Positions 1 to 64,000 of a stretch of DNA of 64,000 nt are shown here, one piece after another. The stretch is from the NCBI GenBank assembly GCA_964230645.1, contig CAXRHT010000002.1, positions 640,001 through 704,000 on the forward strand. The letters run 5' to 3'. Position 1 is the first letter of the stretch; every line of letters starts with the position of its first letter. The notes under the pieces are model-generated. The model made no database searches. It was not told the DNA's origin and saw only the letters and a program-made list of their open reading frames with translations. The stretch is from Bdellovibrionales bacterium (GTDB lineage Bacteria; Bdellovibrionota; Bdellovibrionia; Bdellovibrionales; JAGQZY01). Both the position numbers and the translations under genes were made by a program.

Positions 1-2619
1 AATAATAAAAGTCTGATCGGTTTGCGAGCCCACCGCATTTTGACCATAGTCAAAGCTTGGCCCAAGGTTGATGGTCAGATTCGCCGGTGGTGCTCCGTTT
101 CCAGAAACGTCTCTTAGTAGCGTTTGTGTCGCAGCTCCGTCGAAGTAATCCAATTCAATTGTGTCGTTGTAAAGTCCAACGGCTGTGGGAGCAAATTCAA
201 TAGCTAAATCACACTGATCGCCATTAGCAAGTGTCACTCCACAGGTTCCACCCGTTCCTGGGTAAGAACCTCCCACAAACTGAAAAGGAGCGGCTAATCC
301 CACTTCTGCCATAGTCGTTGCTGGGGCGCCCCCAATATTGTCGATAGTAAAGATGTGCACGGCCGTAGAGTTAACGGCAATTGTGTCGTAGTCATAAAGA
401 GGAGAATCGGTGATCGTTAAAAAGGCTGGTACCACTCCCGTACCGGTAATATCACGCAAAGCTGTTTGAGAATTCACTCCATCAAAATAATCAATCTCGA
501 TGGTGTCATCATCAATACCCACCGCTGCGGGTGAGTAACGCACGATGATCGTACAAGTGCTTCCTGCGGCCAGAGATCCTGTACAGGTTCCACCACCAGG
601 ATAAGTACCTCCTGAGTACTCGTAGGGAGGTAAAATTCCACCACCCACGAGACCTGTAGCAATATAGCCACCCGAATTGGTCACGGTAAACGTTTTATCC
701 ACTTGAGCACCGATCACCGGTGAGCCATAATCGTAAACAGGCCCATCACTAATTTCTAAATTGGCCGGCGTCACACCAGAGCCCTCAATCAAACGGATAC
801 TATTTTGGTTAGCCGCTCCATCAAAATAACTGATATTAATGCTTCCTGTTTGGATCCCAGTCACCGAAGGACTAAATTGCACTTCGATATCACAGGTAGC
901 AGTCGCAGTTAGAGTCGTCCCACAATCCCCGCCAGCCCCCGGAAAGGTGCCACCAGTGAAACTGAAAGGTCCACTTAAAGCAATTTCAGAAATAGAAGAT
1001 GCTGTAAATCCACCAATGTTTTCTAGCTCAAAAGTATGAGTGATCGCTCCACCGGTGGGAATTGTTCCAAAGTTATAAGGATCCGTTTCAGTGATCGTGA
1101 TTTGTGCCGGCACGGCTCCAGTTCCCTGAATATCTCTAGAGACATTGGCGGCGGCTAAGCCGGTGTTGTAATTTAAACTGATTTGGCTATTACTAATTGT
1201 CGCAACCGTTGGCGCAAACTCGATCACAAGATCACAAGTCGCACCCGGAGCAATCGTCAAATTACAATCGCCTCCCGTTCCAGGATAAGCCCCTCCTAGA
1301 TAACGGAAAGGAGCTGCCAAAGCTCCCGAGTCGGTCACCATACTAGCTGAGAAACCACCTGTATTTGTAACCTCAAATATATGAGTGGCCGTGCTTCCAA
1401 TAGCCGTAACCCCGTAATCGTAAAGAGGATCTTCAGAAATACTGAGACTGGCCGGCGTGACCGATTGACCTTGAATATCTCTTTCAGCGGTATCAAGCTC
1501 TCCGCCGTTATTGTAATTCATTATGACAGTGTCTGTGAATGTATTAGCATTGATCGGTGTGAATTCTATTTCGATACTACAGGTCGCCGATGGCGCAAGA
1601 GTCGCTCCACAATCTCCACCGGTCCCGGGATATGTACCACCACCGGAAAACGCAAAAGGAAAAGCAAGACCCGTTCCCGAAACACTTGTTGCGGGAAGTC
1701 CTCCGGTATTAGTTACATTTAAGATAACTGTTGCTGTTTGTGAGTTGATAATAGTTCCGAAGTCGTAAAGAGGGGCCTCGGTGATTTCAAGTTGTGCTGG
1801 CACGACCCCTTCACCGACTAGATCTCTAAGAGTCGAAACATTCGTAATACCATTGTCATACTGAACTTCAATTTGATCGTTCTGAATCCCAACATTATTG
1901 GGCGTGAAAGTAACAACGAAGGTACAACTTCCATTGGGTTGAAGCTCGGTACCACAGGTACCACCTTCTCCAGGCCACTCGTTGCCTTGAATTTCATAAG
2001 GAAAATCAAGGCCCACTTCTTTAATATTTTTTGCGACAGCCCCATTAGGAATATTGGTTAGAGAAAAAACTTTTTCCCCTGAAGTGTTCAGAGGCTGCAA
2101 CCCAAAGTCATAGGGGTCTGCTTCACTGATAGTGAGTTCGGCCGGGTCTGTTCCACGCCCCCTCAATTCAAGAGTGGAACTGCCCTCAGCTTTATTGTCG
2201 TTAAAGCCTATCGTCAGTTCTCCATCGTAGGCAATGGTGTCCACTGGATTAAAGCGAAGGACCATCTTACAGAAATCACCCTCTCTTAGGGTCTCAATAC
2301 AATCCCCACCGACTCCTGGAAATTTTCCACCTTCAAACACAAACTCAGGTGTAGTCAGACGATCACGCAATTTGAGCGCATCCATTCCACCGATATTTAT
2401 AATATAAACTTCAAAAAAGGAACGTCCGGGAGAAACAGCGGTGGCACCAAAATCGATACTTGTTACACTGCCCGCTTCACTCGTTGTTGTGGAGAAAACA
2501 AGAACGGCTCCTTCACCATCGGGAGGTTCATTGACGTCAGCAATACAAGACACCAGAAATGGCATCAGTGTGACAACCAGAAATTTTGTTAGGACTTTAA
2601 AAAGTCGTAACTCTTTCAA
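1..2619 (-). CDS. Large surface lipoprotein with tandem ~114-aa Ig-like repeats (choice-of-anchor D / ASH-Hydin-like); 3' end runs off the window
   Basis: Not in the ORF track because there is no stop in the window. Manual translation from TTG at 2619 (GAGGGAG upstream) gives MKELRLFKVLTKFLVVTLMPFLVSC (lipobox). Repeats follow with (Y/F)D(F/Y)G...GGxxPGxGGxC...C motifs about every 342-345 nt. Confidence 0.85.
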   Translation of the reverse strand, partial: MKELRLFKVLTKFLVVTLMPFLVSCIADVNEPPDGEGAVLVFSTTTSEAGSVTSIDFGATAVSPGRSFFEVYIINIGGMDALKLRDRLTTPEFVFEGGKFPGVGGDCIETLREGDFCKMVLRFNPVDTIAYDGELTIGFNDNKAEGSSTLELRGRGTDPAELTISEADPYDFGLQPLNTSGEKVFSLTNIPNGAVAKNIKEVGLDFPYEIQGNEWPGEGGTCGTELQPNGSCTFVVTFTPNNVGIQNDQIEVQYDNGITNVSTLRDLVGEGVVPAQLEITEAPLYDFGTIINSQTATVILNVTNTGGLPATSVSGTGLAFPFAFSGGGTYPGTGGDCGATLAPSATCSIEIEFTPINANTFTDTVIMNYNNGGELDTAERDIQGQSVTPASLSISEDPLYDYGVTAIGSTATHIFEVTNTGGFSASMVTDSGALAAPFRYLGGAYPGTGGDCNLTIAPGATCDLVIEFAPTVATISNSQISLNYNTGLAAANVSRDIQGTGAVPAQITITETDPYNFGTIPTGGAITHTFELENIGGFTASSISEIALSGPFSFTGGTFPGAGGDCGTTLTATATCDIEVQFSPSVTGIQTGSINISYFDGAANQNSIRLIEGSGVTPANLEISDGPVYDYGSPVIGAQVDKTFTVTNSGGYIATGLVGGGILPPYEYSGGTYPGGGTCTGSLAAGSTCTIIVRYSPAAVGIDDDTIEIDYFDGVNSQTALRDITGTGVVPAFLTITDSPLYDYDTIAVNSTAVHIFTIDNIGGAPATTMAEVGLAAPFQFVGGSYPGTGGTCGVTLANGDQCDLAIEFAPTAVGLYNDTIELDYFDGAATQTLLRDVSGNGAPPANLTINLGPSFDYGQNAVGSQTDQTFII

Positions 2620-2732
2620 GACGGTCTTCTCCCTCAAGCTTGTAAGTCCCTTTCAGTTTAATTCTTTCTGAGAGCCATCCAGAAATAACTTAAAAAAATT
2701 AGAACTTTACTCGCGTTAACTTCCTAACTAGC

Positions 2733-2759
2733 TTATCGGCGAGGTCTGGCTAATCTTGA
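2733..2759 (-). promoter_or_regulatory. Sigma-28 (FliA)-type promoter of the Ig-repeat lipoprotein gene
   Basis: Minus strand TCAAGATT-N11-GCCGATAA, versus consensus TAAAGTTT-N11-GCCGATAA. Confidence 0.75.
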
Positions 2760-2981
2760 ATAAAAATGAAGAAAAATTAGACAGTTATCGTAAATCGGGT
2801 CAAAAACCTAAAAACAAATTTCTGACACCCCTAAACTTATGTCTCAAAAATAGAATTTATTGAGCAACCCCCACCTATCTTATTGAAAATTAACCGATTT
2901 TATAAAGAGTATTTATTTCGTTTCATTGACTTTCAAATACCTAAAGTCTAATTCATAAAAATTCTTAAACCCCCTCTAGGA

Positions 2982-3485
2982 GTGATTTTGAAAAAATTGT
3001 TTTTATTAATTTTCGTCCTTTTCCAAACCGCAACGCTCTTGGCTCAAGAAAAGGCGATTGATCCAAAGTTTGTTTTCATGACCCGCCATCAAGGCTACAC
3101 CTGCGAGCGTTGGGGCAAGCAAGGATACAAAGAGTCAGAACTCGAAAAATCAGGTTTTTTATTTGAAAGCCTCGATATTTCGCGAAATACGAGAGAGGTC
3201 AAAATCCAAGTTCTTCAAAAAGAATCGGACTGCCTTTACACCTCTTACTTCTCTCGCAATAAGGGAGAAACATTTGTGACATTTGAATTCTCAGAGGTGA
3301 ATCCAGTATCAAGTTGTCAAAATGTAAAGGAAGAAATGGATACTTTTATGATGCAAGGTTGGGACTACAAGATAAAGCAAAACGCCTATATGTCCGTCTA
3401 CTTTAATGCCGGCATTGATAGTCAGTGTTCAGACAGCACCGGTAAATCTTATGCACGTTTCTACTATGACATCCTGGCTAACTAG
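2982..3485 (+). CDS. Secreted hypothetical protein
   Basis: Signal peptide (ATLLA|QE), several Cys; AGGA just upstream of GTG. Confidence 0.75.
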   Translation: MILKKLFLLIFVLFQTATLLAQEKAIDPKFVFMTRHQGYTCERWGKQGYKESELEKSGFLFESLDISRNTREVKIQVLQKESDCLYTSYFSRNKGETFVTFEFSEVNPVSSCQNVKEEMDTFMMQGWDYKIKQNAYMSVYFNAGIDSQCSDSTGKSYARFYYDILAN

Positions 3486-3506
3486 CCAAATAAATGTTCA
3501 ATCAAT

Positions 3507-3540
3507 AAAAAAACCCGAAACAAAGTTTCGGGTTTTTTTT
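3507..3540. terminator. Bidirectional intrinsic terminator
   Basis: A-tract-CCCGAAAC-aaa-GTTTCGGG-T-tract between convergent genes. Confidence 0.85.
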
Positions 3541-3563
3541 AATTCTTAAGCTTTATTATTTTT

Positions 3564-4118
3564 TTAGAAAGCCAAACCGAAGTTAAATTCAGCCACTGGT
3601 TCAAGGCCGCTGATTGACGCCGTATCAATTGTAGTCGCAGTAGCATCATCAAGCTCGGTATTTTGTAAACCGGCACCAAGTTGCATATTCACGGTATCCC
3701 ACATCCACATATAACCTAGTAGTAAAGACGTGGAGAAACCAGTCACATCATCCTCTTCAAAAGTCGCTGAGTTTTCAGTTTCAGCATTCACAAAATCAAG
3801 GGTCCCCGCTAGGTACCAACTGTCTGTATAGGTTTGATCAAAGAAAAATTGACCACGAGCTCCGTAGCTCAAAACGTCAGCATCGTTATTGCCGTCTTCA
3901 AGTTCATAAAAAGCCACTTGAGGGCCAAGTGTAAAGCGCTCACTTAAGGTAAAATCCAAGCCAAGACTAGAGACTCCGTAAAGAAGACCCACAGGATTGA
4001 GGCGGATGTTAAGTGTTTTGTCGGAGGGCTCATCGAAATCCGTTCGACTTGTGTTTTGCCCCATAGCGGGTGCGGCCAAAAATAGTGTGGCCGTTAAGGC
4101 CATCAGTTTTTTAAGCAT
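3564..4118 (-). CDS. Outer-membrane beta-barrel protein (DUF3575-like)
   Basis: Start moved to MLKKLMAL (AAGGAG RBS); signal peptide, amphipathic strands, C-terminal FNFGLAF. Confidence 0.75.
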   Translation of the reverse strand: MLKKLMALTATLFLAAPAMGQNTSRTDFDEPSDKTLNIRLNPVGLLYGVSSLGLDFTLSERFTLGPQVAFYELEDGNNDADVLSYGARGQFFFDQTYTDSWYLAGTLDFVNAETENSATFEEDDVTGFSTSLLLGYMWMWDTVNMQLGAGLQNTELDDATATTIDTASISGLEPVAEFNFGLAF

Positions 4119-4240
4119 ATAAACTCCTTTTCTTAGTTTAAAGGCAAAGCGTAACTCTAAACGGTGAAAAGGGCTTGAAGCCGCTTTGATGTTAATATTA
4201 AGAAAAGTAGACAATTACGGAGGGCTAAATGACACTCCGT

Positions 4241-4789
4241 TTAGGTTTCAAATTCAAAACCAATCATAGGATAAAGATGGGAAACGTCGGGATCGCCCAC
4301 TTCGTTTATTTTCTTGTAATTGTATAAAATGGAAAGACGAATTCTCACGCGGTACTTCACGTACATAATCCAGTTATAGTAATAGCCAACCTGCGCGTTG
4401 TAAGACCAGCCTTCGCTACTGCGTGTGCCCGCCACACGGTTGAGGTAACCAGCCCCCACTTCAACAAAAAGAGGACGGTTAAAAGCAAACCCCACACCGA
4501 GTGAAAGGTCTTTAACCTGACGATTAAAGTCGTGGATGACTTGCAGTCCGCCTCTGAAATTCTGCCCACCATAAAAGAGATTAAAATGTCCATGGGTGGT
4601 TTGATCGGTTGTTTCTGTGCCCTGAACCCTTTCCCTTTGCCAGTCGAACATTCCATCTAATGAGATGATCCACTTATCTGGTTGATCAAGATTGGGAAGA
4701 TAACCATCATTGATGTTCGTGCCTCGAGGGAAATACTGCGCCTCAAGAACAGGGGTAAAAAAGAAAATAAGGATTAAAAGAAGTTTCAT
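4241..4789 (-). CDS. Small outer-membrane beta-barrel protein
   Basis: Signal peptide, alternating aromatic/Gly strands, C-terminal IGFEFET. Confidence 0.65.
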   Translation of the reverse strand: MKLLLILIFFFTPVLEAQYFPRGTNINDGYLPNLDQPDKWIISLDGMFDWQRERVQGTETTDQTTHGHFNLFYGGQNFRGGLQVIHDFNRQVKDLSLGVGFAFNRPLFVEVGAGYLNRVAGTRSSEGWSYNAQVGYYYNWIMYVKYRVRIRLSILYNYKKINEVGDPDVSHLYPMIGFEFET

Positions 4790-4794
4790 AAGAT

Positions 4795-4824
4795 AAAAAA
4801 AAAGCCCTCAATGCTGAGGGCTTT
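4795..4824 (-). terminator. Intrinsic terminator
   Basis: AAAGCCCTCA-atgc-TGAGGGCTTT hairpin next to an A-tract (U-tract on minus). Confidence 0.75.
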
Positions 4825-4843
4825 TAAGACCTAAAGTCGATGT

Positions 4844-5401
4844 TTAGTTTTTCTCAGCGGCGTTGTCGCCCTCAGCTGTTCCTTCATCAGAGGTATCTTC
4901 TTCAGCGGCAGCCTCGTTAGAACCTCCAGCAGAAGCTGTGTTTCCAGCTCCACCACAGTCATAACCACCCGCTGTTAAGTTTCCAACGATGTTATCGAAA
5001 ACTTTATCACAGTAGCTCATGTCAAATTTTGCGTAAGCCACAGTTCTTTTCGTTCCGTTTTTAGTGTAAACAACACCGCAAGGCCCTTCTCTTGTGTCGA
5101 TCACAGAAACAAGACGCTCCGTGCTTCCGTTCTTACAAGTGGCTCCACTTCTTTCTGTTCCCTCTACATCGGGAAATTGCCCATCGGCCATATCAGGCTC
5201 CCCACTGCTCATATCAGCGGATGCGCTGTCAGCAGACGTGTCTTCGGCGGGTTCCGGCTCTGGAGTCGGAGTGGTATCCGGAGTTTCAGCCGGTTGCTCA
5301 ACGGCAGCCGCTTCTTCGGTGTTGGACATATCCTCTTCTTTATCTTTAGAAGAACAGGCACTTAAAGCCAGAATACTGACTAAAATAAGAAGTTTTTTCA
5401 C
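4844..5401 (-). CDS. Lipoprotein with acidic disordered linker and 4-Cys domain
   Basis: GTG start MKKLLILVSILALSAC (lipobox), GAGGT RBS. Confidence 0.8.
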   Translation of the reverse strand: MKKLLILVSILALSACSSKDKEEDMSNTEEAAAVEQPAETPDTTPTPEPEPAEDTSADSASADMSSGEPDMADGQFPDVEGTERSGATCKNGSTERLVSVIDTREGPCGVVYTKNGTKRTVAYAKFDMSYCDKVFDNIVGNLTAGGYDCGGAGNTASAGGSNEAAAEEDTSDEGTAEGDNAAEKN

Positions 5402-5654
5402 GATGACCTCTCTTGTGTTAGATTCTTTGTTGCTGGCAGAAAAGGCATCATTCATAGCCCACCCCACCTATTTTCTTAAACTTGATATAAAAGTCCCACC
5501 ACAGATCTCAATTATCAAGAACCGATTGGCTTGTGCCAGGCGTTAGCCCCCAAAAACTTCACTAATAAAAGGGATTTATGACACTCATACTAGCCCTTCG
5601 GAGAGGTTTCAAACCTTTGGTCTAGCTAGCAAAGGGAGCCCCTCTATCCCCTAT

Positions 5655-6563
5655 TTATTTGATTTTTGAGATCTTAGCATCGCCTGAGAGGCTGGAGAAT
5701 TTGATTTTATTGGCTTTGCCTTTGCTCACACCAAAATCATTCACAAGCTCTCCGGTCATGGAATTAAAATTAACGTCCACTTGCGATTCACTGGGAATCT
5801 CCAAGGTAAAGTCCCCTGAAACCGATTCAAAATCAATTTCCGGGTTTTGCAGGCTTGCTTTTAGCAAGGTGTCGCCCGAAACAGAAGTGAAGTGACCCTT
5901 TTTAAGAGTTTGAATTTCAAAATCACTATCACCGCTGACTGTTTCAACGGTGATCTCCTCTCCCGCACTCTTTTTGACCTTCAGGTCCCCTGAAACATTG
6001 GCCACATTCATCTTTTTAAAACGAAGATCATTGGCGTAAAGATCAGCACTCACGGAATTAAACTCAAGAGTTTTAAAATTATGATCGGTCGGAAACTCGA
6101 TAATTAAAGTGAGATTACGATCCTCATCTCCAGAAATTTTCTTAGCCAATTCCTTCATGGTGGAAAGACCTTTAAATTCCTTTTTTTCCGGTGATTTAAT
6201 TTCCAAAGTTTTTGATCGAACGGACACTTCAAACCAATCGGAGAGTTTCTCTCCGTCGTTCTTATAATGACTACCCTCTCCAATCAGAGAAACAATAATG
6301 TTTTTACTCTCAGCACTATTCATTTTCACTTTCATTGGAAGATAGGTGGCAAAGCTTAAACTCTCCACCGATCGAGGCTCAAAATTCTCACTGATTTTGA
6401 CCTCTATGATTTCTGTTTCTTTAGTGGCTGACTCTTCTGCATTTTCGGTAGCTTGGGCCTGAGTCGTTCCAATCTGGATGGAGTCCATATTATAGAATTG
6501 ATAAGTGTAGACCATCACCACTGCGACAAGAATTAAGAACCAAGGCTGCCTAAAAACTTTCAT
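5655..6563 (-). CDS. DUF4097 / putative adhesin beta-strand-repeat protein
   Basis: N-terminal TM segment; repeated (S/T)VSGD motifs. Confidence 0.8.
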   Translation of the reverse strand: MKVFRQPWFLILVAVVMVYTYQFYNMDSIQIGTTQAQATENAEESATKETEIIEVKISENFEPRSVESLSFATYLPMKVKMNSAESKNIIVSLIGEGSHYKNDGEKLSDWFEVSVRSKTLEIKSPEKKEFKGLSTMKELAKKISGDEDRNLTLIIEFPTDHNFKTLEFNSVSADLYANDLRFKKMNVANVSGDLKVKKSAGEEITVETVSGDSDFEIQTLKKGHFTSVSGDTLLKASLQNPEIDFESVSGDFTLEIPSESQVDVNFNSMTGELVNDFGVSKGKANKIKFSSLSGDAKISKIK

Positions 6564-6709
6564 AAAGTCTCCTCTAAGTAGAAAATCACTTGAAACTCAC
6601 TCAAAACCCCTTCCACCGAGATAATTAAAAAAACGGGGCTGCATTGAGCCAAAAACTCATTGGAGCATTGACATATTACGTAAAGCGTTAGAAAGTCAAC
6701 GCTTTCCGT

Positions 6710-6786
6710 GGCGGGGTAGCTCAGCTGGTTAGAGCACCGGAATCATAATCCGGGTGTCGGGGGTTCAAGTCCCTCTCCCGCTACCA
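6710..6786 (+). tRNA. tRNA-Met (CAT), elongator type
   Basis: Cloverleaf GGCGGGG.../TCCCGCT-A-CCA; anticodon stem CCGGA/TCCGG with loop ATCATAA; T-loop TTCAAGT; TTGACA upstream at 6668. Confidence 0.93.
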
Positions 6787-6934
6787 TTAAAATTTCTCTA
6801 AAAAACCAATTCGACTCAAAAACCGGAATCCCCGTATACCCGGCACCTGGTATACCCGTATCCCATTCCGTAATCGGTATACAGACTCGGTAGATTCGCC
6901 CTTTGACTCCTGCTCAATAGAAAAACTTGCCCGC

Positions 6935-7033
6935 TCCGAAGTCGTAGCTATTGCCTACGAACACCATGAAAACATTCTCGGACAAGTCTTCCCGAGGCAA
7001 ATGCCGAGCAAAAGAATGAATCCTATGGGGCGG
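6935..7033 (+). pseudogene. Remnant of an HD-GYP (c-di-GMP phosphodiesterase-like) domain
   Basis: Translates SEVVAIAYEHHENILGQVFPRQMPSKRMNPMGR, resembling HHExxxGxGYP...P..R; no start codon found upstream in frame. Confidence 0.5.
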
Positions 7034-7092
7034 TGTAAAAAAATGGGACTACCTTTGCATTGTCATTCTGAGCCTTTGTCATTTTAAGTCAT

Positions 7093-7187
7093 TGTCATTC
7101 TGAGCGTAGCGAAGAATCTATCTCCACTGAGTCCGCATTATCAAACCGAGTCCTCAGTAAAGGTCCTTCGCTACGCTCAGGACGACA
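7093..7187. repeat. 95-bp palindromic REP/MITE-like element, copy 1
   Basis: Terminal arms TGTCATTCTGAGCGTAGCGAAGAATCT / AGGTCCTTCGCTACGCTCAGGACGACA; same-length inverted copy at 59651-59745. Confidence 0.9.
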
Positions 7188-7227
7188 GGTTCACACGACA
7201 GGTTTCGATCTTTACAGCTTATAATAG

Positions 7228-7259
7228 AAAAAAAGCCCTAGTGATTCACTAGAGCTTTT
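7228..7259 (-). terminator. Intrinsic terminator
   Basis: A-tract-GCCCTAGTGA-t-TCACTAGAGC-TTTT. Confidence 0.7.
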
Positions 7260-7296
7260 CTATCTCGCTTTAAATAACTACCAAATATAATTCCGA

Positions 7297-7839
7297 CTAG
7301 TTCTGCGAGTACACAACGCAAGTTTGCTCTTCAACTTCCCCGTTGTCTTTAGTCTTCCAACCTTTATAGGTATAACCACCCTCTTGGGTGGGAGTTTTAC
7401 TTACTTTTAACGTGATGTTTAGAGGTGTTCCACTGGCAAAGCCCGTTTGTGTCATGGCCATTTCCAATGCCCCCTCTTCACTGAGATCTTTCACCTTTAC
7501 TCCATTGAGTCGAGTGGTGGTGGCATCTTTGTAGATCGCCTGCTCGGCCTGTGGGAAATCGTCGAGTGAAACTTCGATGCTAGAAATTTTGCATAACAGA
7601 ACATTATTTTGAACCACCTGACCAATATTCATCAACTGCTTTTCCATCTCTTCTTTAGAGCCATCAATATTTAATTGATTGAGCGCATTTAAGACAGCCG
7701 AGTCATCACAATCTTGAGAGATTTCTTCGTAGGCTTCGGTGGGCTGACAAACCATTCCGTATTTTGAGGAAAAGTTGCTAACGTCTGCAAAAGACAAAGC
7801 CGGTGCCATCACCAGCAATAGAGAGATTATTGTTTTCAT
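7297..7839 (-). CDS. Secreted hypothetical protein
   Basis: Start moved to MKTIISLLL (AAGGA RBS); signal peptide ALSFA|D. Confidence 0.75.
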   Translation of the reverse strand: MKTIISLLLVMAPALSFADVSNFSSKYGMVCQPTEAYEEISQDCDDSAVLNALNQLNIDGSKEEMEKQLMNIGQVVQNNVLLCKISSIEVSLDDFPQAEQAIYKDATTTRLNGVKVKDLSEEGALEMAMTQTGFASGTPLNITLKVSKTPTQEGGYTYKGWKTKDNGEVEEQTCVVYSQN

Positions 7840-7943
7840 GGAATTCCTTTCTGTTTTCATTGGTTTTACCAAATATTGGTCCAAATCATAGAAGCCCAGA
7901 AATTTTTACACCTCTCTCCTCTTTTCTTGATCAAAAACTGGAC

Positions 7944-7973
7944 AAAAAAAGCCCCGAATTTTCATTCGGGGCT
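7944..7973 (-). terminator. Intrinsic terminator
   Basis: A7-GCCCCGAAT-loop-ATTCGGGGC. Confidence 0.75.
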
Positions 7974-8029
7974 AGGATATGGTGAGAGAGTTATTGCTTG
8001 ATTAGGATTGGCCCAATGCCAATCAATTA

Positions 8030-9040
8030 TTAATGTACTACCACGTTACAGTTAGAAGGCTGTTTTGAAAGCCACGCCAAAAACTTTTCTCTAAAAGCTT
8101 CATGGTTGCTTACTCGAACACTAGCATGACAGCCGGGTGAACCTTCGATACTTTTACCGTCGAGAGTTGTTTTTCCGATGGTAACAACATCAATCGGCAT
8201 ATATTCACAACGATACATTTGTTCTACAAATTTTACCGCTTCCATATCAGCTAAAAGAGAGCTATCAATTCTTTTCCCGTCAAGATGCTTAAAGCAAATG
8301 CGTCCTGTTTGGAATGACTGGCGTTCACTACCGTGTACTCGTAAAACACCATCAGTATTAACAATTTTAAACTCACGCTCAGTCTTCGGAGCCACAGGAC
8401 GTGGAAGGCTCGAACCATCTTGGTTTTGTTGAGGTCTTGAATAGAGATGAGTGTTTTTAGTCTCATGGTAGTAGAAAGCTAATATGTCACTATCCCCACC
8501 ATTGTGGCAGTCGGCATTTTCAAGTAGACCACTTACAATCTCATCAAGTTTCGCTTCAAGAGTTTCGGCCCCTTTGTCACTCATTAGAGGAGAACTCTGA
8601 CCATCGCTGCGTCGAACATAAACGGTTTCTTTTTTATCACCACGAGTCAGTTCAATTTGGTTGTAGCCTCCATCAATACGAATACCATCAAGCTTTGGAA
8701 TGAGTTCATCGTTTTCAACAATTGAGATCACTTTTGCATAATCTTTAGCGTCGACTTTTCCTGTCATCTTACACTCAGGAATATCGAGCTCTGCTTTTAC
8801 TTCCCCACTTTTAATAACACTCATAGTGAGATCAATTTTGTAATTGGGTTGAGGACCATACCATCCACCAACAAAGTATCTAACATTGTCGACGTCTCCA
8901 ATATATAAGTTGGTCTCTTTTTTGTCCTCATCCGTCTCCTCAGACACAGTCAACACATCATCGTCTTCAGTGAATGTAACTTTACAGTTAGTGATTGATA
9001 AACAAAGTAGAATAAAGAATAGAGTCTTTAAGACTTTCAT
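8030..9040 (-). CDS. Hypothetical lipoprotein
   Basis: MKVLKTLFFILLCLSITNC lipobox; AAGGAG RBS. Confidence 0.75.
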   Translation of the reverse strand: MKVLKTLFFILLCLSITNCKVTFTEDDDVLTVSEETDEDKKETNLYIGDVDNVRYFVGGWYGPQPNYKIDLTMSVIKSGEVKAELDIPECKMTGKVDAKDYAKVISIVENDELIPKLDGIRIDGGYNQIELTRGDKKETVYVRRSDGQSSPLMSDKGAETLEAKLDEIVSGLLENADCHNGGDSDILAFYYHETKNTHLYSRPQQNQDGSSLPRPVAPKTEREFKIVNTDGVLRVHGSERQSFQTGRICFKHLDGKRIDSSLLADMEAVKFVEQMYRCEYMPIDVVTIGKTTLDGKSIEGSPGCHASVRVSNHEAFREKFLAWLSKQPSNCNVVVH

Positions 9041-9222
9041 AATTGCTCCTTAGTATTTTTTGGCTTTACCGACGTACAACTTTAAAATAGCCGTTGATTT
9101 GACTCTTACAGATTCTCATCATGAGGGAGCTAAAGAAATCCACTTATTTGCAAAAGGGATTTTCAAGAGTTTTTAAGCAGTTAGAGACTCATCACACAAA
9201 TTCTTCAAGAGACTTCGTCTCA

Positions 9223-10668
9223 TTATGATACAATTTTATAGCACAAATTTTGATCCGAGGTCTTTTCTAAGAGTCCCAATTCTTCCATTCTCTGTAAGGC
9301 TCGATACCATTTATGAGAACTTAAAGGGATTTGGTCCATAACCTCGCGAGGTCGAAAGTTTGGACCAATATTATTATGTTTTAGCAGTTGCAGTAAAAAA
9401 TGCTCTTGTGCTGCAAACTGCATATTTTCATAAACAATCATTGCCGCTTTCGAATCAGGTCTTATTCGATAGCCAGACTGAGTGGAATGAATCTGTACAC
9501 CCAGGTCTTTTCCTTTTAAATGATTTATAGCTTTTTCCACCAGTCGGTAAACACGTTTGGGTGAAGAAACAGGATCGAAGAGCTCATCTGAGAAGAAGTC
9601 GTTAAATATTCGCCCAATGGTCCAAGGCCGATAAGCATCAGAGGCCATCAGCATTATAAGCCGGTGTTGTCCGAGTCCGGCCGGTAAATCCAAAGCTTTG
9701 TAATTAAAGGGGTCCCATTTTTTCTCTGGACTTCTTGCCCCCCCTTGAAACTCAAAACTATTTCCAAAGCTAGTCTCATTGAGATCCCTTAACATCACTT
9801 GGCGAAAAGAAGGAAAGGGAGTTCCGAAGTAAACCCCTTTGAGTAAATGAGATTCACCGAAAATTCGCCCCAGATGCCAATCGAAATCACGTAAACTCTC
9901 CCAATGCTTTTGCTTGCGAATCTCAATACGCAAAGACTCCACCTCTTCACTTTCTGGTTTTATTTTTCCAGCAAGACAAAGTGCGACCAAATACCACTTC
10001 TGGATGAAAAGACGCGTGGTCCCCTCTTGGCCGGAAGCGTACTCTAGAGCCCGTTTGAGAATTTCAAGAGCGAGCCCTGCGTTCCCTTCTTTAATACAAA
10101 GCTGCCCACGAGTCTCAAGACTATTAAGATAAACATGCCAGTATCCTGTTTTGGTTTCCCGCTGCAATCGACTGAGAATATCGTTGGCTTGACCAAATTC
10201 ATTATTCTCAACAAAACAATTGGCGAGATTTAGCTCTCCTAGCCACCGTTTTTTGGCATCGAGCTTCTGGTTATCCAGATATTGGATCAGTTCGTTTTGA
10301 GCACTCTTATAATCCCATCGATTGATATGGCAAAAAGCTGTGTGTAGACTTGCCTGTTCGTGCTCTTTCACTCTTGAAAGTAAGGTGAGAGCTTGATTAA
10401 TCAAACCCAATTTTCTTAAACCACTGGCATACTCAATAATTTCAAGAGGACTGGCATGACCTGTTCCATAGATTTGATTCTGCAATATCTTTAAAGAATC
10501 TTTGAGAAGCCCCACTCTTCTTGCCACCGAGGCGACACCTGCTAGGTCACGCTCGGGAATTTTGGCGAAATTAATTTCTTTAAGGATACGCTTCACCCTT
10601 ACTAACTCGTAGCGAGTCACAAGGGACTCAAGCTCCTGTCTCAAATTGATATAGTCGGGATTAGCCAT
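9223..10668 (-). CDS. TPR-like helical-repeat protein with probable C-terminal winged-helix DNA-binding domains
   Basis: Helical repeats in the N-terminal part; OmpR-like ...RVYRLVEKAINHL...STQSGYRI; terminal wHTH-like WYRALQRMEELGLLEK. Confidence 0.6.
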   Translation of the reverse strand: MANPDYINLRQELESLVTRYELVRVKRILKEINFAKIPERDLAGVASVARRVGLLKDSLKILQNQIYGTGHASPLEIIEYASGLRKLGLINQALTLLSRVKEHEQASLHTAFCHINRWDYKSAQNELIQYLDNQKLDAKKRWLGELNLANCFVENNEFGQANDILSRLQRETKTGYWHVYLNSLETRGQLCIKEGNAGLALEILKRALEYASGQEGTTRLFIQKWYLVALCLAGKIKPESEEVESLRIEIRKQKHWESLRDFDWHLGRIFGESHLLKGVYFGTPFPSFRQVMLRDLNETSFGNSFEFQGGARSPEKKWDPFNYKALDLPAGLGQHRLIMLMASDAYRPWTIGRIFNDFFSDELFDPVSSPKRVYRLVEKAINHLKGKDLGVQIHSTQSGYRIRPDSKAAMIVYENMQFAAQEHFLLQLLKHNNIGPNFRPREVMDQIPLSSHKWYRALQRMEELGLLEKTSDQNLCYKIVS

Positions 10669-10703
10669 TGCATTCTTATCGGCTATTGTGTGAAAATATC
10701 CAC

Positions 10704-11225
10704 ATGGGGGAAAAAAAGCTTACCGTCCTTATTTTTATCTTATTTGCGAGCAGTTTACTGTTGTTTCAAAACTGTGGTATCAATAATTTCACTGCCGGTG
10801 GAAATGGTGATCCGCACGAAGGTCTAGATACGGTCGACACCATTATCGATAACCCTACGGGCAGCCCCATCGGGCAAAACCCGGATGCGGGAAATCCCCC
10901 AGGTAACGAAACTTCAAAGCCTGGAAAAGAGATCGAGTACGTCTGTGAACTTGAGGGTAACGAATTTCAAACACTTTCCTTTGGAACCCAATCGGGTCAT
11001 CCTAGAATTTTTGTTTCCGACACCGGAGAGAGCGAAAAACAATTTTTTTGGGACCACAAGAGCTTAAACGCCCGACACGAAATATACCAACCCATCTCTG
11101 ATAAAACGATTTTAGAAATCGTCTTCTTTGATCAGCAAAACTTAAGGTTGGAAGTGGACTATTTTAGGCAAAATGAATCTCTAACAGCCACGGGCACTTG
11201 CAAAGAAGCCAAGCCCTCTCGCTAA
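10704..11225 (+). CDS. Lipoprotein with FQNC-type signal
   Basis: MGEKKLTVLIFILFASSLLLFQNC; start moved to ATG 10704. Confidence 0.75.
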   Translation: MGEKKLTVLIFILFASSLLLFQNCGINNFTAGGNGDPHEGLDTVDTIIDNPTGSPIGQNPDAGNPPGNETSKPGKEIEYVCELEGNEFQTLSFGTQSGHPRIFVSDTGESEKQFFWDHKSLNARHEIYQPISDKTILEIVFFDQQNLRLEVDYFRQNESLTATGTCKEAKPSR

Positions 11226-12220
11226 TTAGAAAAAAAGCTTTCAAATAACCAGTTGGCTAAAAAATCGGGATTGGCGTTCACTATGTCGTGAGGACCGCCG
11301 GTGAGTTCGGTGTAAGACCCTTGAAACTCCTGAGGAACGGCATTAAAACTCTCATCATAAAACCGATTATTGATAAACTGATCTCGCTCTCCTGTAAGTA
11401 AGTGGGTCGGCACATCCACTTCAGTGAGAATCTTTCGCAGATCATAGGGCCGAATTCCCTCAGTCAGAGCGTGAAGGGCATTAAAATAAACCTCTTCCTC
11501 ATCCTTCAGGTAGTCAGGTAAAAACTTTTCAAAATTTGAAGAGAGAACGGAATTTCTCTGGGAATCCATCCAGCTTTTGACAAATGGGTTCCAGCGAGAC
11601 AGGCCACTGAGTCCTCCGGCTCTCAGATCCCCCAAGTCCACCACGAAAGGATTCACCATAATCAGGTTTTGCACAAGGTCCGGACGAAGGCGAGCCACGA
11701 TAGCAGCAATCCCTCCGCCGTAAGAGAGGCCCACAAGATTCACAGGCTTTGTAGAAATCGCTTCGATAAAACTGATCACAGCTTCTACTTGCAAAGAGGC
11801 TGGTATTTCGTTACCTCGCCCAAACTCACCTTTTTCTTCCCATTGCTTTTTTAGAGAGTTTCCTGTCCCAAGCATATCCAGACGAACAAGGGGTATGCCT
11901 TTGCTGCGTGCTTCCCCGGCAAAGGCTTGCGAGTGCGGAAAGCTTAATGAAAGTCCATCAAGAAACACCGCCTTATTTTTTAAATTTTTACGGGGTTTCC
12001 AGTCATAGCCAAGGGTGAATTCTCCGTCCATCACTTCCACGAAATGCTTAGCCACAGCTTGATCCCAGAAAACATTGCGACACTGATTAGCGGCGAAACT
12101 TTTGACAGACCATCCAAATATTACAAGGTGAATGAGGCAAAACAAAAGCTTTCGAAAACTCCTAACGTACTGATATCGGGAACTCTCAGAGGAATTCAGA
12201 GGGTGACTAAAAAAGAACAT
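11222..12220 (-). CDS. Alpha/beta-fold hydrolase, probably secreted
   Basis: GLSYGG nucleophile elbow, DMLGTGNS, GERD acid, GPHD His. Confidence 0.85.
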   Translation of the reverse strand: MFFFSHPLNSSESSRYQYVRSFRKLLFCLIHLVIFGWSVKSFAANQCRNVFWDQAVAKHFVEVMDGEFTLGYDWKPRKNLKNKAVFLDGLSLSFPHSQAFAGEARSKGIPLVRLDMLGTGNSLKKQWEEKGEFGRGNEIPASLQVEAVISFIEAISTKPVNLVGLSYGGGIAAIVARLRPDLVQNLIMVNPFVVDLGDLRAGGLSGLSRWNPFVKSWMDSQRNSVLSSNFEKFLPDYLKDEEEVYFNALHALTEGIRPYDLRKILTEVDVPTHLLTGERDQFINNRFYDESFNAVPQEFQGSYTELTGGPHDIVNANPDFLANWLFESFFSN

Positions 12221-12378
12221 AGCCTCATTGTTTTCAATATCTATACCACCCGGAGTCCCCGTCTAAAAATTGGTCAGAGAAAATCGAGGAATTGCGAAAT
12301 CTTTTTAAAAATAAAATTGTTCTTACCTTTTGAAATCTTTTTTTTCTATTTTGTTAGCAAATAAAAAAGTGGGTCCCA

Positions 12379-13833
12379 ATGAAATTTGTTTTTCTTTTTT
12401 CGATCTTTTTACACTCCTATACAAGCTTTGCTCAAGAAGTCGCATTTCCAAGTCTGCCTTCCTCTCAAGTCCATGAACGCTACGGTGATATGCCAGGGAT
12501 GCTACAGTTTCGCGGCAATCCCAGTCATACTTTCTACGGCATGGGACCCGTGCCGAATAATCCTCGTATCCAGTGGCGCTACCCCGAATCCCCCATGAAG
12601 GGATACTCGAGTGTGGGTGGTAATCAAAGACTTTGGGTCGGCACCGGCTGGACTGGGCAACCCCTTGCATGGCCCGGCACGGATGGTCAGGGCTGGGAAG
12701 TGGTTTTCGGAGCTTACGATCATGACCTGCATTTTGTGGATTGGGCCACTGGTACTGAGCGCTCCAAGCCTTTTCCCACCAATGACATTATTAAGGGCAC
12801 ACCGACAATTGATCCCGATGGTTTTCCCTTGGTGTATCTTGGCTCAAGAGACAACTATTTTCGCATCATCGCTATGGACCAAGAGCCACGGGCCGAGCTT
12901 TGGAGTTTGAATGGACAAACAAGGCCCGGAAGGCGTTGGAACAATGACTGGGACGGTAACCCAACCATCATCGATGATTACCTCTTAGTGGGCGGAGAGA
13001 ATTCCCTATTTTATATTATCAAACTTAACCGTGGCTACGATGAAAATGGCAAAGTCAAAGTCGACCCCGAAATCTTAGTGGAAATGCCAGGCTACAATCA
13101 GGAACTCTTTAATCTCATTGGAGATGGGAACGTGAGCATTGAAAGCTCTGTGGCCGTTAGCGAGCACTACGCCTATTTTGCCAACTCCGGCGGACGAGTG
13201 GTGGGAATTGATTTAAGTCGACTTCCTACTATGAAAGATCCAGAAGATCTCATCTTTTTTGATTTTTGGGTGGGTGATGACACCGATGCCTCAATTGTGA
13301 TTGATGAAGAGGGTTTTCTTTATGTGGCAGTGGAAAAAGAGAGAAACCGCCGTAGTACGCGAGAGCGCCAAGAAGAGTTAGGACAACTCGTGAAACTCGA
13401 TCCTATGGCGCAATTGCAAGGTAGAGATCCGGTCATGTGGGAAAACCCACCGATTAATCTACCCAGTCGATCAGGAGGGGGAAGTTACGACGCGGGCATC
13501 TGGGCCACTCCGGCTCTATACAAAGGATACCTCTTTGTCCCCACTCACAATGGCCCTTTTTACATTATCAACAAAGATTCTGGTGAAGTGGTCTGGGAAA
13601 CCAATCTCGGCTGGCACTCTTGGTCTTCGCCTCTTGTTGTTGACGACCAACTGATTGTCGCCAACTGCACAGGAGATATCCTTCGTTACGATGTTTCAAA
13701 CCCTGAGAGTCCAGAGTTAATATGGACTTTCACTATTCCTTCAGAATCTTGCATCGAATCCACTCCCCTTTTATGGGAAGGACGTATTATTGTGGGAAGC
13801 CGCGATGGCTATGTTTATTCAATTGGGGATTAA
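12379..13833 (+). CDS. Secreted PQQ-like/BamB-like beta-propeller protein
   Basis: Signal peptide; repeated Trp-docking and S(S/T)P motifs (IESTPLLWEGRIIVGSRDG). Confidence 0.8.
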   Translation: MKFVFLFSIFLHSYTSFAQEVAFPSLPSSQVHERYGDMPGMLQFRGNPSHTFYGMGPVPNNPRIQWRYPESPMKGYSSVGGNQRLWVGTGWTGQPLAWPGTDGQGWEVVFGAYDHDLHFVDWATGTERSKPFPTNDIIKGTPTIDPDGFPLVYLGSRDNYFRIIAMDQEPRAELWSLNGQTRPGRRWNNDWDGNPTIIDDYLLVGGENSLFYIIKLNRGYDENGKVKVDPEILVEMPGYNQELFNLIGDGNVSIESSVAVSEHYAYFANSGGRVVGIDLSRLPTMKDPEDLIFFDFWVGDDTDASIVIDEEGFLYVAVEKERNRRSTRERQEELGQLVKLDPMAQLQGRDPVMWENPPINLPSRSGGGSYDAGIWATPALYKGYLFVPTHNGPFYIINKDSGEVVWETNLGWHSWSSPLVVDDQLIVANCTGDILRYDVSNPESPELIWTFTIPSESCIESTPLLWEGRIIVGSRDGYVYSIGD

Positions 13834-13836
13834 CAG

Positions 13837-15540
13837 TTATTCAGTGACCTCACTGATGCAGCGAACACCGGCTCCTGAAAAATTTATGGTTTGATTTTGA
13901 TCAAAAGCAAAACGGTAGCGGCCAGCGGTCGTGCCATCAGCCCAAAGGCCTCCCACAAGTCCGGCTCTATTGTCTGAATTATGAAGCCAAAACTTATCTC
14001 CATGGAAGTTTTCACTCGTGATGGGTACGAGAAGATCATCACTTTGACAAGCCGGTGGCGGGTCTTCAGAGGCCACCACTGTACAATTCAACGGAATCCC
14101 TAAGGGAATATTTAAATATGTAAAGGAATCCAAATCTTCTGAAAAAACATCAGAAGGTGCTACCTGCTCATTAAATACCAGCCCTTCTAACCAGTCATTG
14201 CTTGGATCTAAAGTGGAAGCCACACCCACATTGGAGTCGATTTCATCGGATATCCATTCATAAGCATTTCCCACAAGATCTTGAATACCGTAACGGGAAA
14301 CACAATTGTTGGTCTCCTCACTCCCAGCAACAAAAAAACCATTGCCACTTGTACCGGCTAAAAAATCTATATTTGTCGGTGGGTAGGAATCATCCCAGGC
14401 CAAACCGTGGCCGGAGTCGGTGTTACAATTTCCAGAAACATCAAGGCCAGCCTCAAGGTCGGTAATATCACCATCATTCAATGAGGAATCCCAAGAGCTA
14501 TAAGCCATAAAATCTCTTCTTGAGGAGAGCTTCATGGCTTGGCTCACTCCATCAACTTGCACACTGCGACCATTACAATAGGCAGCCGACTGTGTTTGTG
14601 AGGTGCGTGTGAAAGCGGGTACTTTGGCTAAGTTTCCTGACATAGCGATCTGCTGAGCGACCGAGCTACTAGAAAAAGCCTGCCAGGTTCCCGCACCATC
14701 TGTATTGATATAACAATGCCTTGTTCCTCTTCTATAGTAAACTGAATTCAAACTCGCAGTAATACCCGCTCCATTAGGATCGGCCGTACCATAGCAGTCG
14801 GTCGTTGACGACGCATCACCCGGGTCATGAGCGGAACATTGCCCCTGAGAATAGACACAGGAATTTTCAAAGCGGTCCACGAGCAAATGTTTGCCAAAAT
14901 CATAGTAGCCTTGTCCTTCAATAAGCTCTCCCCCAAAACCATTGAAAGGACAACGATAGTTTTCATCAAGCTCAACCCCTTGAGTCTCTCCCACACCACG
15001 CCCCATCTGTGAGCAAATATCGAGATTGACCATCCAGCGATGAACAAAAGAAAGGTTGGCCTGTGGTTTTATGATCTCAATTTCAGGAAGAAGACTCTCG
15101 CCTCGATATTCCTTGCCGTCGAGAACAATAGCCACTTGGTAAATATAACTCTGTCCAAGAACTAAAGAGGAGTCGGTGTCAATAAATCGAGTCTCAGAAA
15201 CAGTCGCAATCTTATTACTAAAATTATTTACGCCTTTAAGCCGACGGTAAACGGCGTATTCCACTTGGCCTTCAAAATCAGGCACCTGTGGCGTGGTCCA
15301 TGCCAGTCGAACGCAATGATTGGCCCCCTCACACTGAGAAGCGGTGTATCCACTTTCACTCAAGATATCTCCATTGCGATCCGTCTTTGGACCAATGCTA
15401 AAGACTTGCGAGTAATAAATATTTTGGGGAGAATAGACGGGCAATGACTCCGGAGTACCAGGGAGCATAACATCCGTACAGTGACACAGAAACAGAAAAA
15501 GTCCCAAAACGAGACGCTCAAACAATCGACGTACCTTCAT
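13837..15540 (-). CDS. Lipoprotein with FN3-like domain and C-terminal FGE-sulfatase (SUMF1/C-type-lectin fold) domain
   Basis: Lipobox-like LCHC; LAW...YAVYRR...FIDT...YIYQV (FN3); YGIQDLVGNAYEW...GGLW...GVRC (FGE fold). Confidence 0.75.
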   Translation of the reverse strand: MKVRRLFERLVLGLFLFLCHCTDVMLPGTPESLPVYSPQNIYYSQVFSIGPKTDRNGDILSESGYTASQCEGANHCVRLAWTTPQVPDFEGQVEYAVYRRLKGVNNFSNKIATVSETRFIDTDSSLVLGQSYIYQVAIVLDGKEYRGESLLPEIEIIKPQANLSFVHRWMVNLDICSQMGRGVGETQGVELDENYRCPFNGFGGELIEGQGYYDFGKHLLVDRFENSCVYSQGQCSAHDPGDASSTTDCYGTADPNGAGITASLNSVYYRRGTRHCYINTDGAGTWQAFSSSSVAQQIAMSGNLAKVPAFTRTSQTQSAAYCNGRSVQVDGVSQAMKLSSRRDFMAYSSWDSSLNDGDITDLEAGLDVSGNCNTDSGHGLAWDDSYPPTNIDFLAGTSGNGFFVAGSEETNNCVSRYGIQDLVGNAYEWISDEIDSNVGVASTLDPSNDWLEGLVFNEQVAPSDVFSEDLDSFTYLNIPLGIPLNCTVVASEDPPPACQSDDLLVPITSENFHGDKFWLHNSDNRAGLVGGLWADGTTAGRYRFAFDQNQTINFSGAGVRCISEVTE

Positions 15541-15547
15541 AGCTCTC

Positions 15548-15574
15548 TTATCGGTGCCAAGTAGGATAACTTAA
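15548..15574 (-). promoter_or_regulatory. Sigma-28-type promoter, leaderless geometry
   Basis: TTAAGTTA-N11-ACCGATAA, then 7 nt to the ATG. Confidence 0.65.
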
Positions 15575-15647
15575 TCTAATCTCACCCTTATAGCCCCCAT
15601 TAAATCATTACCCCGATAAAATTAGGGGTAATTTGAAGAAATAAATT

Positions 15648-15674
15648 TCAATATCGTTTTTAAATAGCCGATTA
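15648..15674 (+). promoter_or_regulatory. Sigma-28-type promoter of the CheA-like kinase
   Basis: TCAATATC-N11-GCCGATTA. Confidence 0.55.
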
Positions 15675-15749
15675 ATTAACCGTGACTGAAGGATAAACCC
15701 TTATTTTTAAATAATATTTGTCATAACCGAAGCAAAAGGAAAAAAAGAG

Positions 15750-17705
15750 TTGAGAACGATAGTACAGAAGTTGCAGTATTATTTGAAAAAAGTTTCGCTA
15801 CTAGGAATATCAAAAACCGAAACAGAATCCTCAAATAGGGTCACAATTTTTACCAACTTGATGGTCGTTATTGGTGTTTCAACAGGTACGAGCCTTTGTT
15901 TGCAAATACACCTCAACGGTATTTCTATTGTTTACTGCCTAGGAATTATTGGAGTGATACTAGTGTCCTTGGCGGTACTACTCCTGAATCATAGAAAGAA
16001 GTATTTTCAGGCGCGCTGTCTTGCAACATTCACTATAACAGCCATGGGGTGGAATTCTATTCTAGTTTTCGGGGGAGAGTTTCATGGAGAATACTCTTTT
16101 TTTGTCGGACTGATCTATAGCATTCTTGCATTTTCCGACAGGAAAAATTCGACCCGACTTTTCGCAGCTTCTCTGGTAAGTAGTAATTTAGCTATTAATG
16201 ATCTACTTCAATATCAGGAAATGGAGTCCATCACAGGATTGGTCCTTAAAGATTTTCCGGTGGTCGTATTGGTTACAAACAGTCTTCTTTTTGCTGGACT
16301 TGTAGGCACAATGATTTGGGTGGAGAAAAACAAAGCGGATAGTTACGAAGCCGATCTTAAACTGGCCTTATCAAACATAAAGAAAGAGAAGCAGAGAATT
16401 CAAGTCATTTTTGATAACGTCTCTCAAGGTATTATAACAGTGAATCAACAGTTAGCGATTGAACCTGACTACTCCTCTTTTACTGATGAGATTTTTCCAG
16501 GGAAGAATCTAGCGGGCCAAGATTTGATCGATTCGATTTTATCAAGAAGCACTCTTAGTGCTGACGAGCTACAGAAAATAAAGACGAGTATAGAATTTAG
16601 TTTGGGAGAAGACGAGCTCAATTGGGAAATGAATAAAGTGCACCTCCCCAAAGATCTCACAATCGTCGCTAATGATTCTACAAGATGCCTGGACCTTAAT
16701 TGGTCTCCTATTATCGAAAACTCTCAGGTAACCCAGGTCATCCTAAGCGTGACTGACGTGACAGAAAAAATGCAAGCGAACCAACTCCGTGAAGAGTCAG
16801 AAAAACAAACCCTTATGACCCAAGCTATTTTCGGTGTTATCGCCCATTGTGGAGTTAGCCAACTCACCGAAATAAATGTGACTCTCGAAAATATTGTTGC
16901 CAGTCTGAAGAGTGGTGATTTTAAAAAGAATCGATTAATATTTTCACGGGATCTTCATAGTTTAAAGGGAGAGGCCCGCCTTGTAAAACTTAACGACTTA
17001 GCAAACGAGATTCATCTACTGGAGTCAGAGATAGCCAATCAGGAAAACATTGAGGAAAATACCAAGGGCTACGCAAAATCCCTCTCTCTTTTTCTGAAAG
17101 CTTCGAACAAAATCACAAGCTCCATAAGAACCCAGCAAGAAAACTCGTGGTCTCTTCTAAGCTTTGCCGGAGCTCTCAAAGAAAGAACGAAAACACAAAT
17201 GACCTCATCGAACTCATTGGCAAACGAAGTGACTTTCTATTGTGAAGACGCGGTGAATGAATGGCCGGTTTCCTATATCAAACCTGTACAACAAATACTT
17301 CTTCATTCCGTGCAGAATTGTATTGATCACGGCTATATATTGCCTAAATTAGACCGGAAAATAGAGATTAAAATTTCTGCCCAAATGGAAAACCAGGAAA
17401 TTAAAATTCAAATTGAAGATTGTGGTGCTGGTTTAAACATGACCAAGATTATTTCGAAGTGGGAAAGTCTCCCTGAAGACCAAAAGTCCCTTTACCCGCA
17501 GCCTCTAGACCTTCTATTTTCTGATAATTTATCGACAGCCACAGAGGTGAGTTTAACCAGTGGACGTGGTGTTGGATTGGCGGCTGTGAAAGCGACCGTT
17601 GACAATATAGGCGGCCGAGTGAGTCTTAGTAATAATGCCGATGGCCCCGGCACCTGTTTAACGACCTATCTACCCCTTCCTCAAACTGCTAAGAAAGCCG
17701 CGTGA
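15750..17705 (+). CDS. Membrane-bound CheA-like histidine kinase (TM-PAS-Hpt-HATPase, no CheW domain)
   Basis: Several TM helices; IFDNVSQGI (PAS); RDLHSLKG (Hpt); NCIDHG, DCGAG and SGRGVGL (CheA-type HATPase). Confidence 0.85.
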   Translation: MRTIVQKLQYYLKKVSLLGISKTETESSNRVTIFTNLMVVIGVSTGTSLCLQIHLNGISIVYCLGIIGVILVSLAVLLLNHRKKYFQARCLATFTITAMGWNSILVFGGEFHGEYSFFVGLIYSILAFSDRKNSTRLFAASLVSSNLAINDLLQYQEMESITGLVLKDFPVVVLVTNSLLFAGLVGTMIWVEKNKADSYEADLKLALSNIKKEKQRIQVIFDNVSQGIITVNQQLAIEPDYSSFTDEIFPGKNLAGQDLIDSILSRSTLSADELQKIKTSIEFSLGEDELNWEMNKVHLPKDLTIVANDSTRCLDLNWSPIIENSQVTQVILSVTDVTEKMQANQLREESEKQTLMTQAIFGVIAHCGVSQLTEINVTLENIVASLKSGDFKKNRLIFSRDLHSLKGEARLVKLNDLANEIHLLESEIANQENIEENTKGYAKSLSLFLKASNKITSSIRTQQENSWSLLSFAGALKERTKTQMTSSNSLANEVTFYCEDAVNEWPVSYIKPVQQILLHSVQNCIDHGYILPKLDRKIEIKISAQMENQEIKIQIEDCGAGLNMTKIISKWESLPEDQKSLYPQPLDLLFSDNLSTATEVSLTSGRGVGLAAVKATVDNIGGRVSLSNNADGPGTCLTTYLPLPQTAKKAA

Positions 17706-17726
17706 GTTAAATCATTATTCTTACAT

Positions 17727-18296
17727 TTATTTAGTACCATCCAAACAGACTTCCACCTGTTTTAGGTGATTCATAAAAACACGGTCCATGGTCGTCGCCG
17801 ATGTATTGACCACACTCGCCACTCCCACCACAAACTCATCATCAGTGGTGTAAGTACCGGGCATTGCAACACAGGGCCCACCGCCCACCTCAACATGACC
17901 AATAGCAACTCCGACACTTCCTGTCGGATCCTCTGTCCAAGTTCGATAATCAGGACATGTTCCCCCACAATTGCAAATATTGCCTGAATTATAACAAGCA
18001 TCATCGTTGGGAATCTCGATAATCTCAGTTCCGTTAGAGGCTCTGAGCCTATAATTTTGCACTCCAGCCGGTTGAAATCCCGTTTGAACCAAATCACCAG
18101 GAAAAACGTTAAATTCTGTTCGAGTGGCATGGGCAGCGACATAATAAGTTTCTAACATTTTTAGCCCTCCCTGCCTGAGAGCACGTCCCTTAAAAGATTT
18201 GTAACTTGGGATGGCCATGGTGGAAAGAATTCCGATCAATGCGACCACAACGAGAAGTTCGATCAGAGAAAACCCGGACTGATTGTTGTATTTCAT
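17727..18296 (-). CDS. Type IV pilin / prepilin-like protein
   Basis: MKYNNQSG|FSLIELLVVVALIGILSTMAIP class III signal; Cys-rich head. Confidence 0.9.
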   Translation of the reverse strand: MKYNNQSGFSLIELLVVVALIGILSTMAIPSYKSFKGRALRQGGLKMLETYYVAAHATRTEFNVFPGDLVQTGFQPAGVQNYRLRASNGTEIIEIPNDDACYNSGNICNCGGTCPDYRTWTEDPTGSVGVAIGHVEVGGGPCVAMPGTYTTDDEFVVGVASVVNTSATTMDRVFMNHLKQVEVCLDGTK

Positions 18297-18632
18297 ACTA
18301 TCCCTTTTCTTGAACCGCCAAAAAGCTGTAGGAATTTTAATGTAATAACAGTTCAAATATTAATGCCGAGCTTATATCAAGTATATTTGTTAATTTTTAT
18401 CAGGGCAAAATAATAACTAAGACTGTTAGCTTCTGAGACCCTTTTCCAACCTTATTGAGACAACGGCACTAAGCCCCCTCCAGTAAATTTAAGCACTGCC
18501 GTTCGAAAATGTTCCTCTCTCATACTGTTTCCATAAAAAAACATAGAGGACCTGCACAAAATCACGCACCCCGCTATAGACGCTTCCCCCCTGTAGTGCT
18601 TCAATAAGGAGTCAATAAAAATGAGGTGTCCC

Positions 18633-19409
18633 ATGAAAAGTATGTTCAAGATTTTTGTGAGCTGTGCAATGCTTACGGGTCTAGCGGCCTGTGTCTCCAA
18701 CAGTACGCATGAAGATCTTCAAAACAGATATCAAAGCTTGCAACAAGAGCAGGAACAAGCCCAAACCAAAATTGCAGAACTGGAAACTTTGATCGCCCAG
18801 TTGGAACAAGACCTGGGAAAAGCCAGTGCCAATAAAAAATCCATGAGCCAGTCGATCAGCCATATGAAAGAGGCTCTCAAAGAAGCCTCGGAGCGCAAAA
18901 AGGAAGTGGAAAAGCGCTTGGATGAATTTAGAAAGCTTATCTCACGCTTTAAATCCTTAACCGACGCGGGAGAGCTTTCTATTCAAATCAAAGACGGTCG
19001 AATGGTTGTGGTCCTTCCCAGTGATGTTTTATTCAACTCCGGGTCAGCGAACCTCTCATCAAAAGGAACACAAACCATCCAAAAAGTGGCCAAACTGCTA
19101 GTCACCATTGCTGATAAACAGTTTCAAGTGGAAGGTCATACCGACAATGTGCCCATCCGTTCGGCTCGATTTCCCTCAAACTGGGAATTGGCCTCAGGTC
19201 GTGCGTTGACAGTCCTAAAAATTATGGTCGACGCTGGTATGCCGGAGAACCGAATCAGTGCGGCAAGCTTCGCTGACACAAAACCAGTGGCTAGTAATTC
19301 GACCGAAGAGGGTAAAGCTCTTAATCGACGCATCGATATCGTGGTTATTCCCGATCTCTCTTTACTTCCTGGATACGAGGAACTGCAACGTTACTCGCAA
19401 GAGAAGTAA
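18633..19409 (+). CDS. OmpA/MotB-family peptidoglycan-binding lipoprotein with coiled coil
   Basis: Lipobox LAAC; EGHTDNVPI...SNWELASGRA...NRRIDI. Confidence 0.9.
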   Translation: MKSMFKIFVSCAMLTGLAACVSNSTHEDLQNRYQSLQQEQEQAQTKIAELETLIAQLEQDLGKASANKKSMSQSISHMKEALKEASERKKEVEKRLDEFRKLISRFKSLTDAGELSIQIKDGRMVVVLPSDVLFNSGSANLSSKGTQTIQKVAKLLVTIADKQFQVEGHTDNVPIRSARFPSNWELASGRALTVLKIMVDAGMPENRISAASFADTKPVASNSTEEGKALNRRIDIVVIPDLSLLPGYEELQRYSQEK

Positions 19410-19432
19410 GCTTGAGAGGCACACTTGCTTTT

Positions 19433-19475
19433 AAAAATAAAAAAAAGGGGCTTTTAAAGCCCCTTTTTTTATTTT
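19433..19475. terminator. Bidirectional intrinsic terminator
   Basis: A-tract-GGGGCTTT-t-AAAGCCCC-T-tract between convergent genes. Confidence 0.85.
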
Positions 19476-19490
19476 GCTTTTCTATTTTTT

Positions 19491-20450
19491 CTATTCTTTT
19501 TTGGCCTGCAACTTAAAGGTTTTGAGCCATTCATAAAAGTAACGGAAGTTATCGAAAATAGAATCTTTTATCAAAAACTTCACTGCCACAAGCCGTACCC
19601 GAAAACGGTCGGGATTATAGAGGAAGGAAAAGTTCACCATCTTTTTTAGAAGATAAATGGATATTTTTTTCTTTTTCTGAGCTCGGTACAAAATAGTTTG
19701 AATGTTGAGCCCTAATTTTTGACAAAGAAAAAGAGTAAAGAAACAAGATTTGTACAAATTGGCCTGCTCGGCTTTTTGCCAAAAAGACTCCCAATCCATC
19801 TTATCTTTGTTTCTTTCCACATATTTAAAAATATCCATCAACCAATAAAGTCTGGAGTAGGCATGTTGAAAGGCCACATGTCCACAAAGGTGAATAAGCT
19901 GATTCTCACGACTGAGCTGGTGAAAGCCTTCCACTTTGGACTTTCCAAGATCCTCATCTGTTTTAAGAGAGGTGTGCCAAAAGAGCTGAGTGTGAATTTC
20001 AATAGTGAGCCTGATATCATCCACCGTTTTAACAAAAATATGTTTGTGGCGATTTCCAAGCCAACGCGCGATCTTCTTTTTCTCGTACCCATACATTTTC
20101 AAAATATCAGTGAGTCTCCAAAGCTGATCATAGGAGACAAGGAGATCAATATCGGAAACAAAGCGCTCTCCCCAGTCTTTATAAATCTCTCCCATAAGAG
20201 AAAAGCCTTTTAACAGATAAACTTGAATGTTCTCTTTTTTTAGATCTTCTCCAATGGTTTCAAGCTCCTGCTTGGCAATGGAGTTGCGATTGTGCTGACT
20301 CTTCCAATAAGGATAATAAACCTTGTTCTGCGTTCTTAAATAGGCATGTCCTGTTAGTTTATGACGTTTTAAAAAATCCATATTCCATTCATCTGTGACT
20401 CGCGAATTTTGTGTTTCACTTTTGTTGATAACCTGTGGACTCAATTCCAT
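19491..20450 (-). CDS. Nucleotidyltransferase family protein (NTP_transf_5-like)
   Basis: LLKG...RFVSDIDLLV...IEIHTQL...LIHLCGH...LYWLMDI. Confidence 0.8.
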   Translation of the reverse strand: MELSPQVINKSETQNSRVTDEWNMDFLKRHKLTGHAYLRTQNKVYYPYWKSQHNRNSIAKQELETIGEDLKKENIQVYLLKGFSLMGEIYKDWGERFVSDIDLLVSYDQLWRLTDILKMYGYEKKKIARWLGNRHKHIFVKTVDDIRLTIEIHTQLFWHTSLKTDEDLGKSKVEGFHQLSRENQLIHLCGHVAFQHAYSRLYWLMDIFKYVERNKDKMDWESFWQKAEQANLYKSCFFTLFLCQKLGLNIQTILYRAQKKKKISIYLLKKMVNFSFLYNPDRFRVRLVAVKFLIKDSIFDNFRYFYEWLKTFKLQAKKE

Positions 20451-20662
20451 AACGGCACCTCGCTTTTAATGGTTGAAGGATGAAGGATTTCAAACCCTTT
20501 CAAAGGGTTTGAAAAATTTAGTCTTTGTTTTTTAAGGAAATTAAAGTGAAAGAAGCCCAGGGAACCGAGAATGTGGAACCAATGATGCGCTTTCGAAAAA
20601 AGGAAACGATTTTCAAAAATAAAATCCACCCTTTTGAAGCTGAAAGGTGAAATTCCTTTCAA
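20441..20662 (-). CDS. Small hypothetical protein overlapping the nucleotidyltransferase start
   Basis: AGGAG upstream of TTG; stop overlaps the next start. Confidence 0.35.
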   Translation of the reverse strand: MKGISPFSFKRVDFIFENRFLFSKAHHWFHILGSLGFFHFNFLKKQRLNFSNPLKGFEILHPSTIKSEVPLWN

Positions 20663-20731
20663 CTCTCCTGGCTATCATAAAACTCTTAAAGCCTGCTTGT
20701 AAGGGGCCAACAAAGAACCTGGCCTAAAGTC

Positions 20732-21151
20732 TTACTTAATCATTTCAGACTGAAAGGAATGCGGGAGGAGATCTTTTAAAGTATGAGTTTTAAGCAGCTC
20801 ATCTTTGTTGCCAAGATAAATAGGAAGATCGGGCTTTCCAAACTCGATCAGAGACTGCAAACATAGTCCGCAGGGTGGAATAGCCTCTTTTGGGTTTGAT
20901 GAGGTAATAACAACCCACTCCAATTCAATGTCTTTTCCGAATTGGCTCACGGCACTGACAAGGGCGGAACGCTCAGCGCAAATAGTGCCACCGTAACTGG
21001 CATTTTCAACATTCACCCCCCTCACCCACTCTTTACGACCCTTAAGTTTTATCACACTCGCCACTTGAAATTTTGAGTAGGGAGCATAGGCCTTTGAACG
21101 ACTCTTTTGAGCCTCTTTAAAGGCCTCTTTGATCTCATCATTAAAGCTCAT
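20732..21151 (-). CDS. cdd: Cytidine deaminase
   Basis: AYAPYSKFQV, NVENASYGGTICAE, PCGLC. Confidence 0.95.
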   Translation of the reverse strand: MSFNDEIKEAFKEAQKSRSKAYAPYSKFQVASVIKLKGRKEWVRGVNVENASYGGTICAERSALVSAVSQFGKDIELEWVVITSSNPKEAIPPCGLCLQSLIEFGKPDLPIYLGNKDELLKTHTLKDLLPHSFQSEMIK

Positions 21152-21265
21152 TGGTCTTACCCTTTCTAGATTGTTTCTCCCTTAAAGGATCGCAAATTCT
21201 GGGCTCTCTGGCCACTCTCACCTCACCCCTGTCCTTTATTTTGTAATTGACATCATACGTTATCA

Positions 21266-21763
21266 ATGAAAAATACCAGTGTGGATAATTCTGAACTCCT
21301 AAAACATTCCAAAACCTGGGATCGCACCGGCGTTTTCGTGGCCGCTCTTTGCCTGGTTCATTGCCTCGCTCTGCCATTCATTATGGCCGCCATGCCTGCC
21401 ACAAGAGCCTTTTTTGATAGCATTGTCTTAGAGCTTGTTATTTTATTTTTAGGGGTCGTCATCGGAACCATTTCCTTTATCACAAGTTTCAAAAAGCACC
21501 GCAAATTCGGCCCTATGATTTTAGGAGCCCTCGGTGTATTCTTTTTGGTAGCAAATTTAGGCATCATCCGCTGGACAGCCGAACACTCACACTTCCTTGG
21601 TACAAGCTTCAGGGTCAACGAATTAGAAATTGATCCCCTGATGATCCTTGGTGGAATATTTCTAGTGGCTGGTCATATGTGGAATATCCACGCTTGTCAC
21701 TGCTTCTGTGATGCCGATTGTGGGCATGAACATCCTGATCATTCCCAGGATCATTCGCACTAA
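21266..21763 (+). CDS. MerC-domain membrane protein with His/Cys-rich tail
   Basis: DRTGVFVAALCLVHCLALP; C-terminal HACHCFCDADCGHEHPDHSQDHSH. Confidence 0.85.
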   Translation: MKNTSVDNSELLKHSKTWDRTGVFVAALCLVHCLALPFIMAAMPATRAFFDSIVLELVILFLGVVIGTISFITSFKKHRKFGPMILGALGVFFLVANLGIIRWTAEHSHFLGTSFRVNELEIDPLMILGGIFLVAGHMWNIHACHCFCDADCGHEHPDHSQDHSH

Positions 21764-21777
21764 AAGGAGTCAGCCAC

Positions 21778-23265
21778 TTGAAACACTCACTGTCTTATCG
21801 AAAAACTAAGATCGTTGCGACGATCGGTCCAGCCTCTTGGGATAAAAAAACTCTCGGTGAAATGGTCCAATCAGGCTTAAGTGTCGCAAGGCTTAACTTC
21901 AGTCACGGTGATTTTTCACAACACAAAGACACAGTGGAGAAATTACGAGAACTCTCAGAAGAGCTCGGCGCTCCCGTTGGTATCCTACAAGATTTGCAAG
22001 GACCAAAAATTCGCTTAGCAAAGTTTGAGGGTGAATTTGACGTGGTCCGCGGCGATAGCCTCACACTCACTGATCAAAAATCTTCAGATCCAAAAGTCTT
22101 ACAGGTGGATTTAAAAAATCTCTCTGAATACGTTAAAAAAGATCAATCCATTTTTATTGATGACGGCATCATTGAATTAAAAGTCACAAAAGTAAAAGAC
22201 CATAAAATATACTGCGAAGTTATTTATGGAGGCACAATACGCCCTAGAAAAGGGGTCAATCTTCCTGACGCTAAACTCCCTATTCCCTCAATGACTAAAA
22301 AAGATGAGAAGGATTTAAAAGAGGGTGTTTCCTTAGGCTTTGATTATGTGGCCTTAAGTTTTGTTCGCACCGCTGATGATATTAAAAAACTAAAAAAGAA
22401 ATTAGAAAAATACGGCTCCCCGGCTCGAGTGATCGCAAAGATTGAGAAAAAAGAGGCCATTGAAAATATTGAAGCCATTGTGGATGAAGCCGACGGAATT
22501 ATGGTGGCCAGAGGCGACCTTTCTGTGGAGGTCGGCCAAATTCATTTGCCCACGATTCAAAAAAGAATCATTCGCCTTTGTAACCGCAAAGGAAAGCCTG
22601 TCATCACAGCCACCCAAATGCTTGATAGCATGCAAGTCAACTCTCGCCCCACCCGGGCTGAGATCACTGACGTGGCCAATGCCGTGCTTGATGGCTCTGA
22701 TGCCTTGATGCTCTCTGGAGAGTCCGCTTTTGGTAAACACCCGGTGCGGTCGGTAACCACCATGCACGAGATTATCACCGAAGTGGAAAAGCAGCCTCAC
22801 ATCTACTACCGCTTTAAAAACAGAAAACGCGATCAGTTCACCGTACCTGAGAGTATTGCTATCTCGGCTGTACTTTGCTCCAAGCAACTCAATGCGCGTG
22901 CGATTGTTTGCATGTCTACTACTGGAAAAACCGCACAGATGATTTCTAAATATCGTCCAAAATCAAAACTCATTGCGGTCACCGCAAAGGCGGAAGCTCT
23001 TTGCAAACTGGAACTCTGCTGGGGTGTACAAACCTTAAAAACAGCCCAATACAACAACACCGAAGAAGCCATCGCCAATGTCGAACAAACGCTTCTTACC
23101 AACGGCATTCTTGAACCGGGAGACGAAGTGGTGCTCACTCTTGGAGTTCCCGTGGCTCAGGGGCAAAAAACCAATGCTGTGCGTGTTTTCACCCTGGGGG
23201 ACCATTCCAACAAACAACAGGTGGCAAAAACAAAAGCCATCAGGTTTCAAAAGAAATCAAAGTAA
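21778..23265 (+). CDS. pyk: Pyruvate kinase
   Basis: TKIVATIGPAS, RLNFSHG, MVARGDL, TATQMLDSM, PTRAE. Confidence 0.98.
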   Translation: MKHSLSYRKTKIVATIGPASWDKKTLGEMVQSGLSVARLNFSHGDFSQHKDTVEKLRELSEELGAPVGILQDLQGPKIRLAKFEGEFDVVRGDSLTLTDQKSSDPKVLQVDLKNLSEYVKKDQSIFIDDGIIELKVTKVKDHKIYCEVIYGGTIRPRKGVNLPDAKLPIPSMTKKDEKDLKEGVSLGFDYVALSFVRTADDIKKLKKKLEKYGSPARVIAKIEKKEAIENIEAIVDEADGIMVARGDLSVEVGQIHLPTIQKRIIRLCNRKGKPVITATQMLDSMQVNSRPTRAEITDVANAVLDGSDALMLSGESAFGKHPVRSVTTMHEIITEVEKQPHIYYRFKNRKRDQFTVPESIAISAVLCSKQLNARAIVCMSTTGKTAQMISKYRPKSKLIAVTAKAEALCKLELCWGVQTLKTAQYNNTEEAIANVEQTLLTNGILEPGDEVVLTLGVPVAQGQKTNAVRVFTLGDHSNKQQVAKTKAIRFQKKSK

Positions 23266-23266
23266 A

Positions 23267-24238
23267 TTACCAATTCATCGTGTCTAAATGCCCACCGACG
23301 GTAAAGGTTACAGTGACAAGCTCCGGATTGATCTGCGAGGAGGATCCGGTGAGAAGAAAGAAGTCTTGCTTAAGATTATAATTAAGGTTGGTAAAAAACC
23401 AATCGCCATTGTAGCCGGTGGAAACCAAAAGTTCCGCTCTCCCCGTGGGCTCAACTCCTGTAGAACTTTCCTGCCCCTCATAGACCAACTCCCTAAAGGT
23501 CACCCCGGGACCTGCCATTAGGTAGCCTCCTAAAAACCATTTTCTCGACATAGTGTACCCGTACCCCGCTTTGGCCGAGAGGGTTCTAAAAGTGCCCCCT
23601 TTGATTTGCCTGAGCACATCGTACTGGGGTTGCACGGCTGTCGGCACGATACTTTGATCAGCCGAGAAATGAGTTTCATTGATTGAGCCACCAAAAAGAA
23701 AAGACCCACCCCAACTTTCTTGTCTCTCATTTTGTGAACTCAAGGCTAATAAAGAAAAGTCCTTTTCATTCCAGATCCAGGTCATTGTGACTCCAAGACC
23801 GCGGGCGTACAGATTGGGTCTTAATATCCTTGGGTCAGAATCCTGAAGATTAGGGTCCACTTCTGAGGAGTTTTCAAGGTACATGCCTCGGTATTGGTTG
23901 TAATAGGCCTCAATAGCAAAGCTTTGATAGGTAAAATCCACTCTTATGTCATTAAAAGTGGTTTCACCATAAAGGCGCTTTTCCTCATCCTCTAGTCCCA
24001 ATCCCATAGCCCAGCTCACAGTGATGAGATCTTTATAGGCAAGCCTTGGTACAAAGACGTCATCCACATTGGGTTTATAAAAAAGGTCCGAGCGTGTTGA
24101 GCTATCACGCAGATGGAGGGTGTAATCAAGATTTTGAATGGCCGTGGAAAGATGGACTTCTCGATCGGGGTAACGATAGATATCAGCCTCTGCGATCAGA
24201 GGAAAAAACACCGCGAGGAGAAGTCCTAGGAATTTCAT
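23267..24238 (-). CDS. DUF4421-like outer-membrane beta-barrel protein
   Basis: Signal peptide; YKPN, YYNQYRGMYLEN, QNERQESWGGSFLFG. Confidence 0.7.
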   Translation of the reverse strand: MKFLGLLLAVFFPLIAEADIYRYPDREVHLSTAIQNLDYTLHLRDSSTRSDLFYKPNVDDVFVPRLAYKDLITVSWAMGLGLEDEEKRLYGETTFNDIRVDFTYQSFAIEAYYNQYRGMYLENSSEVDPNLQDSDPRILRPNLYARGLGVTMTWIWNEKDFSLLALSSQNERQESWGGSFLFGGSINETHFSADQSIVPTAVQPQYDVLRQIKGGTFRTLSAKAGYGYTMSRKWFLGGYLMAGPGVTFRELVYEGQESSTGVEPTGRAELLVSTGYNGDWFFTNLNYNLKQDFFLLTGSSSQINPELVTVTFTVGGHLDTMNW

Positions 24239-24244
24239 AGGGTT

Positions 24245-24523
24245 TTATTTTGTTCTTTTAATCAGGTGATATCCGAACTGAGTTTGCACGGGACCTGAAA
24301 CTTGATCCACGTCCAAAGAAAAAGCAGCCTCTTCAAAAGAAGGAACCATGCGTCCTTTAGAAAACTCACCAAGATCCCCACCAGTTTTTCCCGAGGGACA
24401 TTTGGAAAATTTTTGAGCCATTTCAGAAAAGCTCTCGCCCTCTTCTAATTTTTTTAGAATGTCTTCGGCTTCATGTTTATTTTCCACCAAGATATGCTTT
24501 GCGGCGATCGTGTCCATCGTCAC
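24245..24523 (-). CDS. ppiC: Parvulin-type peptidyl-prolyl isomerase
   Basis: AKHILV...SKCPSGKTGGDLGEF...MVPSFEEAAF...TQFGYHLI. Confidence 0.93.
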   Translation of the reverse strand: MTMDTIAAKHILVENKHEAEDILKKLEEGESFSEMAQKFSKCPSGKTGGDLGEFSKGRMVPSFEEAAFSLDVDQVSGPVQTQFGYHLIKRTK

Positions 24524-24584
24524 TCCTCGTTCGTTAGATCTGTTCGTTTTTATTCTTAAAACTGCCTATCAAGTATCACTAAAT

Positions 24585-25061
24585 TTAGCGATACTCAACT
24601 TTAGATATCTCCACCCACTCGTCTCCCTTGGGACGCTTGACTTTGACCTCATCGCCTTCGAGTTTCCCTAAAAGAGCCTTAGCTAGAGGGCTTTTCCAGG
24701 AAATCTTTCCCTCTGAGGTGGCAATTTCATCCTCACCTACAATTTGATAGGTTTTCTGCTCACCCTCTTCATTCTCAATGGTCACTGTCGCTCCAAAAAC
24801 CACCTTCTCAGTGTCTTCTTGTTCTTTCGGATCAACGATCTGGGCGTCCTCGATGCGCTTTGTGAGCCAACGCATACGGCGATCGATCTCTCGCAGTCGC
24901 TTTTTGCCGTAAATATAATCGGCATTCTCACTTCGATCCCCATTACTAGCCGCCCAGGCCACGGTTTTCACCACCTGAGGCCGATCCTCACGCATAAGGT
25001 ACTCAAGCTCGTCTTTAAGCTTCTTGATTCCAATGGGGGTTATATAATTCGGATGAGCCAT
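24585..25061 (-). CDS. greB: Transcription elongation factor GreB
   Basis: NYITP...WAASNGDRSENADYIYGKKRLREIDRR. Confidence 0.96.
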   Translation of the reverse strand: MAHPNYITPIGIKKLKDELEYLMREDRPQVVKTVAWAASNGDRSENADYIYGKKRLREIDRRMRWLTKRIEDAQIVDPKEQEDTEKVVFGATVTIENEEGEQKTYQIVGEDEIATSEGKISWKSPLAKALLGKLEGDEVKVKRPKGDEWVEISKVEYR

Positions 25062-25109
25062 AAGAGAGGAAATTATCGTTTTTTAAACAACCTGGCAAGA
25101 GCTTGAGTT

Positions 25110-25547
25110 TTAGCCACCAATATCCAGAAGATATTGGTCCTCTTGGACGTCATTTGAGCCTTTTTGGCTTGAGAGTTGACGATGAAGCCTTGGCTGGGAG
25201 TCTCCTCTGACAACTTTCACAGGACGCCACGCACTAAAGCGCGTGCGCTTGCCTAAATCCACCTGCCGTACTCTCCAGTAATAGTCTTTGCCAAAATAAA
25301 TCATCACATGATGAAAGTGTTTGTCGTCCACATTACTGTAGGTGTTCACACCGTTAGAGACTTCCACTTCATAATGACTCTCTTCATTCATTTTTTGCCA
25401 CAGAAGTTGAACCGCTCCTTTTTGCCCCTCTGACTTCTTGTCCACAACGATATGAGGAGTGTAAATTTTCAAAGGAAAAGGTTTATTCTCTCCAGAGTAT
25501 AAATTCTGAGTGCTTAGCAAAATAAAAATCACCAAGATCTGTTTCAT
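25110..25547 (-). CDS. Secreted protein, FN3-like
   Basis: Signal peptide; LLW...YEVEVS...YYWRVR. Confidence 0.6.
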   Translation of the reverse strand: MKQILVIFILLSTQNLYSGENKPFPLKIYTPHIVVDKKSEGQKGAVQLLWQKMNEESHYEVEVSNGVNTYSNVDDKHFHHVMIYFGKDYYWRVRQVDLGKRTRFSAWRPVKVVRGDSQPRLHRQLSSQKGSNDVQEDQYLLDIGG

Positions 25548-25630
25548 GAAGCCCCCTCACAAAATGTGGTCATTGATACTTTCGGAGTGAGGCGAGCTAG
25601 ACTTAAGAGAGAGTCTCAAAAGCAAACGTT

Positions 25631-26461
25631 CTAAATATCGTAATCTTTTATAAGTTCGCCCAAAAGAGGATCTAGGAACTCAGCTAAAGCGTGAGATAAT
25701 TTTACTTGAGTCTTTTTTTCTAAGAGATGTTTCAAATCAAGAGCATATAAAATATGGTCACTTTCTAGAGATTTGTAGGCATCGTTAAAAGTTTGATTGG
25801 CTTTTAGCCGCGAGCGCAACCCCAGGGCGTAGTCTCTCTGAGAGTCCTGTTGGCTTGAAAAACAGGAGATTAATTTTTCGATGAAGGCTGTATCATTAAT
25901 ACTCAGTGCGCGCTTCTTTTCAGAGTCCAACCAGTCAAGGCCGCGCCAAACCTCACAGCCTAAAAACTCCTCCGGTCGAAATTGAGAGTCTCTAAGAGAT
26001 TCAAAAACATTCCTAAATACAGCACGGTGAGTTCGGTGGCGATCAAAAGGGTTATGGGTATAAACTTTTTGTGGCTTAATGGTTTTAATTAGTTCGCTGA
26101 GTTGTTCTTTAAGAATGGTAAATCTTGGATTTTTAACATCACTACTGGAGTGACCGAGCTGAATCACTGCGAAGTAGCCAGCCAACTCTGCGGCCTTAAG
26201 TTGTTCAGATCTTCGAACCTTGATTTTTTCAGAAATAAGTTGTGTGGAGTTTTCACTAATAAATGAATCACTCACGCCATGAGTGCAAACCACACCCACA
26301 AACTTTTTTCGATCATCCTGCAAGCACTCTTCAATAAGAGGCCCTGCCATGATCTCAAGATCATCGGGATGAGCGCCAATGGCTAAATGAGTGCCAAGAG
26401 ATAGGTCTTGCTCACCATCACCCTGAATAAACAAGTGATGGTGCTCGCTTTTGTCGATCAA
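25631..26461 (-). CDS. PIG-L/LmbE family deacetylase
   Basis: IGAHPDDLEI, RRSEQ, THNPFDRHRTH. Confidence 0.88.
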   Translation of the reverse strand: MIDKSEHHHLFIQGDGEQDLSLGTHLAIGAHPDDLEIMAGPLIEECLQDDRKKFVGVVCTHGVSDSFISENSTQLISEKIKVRRSEQLKAAELAGYFAVIQLGHSSSDVKNPRFTILKEQLSELIKTIKPQKVYTHNPFDRHRTHRAVFRNVFESLRDSQFRPEEFLGCEVWRGLDWLDSEKKRALSINDTAFIEKLISCFSSQQDSQRDYALGLRSRLKANQTFNDAYKSLESDHILYALDLKHLLEKKTQVKLSHALAEFLDPLLGELIKDYDI

Positions 26462-26484
26462 TTCTTCTCCCTTGGGCTAAAACA

Positions 26485-26988
26485 TCAGCCAAAATTAAAA
26501 TTAAGATAAGGCGTCCAAACATCTTCTTGCTGTTTGATCTTTGCCTTCATATCAAACTGCGGCGTCCATTTCAAAGGCTTAGGCTCACTCAAAAGAGGCA
26601 TATTGGCTTCTTCTGGCGTACGATTGCCTTTTTTGTGATTGCATTTATGACAGGCAGAGACCAGGTTTTTCCAACTCTTTGGCCCTCCCCGAGACACCGG
26701 CATAACATGGTCAAGGGTAAGCTCTTTATGAGGGAACTGATCACCACAGTACTGACATAAATATTTATCACGAATAAAAATGTTTTCTCTTGATAAACGA
26801 ACGCGTCGGTATTGCTTGGGTTTAATGTAATATCTTAATCTTAAAACCGCGGGCGCGGAATAATCGCGACGAACAGACCTTATGAGTACCTCATGGGACT
26901 CAAGGATATCGACTTTGTGTTGAAACCAGAGAATCATTGCCCTCTGCCATGTCACAACCTGCAAAGGTTCGTAAGTGGCGTTTAACAA
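26485..26988 (-). CDS. HNH endonuclease (McrA-like); true start may be upstream
   Basis: LNATYEPL; RDKYLCQYCG...TLDHVMPVSRGG..SWKNLVSACHKCNHKK. Confidence 0.9.
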   Translation of the reverse strand: MLNATYEPLQVVTWQRAMILWFQHKVDILESHEVLIRSVRRDYSAPAVLRLRYYIKPKQYRRVRLSRENIFIRDKYLCQYCGDQFPHKELTLDHVMPVSRGGPKSWKNLVSACHKCNHKKGNRTPEEANMPLLSEPKPLKWTPQFDMKAKIKQQEDVWTPYLNFNFG

Positions 26989-27235
26989 TAAGACTCTAGG
27001 AAAGTTTAGATGGCTAGGGACCCACCTCCTGGTTATGTTACATCCCTTTTAGGATTGCCCAGTCTTCGTTTTTTTCACAAGTCCAGTTTAAACTAAGACC
27101 CAACTATCCTATCTATAATTATAAATTATAGCGCTAGATCCTACAACTAGAGGGCCTTTGGGGCCTTCTCCTCTAAAATAACCGTGTCATTTCAAGAAAT
27201 GAGCCTCTATTAAGATTGGGTTTAGATTCTGCGTG

Positions 27236-27511
27236 TTAAAAAGAACTGAGCAGGTAGAGCATTAAATTGACCCCACTCAGCCCCATAAGGAGCTTTTGAT
27301 ACCAAGGCTTATCCACCAAATCGACAATCACCTGATTCTTTAGAACGAAATGAATGGTGATGATGATCACGTATATTTGTGCCAAACCATTGATCACAAT
27401 CAAAAGAGAAAAGAGTACACTCTGACTACTTTCCCAATGGCCAAAACATAAAAAATAAAGGATGAGACTTACCCCATATCCTAAAAGAAAAAGTAGATGT
27501 TGTAAGGTCAT
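27236..27511 (-). CDS. Small membrane protein (3 TM)
   Basis: Hydrophobic ORF with GGGGAG RBS. Confidence 0.6.
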   Translation of the reverse strand: MTLQHLLFLLGYGVSLILYFLCFGHWESSQSVLFSLLIVINGLAQIYVIIITIHFVLKNQVIVDLVDKPWYQKLLMGLSGVNLMLYLLSSF

Positions 27512-27558
27512 AGGAAACTCCCCTCAAATGGGCCAAGACTTGGAAGTTTGTTTTTTAT

Positions 27559-28401
27559 TTAGCTTTCTTTAGATTTTAATGTACTGCTCGCTTCTTTCCT
27601 GGGAACAAGCCCTTTACCGGTGGTCAAAAGAGTCCTTAACCAATAGGAAAAACTATCTTCTGGGCGACCATCAAGGGTTGAAATGCGCATTCCCTTTTGC
27701 TCAAGATCTTGGACGATCTCTTTAGCCAATACTTTACTTTCTTTGGTGTGAACGAATTTGACTCCAAAACCAACAGCATCCGAGCGATTATGAATGATCG
27801 CCTCACCTCGAAAGCCTTGTTGAGCCCCTGGCGATGTTACGGGTAGGTGAATCTGAATCTCGGAATTATCACTGGGCATTTCGTTGGATTTTACAAAAAG
27901 ACCATTTTCAGAGATGTTACCCACCTCTCCTTCAACAGGCGTACCTCTCCCCACCTGCGACCAAGTGCAGTTAAAATTGCATTTATAACGAGGTTGAATC
28001 TCCCACCAACGCATGCGGCGATCAAAATAAATATTGCGAACCGCAGGGATTAGAAAGTAACTCACCACTATAATGTTAACAACATACACAGCTATGATCG
28101 GAAAAAGACTGATGCTTTCTGCCTTGCTTAAATAGCCGGTATAACTGAACACAAAAAGGGCTGTGATTGAAAACAAATAAACGTAAAAGCTCCACTTCTT
28201 ACAAGCGTAAATAGAATATCCCGCAACAATCGGCGCAACCACAATCACCCAATTTCGAATTAGATACTCAGGGCTCAGAGCGTAAACCAAATATTCAAAG
28301 ACATTACGATTTACAATGAGCGCATTAAAAATTATATTTCCAATAGGAGCTAAAAAATGCAGGATTGCTAAAAGAATGAGTGACCAAGGACGCCGTCGCA
28401 T
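27559..28401 (-). CDS. Membrane-anchored PilZ-domain protein
   Basis: 4 TM helices, then PRY...GNISENGLFV...GFGVKF. Confidence 0.8.
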   Translation of the reverse strand: MRRRPWSLILLAILHFLAPIGNIIFNALIVNRNVFEYLVYALSPEYLIRNWVIVVAPIVAGYSIYACKKWSFYVYLFSITALFVFSYTGYLSKAESISLFPIIAVYVVNIIVVSYFLIPAVRNIYFDRRMRWWEIQPRYKCNFNCTWSQVGRGTPVEGEVGNISENGLFVKSNEMPSDNSEIQIHLPVTSPGAQQGFRGEAIIHNRSDAVGFGVKFVHTKESKVLAKEIVQDLEQKGMRISTLDGRPEDSFSYWLRTLLTTGKGLVPRKEASSTLKSKES

Positions 28402-28512
28402 TTTTTTATTATCCTACATTCTACCCAATTGAGCAACAAGGCTACTCGAAGGTCGGGCCCACTAAGTCGCACATTTGTTTTAAAACTTTGACTCGTATCA
28501 AAAGAGGATTCC

Positions 28513-29481
28513 ATGATTCAATGGTCAATTAAGACAATCAAACTTCCACTGCGCATGACTTGGAAGATTTCTCGTGGCCAGTTTGATACGAAAAAGAATT
28601 TTATTATCGAAGTCAGAGACGAAGACCACCGGGCCTTCGGCGAGGTTGCCTTTCCTACAGCCTCTCCCCTTGAGGATCAAGCTCATGAACGCTTCTCCAA
28701 GCTTTTAGACGAAGAGGTTCAAAGTCTTGAGGGTCTGTTAAATACCGGACTCCCAAGCCCTATGATGTTTGGTCTGACCTCAGCTTTCACCCACCTGCAA
28801 GCCCAACTTAACAATCAAAGTCTAGCCGAATACCTTGGCCAAAACCCACGAGAGAAAGTTCCGACTAGCTTTTCGGTTCCCATTCTCGACGCCTCTGCAA
28901 TGAAAGATTATATTGAAAACTTTAATCTTGAGCGCTTTAAAGCTTTAAAACTTAAAATCTCTACAGCAAACCCCGTGGCCCCCTGCATAGAACTTTGGCA
29001 TCAAACTCAAAAGCCCCTTCGAATTGATGCCAACCAATCTTTTCAAAGTACCAATGAAGTTTTAAGATGGTTGAAAAAATTGAAAGGTCTGGAAATCGAG
29101 TTTATCGAACAACCTATGCCGGCTGGCAAAGTGGATGACTATATCCAACTTAAAGAAGAAAGCCCCTACCCCATCATTGGTGATGAGTCGATCACCGACA
29201 AAGTGGAACCCGATTTATGGCAAAAACAGTTTCACGGGGTAAATTTTAAATTGATGAAATCTGGAAGTTATCAAAATCTATTAGCGCAAAAGAAGGCCGC
29301 TCAAAAAGCCGGCCTTAAAACTATGCTTGGCTGCATGGTGGAAACAAGCCTCGGAATTTCAGGGGCCCTAAACCTTGCCACCGACTTTGACTACTATGAC
29401 CTTGATAGCTTCTTATTCTTCAAAAAAGAGCCCTTCGGTAAAGTTGGAGAGGAACAAGGCCTTCTGTCCTTAACCTTGTAG
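28513..29481 (+). CDS. Dipeptide (L-Ala-D/L-Glu) epimerase, enolase superfamily
   Basis: WKISRG, KLKI, RIDAN, IEQP, GDES, KLMKSG, GCMVE, DLDS. Confidence 0.88.
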   Translation: MIQWSIKTIKLPLRMTWKISRGQFDTKKNFIIEVRDEDHRAFGEVAFPTASPLEDQAHERFSKLLDEEVQSLEGLLNTGLPSPMMFGLTSAFTHLQAQLNNQSLAEYLGQNPREKVPTSFSVPILDASAMKDYIENFNLERFKALKLKISTANPVAPCIELWHQTQKPLRIDANQSFQSTNEVLRWLKKLKGLEIEFIEQPMPAGKVDDYIQLKEESPYPIIGDESITDKVEPDLWQKQFHGVNFKLMKSGSYQNLLAQKKAAQKAGLKTMLGCMVETSLGISGALNLATDFDYYDLDSFLFFKKEPFGKVGEEQGLLSLTL

Positions 29482-29775
29482 GAAAATCAAATAACACGAC
29501 TAGAGCAGCAGTACCAAAGCGACATTCCCTAGCCTGTGATAGTTTTCAAACAAATCTTTAATTTTTTAAATTTCATATTGAGAAGAGCTTTTCAAAGACT
29601 CCGGATTTTATTTTTTTCGGGTAACTTTTTGACGATTCCATTTTGCCTCCTCAATTTCGTCAAAAAGTTCTACTCTTTCCTTAAAAGAAAATTCTTTTTT
29701 CTCATATTGATTCTTTGAATTAATTAGTTATTCCAGTAACATAGATATATGTACACGACTAAAGGCGGTGACGGA

Positions 29776-30240
29776 ATGAAAAACCTATTACTAACGTTTG
29801 TTCTCTTGCTCATTTATCCCCTAACGCTTCAGGCTCAAGATGGGATCGATACAACTCTGTTCGATGAGCTCCCTATTAAACAAACCGAAATCTCACAAGT
29901 GACTCACTTGTTTTGGAATGCCAAAAGTATCCAAGACAATGTTAGGCAATCCCTGCCAAGTCATGTGAGCTCTAAATTCTATAAAAGTGATGGAGCCAGA
30001 GGTTGCAAGGTTGATAACGTTTTTAAAACGGAAGTTTCGGTGGAAGCTTGTGAGTTGAGCGATGACCCGGAGAAAATTGCTAACTTTATCTATAATTTTA
30101 ATGTCTCGTGTAACTTTGGATCTTATCAGATTTCTGTTTGCTCAAGAGAGGAAAGTAAGCTTTTAAACCAGCTAAAGGTCTCTAACCCTGAGAAACTCGT
30201 TTCTGACGATAATCCTTTTGACCTTGATTCCACAATGTAA
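29776..30240 (+). CDS. Secreted hypothetical protein
   Basis: MKNLLLTFVLLL signal peptide (LQA|Q); 4 Cys. Confidence 0.7.
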   Translation: MKNLLLTFVLLLIYPLTLQAQDGIDTTLFDELPIKQTEISQVTHLFWNAKSIQDNVRQSLPSHVSSKFYKSDGARGCKVDNVFKTEVSVEACELSDDPEKIANFIYNFNVSCNFGSYQISVCSREESKLLNQLKVSNPEKLVSDDNPFDLDSTM

Positions 30241-30254
30241 TTAACTTAAGGGAC

Positions 30255-31235
30255 GTGGGATCCCAGAAGATATTCGCCATTGGAGACATCCATGGATGTG
30301 CCCAAGAGCTTAGCGACCTAATTGCCAAACTGCCTTTAGACAATAATAGTAAAATTGTCTTTCTTGGCGATTATATCGATCGCGGCCCGGATTCTCGAAA
30401 TGTCATCGAACAAATCATTGAACTGAGCGACCAGTATGAAGTGGTCGCTTTAAGGGGCAACCACGAGGCTATGCTCTTAGAGTTTTTTAATGACCCTTCA
30501 TCAAGTATGGCCGGTTTTTTTATCCTTAATGGCGGCAGTGCCACACTCGCAAGCTACATCTACCAGGACAACCAGTATCAGATTCCTGATGAGCATATGA
30601 ACTTTTTCAATAACCTCCCCTACTACCACGAAACCGAAGACTACTTTTTCGTCCACGCGGGTGTACCTAATATAAAAATTGATCAAATCGATGTTGAAAC
30701 CCACAAGCATGAGCTTTTATGGATTAGAGAAGGATTTTTGCGCTCGCGCTTTAACTGGCGCAAAAAAATTATCCACGGCCATTCTCCGAGGCCTGAGCCT
30801 GAAATCAAAAAAAATCGTATCAACCTTGATACGGGTTGCGTGTTTAGTGGCCAACTCACTGCCATCGAGCTACCCAGTGAAACCATCTACCAAGTTCCAG
30901 CCCGTAAGAAAATCCCACGCACCTTTCTTAAAGAAAGTCCACAGAGTTCAAGAGTGGCCAAACGTTTCTTAGGTGAGATCCCTGTCTTTGTTGAAACTAA
31001 AGAGGGTTATGATGAGTTCACCACGATCAACTACAATGAATTTGGACTCTTGATTGTCGACCTTAAAGGCGGTGCTCCCCTTTTTGAAGTGGGTCAGGTA
31101 ATCACCGGAAAAATAGGCAGTCTTTCTTCTGTACAGATAGAATTTACAGGGGAAGTAGTGAGGCATCAAAAACACCGCAACCAAATGAGCTACGGTATAA
31201 AGATGCTCGATCCACTCAGTAAAAATTCAATTTAA
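30255..31235 (+). CDS. PPP-family metallophosphoesterase fused to a C-terminal PilZ domain
   Basis: GDIHG, GDYIDRG, RGNHE, HAG, HGHS, LDTG; C-terminal RVAKR...NYNEFG...YGIKM. Confidence 0.85.
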   Translation: MGSQKIFAIGDIHGCAQELSDLIAKLPLDNNSKIVFLGDYIDRGPDSRNVIEQIIELSDQYEVVALRGNHEAMLLEFFNDPSSSMAGFFILNGGSATLASYIYQDNQYQIPDEHMNFFNNLPYYHETEDYFFVHAGVPNIKIDQIDVETHKHELLWIREGFLRSRFNWRKKIIHGHSPRPEPEIKKNRINLDTGCVFSGQLTAIELPSETIYQVPARKKIPRTFLKESPQSSRVAKRFLGEIPVFVETKEGYDEFTTINYNEFGLLIVDLKGGAPLFEVGQVITGKIGSLSSVQIEFTGEVVRHQKHRNQMSYGIKMLDPLSKNSI

Positions 31236-31387
31236 AAAATATACACACTGACTTTGAGAGTCACTAAAAACCAAAATGGCACCACGTTTTCAGCCAAGTT
31301 TTGTCACCTCAAGAGTTTTTAAAATTCCACTCAGTCTTCCATTAAAAAACAATGGGTTTTCAACCTGTTCTTTGAAATTTTAACAAC

Positions 31388-31403
31388 TGGCACTGTCCTT
31401 GTA
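31388..31403 (+). promoter_or_regulatory. Sigma-54-like promoter
   Basis: TGGCAC-TGTCC-TTGTA versus TGGCAC-N5-TTGC(A/T). Confidence 0.5.
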
Positions 31404-31427
31404 TTAAGAAGAAACCAACAAGATTCC

Positions 31428-32351
31428 ATGAAGGAATCAAAACTTAAAACAGAAGAGGTCATTATGAGGTCTATAACAGAGCTTAATCAGCCGTGCTATG
31501 CCCTGATCACAGGGTTCATTGTTGTTTTAGTAAACTTAAACTTTGCGCAAGCTCAAATTTGCGCGAACTTTCAAGTCGAAGATGCCGCCTGGGGCATGAC
31601 CCCTAGGCAAGCCGAGCGCATGCTCTCAAACGCCGAACTTCCTAATAACCAGAGGGTGAGTCGTAGTGAAAAGATAGAGCGTGTAAAAAATCATATCGAT
31701 GTTTTCCATAATGGTTCGAACATCATTAGTAACGACGAACTCGCCCGAACTCTTGTCGATGTGGCCGAGTGCACAGGCCATGACTTCACTTTCTTTGCTG
31801 GAATCATCAAAAAAGAATCCACTTACTGTTTAGATCGCCATAACAATGGCAGCGGAGCTTCCGGTTGCGGGCAATTTACCTCTTGGCCCATCCGCGTTTA
31901 TAAAAATCAATTGCTTCTTCCCGGACGAGAGGAAAACGGCGACCCAGATTTTAAGGCCGCTATTGAAACCCTCCTTTCTCGTTGCTATGAAGGACGTCCT
32001 GAAAAGATCGATCAGTTTATAGAGCTTTTCTCTCAGTCACGCTCCACAGTGAAATCCTTTTTAAGAAGAGGTGAAGACACAGAAATGGACCTAGTGGCCT
32101 CAGCCATTTACCTAAAATTCTACTACGCCCGTACTGGCTTTTACTACAATCCCCATTCTCGCGCAGCTGGCGCCTTATCTCTTTACGGAGAGGGCTCCTC
32201 TTACGCTACACAGGCGATGAACACCATCAATCAGGTCAACTACACCTGCAGCGAGAATGACCCCTATTTACTTGATATTGAAGATACCAGTTGTGAGCTT
32301 TCTGATGATCCGGCGGCCTGCCATCTCACAACTCCGACCTACGATATTTAA
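31428..32351 (+). CDS. Secreted lytic transglycosylase (SLT)-like protein
   Basis: IIKKESTY (catalytic ES), ASGCGQFT, DLVASAIYLK; start codon uncertain. Confidence 0.6.
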   Translation: MKESKLKTEEVIMRSITELNQPCYALITGFIVVLVNLNFAQAQICANFQVEDAAWGMTPRQAERMLSNAELPNNQRVSRSEKIERVKNHIDVFHNGSNIISNDELARTLVDVAECTGHDFTFFAGIIKKESTYCLDRHNNGSGASGCGQFTSWPIRVYKNQLLLPGREENGDPDFKAAIETLLSRCYEGRPEKIDQFIELFSQSRSTVKSFLRRGEDTEMDLVASAIYLKFYYARTGFYYNPHSRAAGALSLYGEGSSYATQAMNTINQVNYTCSENDPYLLDIEDTSCELSDDPAACHLTTPTYDI

Positions 32352-32381
32352 ATAATATCGTAAATTCCCAAATCCCATCCC

Positions 32382-32417
32382 AAGGCTGAGGCTCGGATCC
32401 CCTCAGCCTTTCCTTTT
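32382..32417 (+). terminator. Intrinsic terminator
   Basis: AAGGCTGAGG-loop-CCTCAGCCTT followed by a T-rich tail. Confidence 0.75.
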
Positions 32418-33199
32418 TGCACTTTTCAATTTATCCTAATGTTGTGAACAAATCAGCCCTCAAAAGACTTTTACAGCTCTCCTTAGCCATAAGCCTTTTA
32501 ACCCTAGGCTATCTCGCATTGGCCTATAATAAAGCCGAGAAAAAGCAAGAAAAGCTCACACAATCAAGACGCCTAATCAATAAACCAAAACTTTCAAAGA
32601 AAAGATTTGAAGAGCGCATGAAGGATCTTGAGTCCTCTGTTGCCGCGAGAGTGAAAACAGAACTTCAGACCATCAATAAACACGATAAAAAAATAGCCAT
32701 CTTGGTTTATAAAAAGGAGCGCGTCTTAGAGCTTTGGACCAATGACAAAAATAAGGAGCTTATTAAAAGTTACCCCATGACCGCCTACTCCGGAATGCTA
32801 GGACCTAAAAACCAAGAGGGAGACTTTCAAATACCCGAAGGGATTTATAAAGCCACCTTCCTTCACCCAAACAGTCAGTACCATCTTTCGATCAAAGTGG
32901 GTTACCCCAATAAAAACGATAAAAAGCGGGCCAAGAAAAACAATATCAAAGACCCTGGAGGGGAAATTTTTATCCATGGCAGTAATGTCACTATTGGTTG
33001 CGTCCCCATCGGGGACCACAATATCGAGGAACTTTTTTATCTTGTGGCAAAAGCAGGCCTTAGTAACACAAAAATTCTAATCGCCCCACAAAAGAGGCCC
33101 TTTCCAAAGCTTGAAAGTCTTCTAGAGCTTTCCGCTGGAGACACTCTTTTGCAGGAGAAGTACAAGAAGCTTGAGGAAGCCCTTAAGGATTACCAGTAG
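32417..33199 (+). CDS. YkuD-family L,D-transpeptidase (LdtF/DpaA-like)
   Basis: GPKNQEGDFQIPEGIY, YHLSIKVGYPN, IFIHGSNVTIGC; start uncertain (GTG 32444 possible). Confidence 0.88.
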   Translation: MHFSIYPNVVNKSALKRLLQLSLAISLLTLGYLALAYNKAEKKQEKLTQSRRLINKPKLSKKRFEERMKDLESSVAARVKTELQTINKHDKKIAILVYKKERVLELWTNDKNKELIKSYPMTAYSGMLGPKNQEGDFQIPEGIYKATFLHPNSQYHLSIKVGYPNKNDKKRAKKNNIKDPGGEIFIHGSNVTIGCVPIGDHNIEELFYLVAKAGLSNTKILIAPQKRPFPKLESLLELSAGDTLLQEKYKKLEEALKDYQ

Positions 33200-34460
33200 A
33201 ATTTTGATTTAATTTACACTGAATTTTAATTCGTTTTGAAAGCTGCAAGAAAGTTTTGAAATTTCTTTCATAGCCCTTCATTTTCTTTAGCTTCTGATCA
33301 AGACCCCATTGAAAAATCTCGTCCCCACAGATGACCTCTTGAAGGACCGTCTGCTCGCCTTTATAAAGATAAACCCAATTGCGCGCATCATAACCAAAAA
33401 TTTTGGATTCTTCATCTGCCATCACCTGACGGCGGAAATTACTGGCAAAATGCTTTTTTCTTTTCTCAAAAGAGTTCTCCGCATCTTTGAGCTTTCTTAC
33501 CGAAAGAAAGACCTTAAGGGGGTCATTCTTTTTTTCCTTAACAAGGTAGCCTTGCCTCGCCTTAGTATCGATCACATTTTTTATAAAAAAGCGTCTTCGG
33601 TCGATATCAAATTGAATCTTCCAATTTTGAGTTTCAATCTCAAAGGCCTCTTTATTGGCTTTATTAAGCTTTGCTTGCGAGCCATACTCCATGGTGTAAA
33701 AACCTGAAACGACAAGAACACTTATGAAAGCAAGACTTGTCAGAACTAAAGAAAGAGAAAGCCTTTTACCATCGCGGTGGTTAGAAAAATAAAACTTGGT
33801 GTATAGGCTTGCCATAAAAAAAGTGGAGACAAACATAAGGGCCGTAAAAAGAGTGTGTATTAACTGTTGGCTTAAAAGTGGCGGCACTTCTTTTAAACTC
33901 TGTACTAAGTGGTAGCTTGGAAAAAAGCCACCAATTGGCACCTGATCGGACAAATTCTCCATGGCGTCTCCCATGGCAAAAAAGATCAGAAGAAAGGGAG
34001 CGAGTACACTCATCTCTTTTTCATTTTTAAAAAAGACCCCTAAAGTGTAGCCAAAAAAACAGGTGGTCCCTGCAAAGAAGAAACAATTAAGAAGAGCAAA
34101 GGGCCTTGTCAGCAAATCAAAGCGGTTATTTAAAAGCATACTCAAAAGTGTAAAAGTCAGGCACAAAATAAGGTTAAAGAGAAATTTTCCTAATAAAAGC
34201 TCTGAGCCCTTTAAAGGGGTTGTCAGCAAAGAAACCAGTGTTCCTTTGTTTTTCTCTTCGGTGATTAAGTAGCTCGTAGAAAATATCCCCACAAAAGCAT
34301 TAATAAAGGAAAGAGAAAAACCAAAGGTACCACCGCTATCAAGCCTTGAGAAAAAAAGCATAAGGAAAACTGGCATCACCATAAGTGCCAAAAGTTTTGA
34401 GTTTTGCTTGGCCCAATAGAGATCTTTTTGCAAAATAATGAAGGCTCGCTGGAAAGACAT
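33183..34460 (-). CDS. ABC-2 type transporter permease with extra C-terminal domain
   Basis: TEEKNKGTLVSLLTTP...LLGK; multiple TM helices. Confidence 0.8.
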   Translation of the reverse strand: MSFQRAFIILQKDLYWAKQNSKLLALMVMPVFLMLFFSRLDSGGTFGFSLSFINAFVGIFSTSYLITEEKNKGTLVSLLTTPLKGSELLLGKFLFNLILCLTFTLLSMLLNNRFDLLTRPFALLNCFFFAGTTCFFGYTLGVFFKNEKEMSVLAPFLLIFFAMGDAMENLSDQVPIGGFFPSYHLVQSLKEVPPLLSQQLIHTLFTALMFVSTFFMASLYTKFYFSNHRDGKRLSLSLVLTSLAFISVLVVSGFYTMEYGSQAKLNKANKEAFEIETQNWKIQFDIDRRRFFIKNVIDTKARQGYLVKEKKNDPLKVFLSVRKLKDAENSFEKRKKHFASNFRRQVMADEESKIFGYDARNWVYLYKGEQTVLQEVICGDEIFQWGLDQKLKKMKGYERNFKTFLQLSKRIKIQCKLNQNSTGNP

Positions 34461-35311
34461 TAGTGGGCACTCCCCACAAGCTTAATAAAAATATCCTCAA
34501 GCTTTGGCTCATGGGAATTGATACTTAAGATCTCACCCTCGTTTTCCATTTGGGCAAGCTCTCTCACCCAATTCTCTTTCTTTTCAATGGAGTGGTAACG
34601 AATCTCTTCGCCAATTTTAATTTGCACATCAACAGTGGGAAGAGAGTACTTTCTTTTAAGCTCCCTAGGGCTCCCCTCTTCCACTTTCTCCCCTCGATTA
34701 ATAAATACGATCTTATCACAAAGCCTGTCCACATCGTTCATCAAATGGGTGGTAAGTAAAAGGGTTGTGCCCTCTTTTTTAAGACCTTCTAAAATTCCGT
34801 AGATGGCTTCTGCTGAACTTGGATCAAGACCCGTTGTGGGTTCATCCAGAAGAATAAACTTAGGTCTATGCACAAGAGCCCTTGCGATAAGAACTCTTTG
34901 CCTAAGGCCTTTAGAGAGATTTTTAATCTTCTCTTTTTTCTTTTCAGTCAGTTGAATCTGCTCGATGATCCACTCGGTCTCTTTGGCCCCTTTGCCATAG
35001 AGCTTGGCAAAGATTTCAATGTTATTAAACACACTGAACTCTTCATAAAGAGCCTGGTTATCAGGGATATACCCAATATAGGGATGGATCTTTTTAGGCT
35101 CCTTGGAAGGGTCTTCCCCCAGCACATTGATGTGCCCACTGGTGGGCCTCATTTGCCCTGTGATAAGCCTAATCGTGGTGGACTTCCCCGCCCCATTTGA
35201 GCCCAAAAGCCCCACACACTCGCCCGCAGTGATCTCAAAGTCCAAATGATTGAGAGCCTGGAATTTTCCATAGGTTTTACAAAGCCCTGAGATTTCTAAC
35301 ACTTTTTCCAT
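34460..35311 (-). CDS. ABC transporter ATP-binding protein
   Basis: GSNGAGKST, LSKGLRQR, LLDEPT. Confidence 0.95.
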   Translation of the reverse strand: MEKVLEISGLCKTYGKFQALNHLDFEITAGECVGLLGSNGAGKSTTIRLITGQMRPTSGHINVLGEDPSKEPKKIHPYIGYIPDNQALYEEFSVFNNIEIFAKLYGKGAKETEWIIEQIQLTEKKKEKIKNLSKGLRQRVLIARALVHRPKFILLDEPTTGLDPSSAEAIYGILEGLKKEGTTLLLTTHLMNDVDRLCDKIVFINRGEKVEEGSPRELKRKYSLPTVDVQIKIGEEIRYHSIEKKENWVRELAQMENEGEILSINSHEPKLEDIFIKLVGSAH

Positions 35312-35493
35312 TTACAAGATTTGTAGGTGAAGCCACCCCAAGGCGCAAACAAAAAAGCCCCGAGGACCAGGACAAGCCCCTAAGGTGATGAGACTTTAAG
35401 CAAAACCCCACTAATTCTCTCTATTTCCAAAAGATTTTGTTGCAAAACCCTTTACAATCAGTACAAATCATTTTATCACTACTTTTCTTTCGC

Positions 35494-35570
35494 GGGGTTG
35501 TAGTAGAGTTGGTTACAACGCTGGCCTGTCACGCCGGAGGTCGCGGGTTCGAGTCCCGTCAACCCCGCCA
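35494..35570 (+). tRNA. tRNA-Asp (GTC)
   Basis: GGGGTTG/CAACCCC acceptor stem, G discriminator + CCA, anticodon loop CTGTCAC, TTCGAGT T-loop. Confidence 0.96.
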
Positions 35571-35580
35571 TTATAAATCT

Positions 35581-35620
35581 GATATCAGATATCAAATATC
35601 CGTTATCAGATATCCGACCA
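35581..35620. repeat. Degenerate heptamer tandem repeat
   Basis: GATATCA GATATCA AATATCC GTTATCA GATATCC. Confidence 0.8.
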
Positions 35621-35621
35621 G

Positions 35622-35936
35622 TCACCTGAAACCCTGAATATCCGATTTCAATAACTTATAAAGACAAGCCCCTAAATGATCCGCCGCTTTGTGAATCTCA
35701 GGATTTTCAATCCTAGCCAGCCTAAAAATACTCTGACACTCTCTCAGTGAGCCATAGGCCGTCTGAAAAAATCTCTTTTTATCCTTCACCGAATTCTTAC
35801 CATTCCCCTCCGCCAAATTCAGCGCAATGGAACTCGAAGCCCTCAACAACTGATCCCTCAAATTCCCTTTAATCTCCGCCTCTACGGACAAATGATAAAA
35901 CTTCTCGGCCAATTCCAATGTTCTAAACGTTTTCAT
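35622..35936 (-). CDS. Four-helix-bundle protein (TIGR02436 / 23S rRNA IVP-like)
   Basis: LRDQLLRASSSIALNLAEG...RFFQTAYGSLRECQ; start MKTF with AAGGAG RBS. Confidence 0.9.
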   Translation of the reverse strand: MKTFRTLELAEKFYHLSVEAEIKGNLRDQLLRASSSIALNLAEGNGKNSVKDKKRFFQTAYGSLRECQSIFRLARIENPEIHKAADHLGACLYKLLKSDIQGFR

Positions 35937-36074
35937 ATGACTCCTTTGGTTAGGTATTGGTTTCAATCAAAAAATGGACCAACATCATTTTAAAGGAAGG
36001 GAACGGCACCACGTTCTATTTTGATTTTCTTAGAATATTTTCAAAATTGGTCTTGGTACCCTGAAAGGAAATTA

Positions 36075-37292
36075 ATGTCTGTTGAATCTTTTTTAGGTAA
36101 AGTTACTGCTCTTGCAAATATGTACACCGATATTAGAACTGATTCTTGGTTTGAGTTATACAATCTAAACGAAAAAGCCAGCTGGTCTGTTAAATATTTA
36201 CATAAAAGTAAAAGATTATTTTATAAAGAAACTTTGAGAGAATTGACTCTACTCTGTAAAGAACTGAATTTTATTGGCATTGAAGAAAGACAAAGTATTT
36301 TAGATACCCTACTCATTAAAGCTGTTGATAACTGCCTAGAGAGGAAGGATATCGAACAAATATTTGTTGATGCAAGACAGTCAAAATCTAAAAAGTATAC
36401 TCTTTTTAAGCCAATCTGGGGATTATCCAATGTCGAGAGATGGGAGATGGGTAAAATCAAAATTTTAGATCTAAAGCAATTTAAGAATGTCTTGAATAAA
36501 GATTGTCAAACTGGACCCCAAATACTGTATTCAATACAAAATTTCTTAAATAGTCCCAATTATGAGTTAACTCACTTTATAGGTTATACTAACACTACGA
36601 GAAGCAATGAGAGGCTAAAGGAAATTGCCTTATCCGACATTGAAATTTTTGAAAATATCTTGCGCTTCATTGGTGGTCCGTTCACTTTCAGCTACTGCTC
36701 TTCAACCAATCGTCAACCACCGAGAGGATGGGGTGATTTGTTCATTGGCGAAATTGACTCTTCTTTCCAAGCTGAAGGGAACATTCCAAGAAGACCATTT
36801 GATTTTAAAGCTTTATTAAACATAGGAGAAGATCTTCGCCCCCTAGTCGATTTTGCAAGTGGTACTAGAAAAACAAATTCTTACCAACAAAGAATTTTAA
36901 ATGCAGCATCAATGATCGGCAGTGCGATGTCCGAAAATAATTATAGCAATGGCTTTCTAAAATGCGTTATTGCTCTTGAGTCATTGTTTACACCAAGTAA
37001 AAATGATCTAATTTCACCTTCCATTAATGAACAGATTTCTCTAGCACTTTCATATATTCTCCACTCAGATTTGACCTTGAGGCAGTTACAATACAAAGAA
37101 ATGAAGAGTATTTATAATTTGCGAAGTAAAATAGTCCATACCGGGTACGGGAGTGTTCTAGAAGATGATTATTATTCAATATTGGACATGACCCACTCAG
37201 TTATCAAAATATTGATTTCTAAAAATCCATTCACTACATTTAAAAGCTACGACAACCTTAATGACTGGATTAGAACACAAAAACTTTCCTAA
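36075..37292 (+). CDS. HEPN-domain (ApeA-like) protein, putative RNase/defence
   Basis: VIALESLF...IYNLRSKIVHTG (R-x4-H); visibly AT-rich compared with neighbours. Confidence 0.75.
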   Translation: MSVESFLGKVTALANMYTDIRTDSWFELYNLNEKASWSVKYLHKSKRLFYKETLRELTLLCKELNFIGIEERQSILDTLLIKAVDNCLERKDIEQIFVDARQSKSKKYTLFKPIWGLSNVERWEMGKIKILDLKQFKNVLNKDCQTGPQILYSIQNFLNSPNYELTHFIGYTNTTRSNERLKEIALSDIEIFENILRFIGGPFTFSYCSSTNRQPPRGWGDLFIGEIDSSFQAEGNIPRRPFDFKALLNIGEDLRPLVDFASGTRKTNSYQQRILNAASMIGSAMSENNYSNGFLKCVIALESLFTPSKNDLISPSINEQISLALSYILHSDLTLRQLQYKEMKSIYNLRSKIVHTGYGSVLEDDYYSILDMTHSVIKILISKNPFTTFKSYDNLNDWIRTQKLS

Positions 37293-37526
37293 AATTCAGA
37301 TCTTGTATAAAATATATGATTCAGAATTCCTAATCTCACGTCATTTCTCTTCTAAGGGTACCAAGCCTCTTTTCCGGCATTTTGTTGAGTTTCAGGTTGC
37401 CAAACTATTAGTGCGAAAAAGCGTATGACTTACTTAAACCAGTAGAATTTAACAGTCCGGTCTAAAAACTCCTTCGCGTATTATCGTCTTTTGAAAACTT
37501 TGCCACTTTTTACTTCACAAATTAAA

Positions 37527-37562
37527 ATTTTACGACTGAAGATCAATTCAGCCGTAAATTTT
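37527..37562. terminator. Bidirectional terminator
   Basis: AATTTTACGACTGAA-loop-TTCAGCCGTAAATTTT between convergent genes. Confidence 0.55.
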
Positions 37563-37567
37563 GATAA

Positions 37568-38851
37568 TTAGTCTGCATTACTTGTTGTACAGCAAGGTTG
37601 AGTAATGGCCGAACCTGCTGTGACTTCAATAGTGGCGTGGCCATCTTCATTTTCAGTCATCACGCCAGAGCTCGATGTATAACCGATCACGCAGATGTTA
37701 GGAATCGTTCCCATTGGACATCGGTTAAAATTTGGTTGGATAACGTTCTGAATCGGAGGAAGGGTAGGTGTTGGTGGGGTGTTCCCTGGAGGGTTATGCT
37801 GGTTGCAGTAATCTTTTATTTGTTGTGCTATAAAATCACCAAATCCAGAAATAGAATCCTCGGCAGCCTGACCACGTGGTAGGTAAAAATACAGAGCTCC
37901 GATACCACCAGAAACCCCTCCAACAAATCCTCCTAAAGTTCCTAAAACCAAGGACGATCCCCCTCCAGTTTCTGGGGCGATTGGTGCGCCAGCAGTAACT
38001 CCTGAAGCAGCGCCTGTTAAGCCACCAATAATTGCGCCAGATATAGCTGCAAGCATTCCACCATTAAACCTTACCATCTCACCAAGTACATCGAATGTTA
38101 ATTCAGTACCGTTAGCGACAGCACGACATACGTCACGCCCTGAAAACATGGGAATAAGGGGCATGGGCTGTTCGACACTCGTAATAATTTCCCCACTATC
38201 TTTTTTAAAGTCGACACGAACCACAGCGTGACCAAGCTCATTTGTAGCACTCAAGATGCTTCTCTTCATTTTTACAGGTATTACTCTGTTGTTTTTATTC
38301 GTTACATTGAACTGGATTTGTGTATCTATATTAATACTATTCATAGACTGAACCGATGTTAAATCAGATTCCATATAGGAAAGTACACTATAATTTCCAA
38401 TGCATCGTTTATGACTGCTTCCTCGACAAGATTTGTCAGTAACGTAATATTCTTGCAGCATTTTATTTGTAGAATTAAATTTAGCGACATATAAACAACT
38501 CAAAAACTGACCCTGTGTTTGAGTTTGTACTGAAGGCATCACTGTTACAGGTTGTGCCACACCATCAATGAAGCGCATTGAACAATTGCTCCATGCAGCA
38601 GGTTTTTGACCAAGTATACTTTGAGCTAAACCTTCTGAATACACCTTTTTATCAAACCTGATAGCGAGTGCGGGGCTGATCGTAGGCCGACTGGCAGTGA
38701 TCTCACGAATTCGTTGAGCTCTTTTTTGTTTGAAATTTTCAATTCGCTCTTTAGTTTCTTTACTGCTTAAGTTCTTTCCATTTTTTTTATTCGAAGTGGT
38801 ACAGGAGGTTGTTCCGAGTACCATTAAAAAAATTACTATGTAGCGAATCAT
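37568..38851 (-). CDS. Lipoprotein with glycine-zipper hydrophobic hairpin and Cys-rich C-terminus
   Basis: TTSC lipobox; GAIIGGLTGAASG...APETGGGS...GGFVGGVSGG. Confidence 0.7.
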   Translation of the reverse strand: MIRYIVIFLMVLGTTSCTTSNKKNGKNLSSKETKERIENFKQKRAQRIREITASRPTISPALAIRFDKKVYSEGLAQSILGQKPAAWSNCSMRFIDGVAQPVTVMPSVQTQTQGQFLSCLYVAKFNSTNKMLQEYYVTDKSCRGSSHKRCIGNYSVLSYMESDLTSVQSMNSINIDTQIQFNVTNKNNRVIPVKMKRSILSATNELGHAVVRVDFKKDSGEIITSVEQPMPLIPMFSGRDVCRAVANGTELTFDVLGEMVRFNGGMLAAISGAIIGGLTGAASGVTAGAPIAPETGGGSSLVLGTLGGFVGGVSGGIGALYFYLPRGQAAEDSISGFGDFIAQQIKDYCNQHNPPGNTPPTPTLPPIQNVIQPNFNRCPMGTIPNICVIGYTSSSGVMTENEDGHATIEVTAGSAITQPCCTTSNAD

Positions 38852-39157
38852 TGGTGCAGTCTCCTTAAAAATGTAAATGGGTGAATACCGAAGGTATAAC
38901 CTATTTTAATTTAGTTGATTAGTTTTTTTAATTTTCGCTGGATATTAGCCTAGGAAGATGTAGTGAAGCCTACTTTTAAATCTTACAATTAGACTCAGGT
39001 CACTTTGAAAACAGATTTTTTGCTATCAAAAATATCTGAGGCTAGTCATATCATCGATCATTTTTGTTAACACTGCATATATTCAAAAGATATTATGTTG
39101 GGTTGCTAGCTCCATGGCGAGATTGTCGTAGGCCAAACCCGTAGGGGGCCTGGCACC

Positions 39158-39862
39158 TTATTCAAATTCTGTGGTGGTGACACAACCCTGATAGACCATT
39201 GAATCTTCGTCATAAGTTGTGTCGTCTGAAACCAAAAGTTCGATATCGCTCATAAGTTGAGAGAGATCGGCTTCGGTGGCCGCACGATTGGCATCGGACA
39301 TAAAAAAGAGCGGGCAATAATACTCGGGGTTGTCATTGCCAGGGTCTTGTATCTGAATTTCAATAATACCAATTCCTGCACCGGGATCCCAAGGACCAGG
39401 GGTTCCTATGAGGTCCCCAACTTTGATGCTGTCCCCTTCTGAAACGGCGACATTTCTAATATGGTCGTAACTTATCTGACATCCATCCACGTCAATCACG
39501 ATCTCATAATCAGAATCTTCAGCTTGGAATTCAATTTTAGTTACTTGGCCATTGATAGGTGAATTGACTTCAGCATCATCTTTTAAAAAGAAATTCGAAG
39601 CAACATTCACTCCCTTTTCACCACTTTCGCCAAAAGCGTTGAACAAAGGTGTCGGAGGTGATCCCATTTGGCTAAACTTAAAATCGCCAGCGACTGAATC
39701 TGCCATTTGGTCCCACGCTTCGATCTCAAAACCAAGACCAACGAATTCCAACGACGTGTCTCTACAACTGATTTTTTCAGTGGTTTCAGTGCTTGTTTCA
39801 CTCGAGCATCCTAAAATAAGACAAATTAATGTCATTGCAAAAATAGAAATGGGTTTTGTCAT
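39158..39862 (-). CDS. M23-peptidase-like lipoprotein, probably lacking a complete active site
   Basis: ILGC lipobox; VNSPINGQV...YDHIRNVAVSEGDSIKVGDLIG; HxH motif absent. Confidence 0.7.
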   Translation of the reverse strand: MTKPISIFAMTLICLILGCSSETSTETTEKISCRDTSLEFVGLGFEIEAWDQMADSVAGDFKFSQMGSPPTPLFNAFGESGEKGVNVASNFFLKDDAEVNSPINGQVTKIEFQAEDSDYEIVIDVDGCQISYDHIRNVAVSEGDSIKVGDLIGTPGPWDPGAGIGIIEIQIQDPGNDNPEYYCPLFFMSDANRAATEADLSQLMSDIELLVSDDTTYDEDSMVYQGCVTTTEFE

Positions 39863-39975
39863 ATTTGGTCTTCGGAAAATCCAATTAGAAGCTTTAATTG
39901 GCAAAATACTGTCCGTTAAGCTACTAAAATATGAATACTTTTATAGGTATTATTTGTCTAAGTTATGATCTCACA

Positions 39976-40437
39976 TTAAGTCGGAAAGACTTTTTCAAAT
40001 TCTTCAAAAACAATGGGTGTCGTCTCTTCAAATAAAAACCCAAATTGTTCTAGCTCTCGTTCAAAGAAAGGTTTATGAACACTTCTCCAATATCCTAGGG
40101 ACTTGTCACCCTCCCCTTCTCTATAAGCATTTTCCTCTGAAATTTCATTGTATGGAATAATAGAGACTTTTGTTGTTTGAACAACACAAGTGGCCTCGCC
40201 GTACCAATCGGTCACGACAAATACGTCACCAACCTGAGGCATTTTAGAGGAGCTATTTTCAATGACTGCCAAAGAGGTGGCTGTTGCTCTTTTTATACCA
40301 AGATCTACTAATTTCGCACACTCATTGGCGTCTTTTTCGTTGTCACAAAAATGGTCAAAAATAGGCTCTGGAATATTTTTTGCGCCGATTGACTTGTGGT
40401 AGCTCTCCCACATTTTTATAATAGATTTAGAGATCAT
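39976..40437 (-). CDS. ASCH domain RNA-binding protein
   Basis: LVDLGIKRATAT...AYREGEGDKSLGYWRSVHKPFF. Confidence 0.9.
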   Translation of the reverse strand: MISKSIIKMWESYHKSIGAKNIPEPIFDHFCDNEKDANECAKLVDLGIKRATATSLAVIENSSSKMPQVGDVFVVTDWYGEATCVVQTTKVSIIPYNEISEENAYREGEGDKSLGYWRSVHKPFFERELEQFGFLFEETTPIVFEEFEKVFPT

Positions 40438-40567
40438 GTCCTAGTTTACATTTTAGATAAATTTATGACAAGAGAGAGATGAAGCTTCTTAAGATTTTGC
40501 TGACTTGGAGCTCGTATTCTGACACTTCAAAGCAAAAAAACTCTTAAGTATGGCTCTGATTATAAAA

Positions 40568-40933
40568 TCACTCAACAGAATCGGGTTCTGGATTCTCTAC
40601 AAACTGAACCGCTTGAATACTCTTTAAACCATCAAGACGAGCTTTTAGAATTCGATGAACCCCATCCATAACCAGCCCCTCTTTACTGAGAATTATAGGA
40701 AACTTAAGGTCTGCTTTTTTGATCCGTTCCATGTGATGCAGCACACGGGTGACTGTTGGCTTCTTGTATCCACAAAACCAAATATCTTCATCAAATTTGT
40801 CAAACGAGGACACTTGGTAATCAAAGGTCGGAAGCTCCCTAGTGAGCTCCCAAAGCCTTTTTATTTTCCAGGTACGTCTTCTACCCTTCTCATTCATGGA
40901 AAAGGTATGCTCATCAAAAAACTGCGAATCCAT
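40568..40933 (-). CDS. Small stand-alone ParB/Srx-like domain protein
   Basis: ADLKFPIILSKEGLVMDGVHRILKA; start uncertain. Confidence 0.75.
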   Translation of the reverse strand: MDSQFFDEHTFSMNEKGRRRTWKIKRLWELTRELPTFDYQVSSFDKFDEDIWFCGYKKPTVTRVLHHMERIKKADLKFPIILSKEGLVMDGVHRILKARLDGLKSIQAVQFVENPEPDSVE

Positions 40934-41038
40934 AAAAAATTGAGTATCACAGCTAATATTTTGGACAAAGCGCTTTCTTATCGAATGTATAGCAATCAAT
41001 TCAAAATGTAGCTCGCGCAATATTGCGAGCCCATGGAG

Positions 41039-42844
41039 TTATCGCGATGGGAGAACGGAAATTGTCGACAGATCGAAGTTTTCTAAAACTAAACCTGTAT
41101 GCCGGCGGAAGCCAGAATCGGTTTCCACCAGGACACTGTATTCCCCTCGTGTATTGGGCGCAAGCAGACGACCAGTGAGAGAATTCCCGTTGTAATTAAC
41201 ATTTATGTTGTTACCAACAAACTGATCGAAGGCTGTGGCTACAGAGGTGCGTGTCTCCGGGTGAGGTGAAAAATAGAAAGAATGGACGGCATTGAGGGTA
41301 ACAGGTCGTGCTTGCAAAGGCTCGCTTGCGACATCGTCGACCACCAGTGTCCCATCAGCTTGTCTGAGCACTCTCTGAGCGGTTCCCCCTCCCTCAATGA
41401 TAAGAGCACGTAAGCTTCCATCAGGATTACGCCCGACAATTTGGGTCTGAACAAAGCGCCCATCTATATAAGTTTGACCGATCCTTAAGTGGGTGGGTAT
41501 TTCCTCACCGTTTACAAAGGCTAGTCGGAAGGCATCGTCTGGCAGGCTGGGATCCATTCGACTGAAATCAATGCCGATGTCTCGACCAAGTCGCTCAAAA
41601 CCTTCTATTACCGAGGGCCCTTGGGGGGCTGAGGTGCCACCCCGTAAGGCTCTCGCTCCCCGAACCAATGCAGGACGACCTGCCGCTACGACAGCACCTC
41701 CGGTTGGAAGAGCAAACATTCCTTGCAGAAAGTTTTCAGCAAATTCTTGATCTCGCTCAGCTTCTGATGAAACCCCTGAAACAAAAGCTCCTTGGGCGGA
41801 TCTGGAATCCACAATAGCATCGATTAATCCGATCACAGGTAGATTATCTTGAAAAAAGCGATTCACTCGCGCGGTACACTCTCCCGCTGGTAATAGGTTT
41901 CTTGCAATGGGATTAAGGTTAAGACTGGTCTCGGCCAAACCGACTGGATCTTGTAGGCAATTTCTTCCGAAGTTTGATTCGCTTCGGCAGGCTTCAATTT
42001 GAGAGCGTTGACTCTCGGGTTGATTGGCTAAGAACTCTTCAAAATGACGGTTGAACTCGTAAAACTGATACCTCTCAGCAGGAGGCCAATTCTCTGCTCG
42101 TCGTAGAAACTGTCTCGACCGGCTCCAGGCTGTATTGTAACGGCGATAAAACAAATCGCGGAGTTGTTCACCATCGAGTGGATTTTGCAAAGCCCAGTCA
42201 TCACCGAGGATTTGCATCAAATTTGAATTACGAAATTCAAGGATTGCGCTAAATTCCTCTCCTCCTTCGGGATAGGCCTGTCCCGAATCATAGGCTCTTC
42301 GAGAGGGAGCTGTATACGTGCCCCAACGAGTGAGCAACCTTTGGCAAACAACATGTTCGGTTTCCCGAGAATCCCTAGTCGGAGAAATATGCAGACCGTT
42401 AACGACACCATTAAAAACAATGGCGGAATCCTCGCGGCTTGCCTGCTGATCAATAAAACAATTTTCAGCATGGCGTCTTTGTTCAGCATCAAGGGTTTGC
42501 GTCCACTGAGGAAAGAGATTCCTGTAGTAATCGTGAACCTGCTGTTGGTGAGCCAGAGCTTGATCGAGCATTCTTTGGGTCTCTTCCTGATGCTGCCGAC
42601 AATAGGACGATCGTGTTGAGGGAGTTCCCGGCTCAGCAAAGCAGGCTTGGATTTCCCCCAAATTGGACGCCGCTCCTCTCGTGGTGGTTAAAACCGAGTC
42701 TCGTAAGCTTGAGACAACATTTTCACAGTTGAAATGGGACTCGGCTGGGCCAGGCACTATGGAGCCAGACAGATCGGTTGTCTCGGCAAAAATTTCGAAT
42801 GTAAAGAGTATTGTCGCTAAAAAATATAAACTGCGAATCGGCAT
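41039..42844 (-). CDS. Large secreted protein with toxin-like modular layout
   Basis: Signal peptide from MPIRSLY; helical Cys-containing body; LPVIGLIDA...ALPTGGAVVAAGRPALVRGARALRGG linker; distinct C-terminal domain. Confidence 0.7.
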   Translation of the reverse strand: MPIRSLYFLATILFTFEIFAETTDLSGSIVPGPAESHFNCENVVSSLRDSVLTTTRGAASNLGEIQACFAEPGTPSTRSSYCRQHQEETQRMLDQALAHQQQVHDYYRNLFPQWTQTLDAEQRRHAENCFIDQQASREDSAIVFNGVVNGLHISPTRDSRETEHVVCQRLLTRWGTYTAPSRRAYDSGQAYPEGGEEFSAILEFRNSNLMQILGDDWALQNPLDGEQLRDLFYRRYNTAWSRSRQFLRRAENWPPAERYQFYEFNRHFEEFLANQPESQRSQIEACRSESNFGRNCLQDPVGLAETSLNLNPIARNLLPAGECTARVNRFFQDNLPVIGLIDAIVDSRSAQGAFVSGVSSEAERDQEFAENFLQGMFALPTGGAVVAAGRPALVRGARALRGGTSAPQGPSVIEGFERLGRDIGIDFSRMDPSLPDDAFRLAFVNGEEIPTHLRIGQTYIDGRFVQTQIVGRNPDGSLRALIIEGGGTAQRVLRQADGTLVVDDVASEPLQARPVTLNAVHSFYFSPHPETRTSVATAFDQFVGNNINVNYNGNSLTGRLLAPNTRGEYSVLVETDSGFRRHTGLVLENFDLSTISVLPSR

Positions 42845-43001
42845 GGAGTCGCCCTTTCCATACCTTAAGAATAGCATAGCGTAAAAGAGATCTCGATATA
42901 ACAACGAAGAACTTCTCAACTTGAGACATAATGTAAATCTAGACGTGCAACTCGCTATCATCTTTATTTTTTAAGGCTTTCTACCGATTAGGACTTATAT
43001 T

Positions 43002-43520
43002 ATGAAAATATTTTTATTTATTTCTTTTTTAATGTTTACCGAAATCTCCTCAGCAATATTTATTGGTATTGCCGAGGACTGTCGACGGCGCCAAGAAGTG
43101 CCAGAAATATTCACAACTTCAGAACACCAATCTTTAGCCAACCAACTCTATTGGTGGCTCCATGGAGCAGCAGTGATGGCTGAAGGGGCAAGAGCCAGTG
43201 GTGAGAACGAGGCTTGTTTTGAATATGACTTAGAACGTCTTAGATCTAGCAACCCTTATCCAGCCTTCATGAACTATGCTCAGCAAGGTTGTGTTCCCGC
43301 TATTTCCCAAGTCATTGGGAGAATGACTCAGACTATCAATTACGAAAGAGGGCAAAGGTCGCAACAGGGGTTTTGCACCTATTTGCGTGAGCGGATGAGC
43401 CATTACAATGAACGGGCTAGCGTCAATTTTCAAAACTACATCCTCAGTGAAAATCCAAGGCCAGCCATTCAAAATCCTGAAGGCGCTGAGACCCCTCAAT
43501 CTGGATTGGTTTCCCAGTAA
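43002..43520 (+). CDS. Secreted hypothetical protein
   Basis: Signal peptide; 4 Cys. Confidence 0.7.
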   Translation: MKIFLFISFLMFTEISSAIFIGIAEDCRRRQEVPEIFTTSEHQSLANQLYWWLHGAAVMAEGARASGENEACFEYDLERLRSSNPYPAFMNYAQQGCVPAISQVIGRMTQTINYERGQRSQQGFCTYLRERMSHYNERASVNFQNYILSENPRPAIQNPEGAETPQSGLVSQ

Positions 43521-43644
43521 TTTCAAATAGAAAATTAAACCCCAGAACCAATTAATCCACCACTCATTCACTGAACTCTTATGTTCTAGCCCTTTCCTGC
43601 GGAGAGACTTTCCTACTACGTTCAAAGGGTCTAAACTTAGCGGC

Positions 43645-44373
43645 ATGTTAGTTCGCACATTTTTTTCATTTAGTTATCTCAGTGACGTTAAATCTTTACC
43701 CGGCTTTACTAAAGGGGGAAAGGACAAGGTTCCAAAAGATCTCAGTGATTATAACCATGGACTTATTGCTGATTGGGCCGACCCTATCATCAAAGAGCAT
43801 ATAGAAGACGTCGCAACCAAGTCCAAAAATGAGCTAGAAATCTCAGCGAGGAACTTTAAAACACCAAGCTACCATCCTGGCACCGGCAGCTTTGAATGTC
43901 CTTATTTTCGGTATGATTTCACCGTGACTCAATCAGAGGAGGATTTTAGCAAATGTGTTTTTACTGGAATTCTGGAAGTTGAAAATCTTGAAGTTTTTAA
44001 TGAAATTGAGAATGTCATCGATAATTGTTTTGATTTCACCTTTGATAAAGTCATTTGTAGCCTGCCTAAAGGTGAGCGTGATTTAAAGGAGCTTATTTAC
44101 ACTTTGGATGACAACAAAAAACTTTTGAGTGCTGTTTTTGATTTTTCTTATGAAAACGATTTCTCAAGCTTTCAGCTCGTCCATAAAAAAGGAAAAAGAG
44201 TAATAACGGTTAGTGACAAAGCTTTAGAGGTTAAATTCGGCTCCTCCGAATCTATTCCTGAAATGATTGAGGCCTTAAAAGAAGTGAATAAAAATGTTTT
44301 CCTAGCCACTTCAAAAGAAAAATTCTTACTTGCCGATAGTGAAATGAGTGACTTGGGCGGCCGCCTCTTTTGA
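43645..44373 (+). CDS. Hypothetical cytoplasmic protein
   Basis: 242-aa ORF; N-terminal VKSLPGF motif (see findings). Confidence 0.7.
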   Translation: MLVRTFFSFSYLSDVKSLPGFTKGGKDKVPKDLSDYNHGLIADWADPIIKEHIEDVATKSKNELEISARNFKTPSYHPGTGSFECPYFRYDFTVTQSEEDFSKCVFTGILEVENLEVFNEIENVIDNCFDFTFDKVICSLPKGERDLKELIYTLDDNKKLLSAVFDFSYENDFSSFQLVHKKGKRVITVSDKALEVKFGSSESIPEMIEALKEVNKNVFLATSKEKFLLADSEMSDLGGRLF

Positions 44374-44439
44374 GCACTCACACACGCTTCAAAATTTCCT
44401 TTAACTCGTTGCAACTGACTTCAAAAGAGGCCCCAAGCT

Positions 44440-45021
44440 GTGTCTGATAATAGTCCCTCTAAAGCGGTAAAAAAAACAGTCCTTTCCTTCCCAGGGAAAA
44501 TCCACCTTATTTGTAATGACCAGGAGCTTTCAGCAGCTACCAAAAGCTTGAGCTCGGCCAAGGTGTTAGGCTTTGATACTGAAACCAAGCCCAGTTACGT
44601 TAAAGGTCAGGTTTTTAAAGTGGCTCTACTGCAGCTATCGACTGATAGGGACGCTTACCTCATTCGACTGCACAAGGTTTCTCAATTTCAAGGCCTAGTC
44701 AAAATCTTTGAAAACCCAAAAATTGTAAAAACGGGCGTGGCTATTCGTGACGACTTAAAAGCCTTAAAAAAGCTTTTTAAATTTGAACCCAACCAATTTG
44801 TTGAATTACAGAATTTAGCGAAAAAAGAAGGTCTCACTAAATTTGGTTTAAAAAGCATGAGTGAAGAATTATTAGAAGGCACCGTTTTCAAGGGGCCGAA
44901 GATGACTAACTGGGAGCGCCAGACTTTAACCGACCCGCAGCTCCTTTACGCTGCAACAGACGCTTGGATTGGACTTAAGCTCTATGAGCAACTGATTTCC
45001 TCTACAACGACCAAAGATTGA
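44440..45021 (+). CDS. DEDDy 3'-5' exonuclease (RNase D/WRN-like)
   Basis: GFDTETKP, ALLQLST, NWE...YAATDAW. Confidence 0.9.
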   Translation: MSDNSPSKAVKKTVLSFPGKIHLICNDQELSAATKSLSSAKVLGFDTETKPSYVKGQVFKVALLQLSTDRDAYLIRLHKVSQFQGLVKIFENPKIVKTGVAIRDDLKALKKLFKFEPNQFVELQNLAKKEGLTKFGLKSMSEELLEGTVFKGPKMTNWERQTLTDPQLLYAATDAWIGLKLYEQLISSTTTKD

Positions 45022-45178
45022 TCAAAAAACGATGTACTTTCTTCAAATAAACGGCAAGCAGTCCCCTACTTCCACTATCAGTTGAATCGACAGGCTTTTC
45101 TCGAAGATCTCTTGGTAAAGAGTTCCTAGTTGGAGGCTATTCGTAGCTTTAGCATTGTTGAGATGTTAAGACCCCAGA

Positions 45179-46657
45179 ATGAAAACATTTACTGAATTAG
45201 AACTAAGTGCTCCTATTGTTCAAGCTGTTGCTGAATTAGGTTTTCAAAAACCCAGTGCTATCCAGGCACAAACACTGCCGATCCTCCTTGGTGAGCCTAC
45301 TGACTTTATCGGACAAGCTGCTACCGGAACTGGAAAAACAGCGGCATTTGCTATTCCTCTCCTTGAGAAGATCGATCTTAAGTCAAAGACCGTCCAGGGG
45401 ATTATCCTGTGTCCTACCCGCGAGTTGGCCAAACAGGTGGCCACTCAAATTGAGTTACTGGGTAAATTCTTGGGAGTGGGAGTACTTCCGATCTATGGTG
45501 GAGCTGGTTATGGCGAGCAGATAAAGGGTCTCAAAGACGGTTGCCAAATTGTGGTGGGAACTCCTGGCCGAGTGATCGATCACCTCCAAAAAGGAACGTT
45601 GAACCTATCTAAAGTTCAGACCATCATCCTTGATGAAGCTGATGAGATGATCTCAATGGGATTTAAAGACGACCTTGAGACTATTTTAAAATCTTCCAAA
45701 AGAGATTCCAGCCAAATTTGGTTGTTCTCTGCCACTTTGAGCGGAGAGGTGCGCCGTGTAGCCGATACCTATTTACATAAGGCTCAGAAAGTGTCGGTTA
45801 ACAAAAAGGAGATGCTTTCTGACTCGGTTGAACAAGTTTTTTATGCCGCTCGTGAATCCGACAAGCCTGAAGTTCTTTGTAAAATCATAGAAGCCGCCGA
45901 TGATATTTATGGAATTATCTTTTGTCAGACGAAGTCTCTGGTCACCGACCTTACCAAATACCTCACCGAGCGTGGTTATAAAGTGGACTCTCTCCACGGA
46001 GACAAAAATCAAAACGAACGTGAGAGCACGATGCAGTCTTTTCGGGAGCGAAGATTAAACCTTCTCGTCTGCACAGATGTGGCCTCTCGTGGCATTGACG
46101 TGAAGGAACTCTCCCATGTGATTAATTACTCCATCCCAAGAGAGCTTGATATCTATGTCCACCGCATCGGTCGTACCGCTCGTGGTGGCAACACTGGCAC
46201 AGCGATTAGTCTTGTGACTCCAAAGCAGCGTACAATCATTCCCCGCATTGAGAAAATGACAAAAAGTCGCATAAAAGCAGGAGCAATTCCCACACGTAAG
46301 ACGATTGCAGCAAAAAAGGTTTCCCAGATACTAGAGAAATTCAAAGAACAAAAGTACTACGCACGCGCCATTCAGCATCTGGATGAAAACTGGGAGGAAG
46401 CTATCAAAGACATGCCAATTGAAGAGATCCTTGGACGATTTATAACAATGGTTTCACCGGAGTCCTTTGATGATCAGAAACGTCAACCTATGGTGTCGTC
46501 TTTAGGAATGGGAGGCCGATCAGGCTCTTCCTCAGAGAATCGTCGCCTAAGCAGTGGGCGAAAAGATCGTGAAAGAGGACGTGGTGGTCGAGGACGTAAA
46601 GATCGTAAGGGCCGCAGCTCATCTCGTACATCAAAAACTCGAAGTCGACGAAAATAA
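45179..46657 (+). CDS. DEAD-box RNA helicase (DeaD/CshA-like)
   Basis: ATGTGKT, PTRELA, TPGR, DEAD, SAT, SRGID, HRIGRTAR; basic RG-rich tail. Confidence 0.96.
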   Translation: MKTFTELELSAPIVQAVAELGFQKPSAIQAQTLPILLGEPTDFIGQAATGTGKTAAFAIPLLEKIDLKSKTVQGIILCPTRELAKQVATQIELLGKFLGVGVLPIYGGAGYGEQIKGLKDGCQIVVGTPGRVIDHLQKGTLNLSKVQTIILDEADEMISMGFKDDLETILKSSKRDSSQIWLFSATLSGEVRRVADTYLHKAQKVSVNKKEMLSDSVEQVFYAARESDKPEVLCKIIEAADDIYGIIFCQTKSLVTDLTKYLTERGYKVDSLHGDKNQNERESTMQSFRERRLNLLVCTDVASRGIDVKELSHVINYSIPRELDIYVHRIGRTARGGNTGTAISLVTPKQRTIIPRIEKMTKSRIKAGAIPTRKTIAAKKVSQILEKFKEQKYYARAIQHLDENWEEAIKDMPIEEILGRFITMVSPESFDDQKRQPMVSSLGMGGRSGSSSENRRLSSGRKDRERGRGGRGRKDRKGRSSSRTSKTRSRRK

Positions 46658-46904
46658 CCCTATAAAACTCATTAATGGCCAATCCTTGAGACTTTCATTC
46701 TGAAAAATATCAGCTGTTAATTTTTTTAACACCTATCAAATAAACCTACGATGAGAATAGAGTCGTTGGTCCTTTACGATCTAAAAACGAATCCTTTTGT
46801 TTTCACTCTCTTTTAGAATTGAACTCTTCTCAATCCGAGATTCATTTTTGCATTATCTCAAAATAGAGCTAATCTATCACTGGGCATAATTAAAAATAAA
46901 ATGG

Positions 46905-47798
46905 GTGAGGGTCATGATCAAAAAATCGTTTATTTCAATTCAAATACTATTGATAGCAATATTTCTACAAGGCTGCGGCTCTAGTTATGAAGGAGCGAAT
47001 TCAAACTCAAGTACGACAACCACGTTTTATGACGGGAATCCAAGTAATTTGTACTCTGAAAATGAAGCGAACCAAGAAACAACAGATTTCTTAGCTTCCC
47101 GGGTGGGCTGTTTGACCAATGACTGTGAAATGACACCGATGTTAAATGTTATTGAAGGCACAGAACGCGGCAGAGTTCTTCTTGATGAATTGGAAGATTT
47201 CTACGATTTGTATCTGCGTCGACAGCCCGATGCCAATGGTCTTAGCTTTTGGGCGGGCCACGTCTTTCTAGGGAATATCTCAATGAAAACGGCTAAAAGT
47301 TATATTCGAAATTCTGACGAAGCTTTGCAACTTGGCCCCAAGCCAGAGGTTCAACATATTCCCTCGCCCGACTTGCAGCACACCACCTGCTCTGCTGAAA
47401 GAACCTGGATTGGACGAGAACTCTCATCAAGAGAAGGCTATGTCACACGATTTACAAATATCAGGGGATCTAGCTACCCCGGCAAAGGTCGCTACAAAGA
47501 AGATTTTACCTATTACTGTGCAAAACAACGAATTCGTTGCTGGGCAGGCCAGGTTCGAGCACGTACAGTCAATATTGTGCCTATGGCCCGCGGAGGTAAC
47601 TGTAGCGCTTTAAACTTCATTGGAAAAATTGAGTCAGACTACAACTACATCCAAAAGCTTGATGCAGATTTGGAGGCAATTTATCAAACCTGTTTGCAAA
47701 GAGAGCCAACACGGTCTGAGATCGATCAGCATATCACATCAATCGTTGAGTCTGGTGGCACCCTTTACGAAAAGGCTCAAGCGATCTGTGGGTGGTAA
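46905..47798 (+). CDS. Lipoprotein with DUF4214-like repeats
   Basis: LQGC lipobox; YDLYLRRQPDANGLSFW and YQTCLQREPTRSE. Confidence 0.7.
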   Translation: MRVMIKKSFISIQILLIAIFLQGCGSSYEGANSNSSTTTTFYDGNPSNLYSENEANQETTDFLASRVGCLTNDCEMTPMLNVIEGTERGRVLLDELEDFYDLYLRRQPDANGLSFWAGHVFLGNISMKTAKSYIRNSDEALQLGPKPEVQHIPSPDLQHTTCSAERTWIGRELSSREGYVTRFTNIRGSSYPGKGRYKEDFTYYCAKQRIRCWAGQVRARTVNIVPMARGGNCSALNFIGKIESDYNYIQKLDADLEAIYQTCLQREPTRSEIDQHITSIVESGGTLYEKAQAICGW

Positions 47799-47902
47799 AA
47801 AGTTAAGGTGCAAGGCAAATCTTAAAAAAGTTCATCGCCACTTAACTTTCTACCAATAATTCCCATTCCAAGATGAACAAGTCCTTAAAGGCCGTTTATT
47901 GA

Positions 47903-48652
47903 CTATTTGCTCGGTACCTTTCTAAAAAAAACATCGAAATTAGGTTCCGATTTTGAAAGCAAAGTGACACCTAATATCTCAATTTTTTGACAGTGTAGGA
48001 ACATACGACTCACTCCGTAAAGTTCCTTGATTTTTTGATTCAGAGTTTGGCTTCCATAACGGCTATCTCCCACCAATGGGTGTTTGGCTAAAGCCGCATG
48101 CTTTCGAATTTGATGCTGGCGCCCTGTTATTATGCGAAACTCACAGAGGCTCAAATGAGCCGACTCTTTAATCACCTTATATTCAGTCTGGCAAGGGACT
48201 CGGTTTCTAGATAGGCCTTGGGGAGAGCGGCGCCCTTCGGCTTTGTCTGTTAGGGGTTTATTCCAAAGACCGGTCTTCATCTTAAACGCACCTTTAACCA
48301 GTCCTCGATAGATTTTATTAACCCGGTTTTCTTGAAATTCTTGAGAGAGTTTTTGAGCACTTTTTTTATGAAGGGCAAAAATCTGCACTCCACTGGTCTC
48401 TTTATCCAATCGGTGCACAGGCAAGAGGTCCTTGATTCCACATTGAGCTGATAACTTTTGAATCAAATTCTCAGGATCTTCATTGTTGTGAACCGACAGA
48501 CCACAGGGCTTATCAACCACTAGCCAGTCTTTATCTTGCAACAAAACTTGAATTTCAGACACACTTTCTCCATTTTTTTCACTCAATATTAACTTAGGTA
48601 AGATTGAGGAGCGAGTAGAAACTTCAAAGCAATTATTCATTAAACTGTTCAT
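47903..48652 (-). CDS. RluA-family pseudouridine synthase
   Basis: VVDKPCGL, VHRLDKETSG, TGRQHQIR, GDSRYG; start uncertain. Confidence 0.93.
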   Translation of the reverse strand: MNSLMNNCFEVSTRSSILPKLILSEKNGESVSEIQVLLQDKDWLVVDKPCGLSVHNNEDPENLIQKLSAQCGIKDLLPVHRLDKETSGVQIFALHKKSAQKLSQEFQENRVNKIYRGLVKGAFKMKTGLWNKPLTDKAEGRRSPQGLSRNRVPCQTEYKVIKESAHLSLCEFRIITGRQHQIRKHAALAKHPLVGDSRYGSQTLNQKIKELYGVSRMFLHCQKIEILGVTLLSKSEPNFDVFFRKVPSK

Positions 48653-49451
48653 GCTCTCTTATTGTTTTTTTAAGAGCCTTTTCATCCTCACACAGCGGAG
48701 GAAAGGGATTATCCGAACGGCTCCAGCGCTGAAACCAACGTTCATCTAAAGGGCGGTCTAAGTCTTTTAGTTGGCAAGCCGCTTGGGTCGTAGTCTCTTT
48801 CTCCCCTATAGGAATACCATATCCTACATAAAAGCCGGCCTCCAAGAGAGCCGCACGAACCGGTGTAGCCTGACTATAATTATAAAAAGTGGCCGAATCA
48901 TCACATTTTTCTCTCAGTTTCTTAAAACATGACGTCGTCCACATTTCTTGGTTATGATTAAGAGAATAAGGGTCATAGAAGACCAAATGACATTTATGCT
49001 CAAGTTCATTAATACATTGTAAAAAGTCACCTTCTAATAATTCCCAGTAAATGTTTTCGTGGCTCCAACTACCTCTGGATATAATGGATTCAATGGCGCT
49101 TTCATAGCCTTTAAAATGTTCAAACTCATGACTATGCTTGAGAGCAAATTTAAGAAGACTCATGTCAATTTCAAAGCTAATAATCCGCAGAGGCCTGCTT
49201 CTTGATTTGGCACAATGTAAAGCAGCTAAGGCATTGGCACCGGCCCCAAGTCCCACATCAAATAGAATAAATTCTTCTTGGGTATCTTTTGATAAATGTT
49301 TTTTTAAATTGGATTGATTAATGTAAAGTTTATTAGCTTCTTCCCAAGGGCCTAGAGGAGCGTGCATGACTTCATTCACTAAATTATTTCGAATCGAGGT
49401 CACTCCCAAAGTGGTTTTCACCACTTCAAATAGCTCTTGTTCTGTCTTCAT
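48633..49451 (-). CDS. MnmC(N)/MnmD-like SAM-dependent tRNA methyltransferase
   Basis: DVGLGAGANA, FYDPYS...EMWT. Confidence 0.8.
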   Translation of the reverse strand: MKTEQELFEVVKTTLGVTSIRNNLVNEVMHAPLGPWEEANKLYINQSNLKKHLSKDTQEEFILFDVGLGAGANALAALHCAKSRSRPLRIISFEIDMSLLKFALKHSHEFEHFKGYESAIESIISRGSWSHENIYWELLEGDFLQCINELEHKCHLVFYDPYSLNHNQEMWTTSCFKKLREKCDDSATFYNYSQATPVRAALLEAGFYVGYGIPIGEKETTTQAACQLKDLDRPLDERWFQRWSRSDNPFPPLCEDEKALKKTIREHEQFNE

Positions 49452-49738
49452 AATAAGTATTTCTACCCTATCTCCAAATTAAACAACCAAAAGCACTTTG
49501 ACTCAAAGCAAAAGGCTCCAAACCCGTCAATCTTGCCACTATTCTGAGTTGAACATTTTCAGCGATCAGTTGAAACACCTAATTGAAGGCAAAATTCTCT
49601 ATTAAGCTGTAAAAAGTTTGATCAGTTTAAATTGACAATTATGTAATTAGTATAAGCGCCCGTTTTTTTTCGGAAGGTAAAGCCTAATTTCATGTAGTTT
49701 ACCCATAACACATAAACTGTAATTAATTGGAGATTCCT

Positions 49739-50101
49739 ATGAATTTGATCAGACTATCTTTTGTATTGCTCCTCTTCCCGAATTTCGCCTCAGCAAAAAC
49801 TAAAATTTTCTGTACAAACCAAGAGACTTCACTGTCAGTAGAAATTAAAGAGGATCAATCGGCTCTGATACAATTAGGTCAGTCAGAGAAAGAAAGATTA
49901 AGCTTTCAAAGCGCAGCATTGTCATCAGATCATAATCGAAATTATTCTTTTTACGTCGGCACAATTCAGGAAGATGAAACCAAAGGGCAACTTGAAATTG
50001 TCCGTGGAGTGGAAAATGAATTGATCACACTTCAATTCGTTATCGTTAATCCAAATGGAATGGACGAATATTTCAATTATGAAGTGGATCAGTGTGAGTA
50101 A
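49739..50101 (+). CDS. Secreted hypothetical protein
   Basis: MNLIRLSF signal peptide (ASA|K); GGAG RBS. Confidence 0.7.
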   Translation: MNLIRLSFVLLLFPNFASAKTKIFCTNQETSLSVEIKEDQSALIQLGQSEKERLSFQSAALSSDHNRNYSFYVGTIQEDETKGQLEIVRGVENELITLQFVIVNPNGMDEYFNYEVDQCE

Positions 50102-50170
50102 AAAGCTTCACCTAAACCGAAGAGTTGAAGTTTACTTCTTAGCTTTCTCACACTGAAAGATTATACTCTT

Positions 50171-50836
50171 ATGAAACGTCTTTTTACCTGTATATTGATA
50201 GTTCTTTTTTCCAAGTCTATTTTTGCCCAAGTACCGATCCATGAGTCGGTACCACCTAGTCTTGAAACCAAGATTCGCGAAGGTCTGCAGCAGGTCATCA
50301 GCATGGAGTGGTCGCAACAGTCACCCTCTCACCGAGAGTTTTTCGGAGACTCAAGTGGAGGAGAAATCTATCTCAAGTTTTTAGAGCCAGTGGCTGGTGT
50401 TTTTTTTGATTCGAGTGACTCCCGTGGCTTTTTTGCCTATGCGGAACCAGGATATAATGTGGTCTATTTTACCTCCCTTATCGATGATCCCGACGTTCCC
50501 CCTTTAGAGCTTGTTTATGCTCTTCTTCATGAGGTTCATCATTTTGGAGAGCTTTTGATTTCCCATCGTCATGAAGCTTGTCCAGCGCTAGACGTCTTAG
50601 GAGAGCCCTTGGTGCATCCAACACTTGGTCACTCCTATGAAGGAAAGTTTGCTTGTGACGATTACCCAGATGGCGCTTTCGGTCTTGGAGTCATCATGAT
50701 GGGACAAATAGTGAAGCATTGTGAAAACTGTTCGCAAGAGACAATCAACGCCGCTCGCAAATTGGGTAAAAAACTTCTCCGTCGAATAATTTCTCCCCCC
50801 GATTTTCTAAGGTATCAGGAAGAGTACTCGTTTTAA
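50171..50836 (+). CDS. Secreted zincin-like metalloprotease
   Basis: Signal peptide; LLHEVHH (HExxH). Confidence 0.65.
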   Translation: MKRLFTCILIVLFSKSIFAQVPIHESVPPSLETKIREGLQQVISMEWSQQSPSHREFFGDSSGGEIYLKFLEPVAGVFFDSSDSRGFFAYAEPGYNVVYFTSLIDDPDVPPLELVYALLHEVHHFGELLISHRHEACPALDVLGEPLVHPTLGHSYEGKFACDDYPDGAFGLGVIMMGQIVKHCENCSQETINAARKLGKKLLRRIISPPDFLRYQEEYSF

Positions 50837-51026
50837 TAAGACTGATTCATTCGATCGAAATCCTCCTAACACAATAAATGTAGTTTATTCAGTAAACTAG
50901 GTTTTAATAGATAAAATTCAACCTTTTTGGTATCTTTATTCCTGAAGATCACAGTAAGGCATCTAGTATTCTTTCCGCTTTTTTAATTTAGGTCGACTCA
51001 ACGAATTCTAATAGTGAGGTTACTCA

Positions 51027-51512
51027 ATGAGACGTTTAATTTTCGTAGTTTTAGGTTTTTTCCTAATCTCATGTAATGATGATGCTACCTCTCCCAAAAC
51101 AACGCCAGAAAATAACAGAGGAAAGGTTGAAAGTCCTGAAGCCCTAGTAAACGTTGATATTGCAGAACTAGAAGAATTAGGTTTCACTTATTTGGTTAAT
51201 AATGAGGAAGCCAGAGCCATTCGCCTGTGGGCCAGCCGGTGTCGACCTTCATTCACAAACGAATTAGCTGCCATGGAATTTGCTGTGAAAGAATTTGAGA
51301 ATGGAGACCAGCTTCTCTACCGCTTCTTTCCAATTTTTGGTATTATTGAGAGTACCGACGTTATAGAAGAGTCTACTATCGGCAATCCTAGAAATTACGA
51401 CATTGATTTACCTGCAATTGCCGAAAACCATGAGACAGCTCCATGTGATATTCCAGAGGATTACACAATCGTAGGCTACGTTTCGGCCCTAGAACCATTG
51501 GATCGGAATTAA
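51027..51512 (+). CDS. Hypothetical lipoprotein
   Basis: LISC lipobox. Confidence 0.75.
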   Translation: MRRLIFVVLGFFLISCNDDATSPKTTPENNRGKVESPEALVNVDIAELEELGFTYLVNNEEARAIRLWASRCRPSFTNELAAMEFAVKEFENGDQLLYRFFPIFGIIESTDVIEESTIGNPRNYDIDLPAIAENHETAPCDIPEDYTIVGYVSALEPLDRN

Positions 51513-52660
51513 GGACAATTGCTTTTAAAAGGATGAGCCATGGGGAGATCACCTTGAAGTCCCCACTTGCAAGCAAGATAACCTTCAATGATTTCTGTTT
51601 CAGCAGCCCCTTGGGTGGAAGAAAACACAACGATCTCTGCAATCTGGCCACCGAACTGATGCACACCGATCCCGAAATTAGGTACTAAGCTTCCTAAGAC
51701 TTGCCGAGTGATATTAAGGTCATTCGTGAAGACCGTTCTTACCATTTCGAAGTTATTGTAAACCCAAGCCTGGGCGTTGCTGCCTGTGGTTGGGCCAGAG
51801 AGAGCATTACCATTCACTCCATAAAAAGCCGATTGACCCGCGTTACCGTCAAAACTCCACAGGCCTGTGTTTCGAGGATCCGGTGCCACATGCCCCACAC
51901 TGTAAAGTCCCCAGAGTTGTGCGAGATCTGAAGTTTGCTGGAGGACAGAGTCCATGCGGTAAATGATGTAGACCGTGCGAGCGGTATAGGAATGATTGTC
52001 ATCATAAAAATCATTGGTACCATCAAATTCGATCGAACCTTGATTGAGACCCAAATTAAGGCTTGGGATTTGAGAAGCGACATTCATTGTTGCATGAAAG
52101 TCATTGCCACTTTTATCCATCCAGCAACCGACAGGGTCTCCACCATTAATGGTAGGAGTTAAACAATTGGAGTCTTGAAACCAGGTAGAGTCATCAGCCC
52201 CATCGTGCCAGGCCGTAAGATTAGCAAACACTGTGGGATTAAATAAGACTTCAAGTGTTACATCAACAGAGTCAAAAGCCTCCCCGTCTGTTACCTGCAG
52301 GGTCAGGGTCGCTGAACCGTACTGATTCATTTTAGGAGAAAAGGTGGCTAAACAATTCGGAGCACTTCCTGAAAGCGTAAAATCCAACCCTTCAATTAAG
52401 CTCATATCATCTGAGGTCACAAGAACACTTGAGTTACAATTTAAAAGGTCTTCTTCGTCAGAAATTTGAAATGAAAAGCTATTAGCCGTAGAGTTGGCTT
52501 GAACGGATTGAGGGGCTACAGCACTGATGTCAGGAGCCGTATTCTCCTCAGGTGGATTAATGATACTTTCCTGTTCTCCCGACTGACTTTTTAAAGGTGT
52601 CAGTGGGTTGCAGGCTGAGATGATTAAATACAAAAATAGAAGCCCTAGGTACTTTCTCAT
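51509..52660 (-). CDS. Lipoprotein with Ig/cadherin-like and LamG/ConA-like domains
   Basis: ISAC lipobox; NTAPDIS...TLQVTDG; AWHDGAD...WMDKSGNDFHA...GQIAEIVVF...YLACKWG. Confidence 0.8.
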   Translation of the reverse strand: MRKYLGLLFLYLIISACNPLTPLKSQSGEQESIINPPEENTAPDISAVAPQSVQANSTANSFSFQISDEEDLLNCNSSVLVTSDDMSLIEGLDFTLSGSAPNCLATFSPKMNQYGSATLTLQVTDGEAFDSVDVTLEVLFNPTVFANLTAWHDGADDSTWFQDSNCLTPTINGGDPVGCWMDKSGNDFHATMNVASQIPSLNLGLNQGSIEFDGTNDFYDDNHSYTARTVYIIYRMDSVLQQTSDLAQLWGLYSVGHVAPDPRNTGLWSFDGNAGQSAFYGVNGNALSGPTTGSNAQAWVYNNFEMVRTVFTNDLNITRQVLGSLVPNFGIGVHQFGGQIAEIVVFSSTQGAAETEIIEGYLACKWGLQGDLPMAHPFKSNCP

Positions 52661-53793
52661 AACCCTGCCTCATAGATCATATTAAACATCAAAATTCTCT
52701 GCTTAAAAGAAAAGAGGTCGGTCTCAAAAAATCCTTCACTGTATTGGATGCGTCCTTTCAGCTTGGATTCTTTACGATTGTGACCAAGCTCTACACCCAA
52801 CCCAAGCTCATAACCTCCCTCATAAACGGCATCACTTGAGATCACTGACTGGCCTTGAAGAAAGCCTGAAAGAAAAAGAGGTCCTTTTTCCATAAATCTT
52901 TGCTTCAATTCCAATTGAGGTTTAAAGGCTTGAGCCTTTTGAATGGAATAAATATCGTTCTCATCTTTTGAGTAGTAAACAGACTCTCCAAAACCCAATG
53001 TGCTTTTAAGAGTAAGAGAATTTAGTAATGAATACTCGATTCCTAGAAAAAGATTCCCTTGATTGAGTTTTAAATTTTCAGCGGTAGTGACGTCATCTCT
53101 AAAATTCGTGTAACTTTTGAAAATGATTTGGGCCTGGATAAAGCTCTTCCAACCAGGCGCCCAAAGTTGAATCCATTTAAGATCGAGTGCTGGCTGCAGC
53201 TCACTCACAAAAATTGTGGAACTATTTTTAGTTCCCTCAAGGGTATCAAAGACTCCCCCTAGTGAAACTGAGTACATGGAGCCTGGAGTGAAAGCTTCTT
53301 TCATGTCAACCGAACTGATTTCACGCTCTAGCCTCTCACTCGATGCCCTTTCTTCATGAGGTCGATAAGAATATAAAAAGTAATCCCCACGGTCTTTTTG
53401 AACGTAAGTGTTCACTCCGAAGTGAGGCGATTCCACCCGTAAAAGCTGATTACAGGCCAGTATTTTTTCAGTTGCAATGGAATCTTTGGTTTGCAGAACA
53501 ATTGGGATCTGCACAAACTCACCTTTTTCAAGTTCATTGATATCTTGAATTCCGCCGTTCATTTCCTTCACTAGATCAGTGAGCGTGTAGACAAAGGGAT
53601 CAGTGTAGCCAAAGTTCCTTAACACTTTTAGAAGCCAGTCTCCTTCTTGGATTTCATAGTTACAAGTGGTGGCTTTTAAACCCTCCTCGGCTACAACATG
53701 GGCCGGAACCAAATGGGCGAAAGAATTCGAACTCCCAAAGATAAGAGTCAAAAATGAAAAACCAACTAGAATGTTAATGCTCATTTTTGCCAT
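52657..53793 (-). CDS. Secreted protein with N-terminal LysM-like domain and C-terminal outer-membrane beta-barrel
   Basis: YEIQEGDWLLKVL...NGGIQDINELEKGEFVQIP; amphipathic strands at the C-terminus. Confidence 0.65.
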   Translation of the reverse strand: MAKMSINILVGFSFLTLIFGSSNSFAHLVPAHVVAEEGLKATTCNYEIQEGDWLLKVLRNFGYTDPFVYTLTDLVKEMNGGIQDINELEKGEFVQIPIVLQTKDSIATEKILACNQLLRVESPHFGVNTYVQKDRGDYFLYSYRPHEERASSERLEREISSVDMKEAFTPGSMYSVSLGGVFDTLEGTKNSSTIFVSELQPALDLKWIQLWAPGWKSFIQAQIIFKSYTNFRDDVTTAENLKLNQGNLFLGIEYSLLNSLTLKSTLGFGESVYYSKDENDIYSIQKAQAFKPQLELKQRFMEKGPLFLSGFLQGQSVISSDAVYEGGYELGLGVELGHNRKESKLKGRIQYSEGFFETDLFSFKQRILMFNMIYEAGL

Positions 53794-53895
53794 ATATAGA
53801 TATCGGACAAAATTAAGAGATTATAAAGCAGCGTCCTAGCCCTAGACCCAGAGATCTCGACTAAAATCACCACCTAGTAGTTCAATTTTTGTTAT

Positions 53896-54963
53896 TTAAT
53901 CCTCACGGCCCTGAATTTGTGAAGGATTATCGGACTTTAAGTCCAAAAACTGACCGGGAATGAGTGATATGAAAGCTTCCTCACCTAGACCGGCATTCTT
54001 AACCTCTTGCTTTAAAAGCCTCGTGGGCTCATCAATTTCCTCGGCTGTGAGTTGGAAGGTGCCAAAGTGCATGCCCATTGATTTTTTTGATTTCAAATCC
54101 AGGTGAGCTTGTACAGCTTGTTTAGGATCTACATGCACGGGCCCCATAAATTCCCGAGGGGCATAGGCTCCGATGGGGATAAGAGATAAATCCATAGGGC
54201 CAAATTTCTCATAGGTTCTCAGGTAGTGACCGCCGTAGCCGCTATCGCCACCAAAGTAAATTTTCCTACCAATAAGCTCAATTACAAAACCTCCCCATAG
54301 CGTGGAATTTCTATCCCAGGGATAACGCCCGGAGAAATGTTGAACTTCCACAAAATGAATACGTAGATCCTTTGAGATTTCCACATTCTGCCACCAGTCA
54401 AGTTCGGTCACATAGGCTTTATCTTTAAAGCGACTCTTGACCCCAAGACCGACAAGAAATTTCGGCTGATCTCTTGTCTGAAGCTTTTCAATACTTGGCA
54501 AATCTAAATGGTCATAGTGATCATGACTAATAAGCACAATATCAATGGGGGGAAGGTCCTCAAACAACACACCTGGAGCGTGCACTCTTTTGGGCCCGGC
54601 AAAAGAAACGGGGCTACATCTTTTTGAATACTGTGGGTCAGTGAGAATATTAAATCCTCCGGCTTGAATCAAAAGGGTGGCGTGATTGATATAAGTCACC
54701 CTCACCTCACTCCCCTCAACTCTCTGGGGAGGTTTAGGCTGCTTTGGAAATTCCCTATGCTCAGGCCAACTTGCCCATTCAGTGGTGGCTCTCGTCTTTA
54801 AGAATTTCCATAAAGACTTACTTTCGATATTTTCAAAGTTATGAAATTGACCATTTTTAAAGTTCGGAGATTTTTTCATCTTTTGACTCGTTGGCACACA
54901 GGCCGGACTGCTAAATATTAAGCTGATTAACGCTAACAAATTCCATAAGACTTTTTTATTCAT
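53896..54963 (-). CDS. MBL-fold metallohydrolase (NAPE-PLD/RomA-like)
   Basis: NHAT, LTDP, SHDHYDHLD, GDSGY, PIGAY, HFGTF. Confidence 0.92.
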   Translation of the reverse strand: MNKKVLWNLLALISLIFSSPACVPTSQKMKKSPNFKNGQFHNFENIESKSLWKFLKTRATTEWASWPEHREFPKQPKPPQRVEGSEVRVTYINHATLLIQAGGFNILTDPQYSKRCSPVSFAGPKRVHAPGVLFEDLPPIDIVLISHDHYDHLDLPSIEKLQTRDQPKFLVGLGVKSRFKDKAYVTELDWWQNVEISKDLRIHFVEVQHFSGRYPWDRNSTLWGGFVIELIGRKIYFGGDSGYGGHYLRTYEKFGPMDLSLIPIGAYAPREFMGPVHVDPKQAVQAHLDLKSKKSMGMHFGTFQLTAEEIDEPTRLLKQEVKNAGLGEEAFISLIPGQFLDLKSDNPSQIQGRED

Positions 54964-55088
54964 TTGGACACCTACAAAATAAGTCTAGAACTCAGTGGAA
55001 AAATAAGTCTAAGATAGATCGATTGAATAATCTATTTTTTCCTGCGCTTAAAGTCTAAATTAACATTTCTGAAAAAGATCTCTAAAGC

Positions 55089-55787
55089 CTAATCACCCGA
55101 GACCTTTTTAAAACTTTTAATTTCGCTAATAAAATGATCTCCATACTGACTCACCTTCTTGGGACCCACTCCTTTTATTTGTCGCAAATCGGCTTTTGTA
55201 AGGGGCATCTTTTCTGCCATTTCCTCAAGTGTACTGTTTTTAAATATCATATACACAGGTATTCCCTGCTTTGTAGCCAGGCGTTTACGGGTGCTCTTTA
55301 GCTCAATTAAAAGTTTCCCTTTTTGCTTAGGAGAGTTCGAAGTGACTTTTTTGGGTTCTTTTCTGATTTTCGTTAATAAGACACCACCATATTCCTTTTC
55401 GAGTACAATTTTTTGCCTTTTTAAGCTTGGATAGCGACCACTTTTTTCTTTCTTCCACTTAAGCCAAGCGTGGAAGTGCTCATGCTTCTCGTTGTTCATT
55501 AAACACAAATTGCTAATGTCGTTATCAGCTCTTGCGCCATTTATATGATGAACAACCTCATACTTTCTGAGTTTGCGTCCCAGTTTTTGCCTTGCTAAAT
55601 ACCGGTGCTCAAGCTCACCTGTGTCTGTTAGAACGACATAGCCTCTCGAATTGATTTTTCTATTAGAATGGGGCTTAAAAATCCATCGCAAGAGCTCTAA
55701 AGGAGCGGTCAAAATCCAAACTAAGACTTTTCCAACTAACCTCAGGAGAAATTTTTGTATTTTTCGTTCTAATCGACCCATGATCAT
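55089..55787 (-). CDS. HNH-nuclease / HRDC fusion with N-terminal hydrophobic segment
   Basis: EHR...VVHHINGARADNDISNL (HNH_3); RKRLA...PVYMIFKNSTLEEMA...IKGVGPKKVSQYG (HRDC). Confidence 0.85.
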   Translation of the reverse strand: MIMGRLERKIQKFLLRLVGKVLVWILTAPLELLRWIFKPHSNRKINSRGYVVLTDTGELEHRYLARQKLGRKLRKYEVVHHINGARADNDISNLCLMNNEKHEHFHAWLKWKKEKSGRYPSLKRQKIVLEKEYGGVLLTKIRKEPKKVTSNSPKQKGKLLIELKSTRKRLATKQGIPVYMIFKNSTLEEMAEKMPLTKADLRQIKGVGPKKVSQYGDHFISEIKSFKKVSGD

Positions 55788-56045
55788 TTTTATCGGTGAT
55801 TCTATAATTTTTATTTAAATATTTAGAAAGATTCATCATTTTCTAATTTTGAGATATAAAAATCCTTTCACCAGGTTTGGAACTGAATCTAAAATGTCCC
55901 ATAATCAGACCAAGGCCTAAAGAGATTTGAGCTAGCAAGAGGCATTTAAATGTGTAGAAATAAAAATGAGCCAAGGTCCAAAAAGAAAAGATCGCTTTTT
56001 GATTGGAGAAAGTGAGGCTAAGCTAGTTGAAATTAGGAGATCTCT

Positions 56046-56855
56046 ATGAAAAATGGGTTTTTACTACTTTCCGTCTTATTCCCTTCCCTACTTTTTGCAC
56101 GCGGACCCTCTGGAGACAATTCCAATTGGCTTGGGATCTCGCAAGGAACCTCTTCACCCACAAGAACTTCTACTCTTAATTTCTCTAATGGCTTTATGCC
56201 TGAAAACCCGGTGGGAGTGATTTATCAACAAGGAGTCAGACTCACTGGAGAAGGTGACCATGGAGATGACAGCCAAGGTAATGATAACGCAGGCTTTGGA
56301 GGAGAGCTCGGTATTGGTGACGGCCAGTACGGTTTAGCTGTCGGCTATTACAATAGAGACTGTGAAAGCTGTGATGGAGACTTCGTTGGCGCCCTGGGGG
56401 TAAGTTTTGCTGATGTGGGTCTAGGGATTCGTTTTGCTGAAGAACTCTACTCCGCTGGACTTATCTTTAATACCCATGGCAAACACCGCTTTGGTCTTAT
56501 GGCTCAACTCAACGATCCCGATGGCGACGACAACAACATCAGCTCCTTTGGAGCCGGATACTCCTACAATGGAGATCGCATCACTTTTTCTGTGGATGCC
56601 GCAAAACGTAGCTTTGAAAATGACTCAGCCTTTGATGATACAATTTTGGTGACCCCCGGACTAGCCGTTCACTTCCAAATGCTTAGCTTTTCTCTATCCT
56701 ACGATCATTTTGTCGATGAGGACCCGAACGACCCCAATGGCCGCGGTGATGACCTTTGGTTTGGCGTGGGCTTTGGTGATAAAACCGATTGGTACGTGGC
56801 CATATATCACGACTACGTTAATGAGTGGTCAGTGAGTGCCTCCTTCTTTTTCTAG
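56046..56855 (+). CDS. Outer-membrane beta-barrel protein
   Basis: Signal peptide; Gly/aromatic strands; terminal SASFFF. Confidence 0.7.
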   Translation: MKNGFLLLSVLFPSLLFARGPSGDNSNWLGISQGTSSPTRTSTLNFSNGFMPENPVGVIYQQGVRLTGEGDHGDDSQGNDNAGFGGELGIGDGQYGLAVGYYNRDCESCDGDFVGALGVSFADVGLGIRFAEELYSAGLIFNTHGKHRFGLMAQLNDPDGDDNNISSFGAGYSYNGDRITFSVDAAKRSFENDSAFDDTILVTPGLAVHFQMLSFSLSYDHFVDEDPNDPNGRGDDLWFGVGFGDKTDWYVAIYHDYVNEWSVSASFFF

Positions 56856-57003
56856 CAAATGATGAAAGATCAATTCTTAAGCTTGGAAGATCTTTATCAA
56901 ATCAAGTAGTACAGAAAAATCGGCGAAACTTAAGGATCTCATAGCATCCATAAAACTTTTAGAAGTTCAGTGACTGATCTCTCAAACTCTGTAAAATGTA
57001 CCT

Positions 57004-57510
57004 ATGGTTAGCCAAAAAACTGTTTTAAAATACAGCGATCACCGCTGGATGGGCCTTTTCTTTATTGGTGCTGCACTGCTGGCTTATTTCCTTATGGATT
57101 CTCACCAATCACTTGTATTGAAGGCAGCTGTTGTTCTTGGGTGCGGCATCATTGGCTTACGCTTTGTAATTGTGAGATCACAGGATCGGTTGTGGCTTGA
57201 AGAAAATCAACTGTGTTATTCTCAGGTTCGAGGTAAAAAACGAAAAAGTGGCCAAGTCCCTATCGACAGCATAAAAGCTGTTCAGGTTGTATTTTCTGGT
57301 AATCGAAGTAGTGGTCAATCCTGGGTGAGACATAATTGTTTTGTTGTGACCACCGATGGAAAACGCATCAAATTACCCGATGGGATCAAATACTGTAGCT
57401 ACCAATCAAAAGATACGGATCTTAGCTTCCTAGTAGACCCTTTAAAAAAAATAAATCCGAACATATACTTAGAAATTGATGATAGCGCCGTAATGAGTCA
57501 ATCGAAATAG
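57004..57510 (+). CDS. 2-TM membrane protein with bacterial PH-like domain
   Basis: Two TM helices, then a beta-rich domain (IPIDSIKAV-like segment). Confidence 0.55.
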   Translation: MVSQKTVLKYSDHRWMGLFFIGAALLAYFLMDSHQSLVLKAAVVLGCGIIGLRFVIVRSQDRLWLEENQLCYSQVRGKKRKSGQVPIDSIKAVQVVFSGNRSSGQSWVRHNCFVVTTDGKRIKLPDGIKYCSYQSKDTDLSFLVDPLKKINPNIYLEIDDSAVMSQSK

Positions 57511-57521
57511 AAAGGATTACT

Positions 57522-57746
57522 TCAGTCTTGGCGGGAGCCTAGAGCTTGATCTTTTAAGGGATCCTTGGGGTGGCGAACGACGTTTTCGTTAATAAACTCT
57601 GAGTCTTCCTCAGACTGAGCTTTCGGAGAAACGGACACCTCTTTAATAAAAGAAGGTAATTCTGGGTGCTCAAGACTCATATGTTCTTTGGCCTCTGAGC
57701 GTTTCTCAAAAATCTCCTCACATTTTCCACACTGATAAGCTGTCAT
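57522..57746 (-). CDS. Small C2H2 zinc-finger protein
   Basis: YQCGKCEEIFEKRSEAKEHMSLEH = C-x2-C-x12-H-x4-H; purine-rich RBS before ATG 57746. Confidence 0.75.
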   Translation of the reverse strand: MTAYQCGKCEEIFEKRSEAKEHMSLEHPELPSFIKEVSVSPKAQSEEDSEFINENVVRHPKDPLKDQALGSRQD

Positions 57747-57985
57747 TGATCCCTTCCTTTTGGAGTTACTGAGCTTTGCAATCACACACCCGGTTTGTAC
57801 CCTTTAACCTGGGTAGAAGAATTGATCCTTCTTTGTCATCTGATTGTAAAAAACTACAATTTTTAATCTTTTTAGCTGAATGCCCGTTAAATGAAGTGTC
57901 TCCTCGGCCCTAGAGACTGAAATCATTAGCCCATCCTGCTCCTATTTGATAAAACTAGAGAGTAACTACCCTAAGGAGAGTTTTT

Positions 57986-58591
57986 ATTCGATTAAAAAAG
58001 ACCCGCTCTGTTTCTATTACGCCTATTTTAATAATAAACGGTGCTGTTTTTATGATGTGGATGCTTGCCTCCCCTTCCACGGAGTTCATGAAAGAGCATT
58101 TCTTAGTGAGTTGGACCGCCCTGATGGACGGACGCTATTGGACTCTTCTGACCTCGGTCTTCTCTCACAATATGTTTTTTCATATTTTTCTAAATATGTT
58201 TGTTCTTTTAAGCTTTGGACCACCACTGGAAAGTCGCTTAGGCACGAGACGTTTTGTAATGTTTTATATCGTCGCTGGACTGATCTCCTCGTTTGCTCAT
58301 GCAGCGGTGTCTGAGTTTTTACTCGGCCAACCAGGGCTGCCAGCTCTAGGTGCTTCGGGCTCTATTGCTGGAGTCATCACTGTGTTTGCTTTTATTTTCC
58401 CTCGCGCTAAAATCCTGGTTATGGGGATTATTCCTGTCCCGGCACTCATGGGAGTTTTATTACTCATTGGTATTGATCTTTGGGGGTTAATGAGTCAAAT
58501 GCAAGGCTCAGGACTCCCCATCGGCCATGGGGCTCATTTGGGCGGAGCCTTCACGGGCGTTCTTTACTATGTTTGGCTGCGGATAAGGTAA
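57986..58591 (+). CDS. Rhomboid family intramembrane serine protease (probable ATT start; first ATG at 58052)
   Basis: WTLLTSVFSH..FFHIFLNM, GASGS, AHLGG; first TM segment is encoded upstream of the ATG. Confidence 0.9.
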   Translation: MRLKKTRSVSITPILIINGAVFMMWMLASPSTEFMKEHFLVSWTALMDGRYWTLLTSVFSHNMFFHIFLNMFVLLSFGPPLESRLGTRRFVMFYIVAGLISSFAHAAVSEFLLGQPGLPALGASGSIAGVITVFAFIFPRAKILVMGIIPVPALMGVLLLIGIDLWGLMSQMQGSGLPIGHGAHLGGAFTGVLYYVWLRIR

Positions 58592-58600
58592 CGGAACATT

Positions 58601-59476
58601 ATGGCACACGATCACGATCATCCCACTGATAGTAAAGCCCTCTTTTGGGCCATCCTTGTAAATCTAGTATTAACAGTGGTTCAAGTGATTGGTGGTCTGC
58701 TTTCTGGAAGTTTATCCTTAGTCGCAGACGCTCTTCATAATCTTAGTGATGCGGGTGCTTTAGTTATCGCTTATATTGCTCAGAAAGTTTCAGGTCTTGA
58801 AGCTAATGAACAAATGACCTTTGGATACGGCCGAGCGCAAATCCTAGGAGCATTGATTAATAGCGTGACCCTAGTGGTTGTGGGAATTTATTTATTTTAC
58901 GAAGCTTGGACTCGTTTTAAGGACCCTCAACCCGTCGACGGTTGGCTTGTTATAGTGGTCGCATCCGTAGCACTTGTGGTCGATCTTTTCACCGCTTGGC
59001 TCACCCATGCCGGCTCAAAAGAGAATATTAATATGAGAGCCGCCTTTATCCACAATCTCTCTGATGCCATGGCCTCAGTGGCTGTCATTGTTTCTGGGAT
59101 TCTCATTCTCAATTTCAAAATATACTGGGTGGATCTTTTAGCCACAGTCCTTATCTCAGTCTATATTCTTTACCATTCGCTAGGACTGATAAACTCTTGT
59201 ATTCGGACTCTTATGCAAGCGGTTCCTGAAGGAATGGACCGCACCGAAGTCATAAATAAAATTAGAGAGGTTAAAGGAATACGAGACGTCCACCATGTGC
59301 ACATCTGGGCTGTGCATGAAAAGTTCATTTCTTTAGAGGCTCATATCGTAGTGGATCATATGACTTTAGAGGAAATTGAAGCCATAAAAGCAGAAACCAA
59401 GTTATTATTAAAAAAGGAATTCCACGTAAAGCACTCCACCCTTGAGTTTGAGCTTTTTGGTCTCAAAAACTGCTAA
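58601..59476 (+). CDS. Cation diffusion facilitator (CzcD/ZitB-like Zn/Co/Cd efflux)
   Basis: SLSLVADALHNLSD, TFGYGR, NMRAAFIHNLSD, HHVHIW. Confidence 0.93.
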   Translation: MAHDHDHPTDSKALFWAILVNLVLTVVQVIGGLLSGSLSLVADALHNLSDAGALVIAYIAQKVSGLEANEQMTFGYGRAQILGALINSVTLVVVGIYLFYEAWTRFKDPQPVDGWLVIVVASVALVVDLFTAWLTHAGSKENINMRAAFIHNLSDAMASVAVIVSGILILNFKIYWVDLLATVLISVYILYHSLGLINSCIRTLMQAVPEGMDRTEVINKIREVKGIRDVHHVHIWAVHEKFISLEAHIVVDHMTLEEIEAIKAETKLLLKKEFHVKHSTLEFELFGLKNC

Positions 59477-59511
59477 TTCAAAATTTAGATTAATTTTCTT
59501 TCGTCCCTTCG

Positions 59512-59664
59512 TTTAATGTCGTCCCTGAAGGTTAAATGTTGTCCTGGCCTTTTAACGTCGTCCTATCCTTTTAACGTCGTCCTATCCTTCTAACGTCGTC
59601 CTATCCATTTAACGTCGTACTGATTGTTTAATGTCGTCCTGATTTTTTAATGTCGTCCTGAGCG
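59512..59664. repeat. Tandem array of ~8 x 19-nt units running into the REP-like element
   Basis: Core TTTAA(C/T)GTCGTCCT plus 5 variable nt, at 59512, 59532, 59551, 59570, 59589, 59608, 59627, 59646. Confidence 0.9.
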
Positions 59665-59745
59665 TAGCGAAGGACCTTTGCCGAGGGCTGTGATTGATAA
59701 TGCGGGGCCAGTGGCGATAGATTCTTCGCTACGCTCAGAATGACA
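59651..59745. repeat. 95-bp palindromic REP/MITE-like element, copy 2 (inverted relative to copy 1)
   Basis: Arms identical to the reverse complement of 7093-7187; substitutions confined to the central part. Confidence 0.9.
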
Positions 59746-59884
59746 ATGGGTACGCTTAGAATGACAAAACGAAACACTACATCCAGTTTCGTCTTTTTAT
59801 TTCTGTAACGGTCATTTTTTTTAAAAGTTTTTTTGGAGTGGAAAGAGGCATTGATTTTATGCCTCTCTCAAATAGGATGGGAAT

Positions 59885-60157
59885 TTACTCGGCCGTTGTG
59901 CGGTCGATAACTCTGACGATTTTGGCAACATTGGTGCAAGGAAACTTTCCTTTTTCAGCATGCTCTTTCATTTGTTGCTCATTTTCTGCTACATATACAC
60001 AGAACACTTTATCGCCAGTGACATAGCTTTCAATCCAGTGAACAGGAGGATCCATATCTTTTGCAATTTCATTGGATCTTTGCGCCATTCCTTTGAAATC
60101 ACTTTCTGATAAGTCGCCTGCTCCTGATAAATCACGCTCGATGATAAACTTCGGCAT
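59885..60157 (-). CDS. DUF4242 domain protein
   Basis: MPKFIIER...VHWIESYVTGDKVFCVYVAENEQQMKEHAEKGKFP. Confidence 0.88.
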   Translation of the reverse strand: MPKFIIERDLSGAGDLSESDFKGMAQRSNEIAKDMDPPVHWIESYVTGDKVFCVYVAENEQQMKEHAEKGKFPCTNVAKIVRVIDRTTAE

Positions 60158-60275
60158 TTCATTCTCCTTTTTGGTTGTGTTGGGAATTAATAATTTTCAT
60201 TAAGTTTATCGAGTTCCAAAAAACTTGGCTATGCTAGGAGCTTATTATTGACCAAAGTATAAACAAGGTTCGACC

Positions 60276-63200
60276 TTAGTCTTTTCTGACTCGTACAAGT
60301 GTGCAGGTAATATCGTCTTCAGGCTCTACACCTTCGGTCATATCCGTAAGAGTTTCGGCAAACTTTTTTGAGGTCTGCTCCATATCTGGCCCTATGCATT
60401 TATTAAGAGCTTTGATGACTCGTCTGGTACTTATCATACGTCCCTTACTGTTCATAAGCTCATAAATTCCGTCTGTGGCTATAACAATGGTGTCCTCGTC
60501 TTTCAGATCATGTTCGATAGCACCGACTTTGAAGGTCCCGGGACACCCTAAAGGGCTTGAAGCTTCACTTAAGCTTGTGGTCTCCCCGGTTTTGTCCAAT
60601 ACGATGACTGGTGGACCACCGGCCGTCCAAATTTTCATTTTCTTTTCAACAGCATCAATTTCACAGATCACCATGGTCATCCAGTATTTACCGGAGCAAA
60701 CCTCTTGGAAAATGTCATTTAGGTTTTTAAGTCTATCAGCAAAGCTTTCCTCACCGGCTGAGTGCTGTAAGCTTTGAAAAATTCCAGCCACTACGGCGGT
60801 TACCATCGCAGCACCCGCACCGTGGCCTGTCACATCACCGACTGCCACCACGAGTTTGCTTTCTTCTTTATTTTCAAACCACCACCAGTCACCACCGGAC
60901 TGACTTGCGGACTCGTAACGGGTTGCCATATCAAAGTAAGAACTTTTTAATGTCGAGGTTGAAGGAAGAAGGAGTCCTTGCACCGCTTTGGTGACCTCTA
61001 AATCCTTGACCACTTCCCGTCTTTTTAACTCGAGAGCTGTGGATCTTGAAGCCTCAAAAGCCAGTGCGATTTGATTGGCAATTCCCATAAGAAACTGTAC
61101 GTCTTCAGCCACAAAGGCCCCACGATGAATCTGACTATCGAGGTAAAGCACTCCAATAAATTTATTTCCTGCTTTCAAGGGGGCGGCCACAATACTGCGA
61201 AGATCTTGAGCCACCGCACTTTTGGAGCCTAATAGTTCGCCCTCTTCAGTCCCTGTAACAAGAATGGGCTGCTGCTCCTCGACCACTTTTGAAATAATAG
61301 TGCTGGCATAGCCTCTGCCTTCTTTTAAATCTTGCTTTTGACTATCGCGACCAAGGGCAAATTTTAAACCTTTTGAGCCTTGGTCATCGAGTAAAAATAA
61401 GAAACCTCTTTGTGCGCCTAGAATGGATAAGATCTCATCAAGGGCTAAGCGAGCCTGTTCCTTTGGATCAAGAACCGCGCCAGAACCTAAACTGACCTCG
61501 AAAAGAACTTTTAATTTATTGGCTCTTTCTGCTGAATAAAGGAAAACGGCAATAAGTCTTGAAACTGTGTCCAAAACCTTTGCATCCGGTTCTGCAAAAA
61601 GTCCATCGGAGACCTTACTATCAAGGTAAATGGCTCCAACCACTTCATCTTGATGGATCAGAGGGGTGGCGATGACACTTTTTAAGCTATTAGCTACCAC
61701 ACTCTGTGCTCCCATTAGAGCTCCCTCACTGGTGGCAGCAATAATTTGAGTGCTTTTTTCTTCACAGACTTTTTGAATCAGAGTTTGGCTGTAGTTTTCA
61801 ATTTCTCTGACCTCGACTCCGCGAGAGTCTATGCCCTTTTCAAGTTGAAGCTCTGAGCTGCCCGCTTTTTTAAGAAACAAGAAGGCACGATCGGCCACCA
61901 TAGTTTTTAAAAGCTCTGACAAAATATTTTTTGTCATAGACTCCATGTCCGGTGATTTTGCGCATACCTGACTTATCGTCATTAAAGCTTCCATATGGTT
62001 TTCTAAAACTTCCACCGACTTCATATCACCACTGGAAACCTGTTGGCTTCGCGCCTCTTTGATTTTTAGTTGAGCCAACTCTTTTGAAAATTCATTACGC
62101 AATCGTGCACCACGATAGCCCCAACCATGTTCATCAGCCAAATCACTCGCCTGAGTGACATAATCAGTGAGTTCTTCGCTGTTATCTAATCGAGCCAGAT
62201 GAGCCCTTAACCGAAGAACTTGATATACTGCCCATGGATTATCACAGTCCTTGGCTAACTTTTCCACTTCATCGAGTGGCCCCCTAAGGGAGGCTGTTTT
62301 TCCATTAATAAAATTAAGTTCACAGTGAATGATCTGATAGTGACATTTCCAATGAGGAAGGGGGGAGGCCTTTTTCAGATCACTCAGGCAATGTTTTAAT
62401 CTCTTAAGCGCTTTCTTTTTTTCTTTCCCCTCGCTTACGCGGTATTCCTCAAGGGCTGCATAACTCATGTAAATAAACATGATTTTAAAAAACCAGGGAC
62501 TGGTCTCAGGGTTGACTTTGGATTGACGGAACTGAGTGATTAAATCATCGAGATGACTAACCCTCTCCCCTCTTTCCAGTTGATACAAAACTAAGTGTCC
62601 TAGATACCAGCACCAATCCAGATGTCCTTGAGGAACATCTTTGTATCTTTTTTCCAAATCCTGAAGAGTTTCCTTAAGTTCAGATTCGTATCCACCCACA
62701 GCGTAAACACCTAAGGCGACAGCCTCTGTGGCAGCGATAGGACCATTGGATTTCGTTTGATGAGCTGTTTTTAAACCCATATTGATAATTCTTAGAGCTT
62801 CTCTGCTGTAGCCTCTGATCAATAGGTTATTTCCTACCAAATCATTGGCAGTTGCGATCTGCCAACGAGGCGCCATCCACTTGCCATAATTAAAAAGCGT
62901 TTCTTTTTGAAAGTTTTCGGCTCTCAAAACATCACCTGACCAGTGAATACCCCAACCACACATGGAGCGGGTTAAGGCGACCAGTTGATTGTCTCCAGAC
63001 TCTTCCGCCCAACGAACAGCGTAGTCGGCCACACGGTTACAAGTCTTGGTCCACTGCCTCATCCCTAAATATATACAAAGACTAAAATAAGCCGGCAGAG
63101 ACTCTGGTCTTCGACCCACGTAGTGAGCGTGAATTAACATCCGAGGGACAATTTGAGTGGCTAGGTTCCATTTCAGCCCAATAAAAGTGGCGAAAAAACT

Positions 63201-64000
63201 AGGACTATAAAGTTTTAGGATCACTTTACGCTTCTCAAGCTCCTCGCCCGAGGCTTTGCCGTATCCCCACTGGGTAAAATATAAAAAGAGAACCTTTACC
63301 CACAGCCAGGCATTTAAAGTTTTCGCTAGAGGATTTGAGGATTTTAAGCTCTCTCCAAGGGACTTGAGACCCTTTTCACTTTCCTGCCATCCTTTAGCTC
63401 CTTGGTTTTCATTAAAGTAAGTGCTTGTTAAAAGGGAATGAATCCTTCCTCTAGTAAGAGGAGACTGAGCCACTTCGAGCACTCTTTGGCCATGCTCAAT
63501 GGCTTTGGTGCCATTTCCTAAACGGAAGTGAGCCACTCCTAAATTCTCATGGAGCTTTTCAAAATTTTGTCCCTGATCTTGGATATCGTATTTCTTACAA
63601 ACGGAATCGGCTGTTGTTAGTAGACGAACGGAATCTTCGTTAGAGAAATTTTGTAGAGATTGAATACCCGCTTCAAGGCTTGTGGAGTAAACTCGCTCAG
63701 GATTTTTTGAGATTTGTCCGCGGGCATAGTGATAAGCCATAGAATAAATATCTGTGGGTCTTTTTTCATCAAGAACTTCAGCGACTTTCTGGTGAAGCTC
63801 TTTGATATCATCCTGACCGAGCTTTTTAATAATCGCTTCAAGAACCCGGTCATGAACAAATTGAAACTCTTCTTCACTCACCTCTTCAAGGAGGTTGGCT
63901 TGAATTGCCTCATTAAGCGCCTTCTCAACTTGACCTGGCTTTTCGGTTAAAACAAAACCTAGCAATTCTTTATGAAACTTTCTTCCAATCACTCCAGCAA
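60276..64000 (-). CDS. Large multidomain signalling protein, 5'-truncated: STAND/AAA-associated helical region - GAF - GAF - SpoIIE/PP2C phosphatase
   Basis: IGRKF...FQFVHDRVLEA; two GAF repeats (SVIATPL..VGAIYLDS; SIVAAPL..IGVLYLDS); SGGDWW, GDVTGHG, TDGIYE, DDIT. Confidence 0.88.
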   Translation of the reverse strand, partial: AGVIGRKFHKELLGFVLTEKPGQVEKALNEAIQANLLEEVSEEEFQFVHDRVLEAIIKKLGQDDIKELHQKVAEVLDEKRPTDIYSMAYHYARGQISKNPERVYSTSLEAGIQSLQNFSNEDSVRLLTTADSVCKKYDIQDQGQNFEKLHENLGVAHFRLGNGTKAIEHGQRVLEVAQSPLTRGRIHSLLTSTYFNENQGAKGWQESEKGLKSLGESLKSSNPLAKTLNAWLWVKVLFLYFTQWGYGKASGEELEKRKVILKLYSPSFFATFIGLKWNLATQIVPRMLIHAHYVGRRPESLPAYFSLCIYLGMRQWTKTCNRVADYAVRWAEESGDNQLVALTRSMCGWGIHWSGDVLRAENFQKETLFNYGKWMAPRWQIATANDLVGNNLLIRGYSREALRIINMGLKTAHQTKSNGPIAATEAVALGVYAVGGYESELKETLQDLEKRYKDVPQGHLDWCWYLGHLVLYQLERGERVSHLDDLITQFRQSKVNPETSPWFFKIMFIYMSYAALEEYRVSEGKEKKKALKRLKHCLSDLKKASPLPHWKCHYQIIHCELNFINGKTASLRGPLDEVEKLAKDCDNPWAVYQVLRLRAHLARLDNSEELTDYVTQASDLADEHGWGYRGARLRNEFSKELAQLKIKEARSQQVSSGDMKSVEVLENHMEALMTISQVCAKSPDMESMTKNILSELLKTMVADRAFLFLKKAGSSELQLEKGIDSRGVEVREIENYSQTLIQKVCEEKSTQIIAATSEGALMGAQSVVANSLKSVIATPLIHQDEVVGAIYLDSKVSDGLFAEPDAKVLDTVSRLIAVFLYSAERANKLKVLFEVSLGSGAVLDPKEQARLALDEILSILGAQRGFLFLLDDQGSKGLKFALGRDSQKQDLKEGRGYASTIISKVVEEQQPILVTGTEEGELLGSKSAVAQDLRSIVAAPLKAGNKFIGVLYLDSQIHRGAFVAEDVQFLMGIANQIALAFEASRSTALELKRREVVKDLEVTKAVQGLLLPSTSTLKSSYFDMATRYESASQSGGDWWWFENKEESKLVVAVGDVTGHGAGAAMVTAVVAGIFQSLQHSAGEESFADRLKNLNDIFQEVCSGKYWMTMVICEIDAVEKKMKIWTAGGPPVIVLDKTGETTSLSEASSPLGCPGTFKVGAIEHDLKDEDTIVIATDGIYELMNSKGRMISTRRVIKALNKCIGPDMEQTSKKFAETLTDMTEGVEPEDDITCTLVRVRKD

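Follow-up and report, generated by a model that had tools for sequence, protein, structure and literature searches.

Two inverted copies of a 95-bp palindromic element lie in the 64-kb stretch of DNA analysed here (the window), and at each of the four ends the terminal motif is repeated outward into the flanking sequence, with a period that differs from end to end. The question raised by this locus is what kind of element leaves its own ends iterated in this way, and by what process. The first-pass annotation had regarded the 95-bp palindrome as the acting unit of a possibly undescribed element family, mobilised by an enzyme encoded elsewhere in the genome. The two copies and their iterations, all of which were found in the sequence, consist of the following features, with the method of detection in brackets.

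7058..7092, + strand: copy 1 left terminal iteration (repeat search, TRF)
7093..7119, + strand: copy 1 a-type arm, a REP unit (sequence, repeat search, DNA fold)
7120..7160, strand not applicable: copy 1 centre, 41 nt (anchored listing of 31 family-1 doublets)
7161..7187, - strand: copy 1 b-type arm, a REP unit with stem GTCCT.../...AGGAC (sequence, repeat search, fold)
7188..7204, - strand: copy 1 right terminal iteration (read from the sequence)
59494..59650, + strand: copy 2 left terminal iteration (TRF, repeat search, array walk)
59651..59677, + strand: copy 2 b-type arm (sequence, repeat search)
59678..59718, strand not applicable: copy 2 centre, 41 nt, a diverged reverse complement of the copy 1 centre (sequence comparison, doublet listing)
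59719..59745, - strand: copy 2 a-type arm (sequence, repeat search)
59746..59767, - strand: copy 2 right terminal iteration (repeat search, segment test)

Copy 1 and the reverse complement of copy 2 share 89.5% identity across 95 nt. In each copy two inverted arms of 27 nt, 85% complementary, are separated by 41 nt (7093-7119 and 7161-7187; 59651-59677 and 59719-59745), and the centre of copy 1, which is kept across the 31 doublets of family 1, prolongs the long hairpin imperfectly. When folded as DNA over 95 nt, both inverted REP doublets form a single long hairpin (-21 kcal/mol, z -5.98 for copy 1; -23.9 kcal/mol, z -5.35 for copy 2). The a-type arm of copy 1 is made up of a T followed by the GTC tag, a stem (ATTCTGAGC/GCGAAGAAT) with tandem G.A at its centre, a GTA loop and a C-T tail, and its fold has a lower stem of 5 bp and an upper stem of 2 bp, separated by a 2x2 internal loop and capped by a triloop.

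The left iteration of copy 1 comprises two partial 16-nt units in tandem with the full arm, each unit consisting of the tag plus the initial 11-13 nt of the a-type arm and a 3-nt spacer (TRF 7058-7105, period 16, 3.0 copies, score 68). That of copy 2 comprises about eight 19-nt units (GTCGTCCT... with 11 nt of spacer), a by-eye count that includes decayed units from 59494 onwards (TRF 59541-59660, period 19, 6.3 copies, score 128), and the units adjoining the arm are those most like it. These two left arrays have the top scores among the 19 TRF rows of the window. In an array walk covering the 25-nt arm types, the copy 2 left array is level with C3:290338 for the most units (6 each), and longer arrays, of up to 8 units, adjoin 27-nt arm variants. 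On the right of copy 2 a single partial unit, TACGCT[C/T]AGAATGACAA x2 with period 21, re-copies the arm as far as the loop; its 17-mers start at 59730 and 59751, with a spacing of 21, and the segment test gave a score of 14, a period of 21 and a right end at arm position 14. The right iteration of copy 1, one partial unit (ACGACAGGTT at 7182-7191 and 7195-7204, period 13), is the weakest of the four because just 6 nt of the arm are re-copied, and its segment score of 10 reaches the 99th percentile of random sites without exceeding it.

The arrays in the window are not an assembly artefact, a possibility that the annotation had itself raised. Logan contigs from four runs of one study (X1-X4, with X1 and X2 as possible source samples) reproduced them with 0 differences: over 57500-59678, with X3 reaching only down to 59041 and X4 to 58040; on the left side of copy 1, over 6757/6759-7119 in X1 and X2 and 6889-7119 in X4; and on its right side over 7159-9000 in X1 and X2, and to 8286 in X3. 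No unit-number variants appeared in these short-read contigs, which are blind to rare length variants.

The arm belongs to a large family in its own genome. It is a 25-nt unit (GTCRTYYTGAGCGNAGCGAARGAYC) with a 5' (T/C)GTC tag, a stem showing compensatory changes and a GCGNAGC apex, and exact arms were found 223 times in the genome and 0 times in shuffled sequence. The tag is unpaired in the fold; its GTC is a fixed part of the search pattern, and the preceding base is T in 46/55 a, 16/18 b, 34/54 c and 39/40 d arms. The stem has nine positions, with two G.A mismatches at the centre, and starts with A-T and T-A in types a and c and with G-C and T-A in types b and d. All 223 arms have GCGNAGC, GCGNNAGC or GGCGNAGCC at the apex, as set by the search pattern, and all four N occur (commonest cores GAGCGAAGC 62, GAGCGTAGC 53, GAGGCGAAGCC 41, GAGCGCAGC 30, GAGCGGAGC 13 and GAGCGATAGC 6). 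The loop is GNA (3 nt) in 25- and 27-nt arms, the latter having one additional G-C pair (GGCGNAGCC), and GNNA (4 nt) in 26-nt arms; it amounts to 5 nt if the closing C-G is counted in. The tail has an invariant C at position 24, followed by T at position 25 in 97-100% of the arms. The apex matches the consensus of the mini-hairpin DNA GCGNAGC/GCGNNAGC of Hirao and co-workers (PMC13037366), and the available text of that review names the phage G4, St-1 and alpha3 origins, ssiA and the N4 promoters as sites of such structures and mentions no dispersed repeat family.

Head-to-head pairs number 75 and take up 150 of the 223 arms, with gaps of 2-4 nt in 42 pairs and of 41-46 nt in 31; the family of the window element, family 1, has 31 doublets. 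In the 95-bp element two short REP-type hairpin repeats stand head to head. What acts is the single 25-nt arm and not, as first supposed, the whole 95-bp palindrome, because arms outside doublets are iterated about as often (44/73) as doublet arms (97/150).

In architecture the arms resemble the CGTC/TGTC-tagged REPs of Di Nocera, De Gregorio and Rocco (2013, BMC Genomics 14:522, PMC3733652), grouped there into the four families CGTC-1 to CGTC-4, the likeness being one of architecture, with a differing tail. As described in the accessible part of that paper, these REPs too are short palindromes whose 5' foot bears an unpaired tag (CGTC, TGTC or CCTC), occur mainly as head-to-head dimers that often combine two arm types, are found in several phyla and flank no transposase gene; their stem is 8-9 bp long and starts with A-T pairs, and their loop has 4-5 nt. 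Their short unpaired 3' tail is mostly CCA, a tail absent from the arms, which end in C-T, and the GNA/GNNA mini-hairpin loop and central tandem G.A set the arms apart. Furthermore, the reiterations described there involve whole REPs or dimers with their flank, whereas here it is the tag plus the 5' half-stem. The exact 25-mer is also present in MAGs of many phyla, and with the tag, the pairing and the absence of a linked transposase already described for this class the idea of an undescribed element family is not supported.

As in REPINs and BIMEs (PMC3116915, PMC3333891, as far as their accessible text goes), the inverted REP doublet forms a long hairpin, REP-plus-linker segments with locus-specific linkers are amplified in tandem, and no target duplication is seen. 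REPINs differ in their GTAG tag (Bertels and Rainey 2011, PMC3116915), where the arms have (T/C)GTC, in the flanking of the RAYT gene by repeats (the REPtron), and in arrays that are described as made of whole units with periods of about 70-190 bp, here replaced by the first 8-16 nt of the arm at periods of 13-28 nt. A classical TIR MITE, mobilised by a DDE transposase, has a target-site duplication of fixed length at its termini. In 73 doublets no such duplication was found, direct-repeat matches at offsets 0-3 equalling the shuffled-partner control, and the element is therefore not a classical MITE, in agreement with the first-pass annotation. Small dispersed repeats of Nostoc, 21-27 nt long, hairpin-associated and accompanied by short tandem repeats, were reportedly described by Elhai et al. 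in 2008 (Genome Res); the likeness is in the tiny hairpin-linked size, and the sequences are not known to be related to the arms. A literature search for the core 15-mer returned one unrelated paper only.

At gathering thresholds, Rfam recognises only two tRNAs in the window. The Aggregatibacter sRNA 41 model (RF02901, AaHKsRNA41), a long hairpin with arms CUGAGC..CGAAG and a terminator after it, aligns to 7087-7262 (E 8e-9), but its 42.9 bits fall short of the gathering score of 97 and copy 1 is not a member; the resemblance suggests that this sRNA family may itself have been built on a related REP doublet. An RNA-level function of the window copies was considered and rejected, copy 1 lying beyond the terminator hairpin of a convergent gene (7228-7262), as was a hammerhead-like reading of CUGA...GAA, in which the core does not fit.

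The re-iteration of an element end together with its locus-specific flank, noted before at four ends, proved to be general. Tandem repeats spanning the junction adjoin 143 of the 223 arms (64%; threshold above the 99th percentile of 400 random sites), leaving 80 without, so that the refuting condition named in the annotation, an absence of iterations from other genomic copies, does not apply. A stricter test found it at 104/199 arms against 0.2% of 2000 random sites. It is specific to these arms and not a property of hairpins generally: only 1/484 of the feet of other perfect hairpins (stem of at least 9 bp) is iterated, which shows that a generic hairpin stall is insufficient, and the mini-hairpin motif alone is insufficient as well, since GCGN(1-2)AGC sites outside arms are iterated at 0/96 non-ORF and 2/1603 ORF sites. 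The loop base had no clear effect (A 40/62, T 31/53, C 14/30, G 11/13). The same arms are iterated far more rarely elsewhere, at 5/46 in a related genus and 15/100 in other phyla (11-15%), which suggests an influence of a trans factor or of age.

Re-copying almost always stops at the apex of the hairpin. Of 108 arrays, 92 have their last matching arm position at 8-16, 6 have it before 8 and 10 beyond 16, and near the arms there are 348 orphan copies of the 5' half versus 60 of the 3' half. The left boundary is variable, 3-10 nt outside the tag; the re-copied unit is commonly 13-28 nt long. Overall, periods range from 13 to 40 nt without a fixed phase and cluster at 17-23 nt, about two helical turns, with modal values of 17 for type a, 22 for c and 20 for d. 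In the array walk the units per array ranged from 1 to 6, with a single unit in 40/104 arrays. In the 43 arrays with at least three units, arm likeness falls from 10.37 to 9.84 and 9.19 of 11 over ranks 1-3, rank 1 being favoured by the selection rule, and distal units are decayed. Perfect multi-unit arrays also occur (e.g. 19 nt x 5.5 at G000:C2:432098-432242), and the process is therefore recent. Microhomology at the original break is unreadable, the 24 perfect arrays being preceded by older units in nearly every case.

Each end behaves on its own. Across the 75 doublets, the presence of iteration at the two ends is not correlated (Fisher p 0.80), and only 5/32 doublets iterated at both ends have equal periods. 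In family 1 the spacers are locus-specific and the 220-nt flanks of the 31 doublets have no k-mer in common besides arm pieces; the arrays therefore originate on the spot, out of the DNA of the flank. Local production does not account for every unit, however: type-specific modal periods and common spacers in family 2 show that some are carried along with the element.

We tentatively propose, with somewhat less than even confidence, that the outside iterations are scars left where the junction between flank and repeat was locally copied again and again. Synthesis entering the arm from outside would abort at the top of the arm hairpin, at the GCGNAGC mini-hairpin core; the new strand would then realign upstream of the tag, at a distance of a few bases, and the same 13-28 nt would be copied once more. 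After the first extra unit, ordinary slipped-strand mispairing could expand and homogenise the array. The abort-and-realign step itself is one that we infer, and it would require a REP-specific property, either the mini-hairpin nested in the nine-position stem or a protein bound to it. BIME-dependent polymerase stalling sites have been reported in vitro for E. coli (PMC3333891), and for mini-hairpin DNA the accessible part of the review describes extraordinary stability, resistance to exonuclease, occurrence at the priming sites of phages G4, St-1 and alpha3, and polymerase pausing sites in the reviewers' own dITP sequencing runs (PMC13037366). The special stability of the arm mini-hairpin would follow from this literature and not from computed energies, which for single arms are -1.9 and -3.5 kcal/mol (ViennaRNA, nearest-neighbour DNA; z -0.26 and -1.09); according to the same review, conventional parameters cannot account for mini-hairpin stability. 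No replication-strand bias was detected (48/100 vs 56/99, p 0.26, with strands assigned from the GC skew of three unclosed contigs), which fits a process that is possible whenever the sense strand is the new strand. A primase-flap model, in which the 5' end of an Okazaki fragment is fixed at the arm, predicts iteration only where the sense strand is the lagging-strand template; this was not seen, and the model was rejected.

The earlier proposal of end-nicking and re-priming at the hairpin foot agrees with a published model for REP/BIME arrays, nick-prime-rejoin (Ton-Hoang et al. 2012, PMC3333891), in its outline; its placement at the foot does not agree with a re-copied piece that ends at the apex. 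It would be embodied by a trans-acting Y1 HUH enzyme that builds the arrays in the manner of their model B for the amplification of BIMEs, and the genome does encode two intact RAYT-like Y1 genes with HUH and Tyr motifs:

G000:C2:1838144-1838794: RAYT-like protein, Y1 HUH
C2:1598732-1599394: RAYT-like protein, Y1 HUH

One of these would bind the folded arm on single-stranded DNA and nick nearby, the 3'-OH would be extended, and the new strand would be re-nicked and joined to the first 5'-phosphotyrosine end, so that one junction unit is gained. In the available text of PMC3333891, E. coli TnpAREP cleaves variable sites around the REP and performs strand transfer in vitro, and its authors propose tandem amplification by nicking, priming and re-cleavage. 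The confinement of iteration to REP arms as opposed to other hairpins or the mini-hairpin motif, its strongly differing frequency among genomes with the same arms, and the lack of target-site duplication in the 73 doublets, as in single-strand transposition, would all suit such an enzyme. The two proteins scored 64.9 and 71.3 bits against NF047646 (REP_Tyr_transpos; cut-off 80), and their sole PDB match was TnpAREP 4ER8 (E 0.0036). However, arms flank 0/14 RAYT-like loci (2 own and 12 in relatives, about 1.5 kb searched on each side), and the 5'-half 11-mer occurs once each in 2/14, outside gene-flanking positions. RAYT-like genes are present in 11/12 genomes with arms and also in 19/29 without (Fisher p 0.13, kin not being independent); an orthologue of 69% identity is present in one relative without any arm (G006), and three others (G015, G022, G023) have 1-4 RAYT-like genes yet little iteration. 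Likewise, the CGTC repeats of Di Nocera et al. flank no transposase gene in the accessible text of that paper (PMC3733652), breaks are scattered across arm positions 8-16 and not at a single dinucleotide, and a lagging-strand bias is absent. A trans-acting enzyme of the kind supposed in the annotation could thus not be linked to the arms, and we regard array formation by one of the two Y1 proteins as possible but doubtful.

The enzyme searches, which covered Y1 (the 2 matches above), IS110, the TnpB zinc ribbon and GIY-YIG, returned 0 matches for IS110, 0 for the TnpB zinc ribbon and 1 for GIY-YIG, in a 635-aa open frame. The 12 intervals between neighbouring arm loci hold 30 ORFs of at least 110 aa, which look like ordinary genes judging from their first residues. 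In a DNA search of 12 same-genus genomes, the locus 5600-9100 yielded only the tRNA and weak pieces, and the flanking proteins were only 45-49% identical; no pair of filled and empty sites was obtained, because the species representatives are too distant.

In a further, unlikely reading, the CGTC-type REPs would be a signal for single-strand initiation that has multiplied selfishly. The arm would then be a mini-hairpin priming or primosome-type site like G4 hairpin I, read not by a transposase but by host replication proteins that are universally conserved, and the stuttered ends would be scars of repeated initiation and re-copying. Such a signal would explain an identical 25-mer in a dozen phyla without a linked enzyme, and the stuttered ends might serve as a nursery of new arms.

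Could the partial copies instead be kept for a function, as iteron-like sites for a protein that recognises TGTCRTYYTGAG beside the hairpin? Direct repeats at HUH Rep origin hairpins and subterminal repeats of the Tn7/Mu type would be analogues. The helical spacing of the periods and the recurrence in distant phyla of iterations of the same extent would fit such sites, as would the profile of the 11-nt unit core, which is far better kept than the spacers, but this conservation is partly forced by the selection window. The decay of distal units, unit numbers from 1 to 6 with many arrays of one, periods without a fixed phase, uncorrelated ends, and the absence of iteration from 80/223 arms and from most arms of other genomes argue against this reading and make it quite unlikely.

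Another possibility is that a longer mobile element contains the iterations within itself, so that they are copied along with it and not made on the spot. This holds in part for family 2 (c-3-d doublets), in which the units on the d side have a period of 20 nt and the spacer GAAAACAT in common across loci, GAGAATTGTTCAGA recurs in several units on the c side, and about 20 of the 29 matches to an outer inverted repeat (CTGCTGTCCGGTGGATT) are located no more than 160 nt from arms and enclose arrays and doublet. In family 1, however, the 220-nt flanks of the 31 doublets have only arm pieces in common and the spacers differ at each locus, while the 41-nt centre is recognisably conserved; in the window itself the four ends have periods of 16, 13, 19 and 21. 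As an account of the iterations we consider a longer element very unlikely.

Remnants of nested insertions or of decayed head-to-tail whole REPs are extremely improbable: a few units do hold a whole or nearly whole arm (right ends 40-59 in 4/108 arrays; e.g. the 39-nt units at C2:381725 and the 27-nt units at C2:75025), but nested insertion would leave equal numbers of 3' and 5' orphan halves, in contrast to the 60 and 348 counted, and the units of one array have spacer and endpoint in common, unlike independent insertions.

CGTC-tagged REPs are, in the accessible text of Di Nocera 2013 (PMC3733652), a large class of bacterial hairpin repeats with no known mobilising enzyme. This genome contributes a precise structure of the unit, with its tag, compensated stem, tandem G.A and GCGNAGC/GCGNNAGC mini-hairpin, a structural reading that points to single-stranded DNA as the active form. 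It also contributes a sequence scar of what takes place at these repeats, in that roughly two thirds of the arms have had their 5' half and flank re-copied, each end independently, together with a natural contrast between this genome and others that carry the same arms. How the repeats are processed thereby becomes a question that can be tested at the bench, pause-and-slip versus cleavage by the two Y1 proteins. As a practical warning, the arms break short-read assemblies and give spurious small ORFs (of the VILSVAKNL/LRYAQDD type).

The two inverted 95-bp copies reported in the window by the first-pass annotation were confirmed by measurement, with 89.5% identity over 95 nt between copy 1 and the reverse complement of copy 2. 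Each is a doublet, that is, a head-to-head pair of single REP hairpin units (arms). Iterations, i.e. tandem re-copies of the arm start together with locus flank, were indeed present outside all four ends, at copy 1 right only at the chance threshold:

Positions 7093-7119 and 7161-7187: arms of copy 1, 27 nt each, 85% complementary, 41 nt between them
Positions 59651-59677 and 59719-59745: arms of copy 2, 27 nt each, 85% complementary, 41 nt between them
Left of copy 1: iteration of 16 nt x 3.0 (TRF score 68)
Right of copy 1: iteration with 13-nt spacing, by reading the sequence; the weakest of the four, its segment score at the chance threshold
Left of copy 2: iteration of 19 nt x 6.3 (TRF score 128), about 8 units by eye
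Right of copy 2: iteration with 21-nt spacing

The concern that the arrays might be assembly artefacts was checked with separately assembled contigs from four sequencing runs, which showed 0 differences; the runs belong to one study, two may be source samples, and assembled contigs are blind to rare length variants.

The 3.78-Mb, three-contig assembly that holds the window (G000, contigs C1 to C3) carries 199 copies of the arm GTCRTYYTGAGCGNAGCGAARGAYC at up to 3 substitutions, and a wider pattern including 26- and 27-nt variants gave 223 exact matches and 283 at up to 3 substitutions, the shuffled genome giving 0 for both patterns. Altogether 167 of the 199 copies fall in four types, whose sole differences are changes preserving the pairing of the arm's own lower stem:

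Type a, lower stem ATTCT/AGAAT: 55 copies
Type b, lower stem GTCCT/AGGAC: 18 copies
Type c, lower stem ATCCT/AGGAT: 54 copies
Type d, lower stem GTCTT/AAGAC: 40 copies

The arm fold comprises an unpaired (T/C)GTC tag at the 5′ foot, 5 base pairs, a tandem G.A, 2 G-C pairs and a GNA loop. The apex sequences, GCGNAGC in 25-nt arms, GCGNNAGC in 26-nt arms and GGCGNAGCC in 27-nt arms, correspond to the two consensus sequences known for mini-hairpin DNA, which the available part of a 2026 review (PMC13037366) describes as extraordinarily stable, exonuclease-resistant, present at phage priming sites and not accounted for by standard energy parameters. The weak computed fold energies of the arms (-1.9 and -3.5 kcal/mol) are consistent with this last point. 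From this we infer that the relevant form of the arms is single-stranded DNA and not RNA.

The 199 arms are distributed over 91 loci, and 75 head-to-head pairs account for 150 of the 223 arms. Family 1, to which the window's 95-bp element belongs, has 31 copies made up of a type a arm, 41-46 nt and a second arm. For this second arm 15 copies use type b, 4 use type c, 2 again use type a, and 10 have a non-standard variant. The 42 copies of family 2 are 53-bp palindromes in which a type c and a type d arm are separated by 2-4 nt, and additional families are built on the 27- and 26-nt arms. Doublet arms are mostly of unlike type, and the long hairpin is mismatched at the very positions at which the individual arms pair perfectly within themselves; the target of selection is thus the single arm. 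Many c-d doublets are enclosed, along with their arrays, by an outer inverted repeat, CTGCTGTCCGGTGGATT. It has 29 matches at up to 3 mismatches, of which about 20 are found no more than 160 nt from arms and enclose arrays together with a doublet. No copy so bounded spans a gene-sized interval, and therefore an autonomous parent was not seen. The composite elements bounded by CTGCTGTCCGGTGGATT around c-d doublets, all outside the window, include:

G000:C3:523688-523932
G000:C1:825777-825892
G000:C3:273908-274043
G000:C2:1235072-1235309

Arm density is highest in G000:C2:60000-490000, near the C2 GC-skew switch at ~170 kb, the probable terminus (10, 20, 12, 9 and 7 arms per 100 kb in the first five bins of C2).

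The suggestion of an undescribed element family was not upheld. In the available text of Di Nocera et al. 2013 (PMC3733652), the CGTC superfamily shares several features with the arms: a (C/T)GTC tag on a short palindrome, mostly head-to-head dimers, often with unlike arms, occurrence in several phyla, and no transposase gene flanked by the repeats. Its CCA tail is absent, the arm tail here being C-T. By architecture, the arms may be described as CGTC/TGTC-tagged REPs at the level of the superfamily. Window positions 7087-7262 (+) also matched Rfam AaHKsRNA41, an Aggregatibacter sRNA whose model resembles a related REP doublet with a terminator behind it, at 42.9 bits (E 8e-9), below the gathering threshold of 97. 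Copy 1 is separated from the stop of a convergent 195-aa ORF (7297-7884, minus strand) by a hairpin at 7228-7262 that is flanked by A and T runs. This hairpin resembles a terminator of the ORF, which would put copy 1 outside the transcription unit.

Among the matches listed for the exact 25-mer (at least 128 stretches) were MAGs labelled Nitrospirae, Chloroflexota, Acidobacteriota, Bacteroidales, Omnitrophota, Planctomycetes, Verrucomicrobia, Clostridia, Saccharibacteria, Gracilibacteria, Bdellovibrionales and others. Among 41 relatives searched, hits were patchy: 181 in G000, 1-12 in 3 of 12 same-genus genomes, 7-76 in 5 of 5 genomes of another genus, and none in 29 of the 41.

An arm counted as iterated if its tag was overlapped by a local tandem-match segment whose score exceeded the 99th percentile found for 400 random sites. 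This was so for 108 of the 199 arms and 143 of the 223 exact arms (97/158, 35/50 and 11/15 when split by arm length), so that the reading of each junction, element end plus flank, as repeatedly duplicated survives genome-wide, most arms carrying iterations. A second criterion gave 104/199 arms versus 0.2% of 2000 random sites, and a third 128/199 versus 2/199. Among controls, iteration was seen at the feet of 1 of 484 other perfect hairpins (stem of at least 9 bp, loop 3-8) and, for GCGN(1-2)AGC outside arms, at 0/96 sites outside and 2/1603 inside long ORFs. The same arms were iterated in 5/46 cases in three genomes of a related genus and in 15/100 at 80 loci from other phyla, with clear examples of 19 nt x 3 in a Nitrospirales MAG and, on both sides, in a Chloroflexota MAG. 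Iteration is therefore a property of the arm repeat kind, recurrent across phyla and unusually frequent in this genome. Whole REPs, REPINs or BIMEs in tandem with flank have already been published (available parts of PMC3116915, PMC3733652 and PMC3333891). The available parts of these papers and of PMC6006769 hold no mention of tandem re-copies of only the tag and 5′ half-stem, bounded by the apex, and neither did a literature search for the arm core sequence find any. Iteration is a genuine feature, both general and specific, of a repeat kind that is already known.

The right boundary of the arrays lay at arm positions 8-16 in 92 of 108 (below 8 in 6, above 16 in 10), with peaks at 10-11 and 14, i.e. 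from just under the mini-hairpin to the loop end. The 3′ half-stem was almost never included, and 348 orphan 5′ halves were found near arms versus 60 3′ halves. The left boundary lay 3-10 nt outside the tag. Periods were 13-28 nt, a few up to 40, with modes of 17 (type a), 22 (type c) and 20 (type d), and walking outwards gave one unit in 40 arrays, two in 21, three in 28, four in 12, five in 1 and six in 2, likeness to the arm being greatest in the nearest units. At 24 arms one or more units are perfectly duplicated, so some events are recent. A 27-nt arm variant (GTCRTCCTGAGGCGAAGCCGAAGGAYC) carries the longest arrays, which are also the most perfect, with 5-8 units of 19-26 nt that in some cases are all identical:

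G000:C2:432098-432242
G000:C1:143037-143192
G000:C2:314738-314874
G000:C2:553935-554050

In a few arrays the unit holds a whole or near-whole arm (G000:C2:381725-381830, 39-nt period; G000:C2:75025-75130, 27-nt period, with an arm copy lacking 5 nt between two AGCG direct repeats of the loop region).

Iteration was similarly common in doublet arms and in the remaining arms (97/150 versus 44/73), the two ends of a doublet were independent (p 0.80) and had the same period in only 5 of 32 cases, no replication-strand bias was found (48/100 versus 56/99 iterated, strands assigned from GC skew), and no target-site duplication was seen in 73 doublets. The data call for an arm-specific, repeatable process, acting on each arm alone and blind to replication strand, in which copying starts a few bases outside the tag and ends at the apex, almost never going further. 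As the best explanation we tentatively favour abort-and-restart copying, in which, with the sense strand as the new strand, synthesis entering the arm would fail at the mini-hairpin, and the aborted end would realign just upstream so that the flank/arm junction is copied again; slipped-strand mispairing could afterwards expand the array. A hairpin or the mini-hairpin motif alone is insufficient, as the controls show, and therefore some property specific to REPs, or a protein bound to them, must contribute.

The main rival, which we consider rather unlikely, is nicking, priming, recleavage and rejoining by a TnpAREP-like Y1 enzyme, as proposed by Ton-Hoang et al. for BIME amplification by TnpAREP (available part of PMC3333891). 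It would account for the arm specificity and for the differences between genomes, and sequence alone cannot tell it from abort-and-restart copying because the joints left by both are identical; however, no link between Y1 genes and arms was found in G000. Two Y1 HUH genes (216 and 220 aa), both intact, are present in the genome; they score 64.9 and 71.3 bits against NF047646 (cut-off 80) and match in the PDB only TnpAREP 4ER8 (E 0.0036). RAYT-like genes flanked by the same arms, as the first-pass annotation had envisaged, were looked for and met at none of the two own loci and 12 loci fetched from relatives. Relatives of the two proteins occur in 30 of 41 genomes (11/12 with arms, 19/29 without; p 0.13), and one genome has a 69%-identical Y1 orthologue yet no arm. 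IS110 and TnpB were not found in G000, and the single GIY-YIG match lay within a 635-aa open frame. Adjoining the 216-aa Y1 gene on the opposite strand is a putative tRNA-like sequence, noted by eye (2120-2215 of L001, the locus fetched around this gene, on G000:C2).

Three further readings fare worse than these two. An iteron-like function of the partial copies is possible but weak. That the arrays are cargo of a longer element holds only for family 2, in which part of the array is common to several loci and some units travel with the composite element. In family 1 each locus has spacers of its own and nothing but arm pieces is common to the flanks, so these arrays were generated locally out of flank DNA. 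The asymmetry of the orphan halves speaks against nested insertion.

A 49-aa ORF (...VILSVAKNL...LRYAQDD...) runs through copy 2 at window positions 59628-59777 (-). ORFs of this sort are artefacts of translating the arms, and many genomes probably list them as hypothetical proteins.
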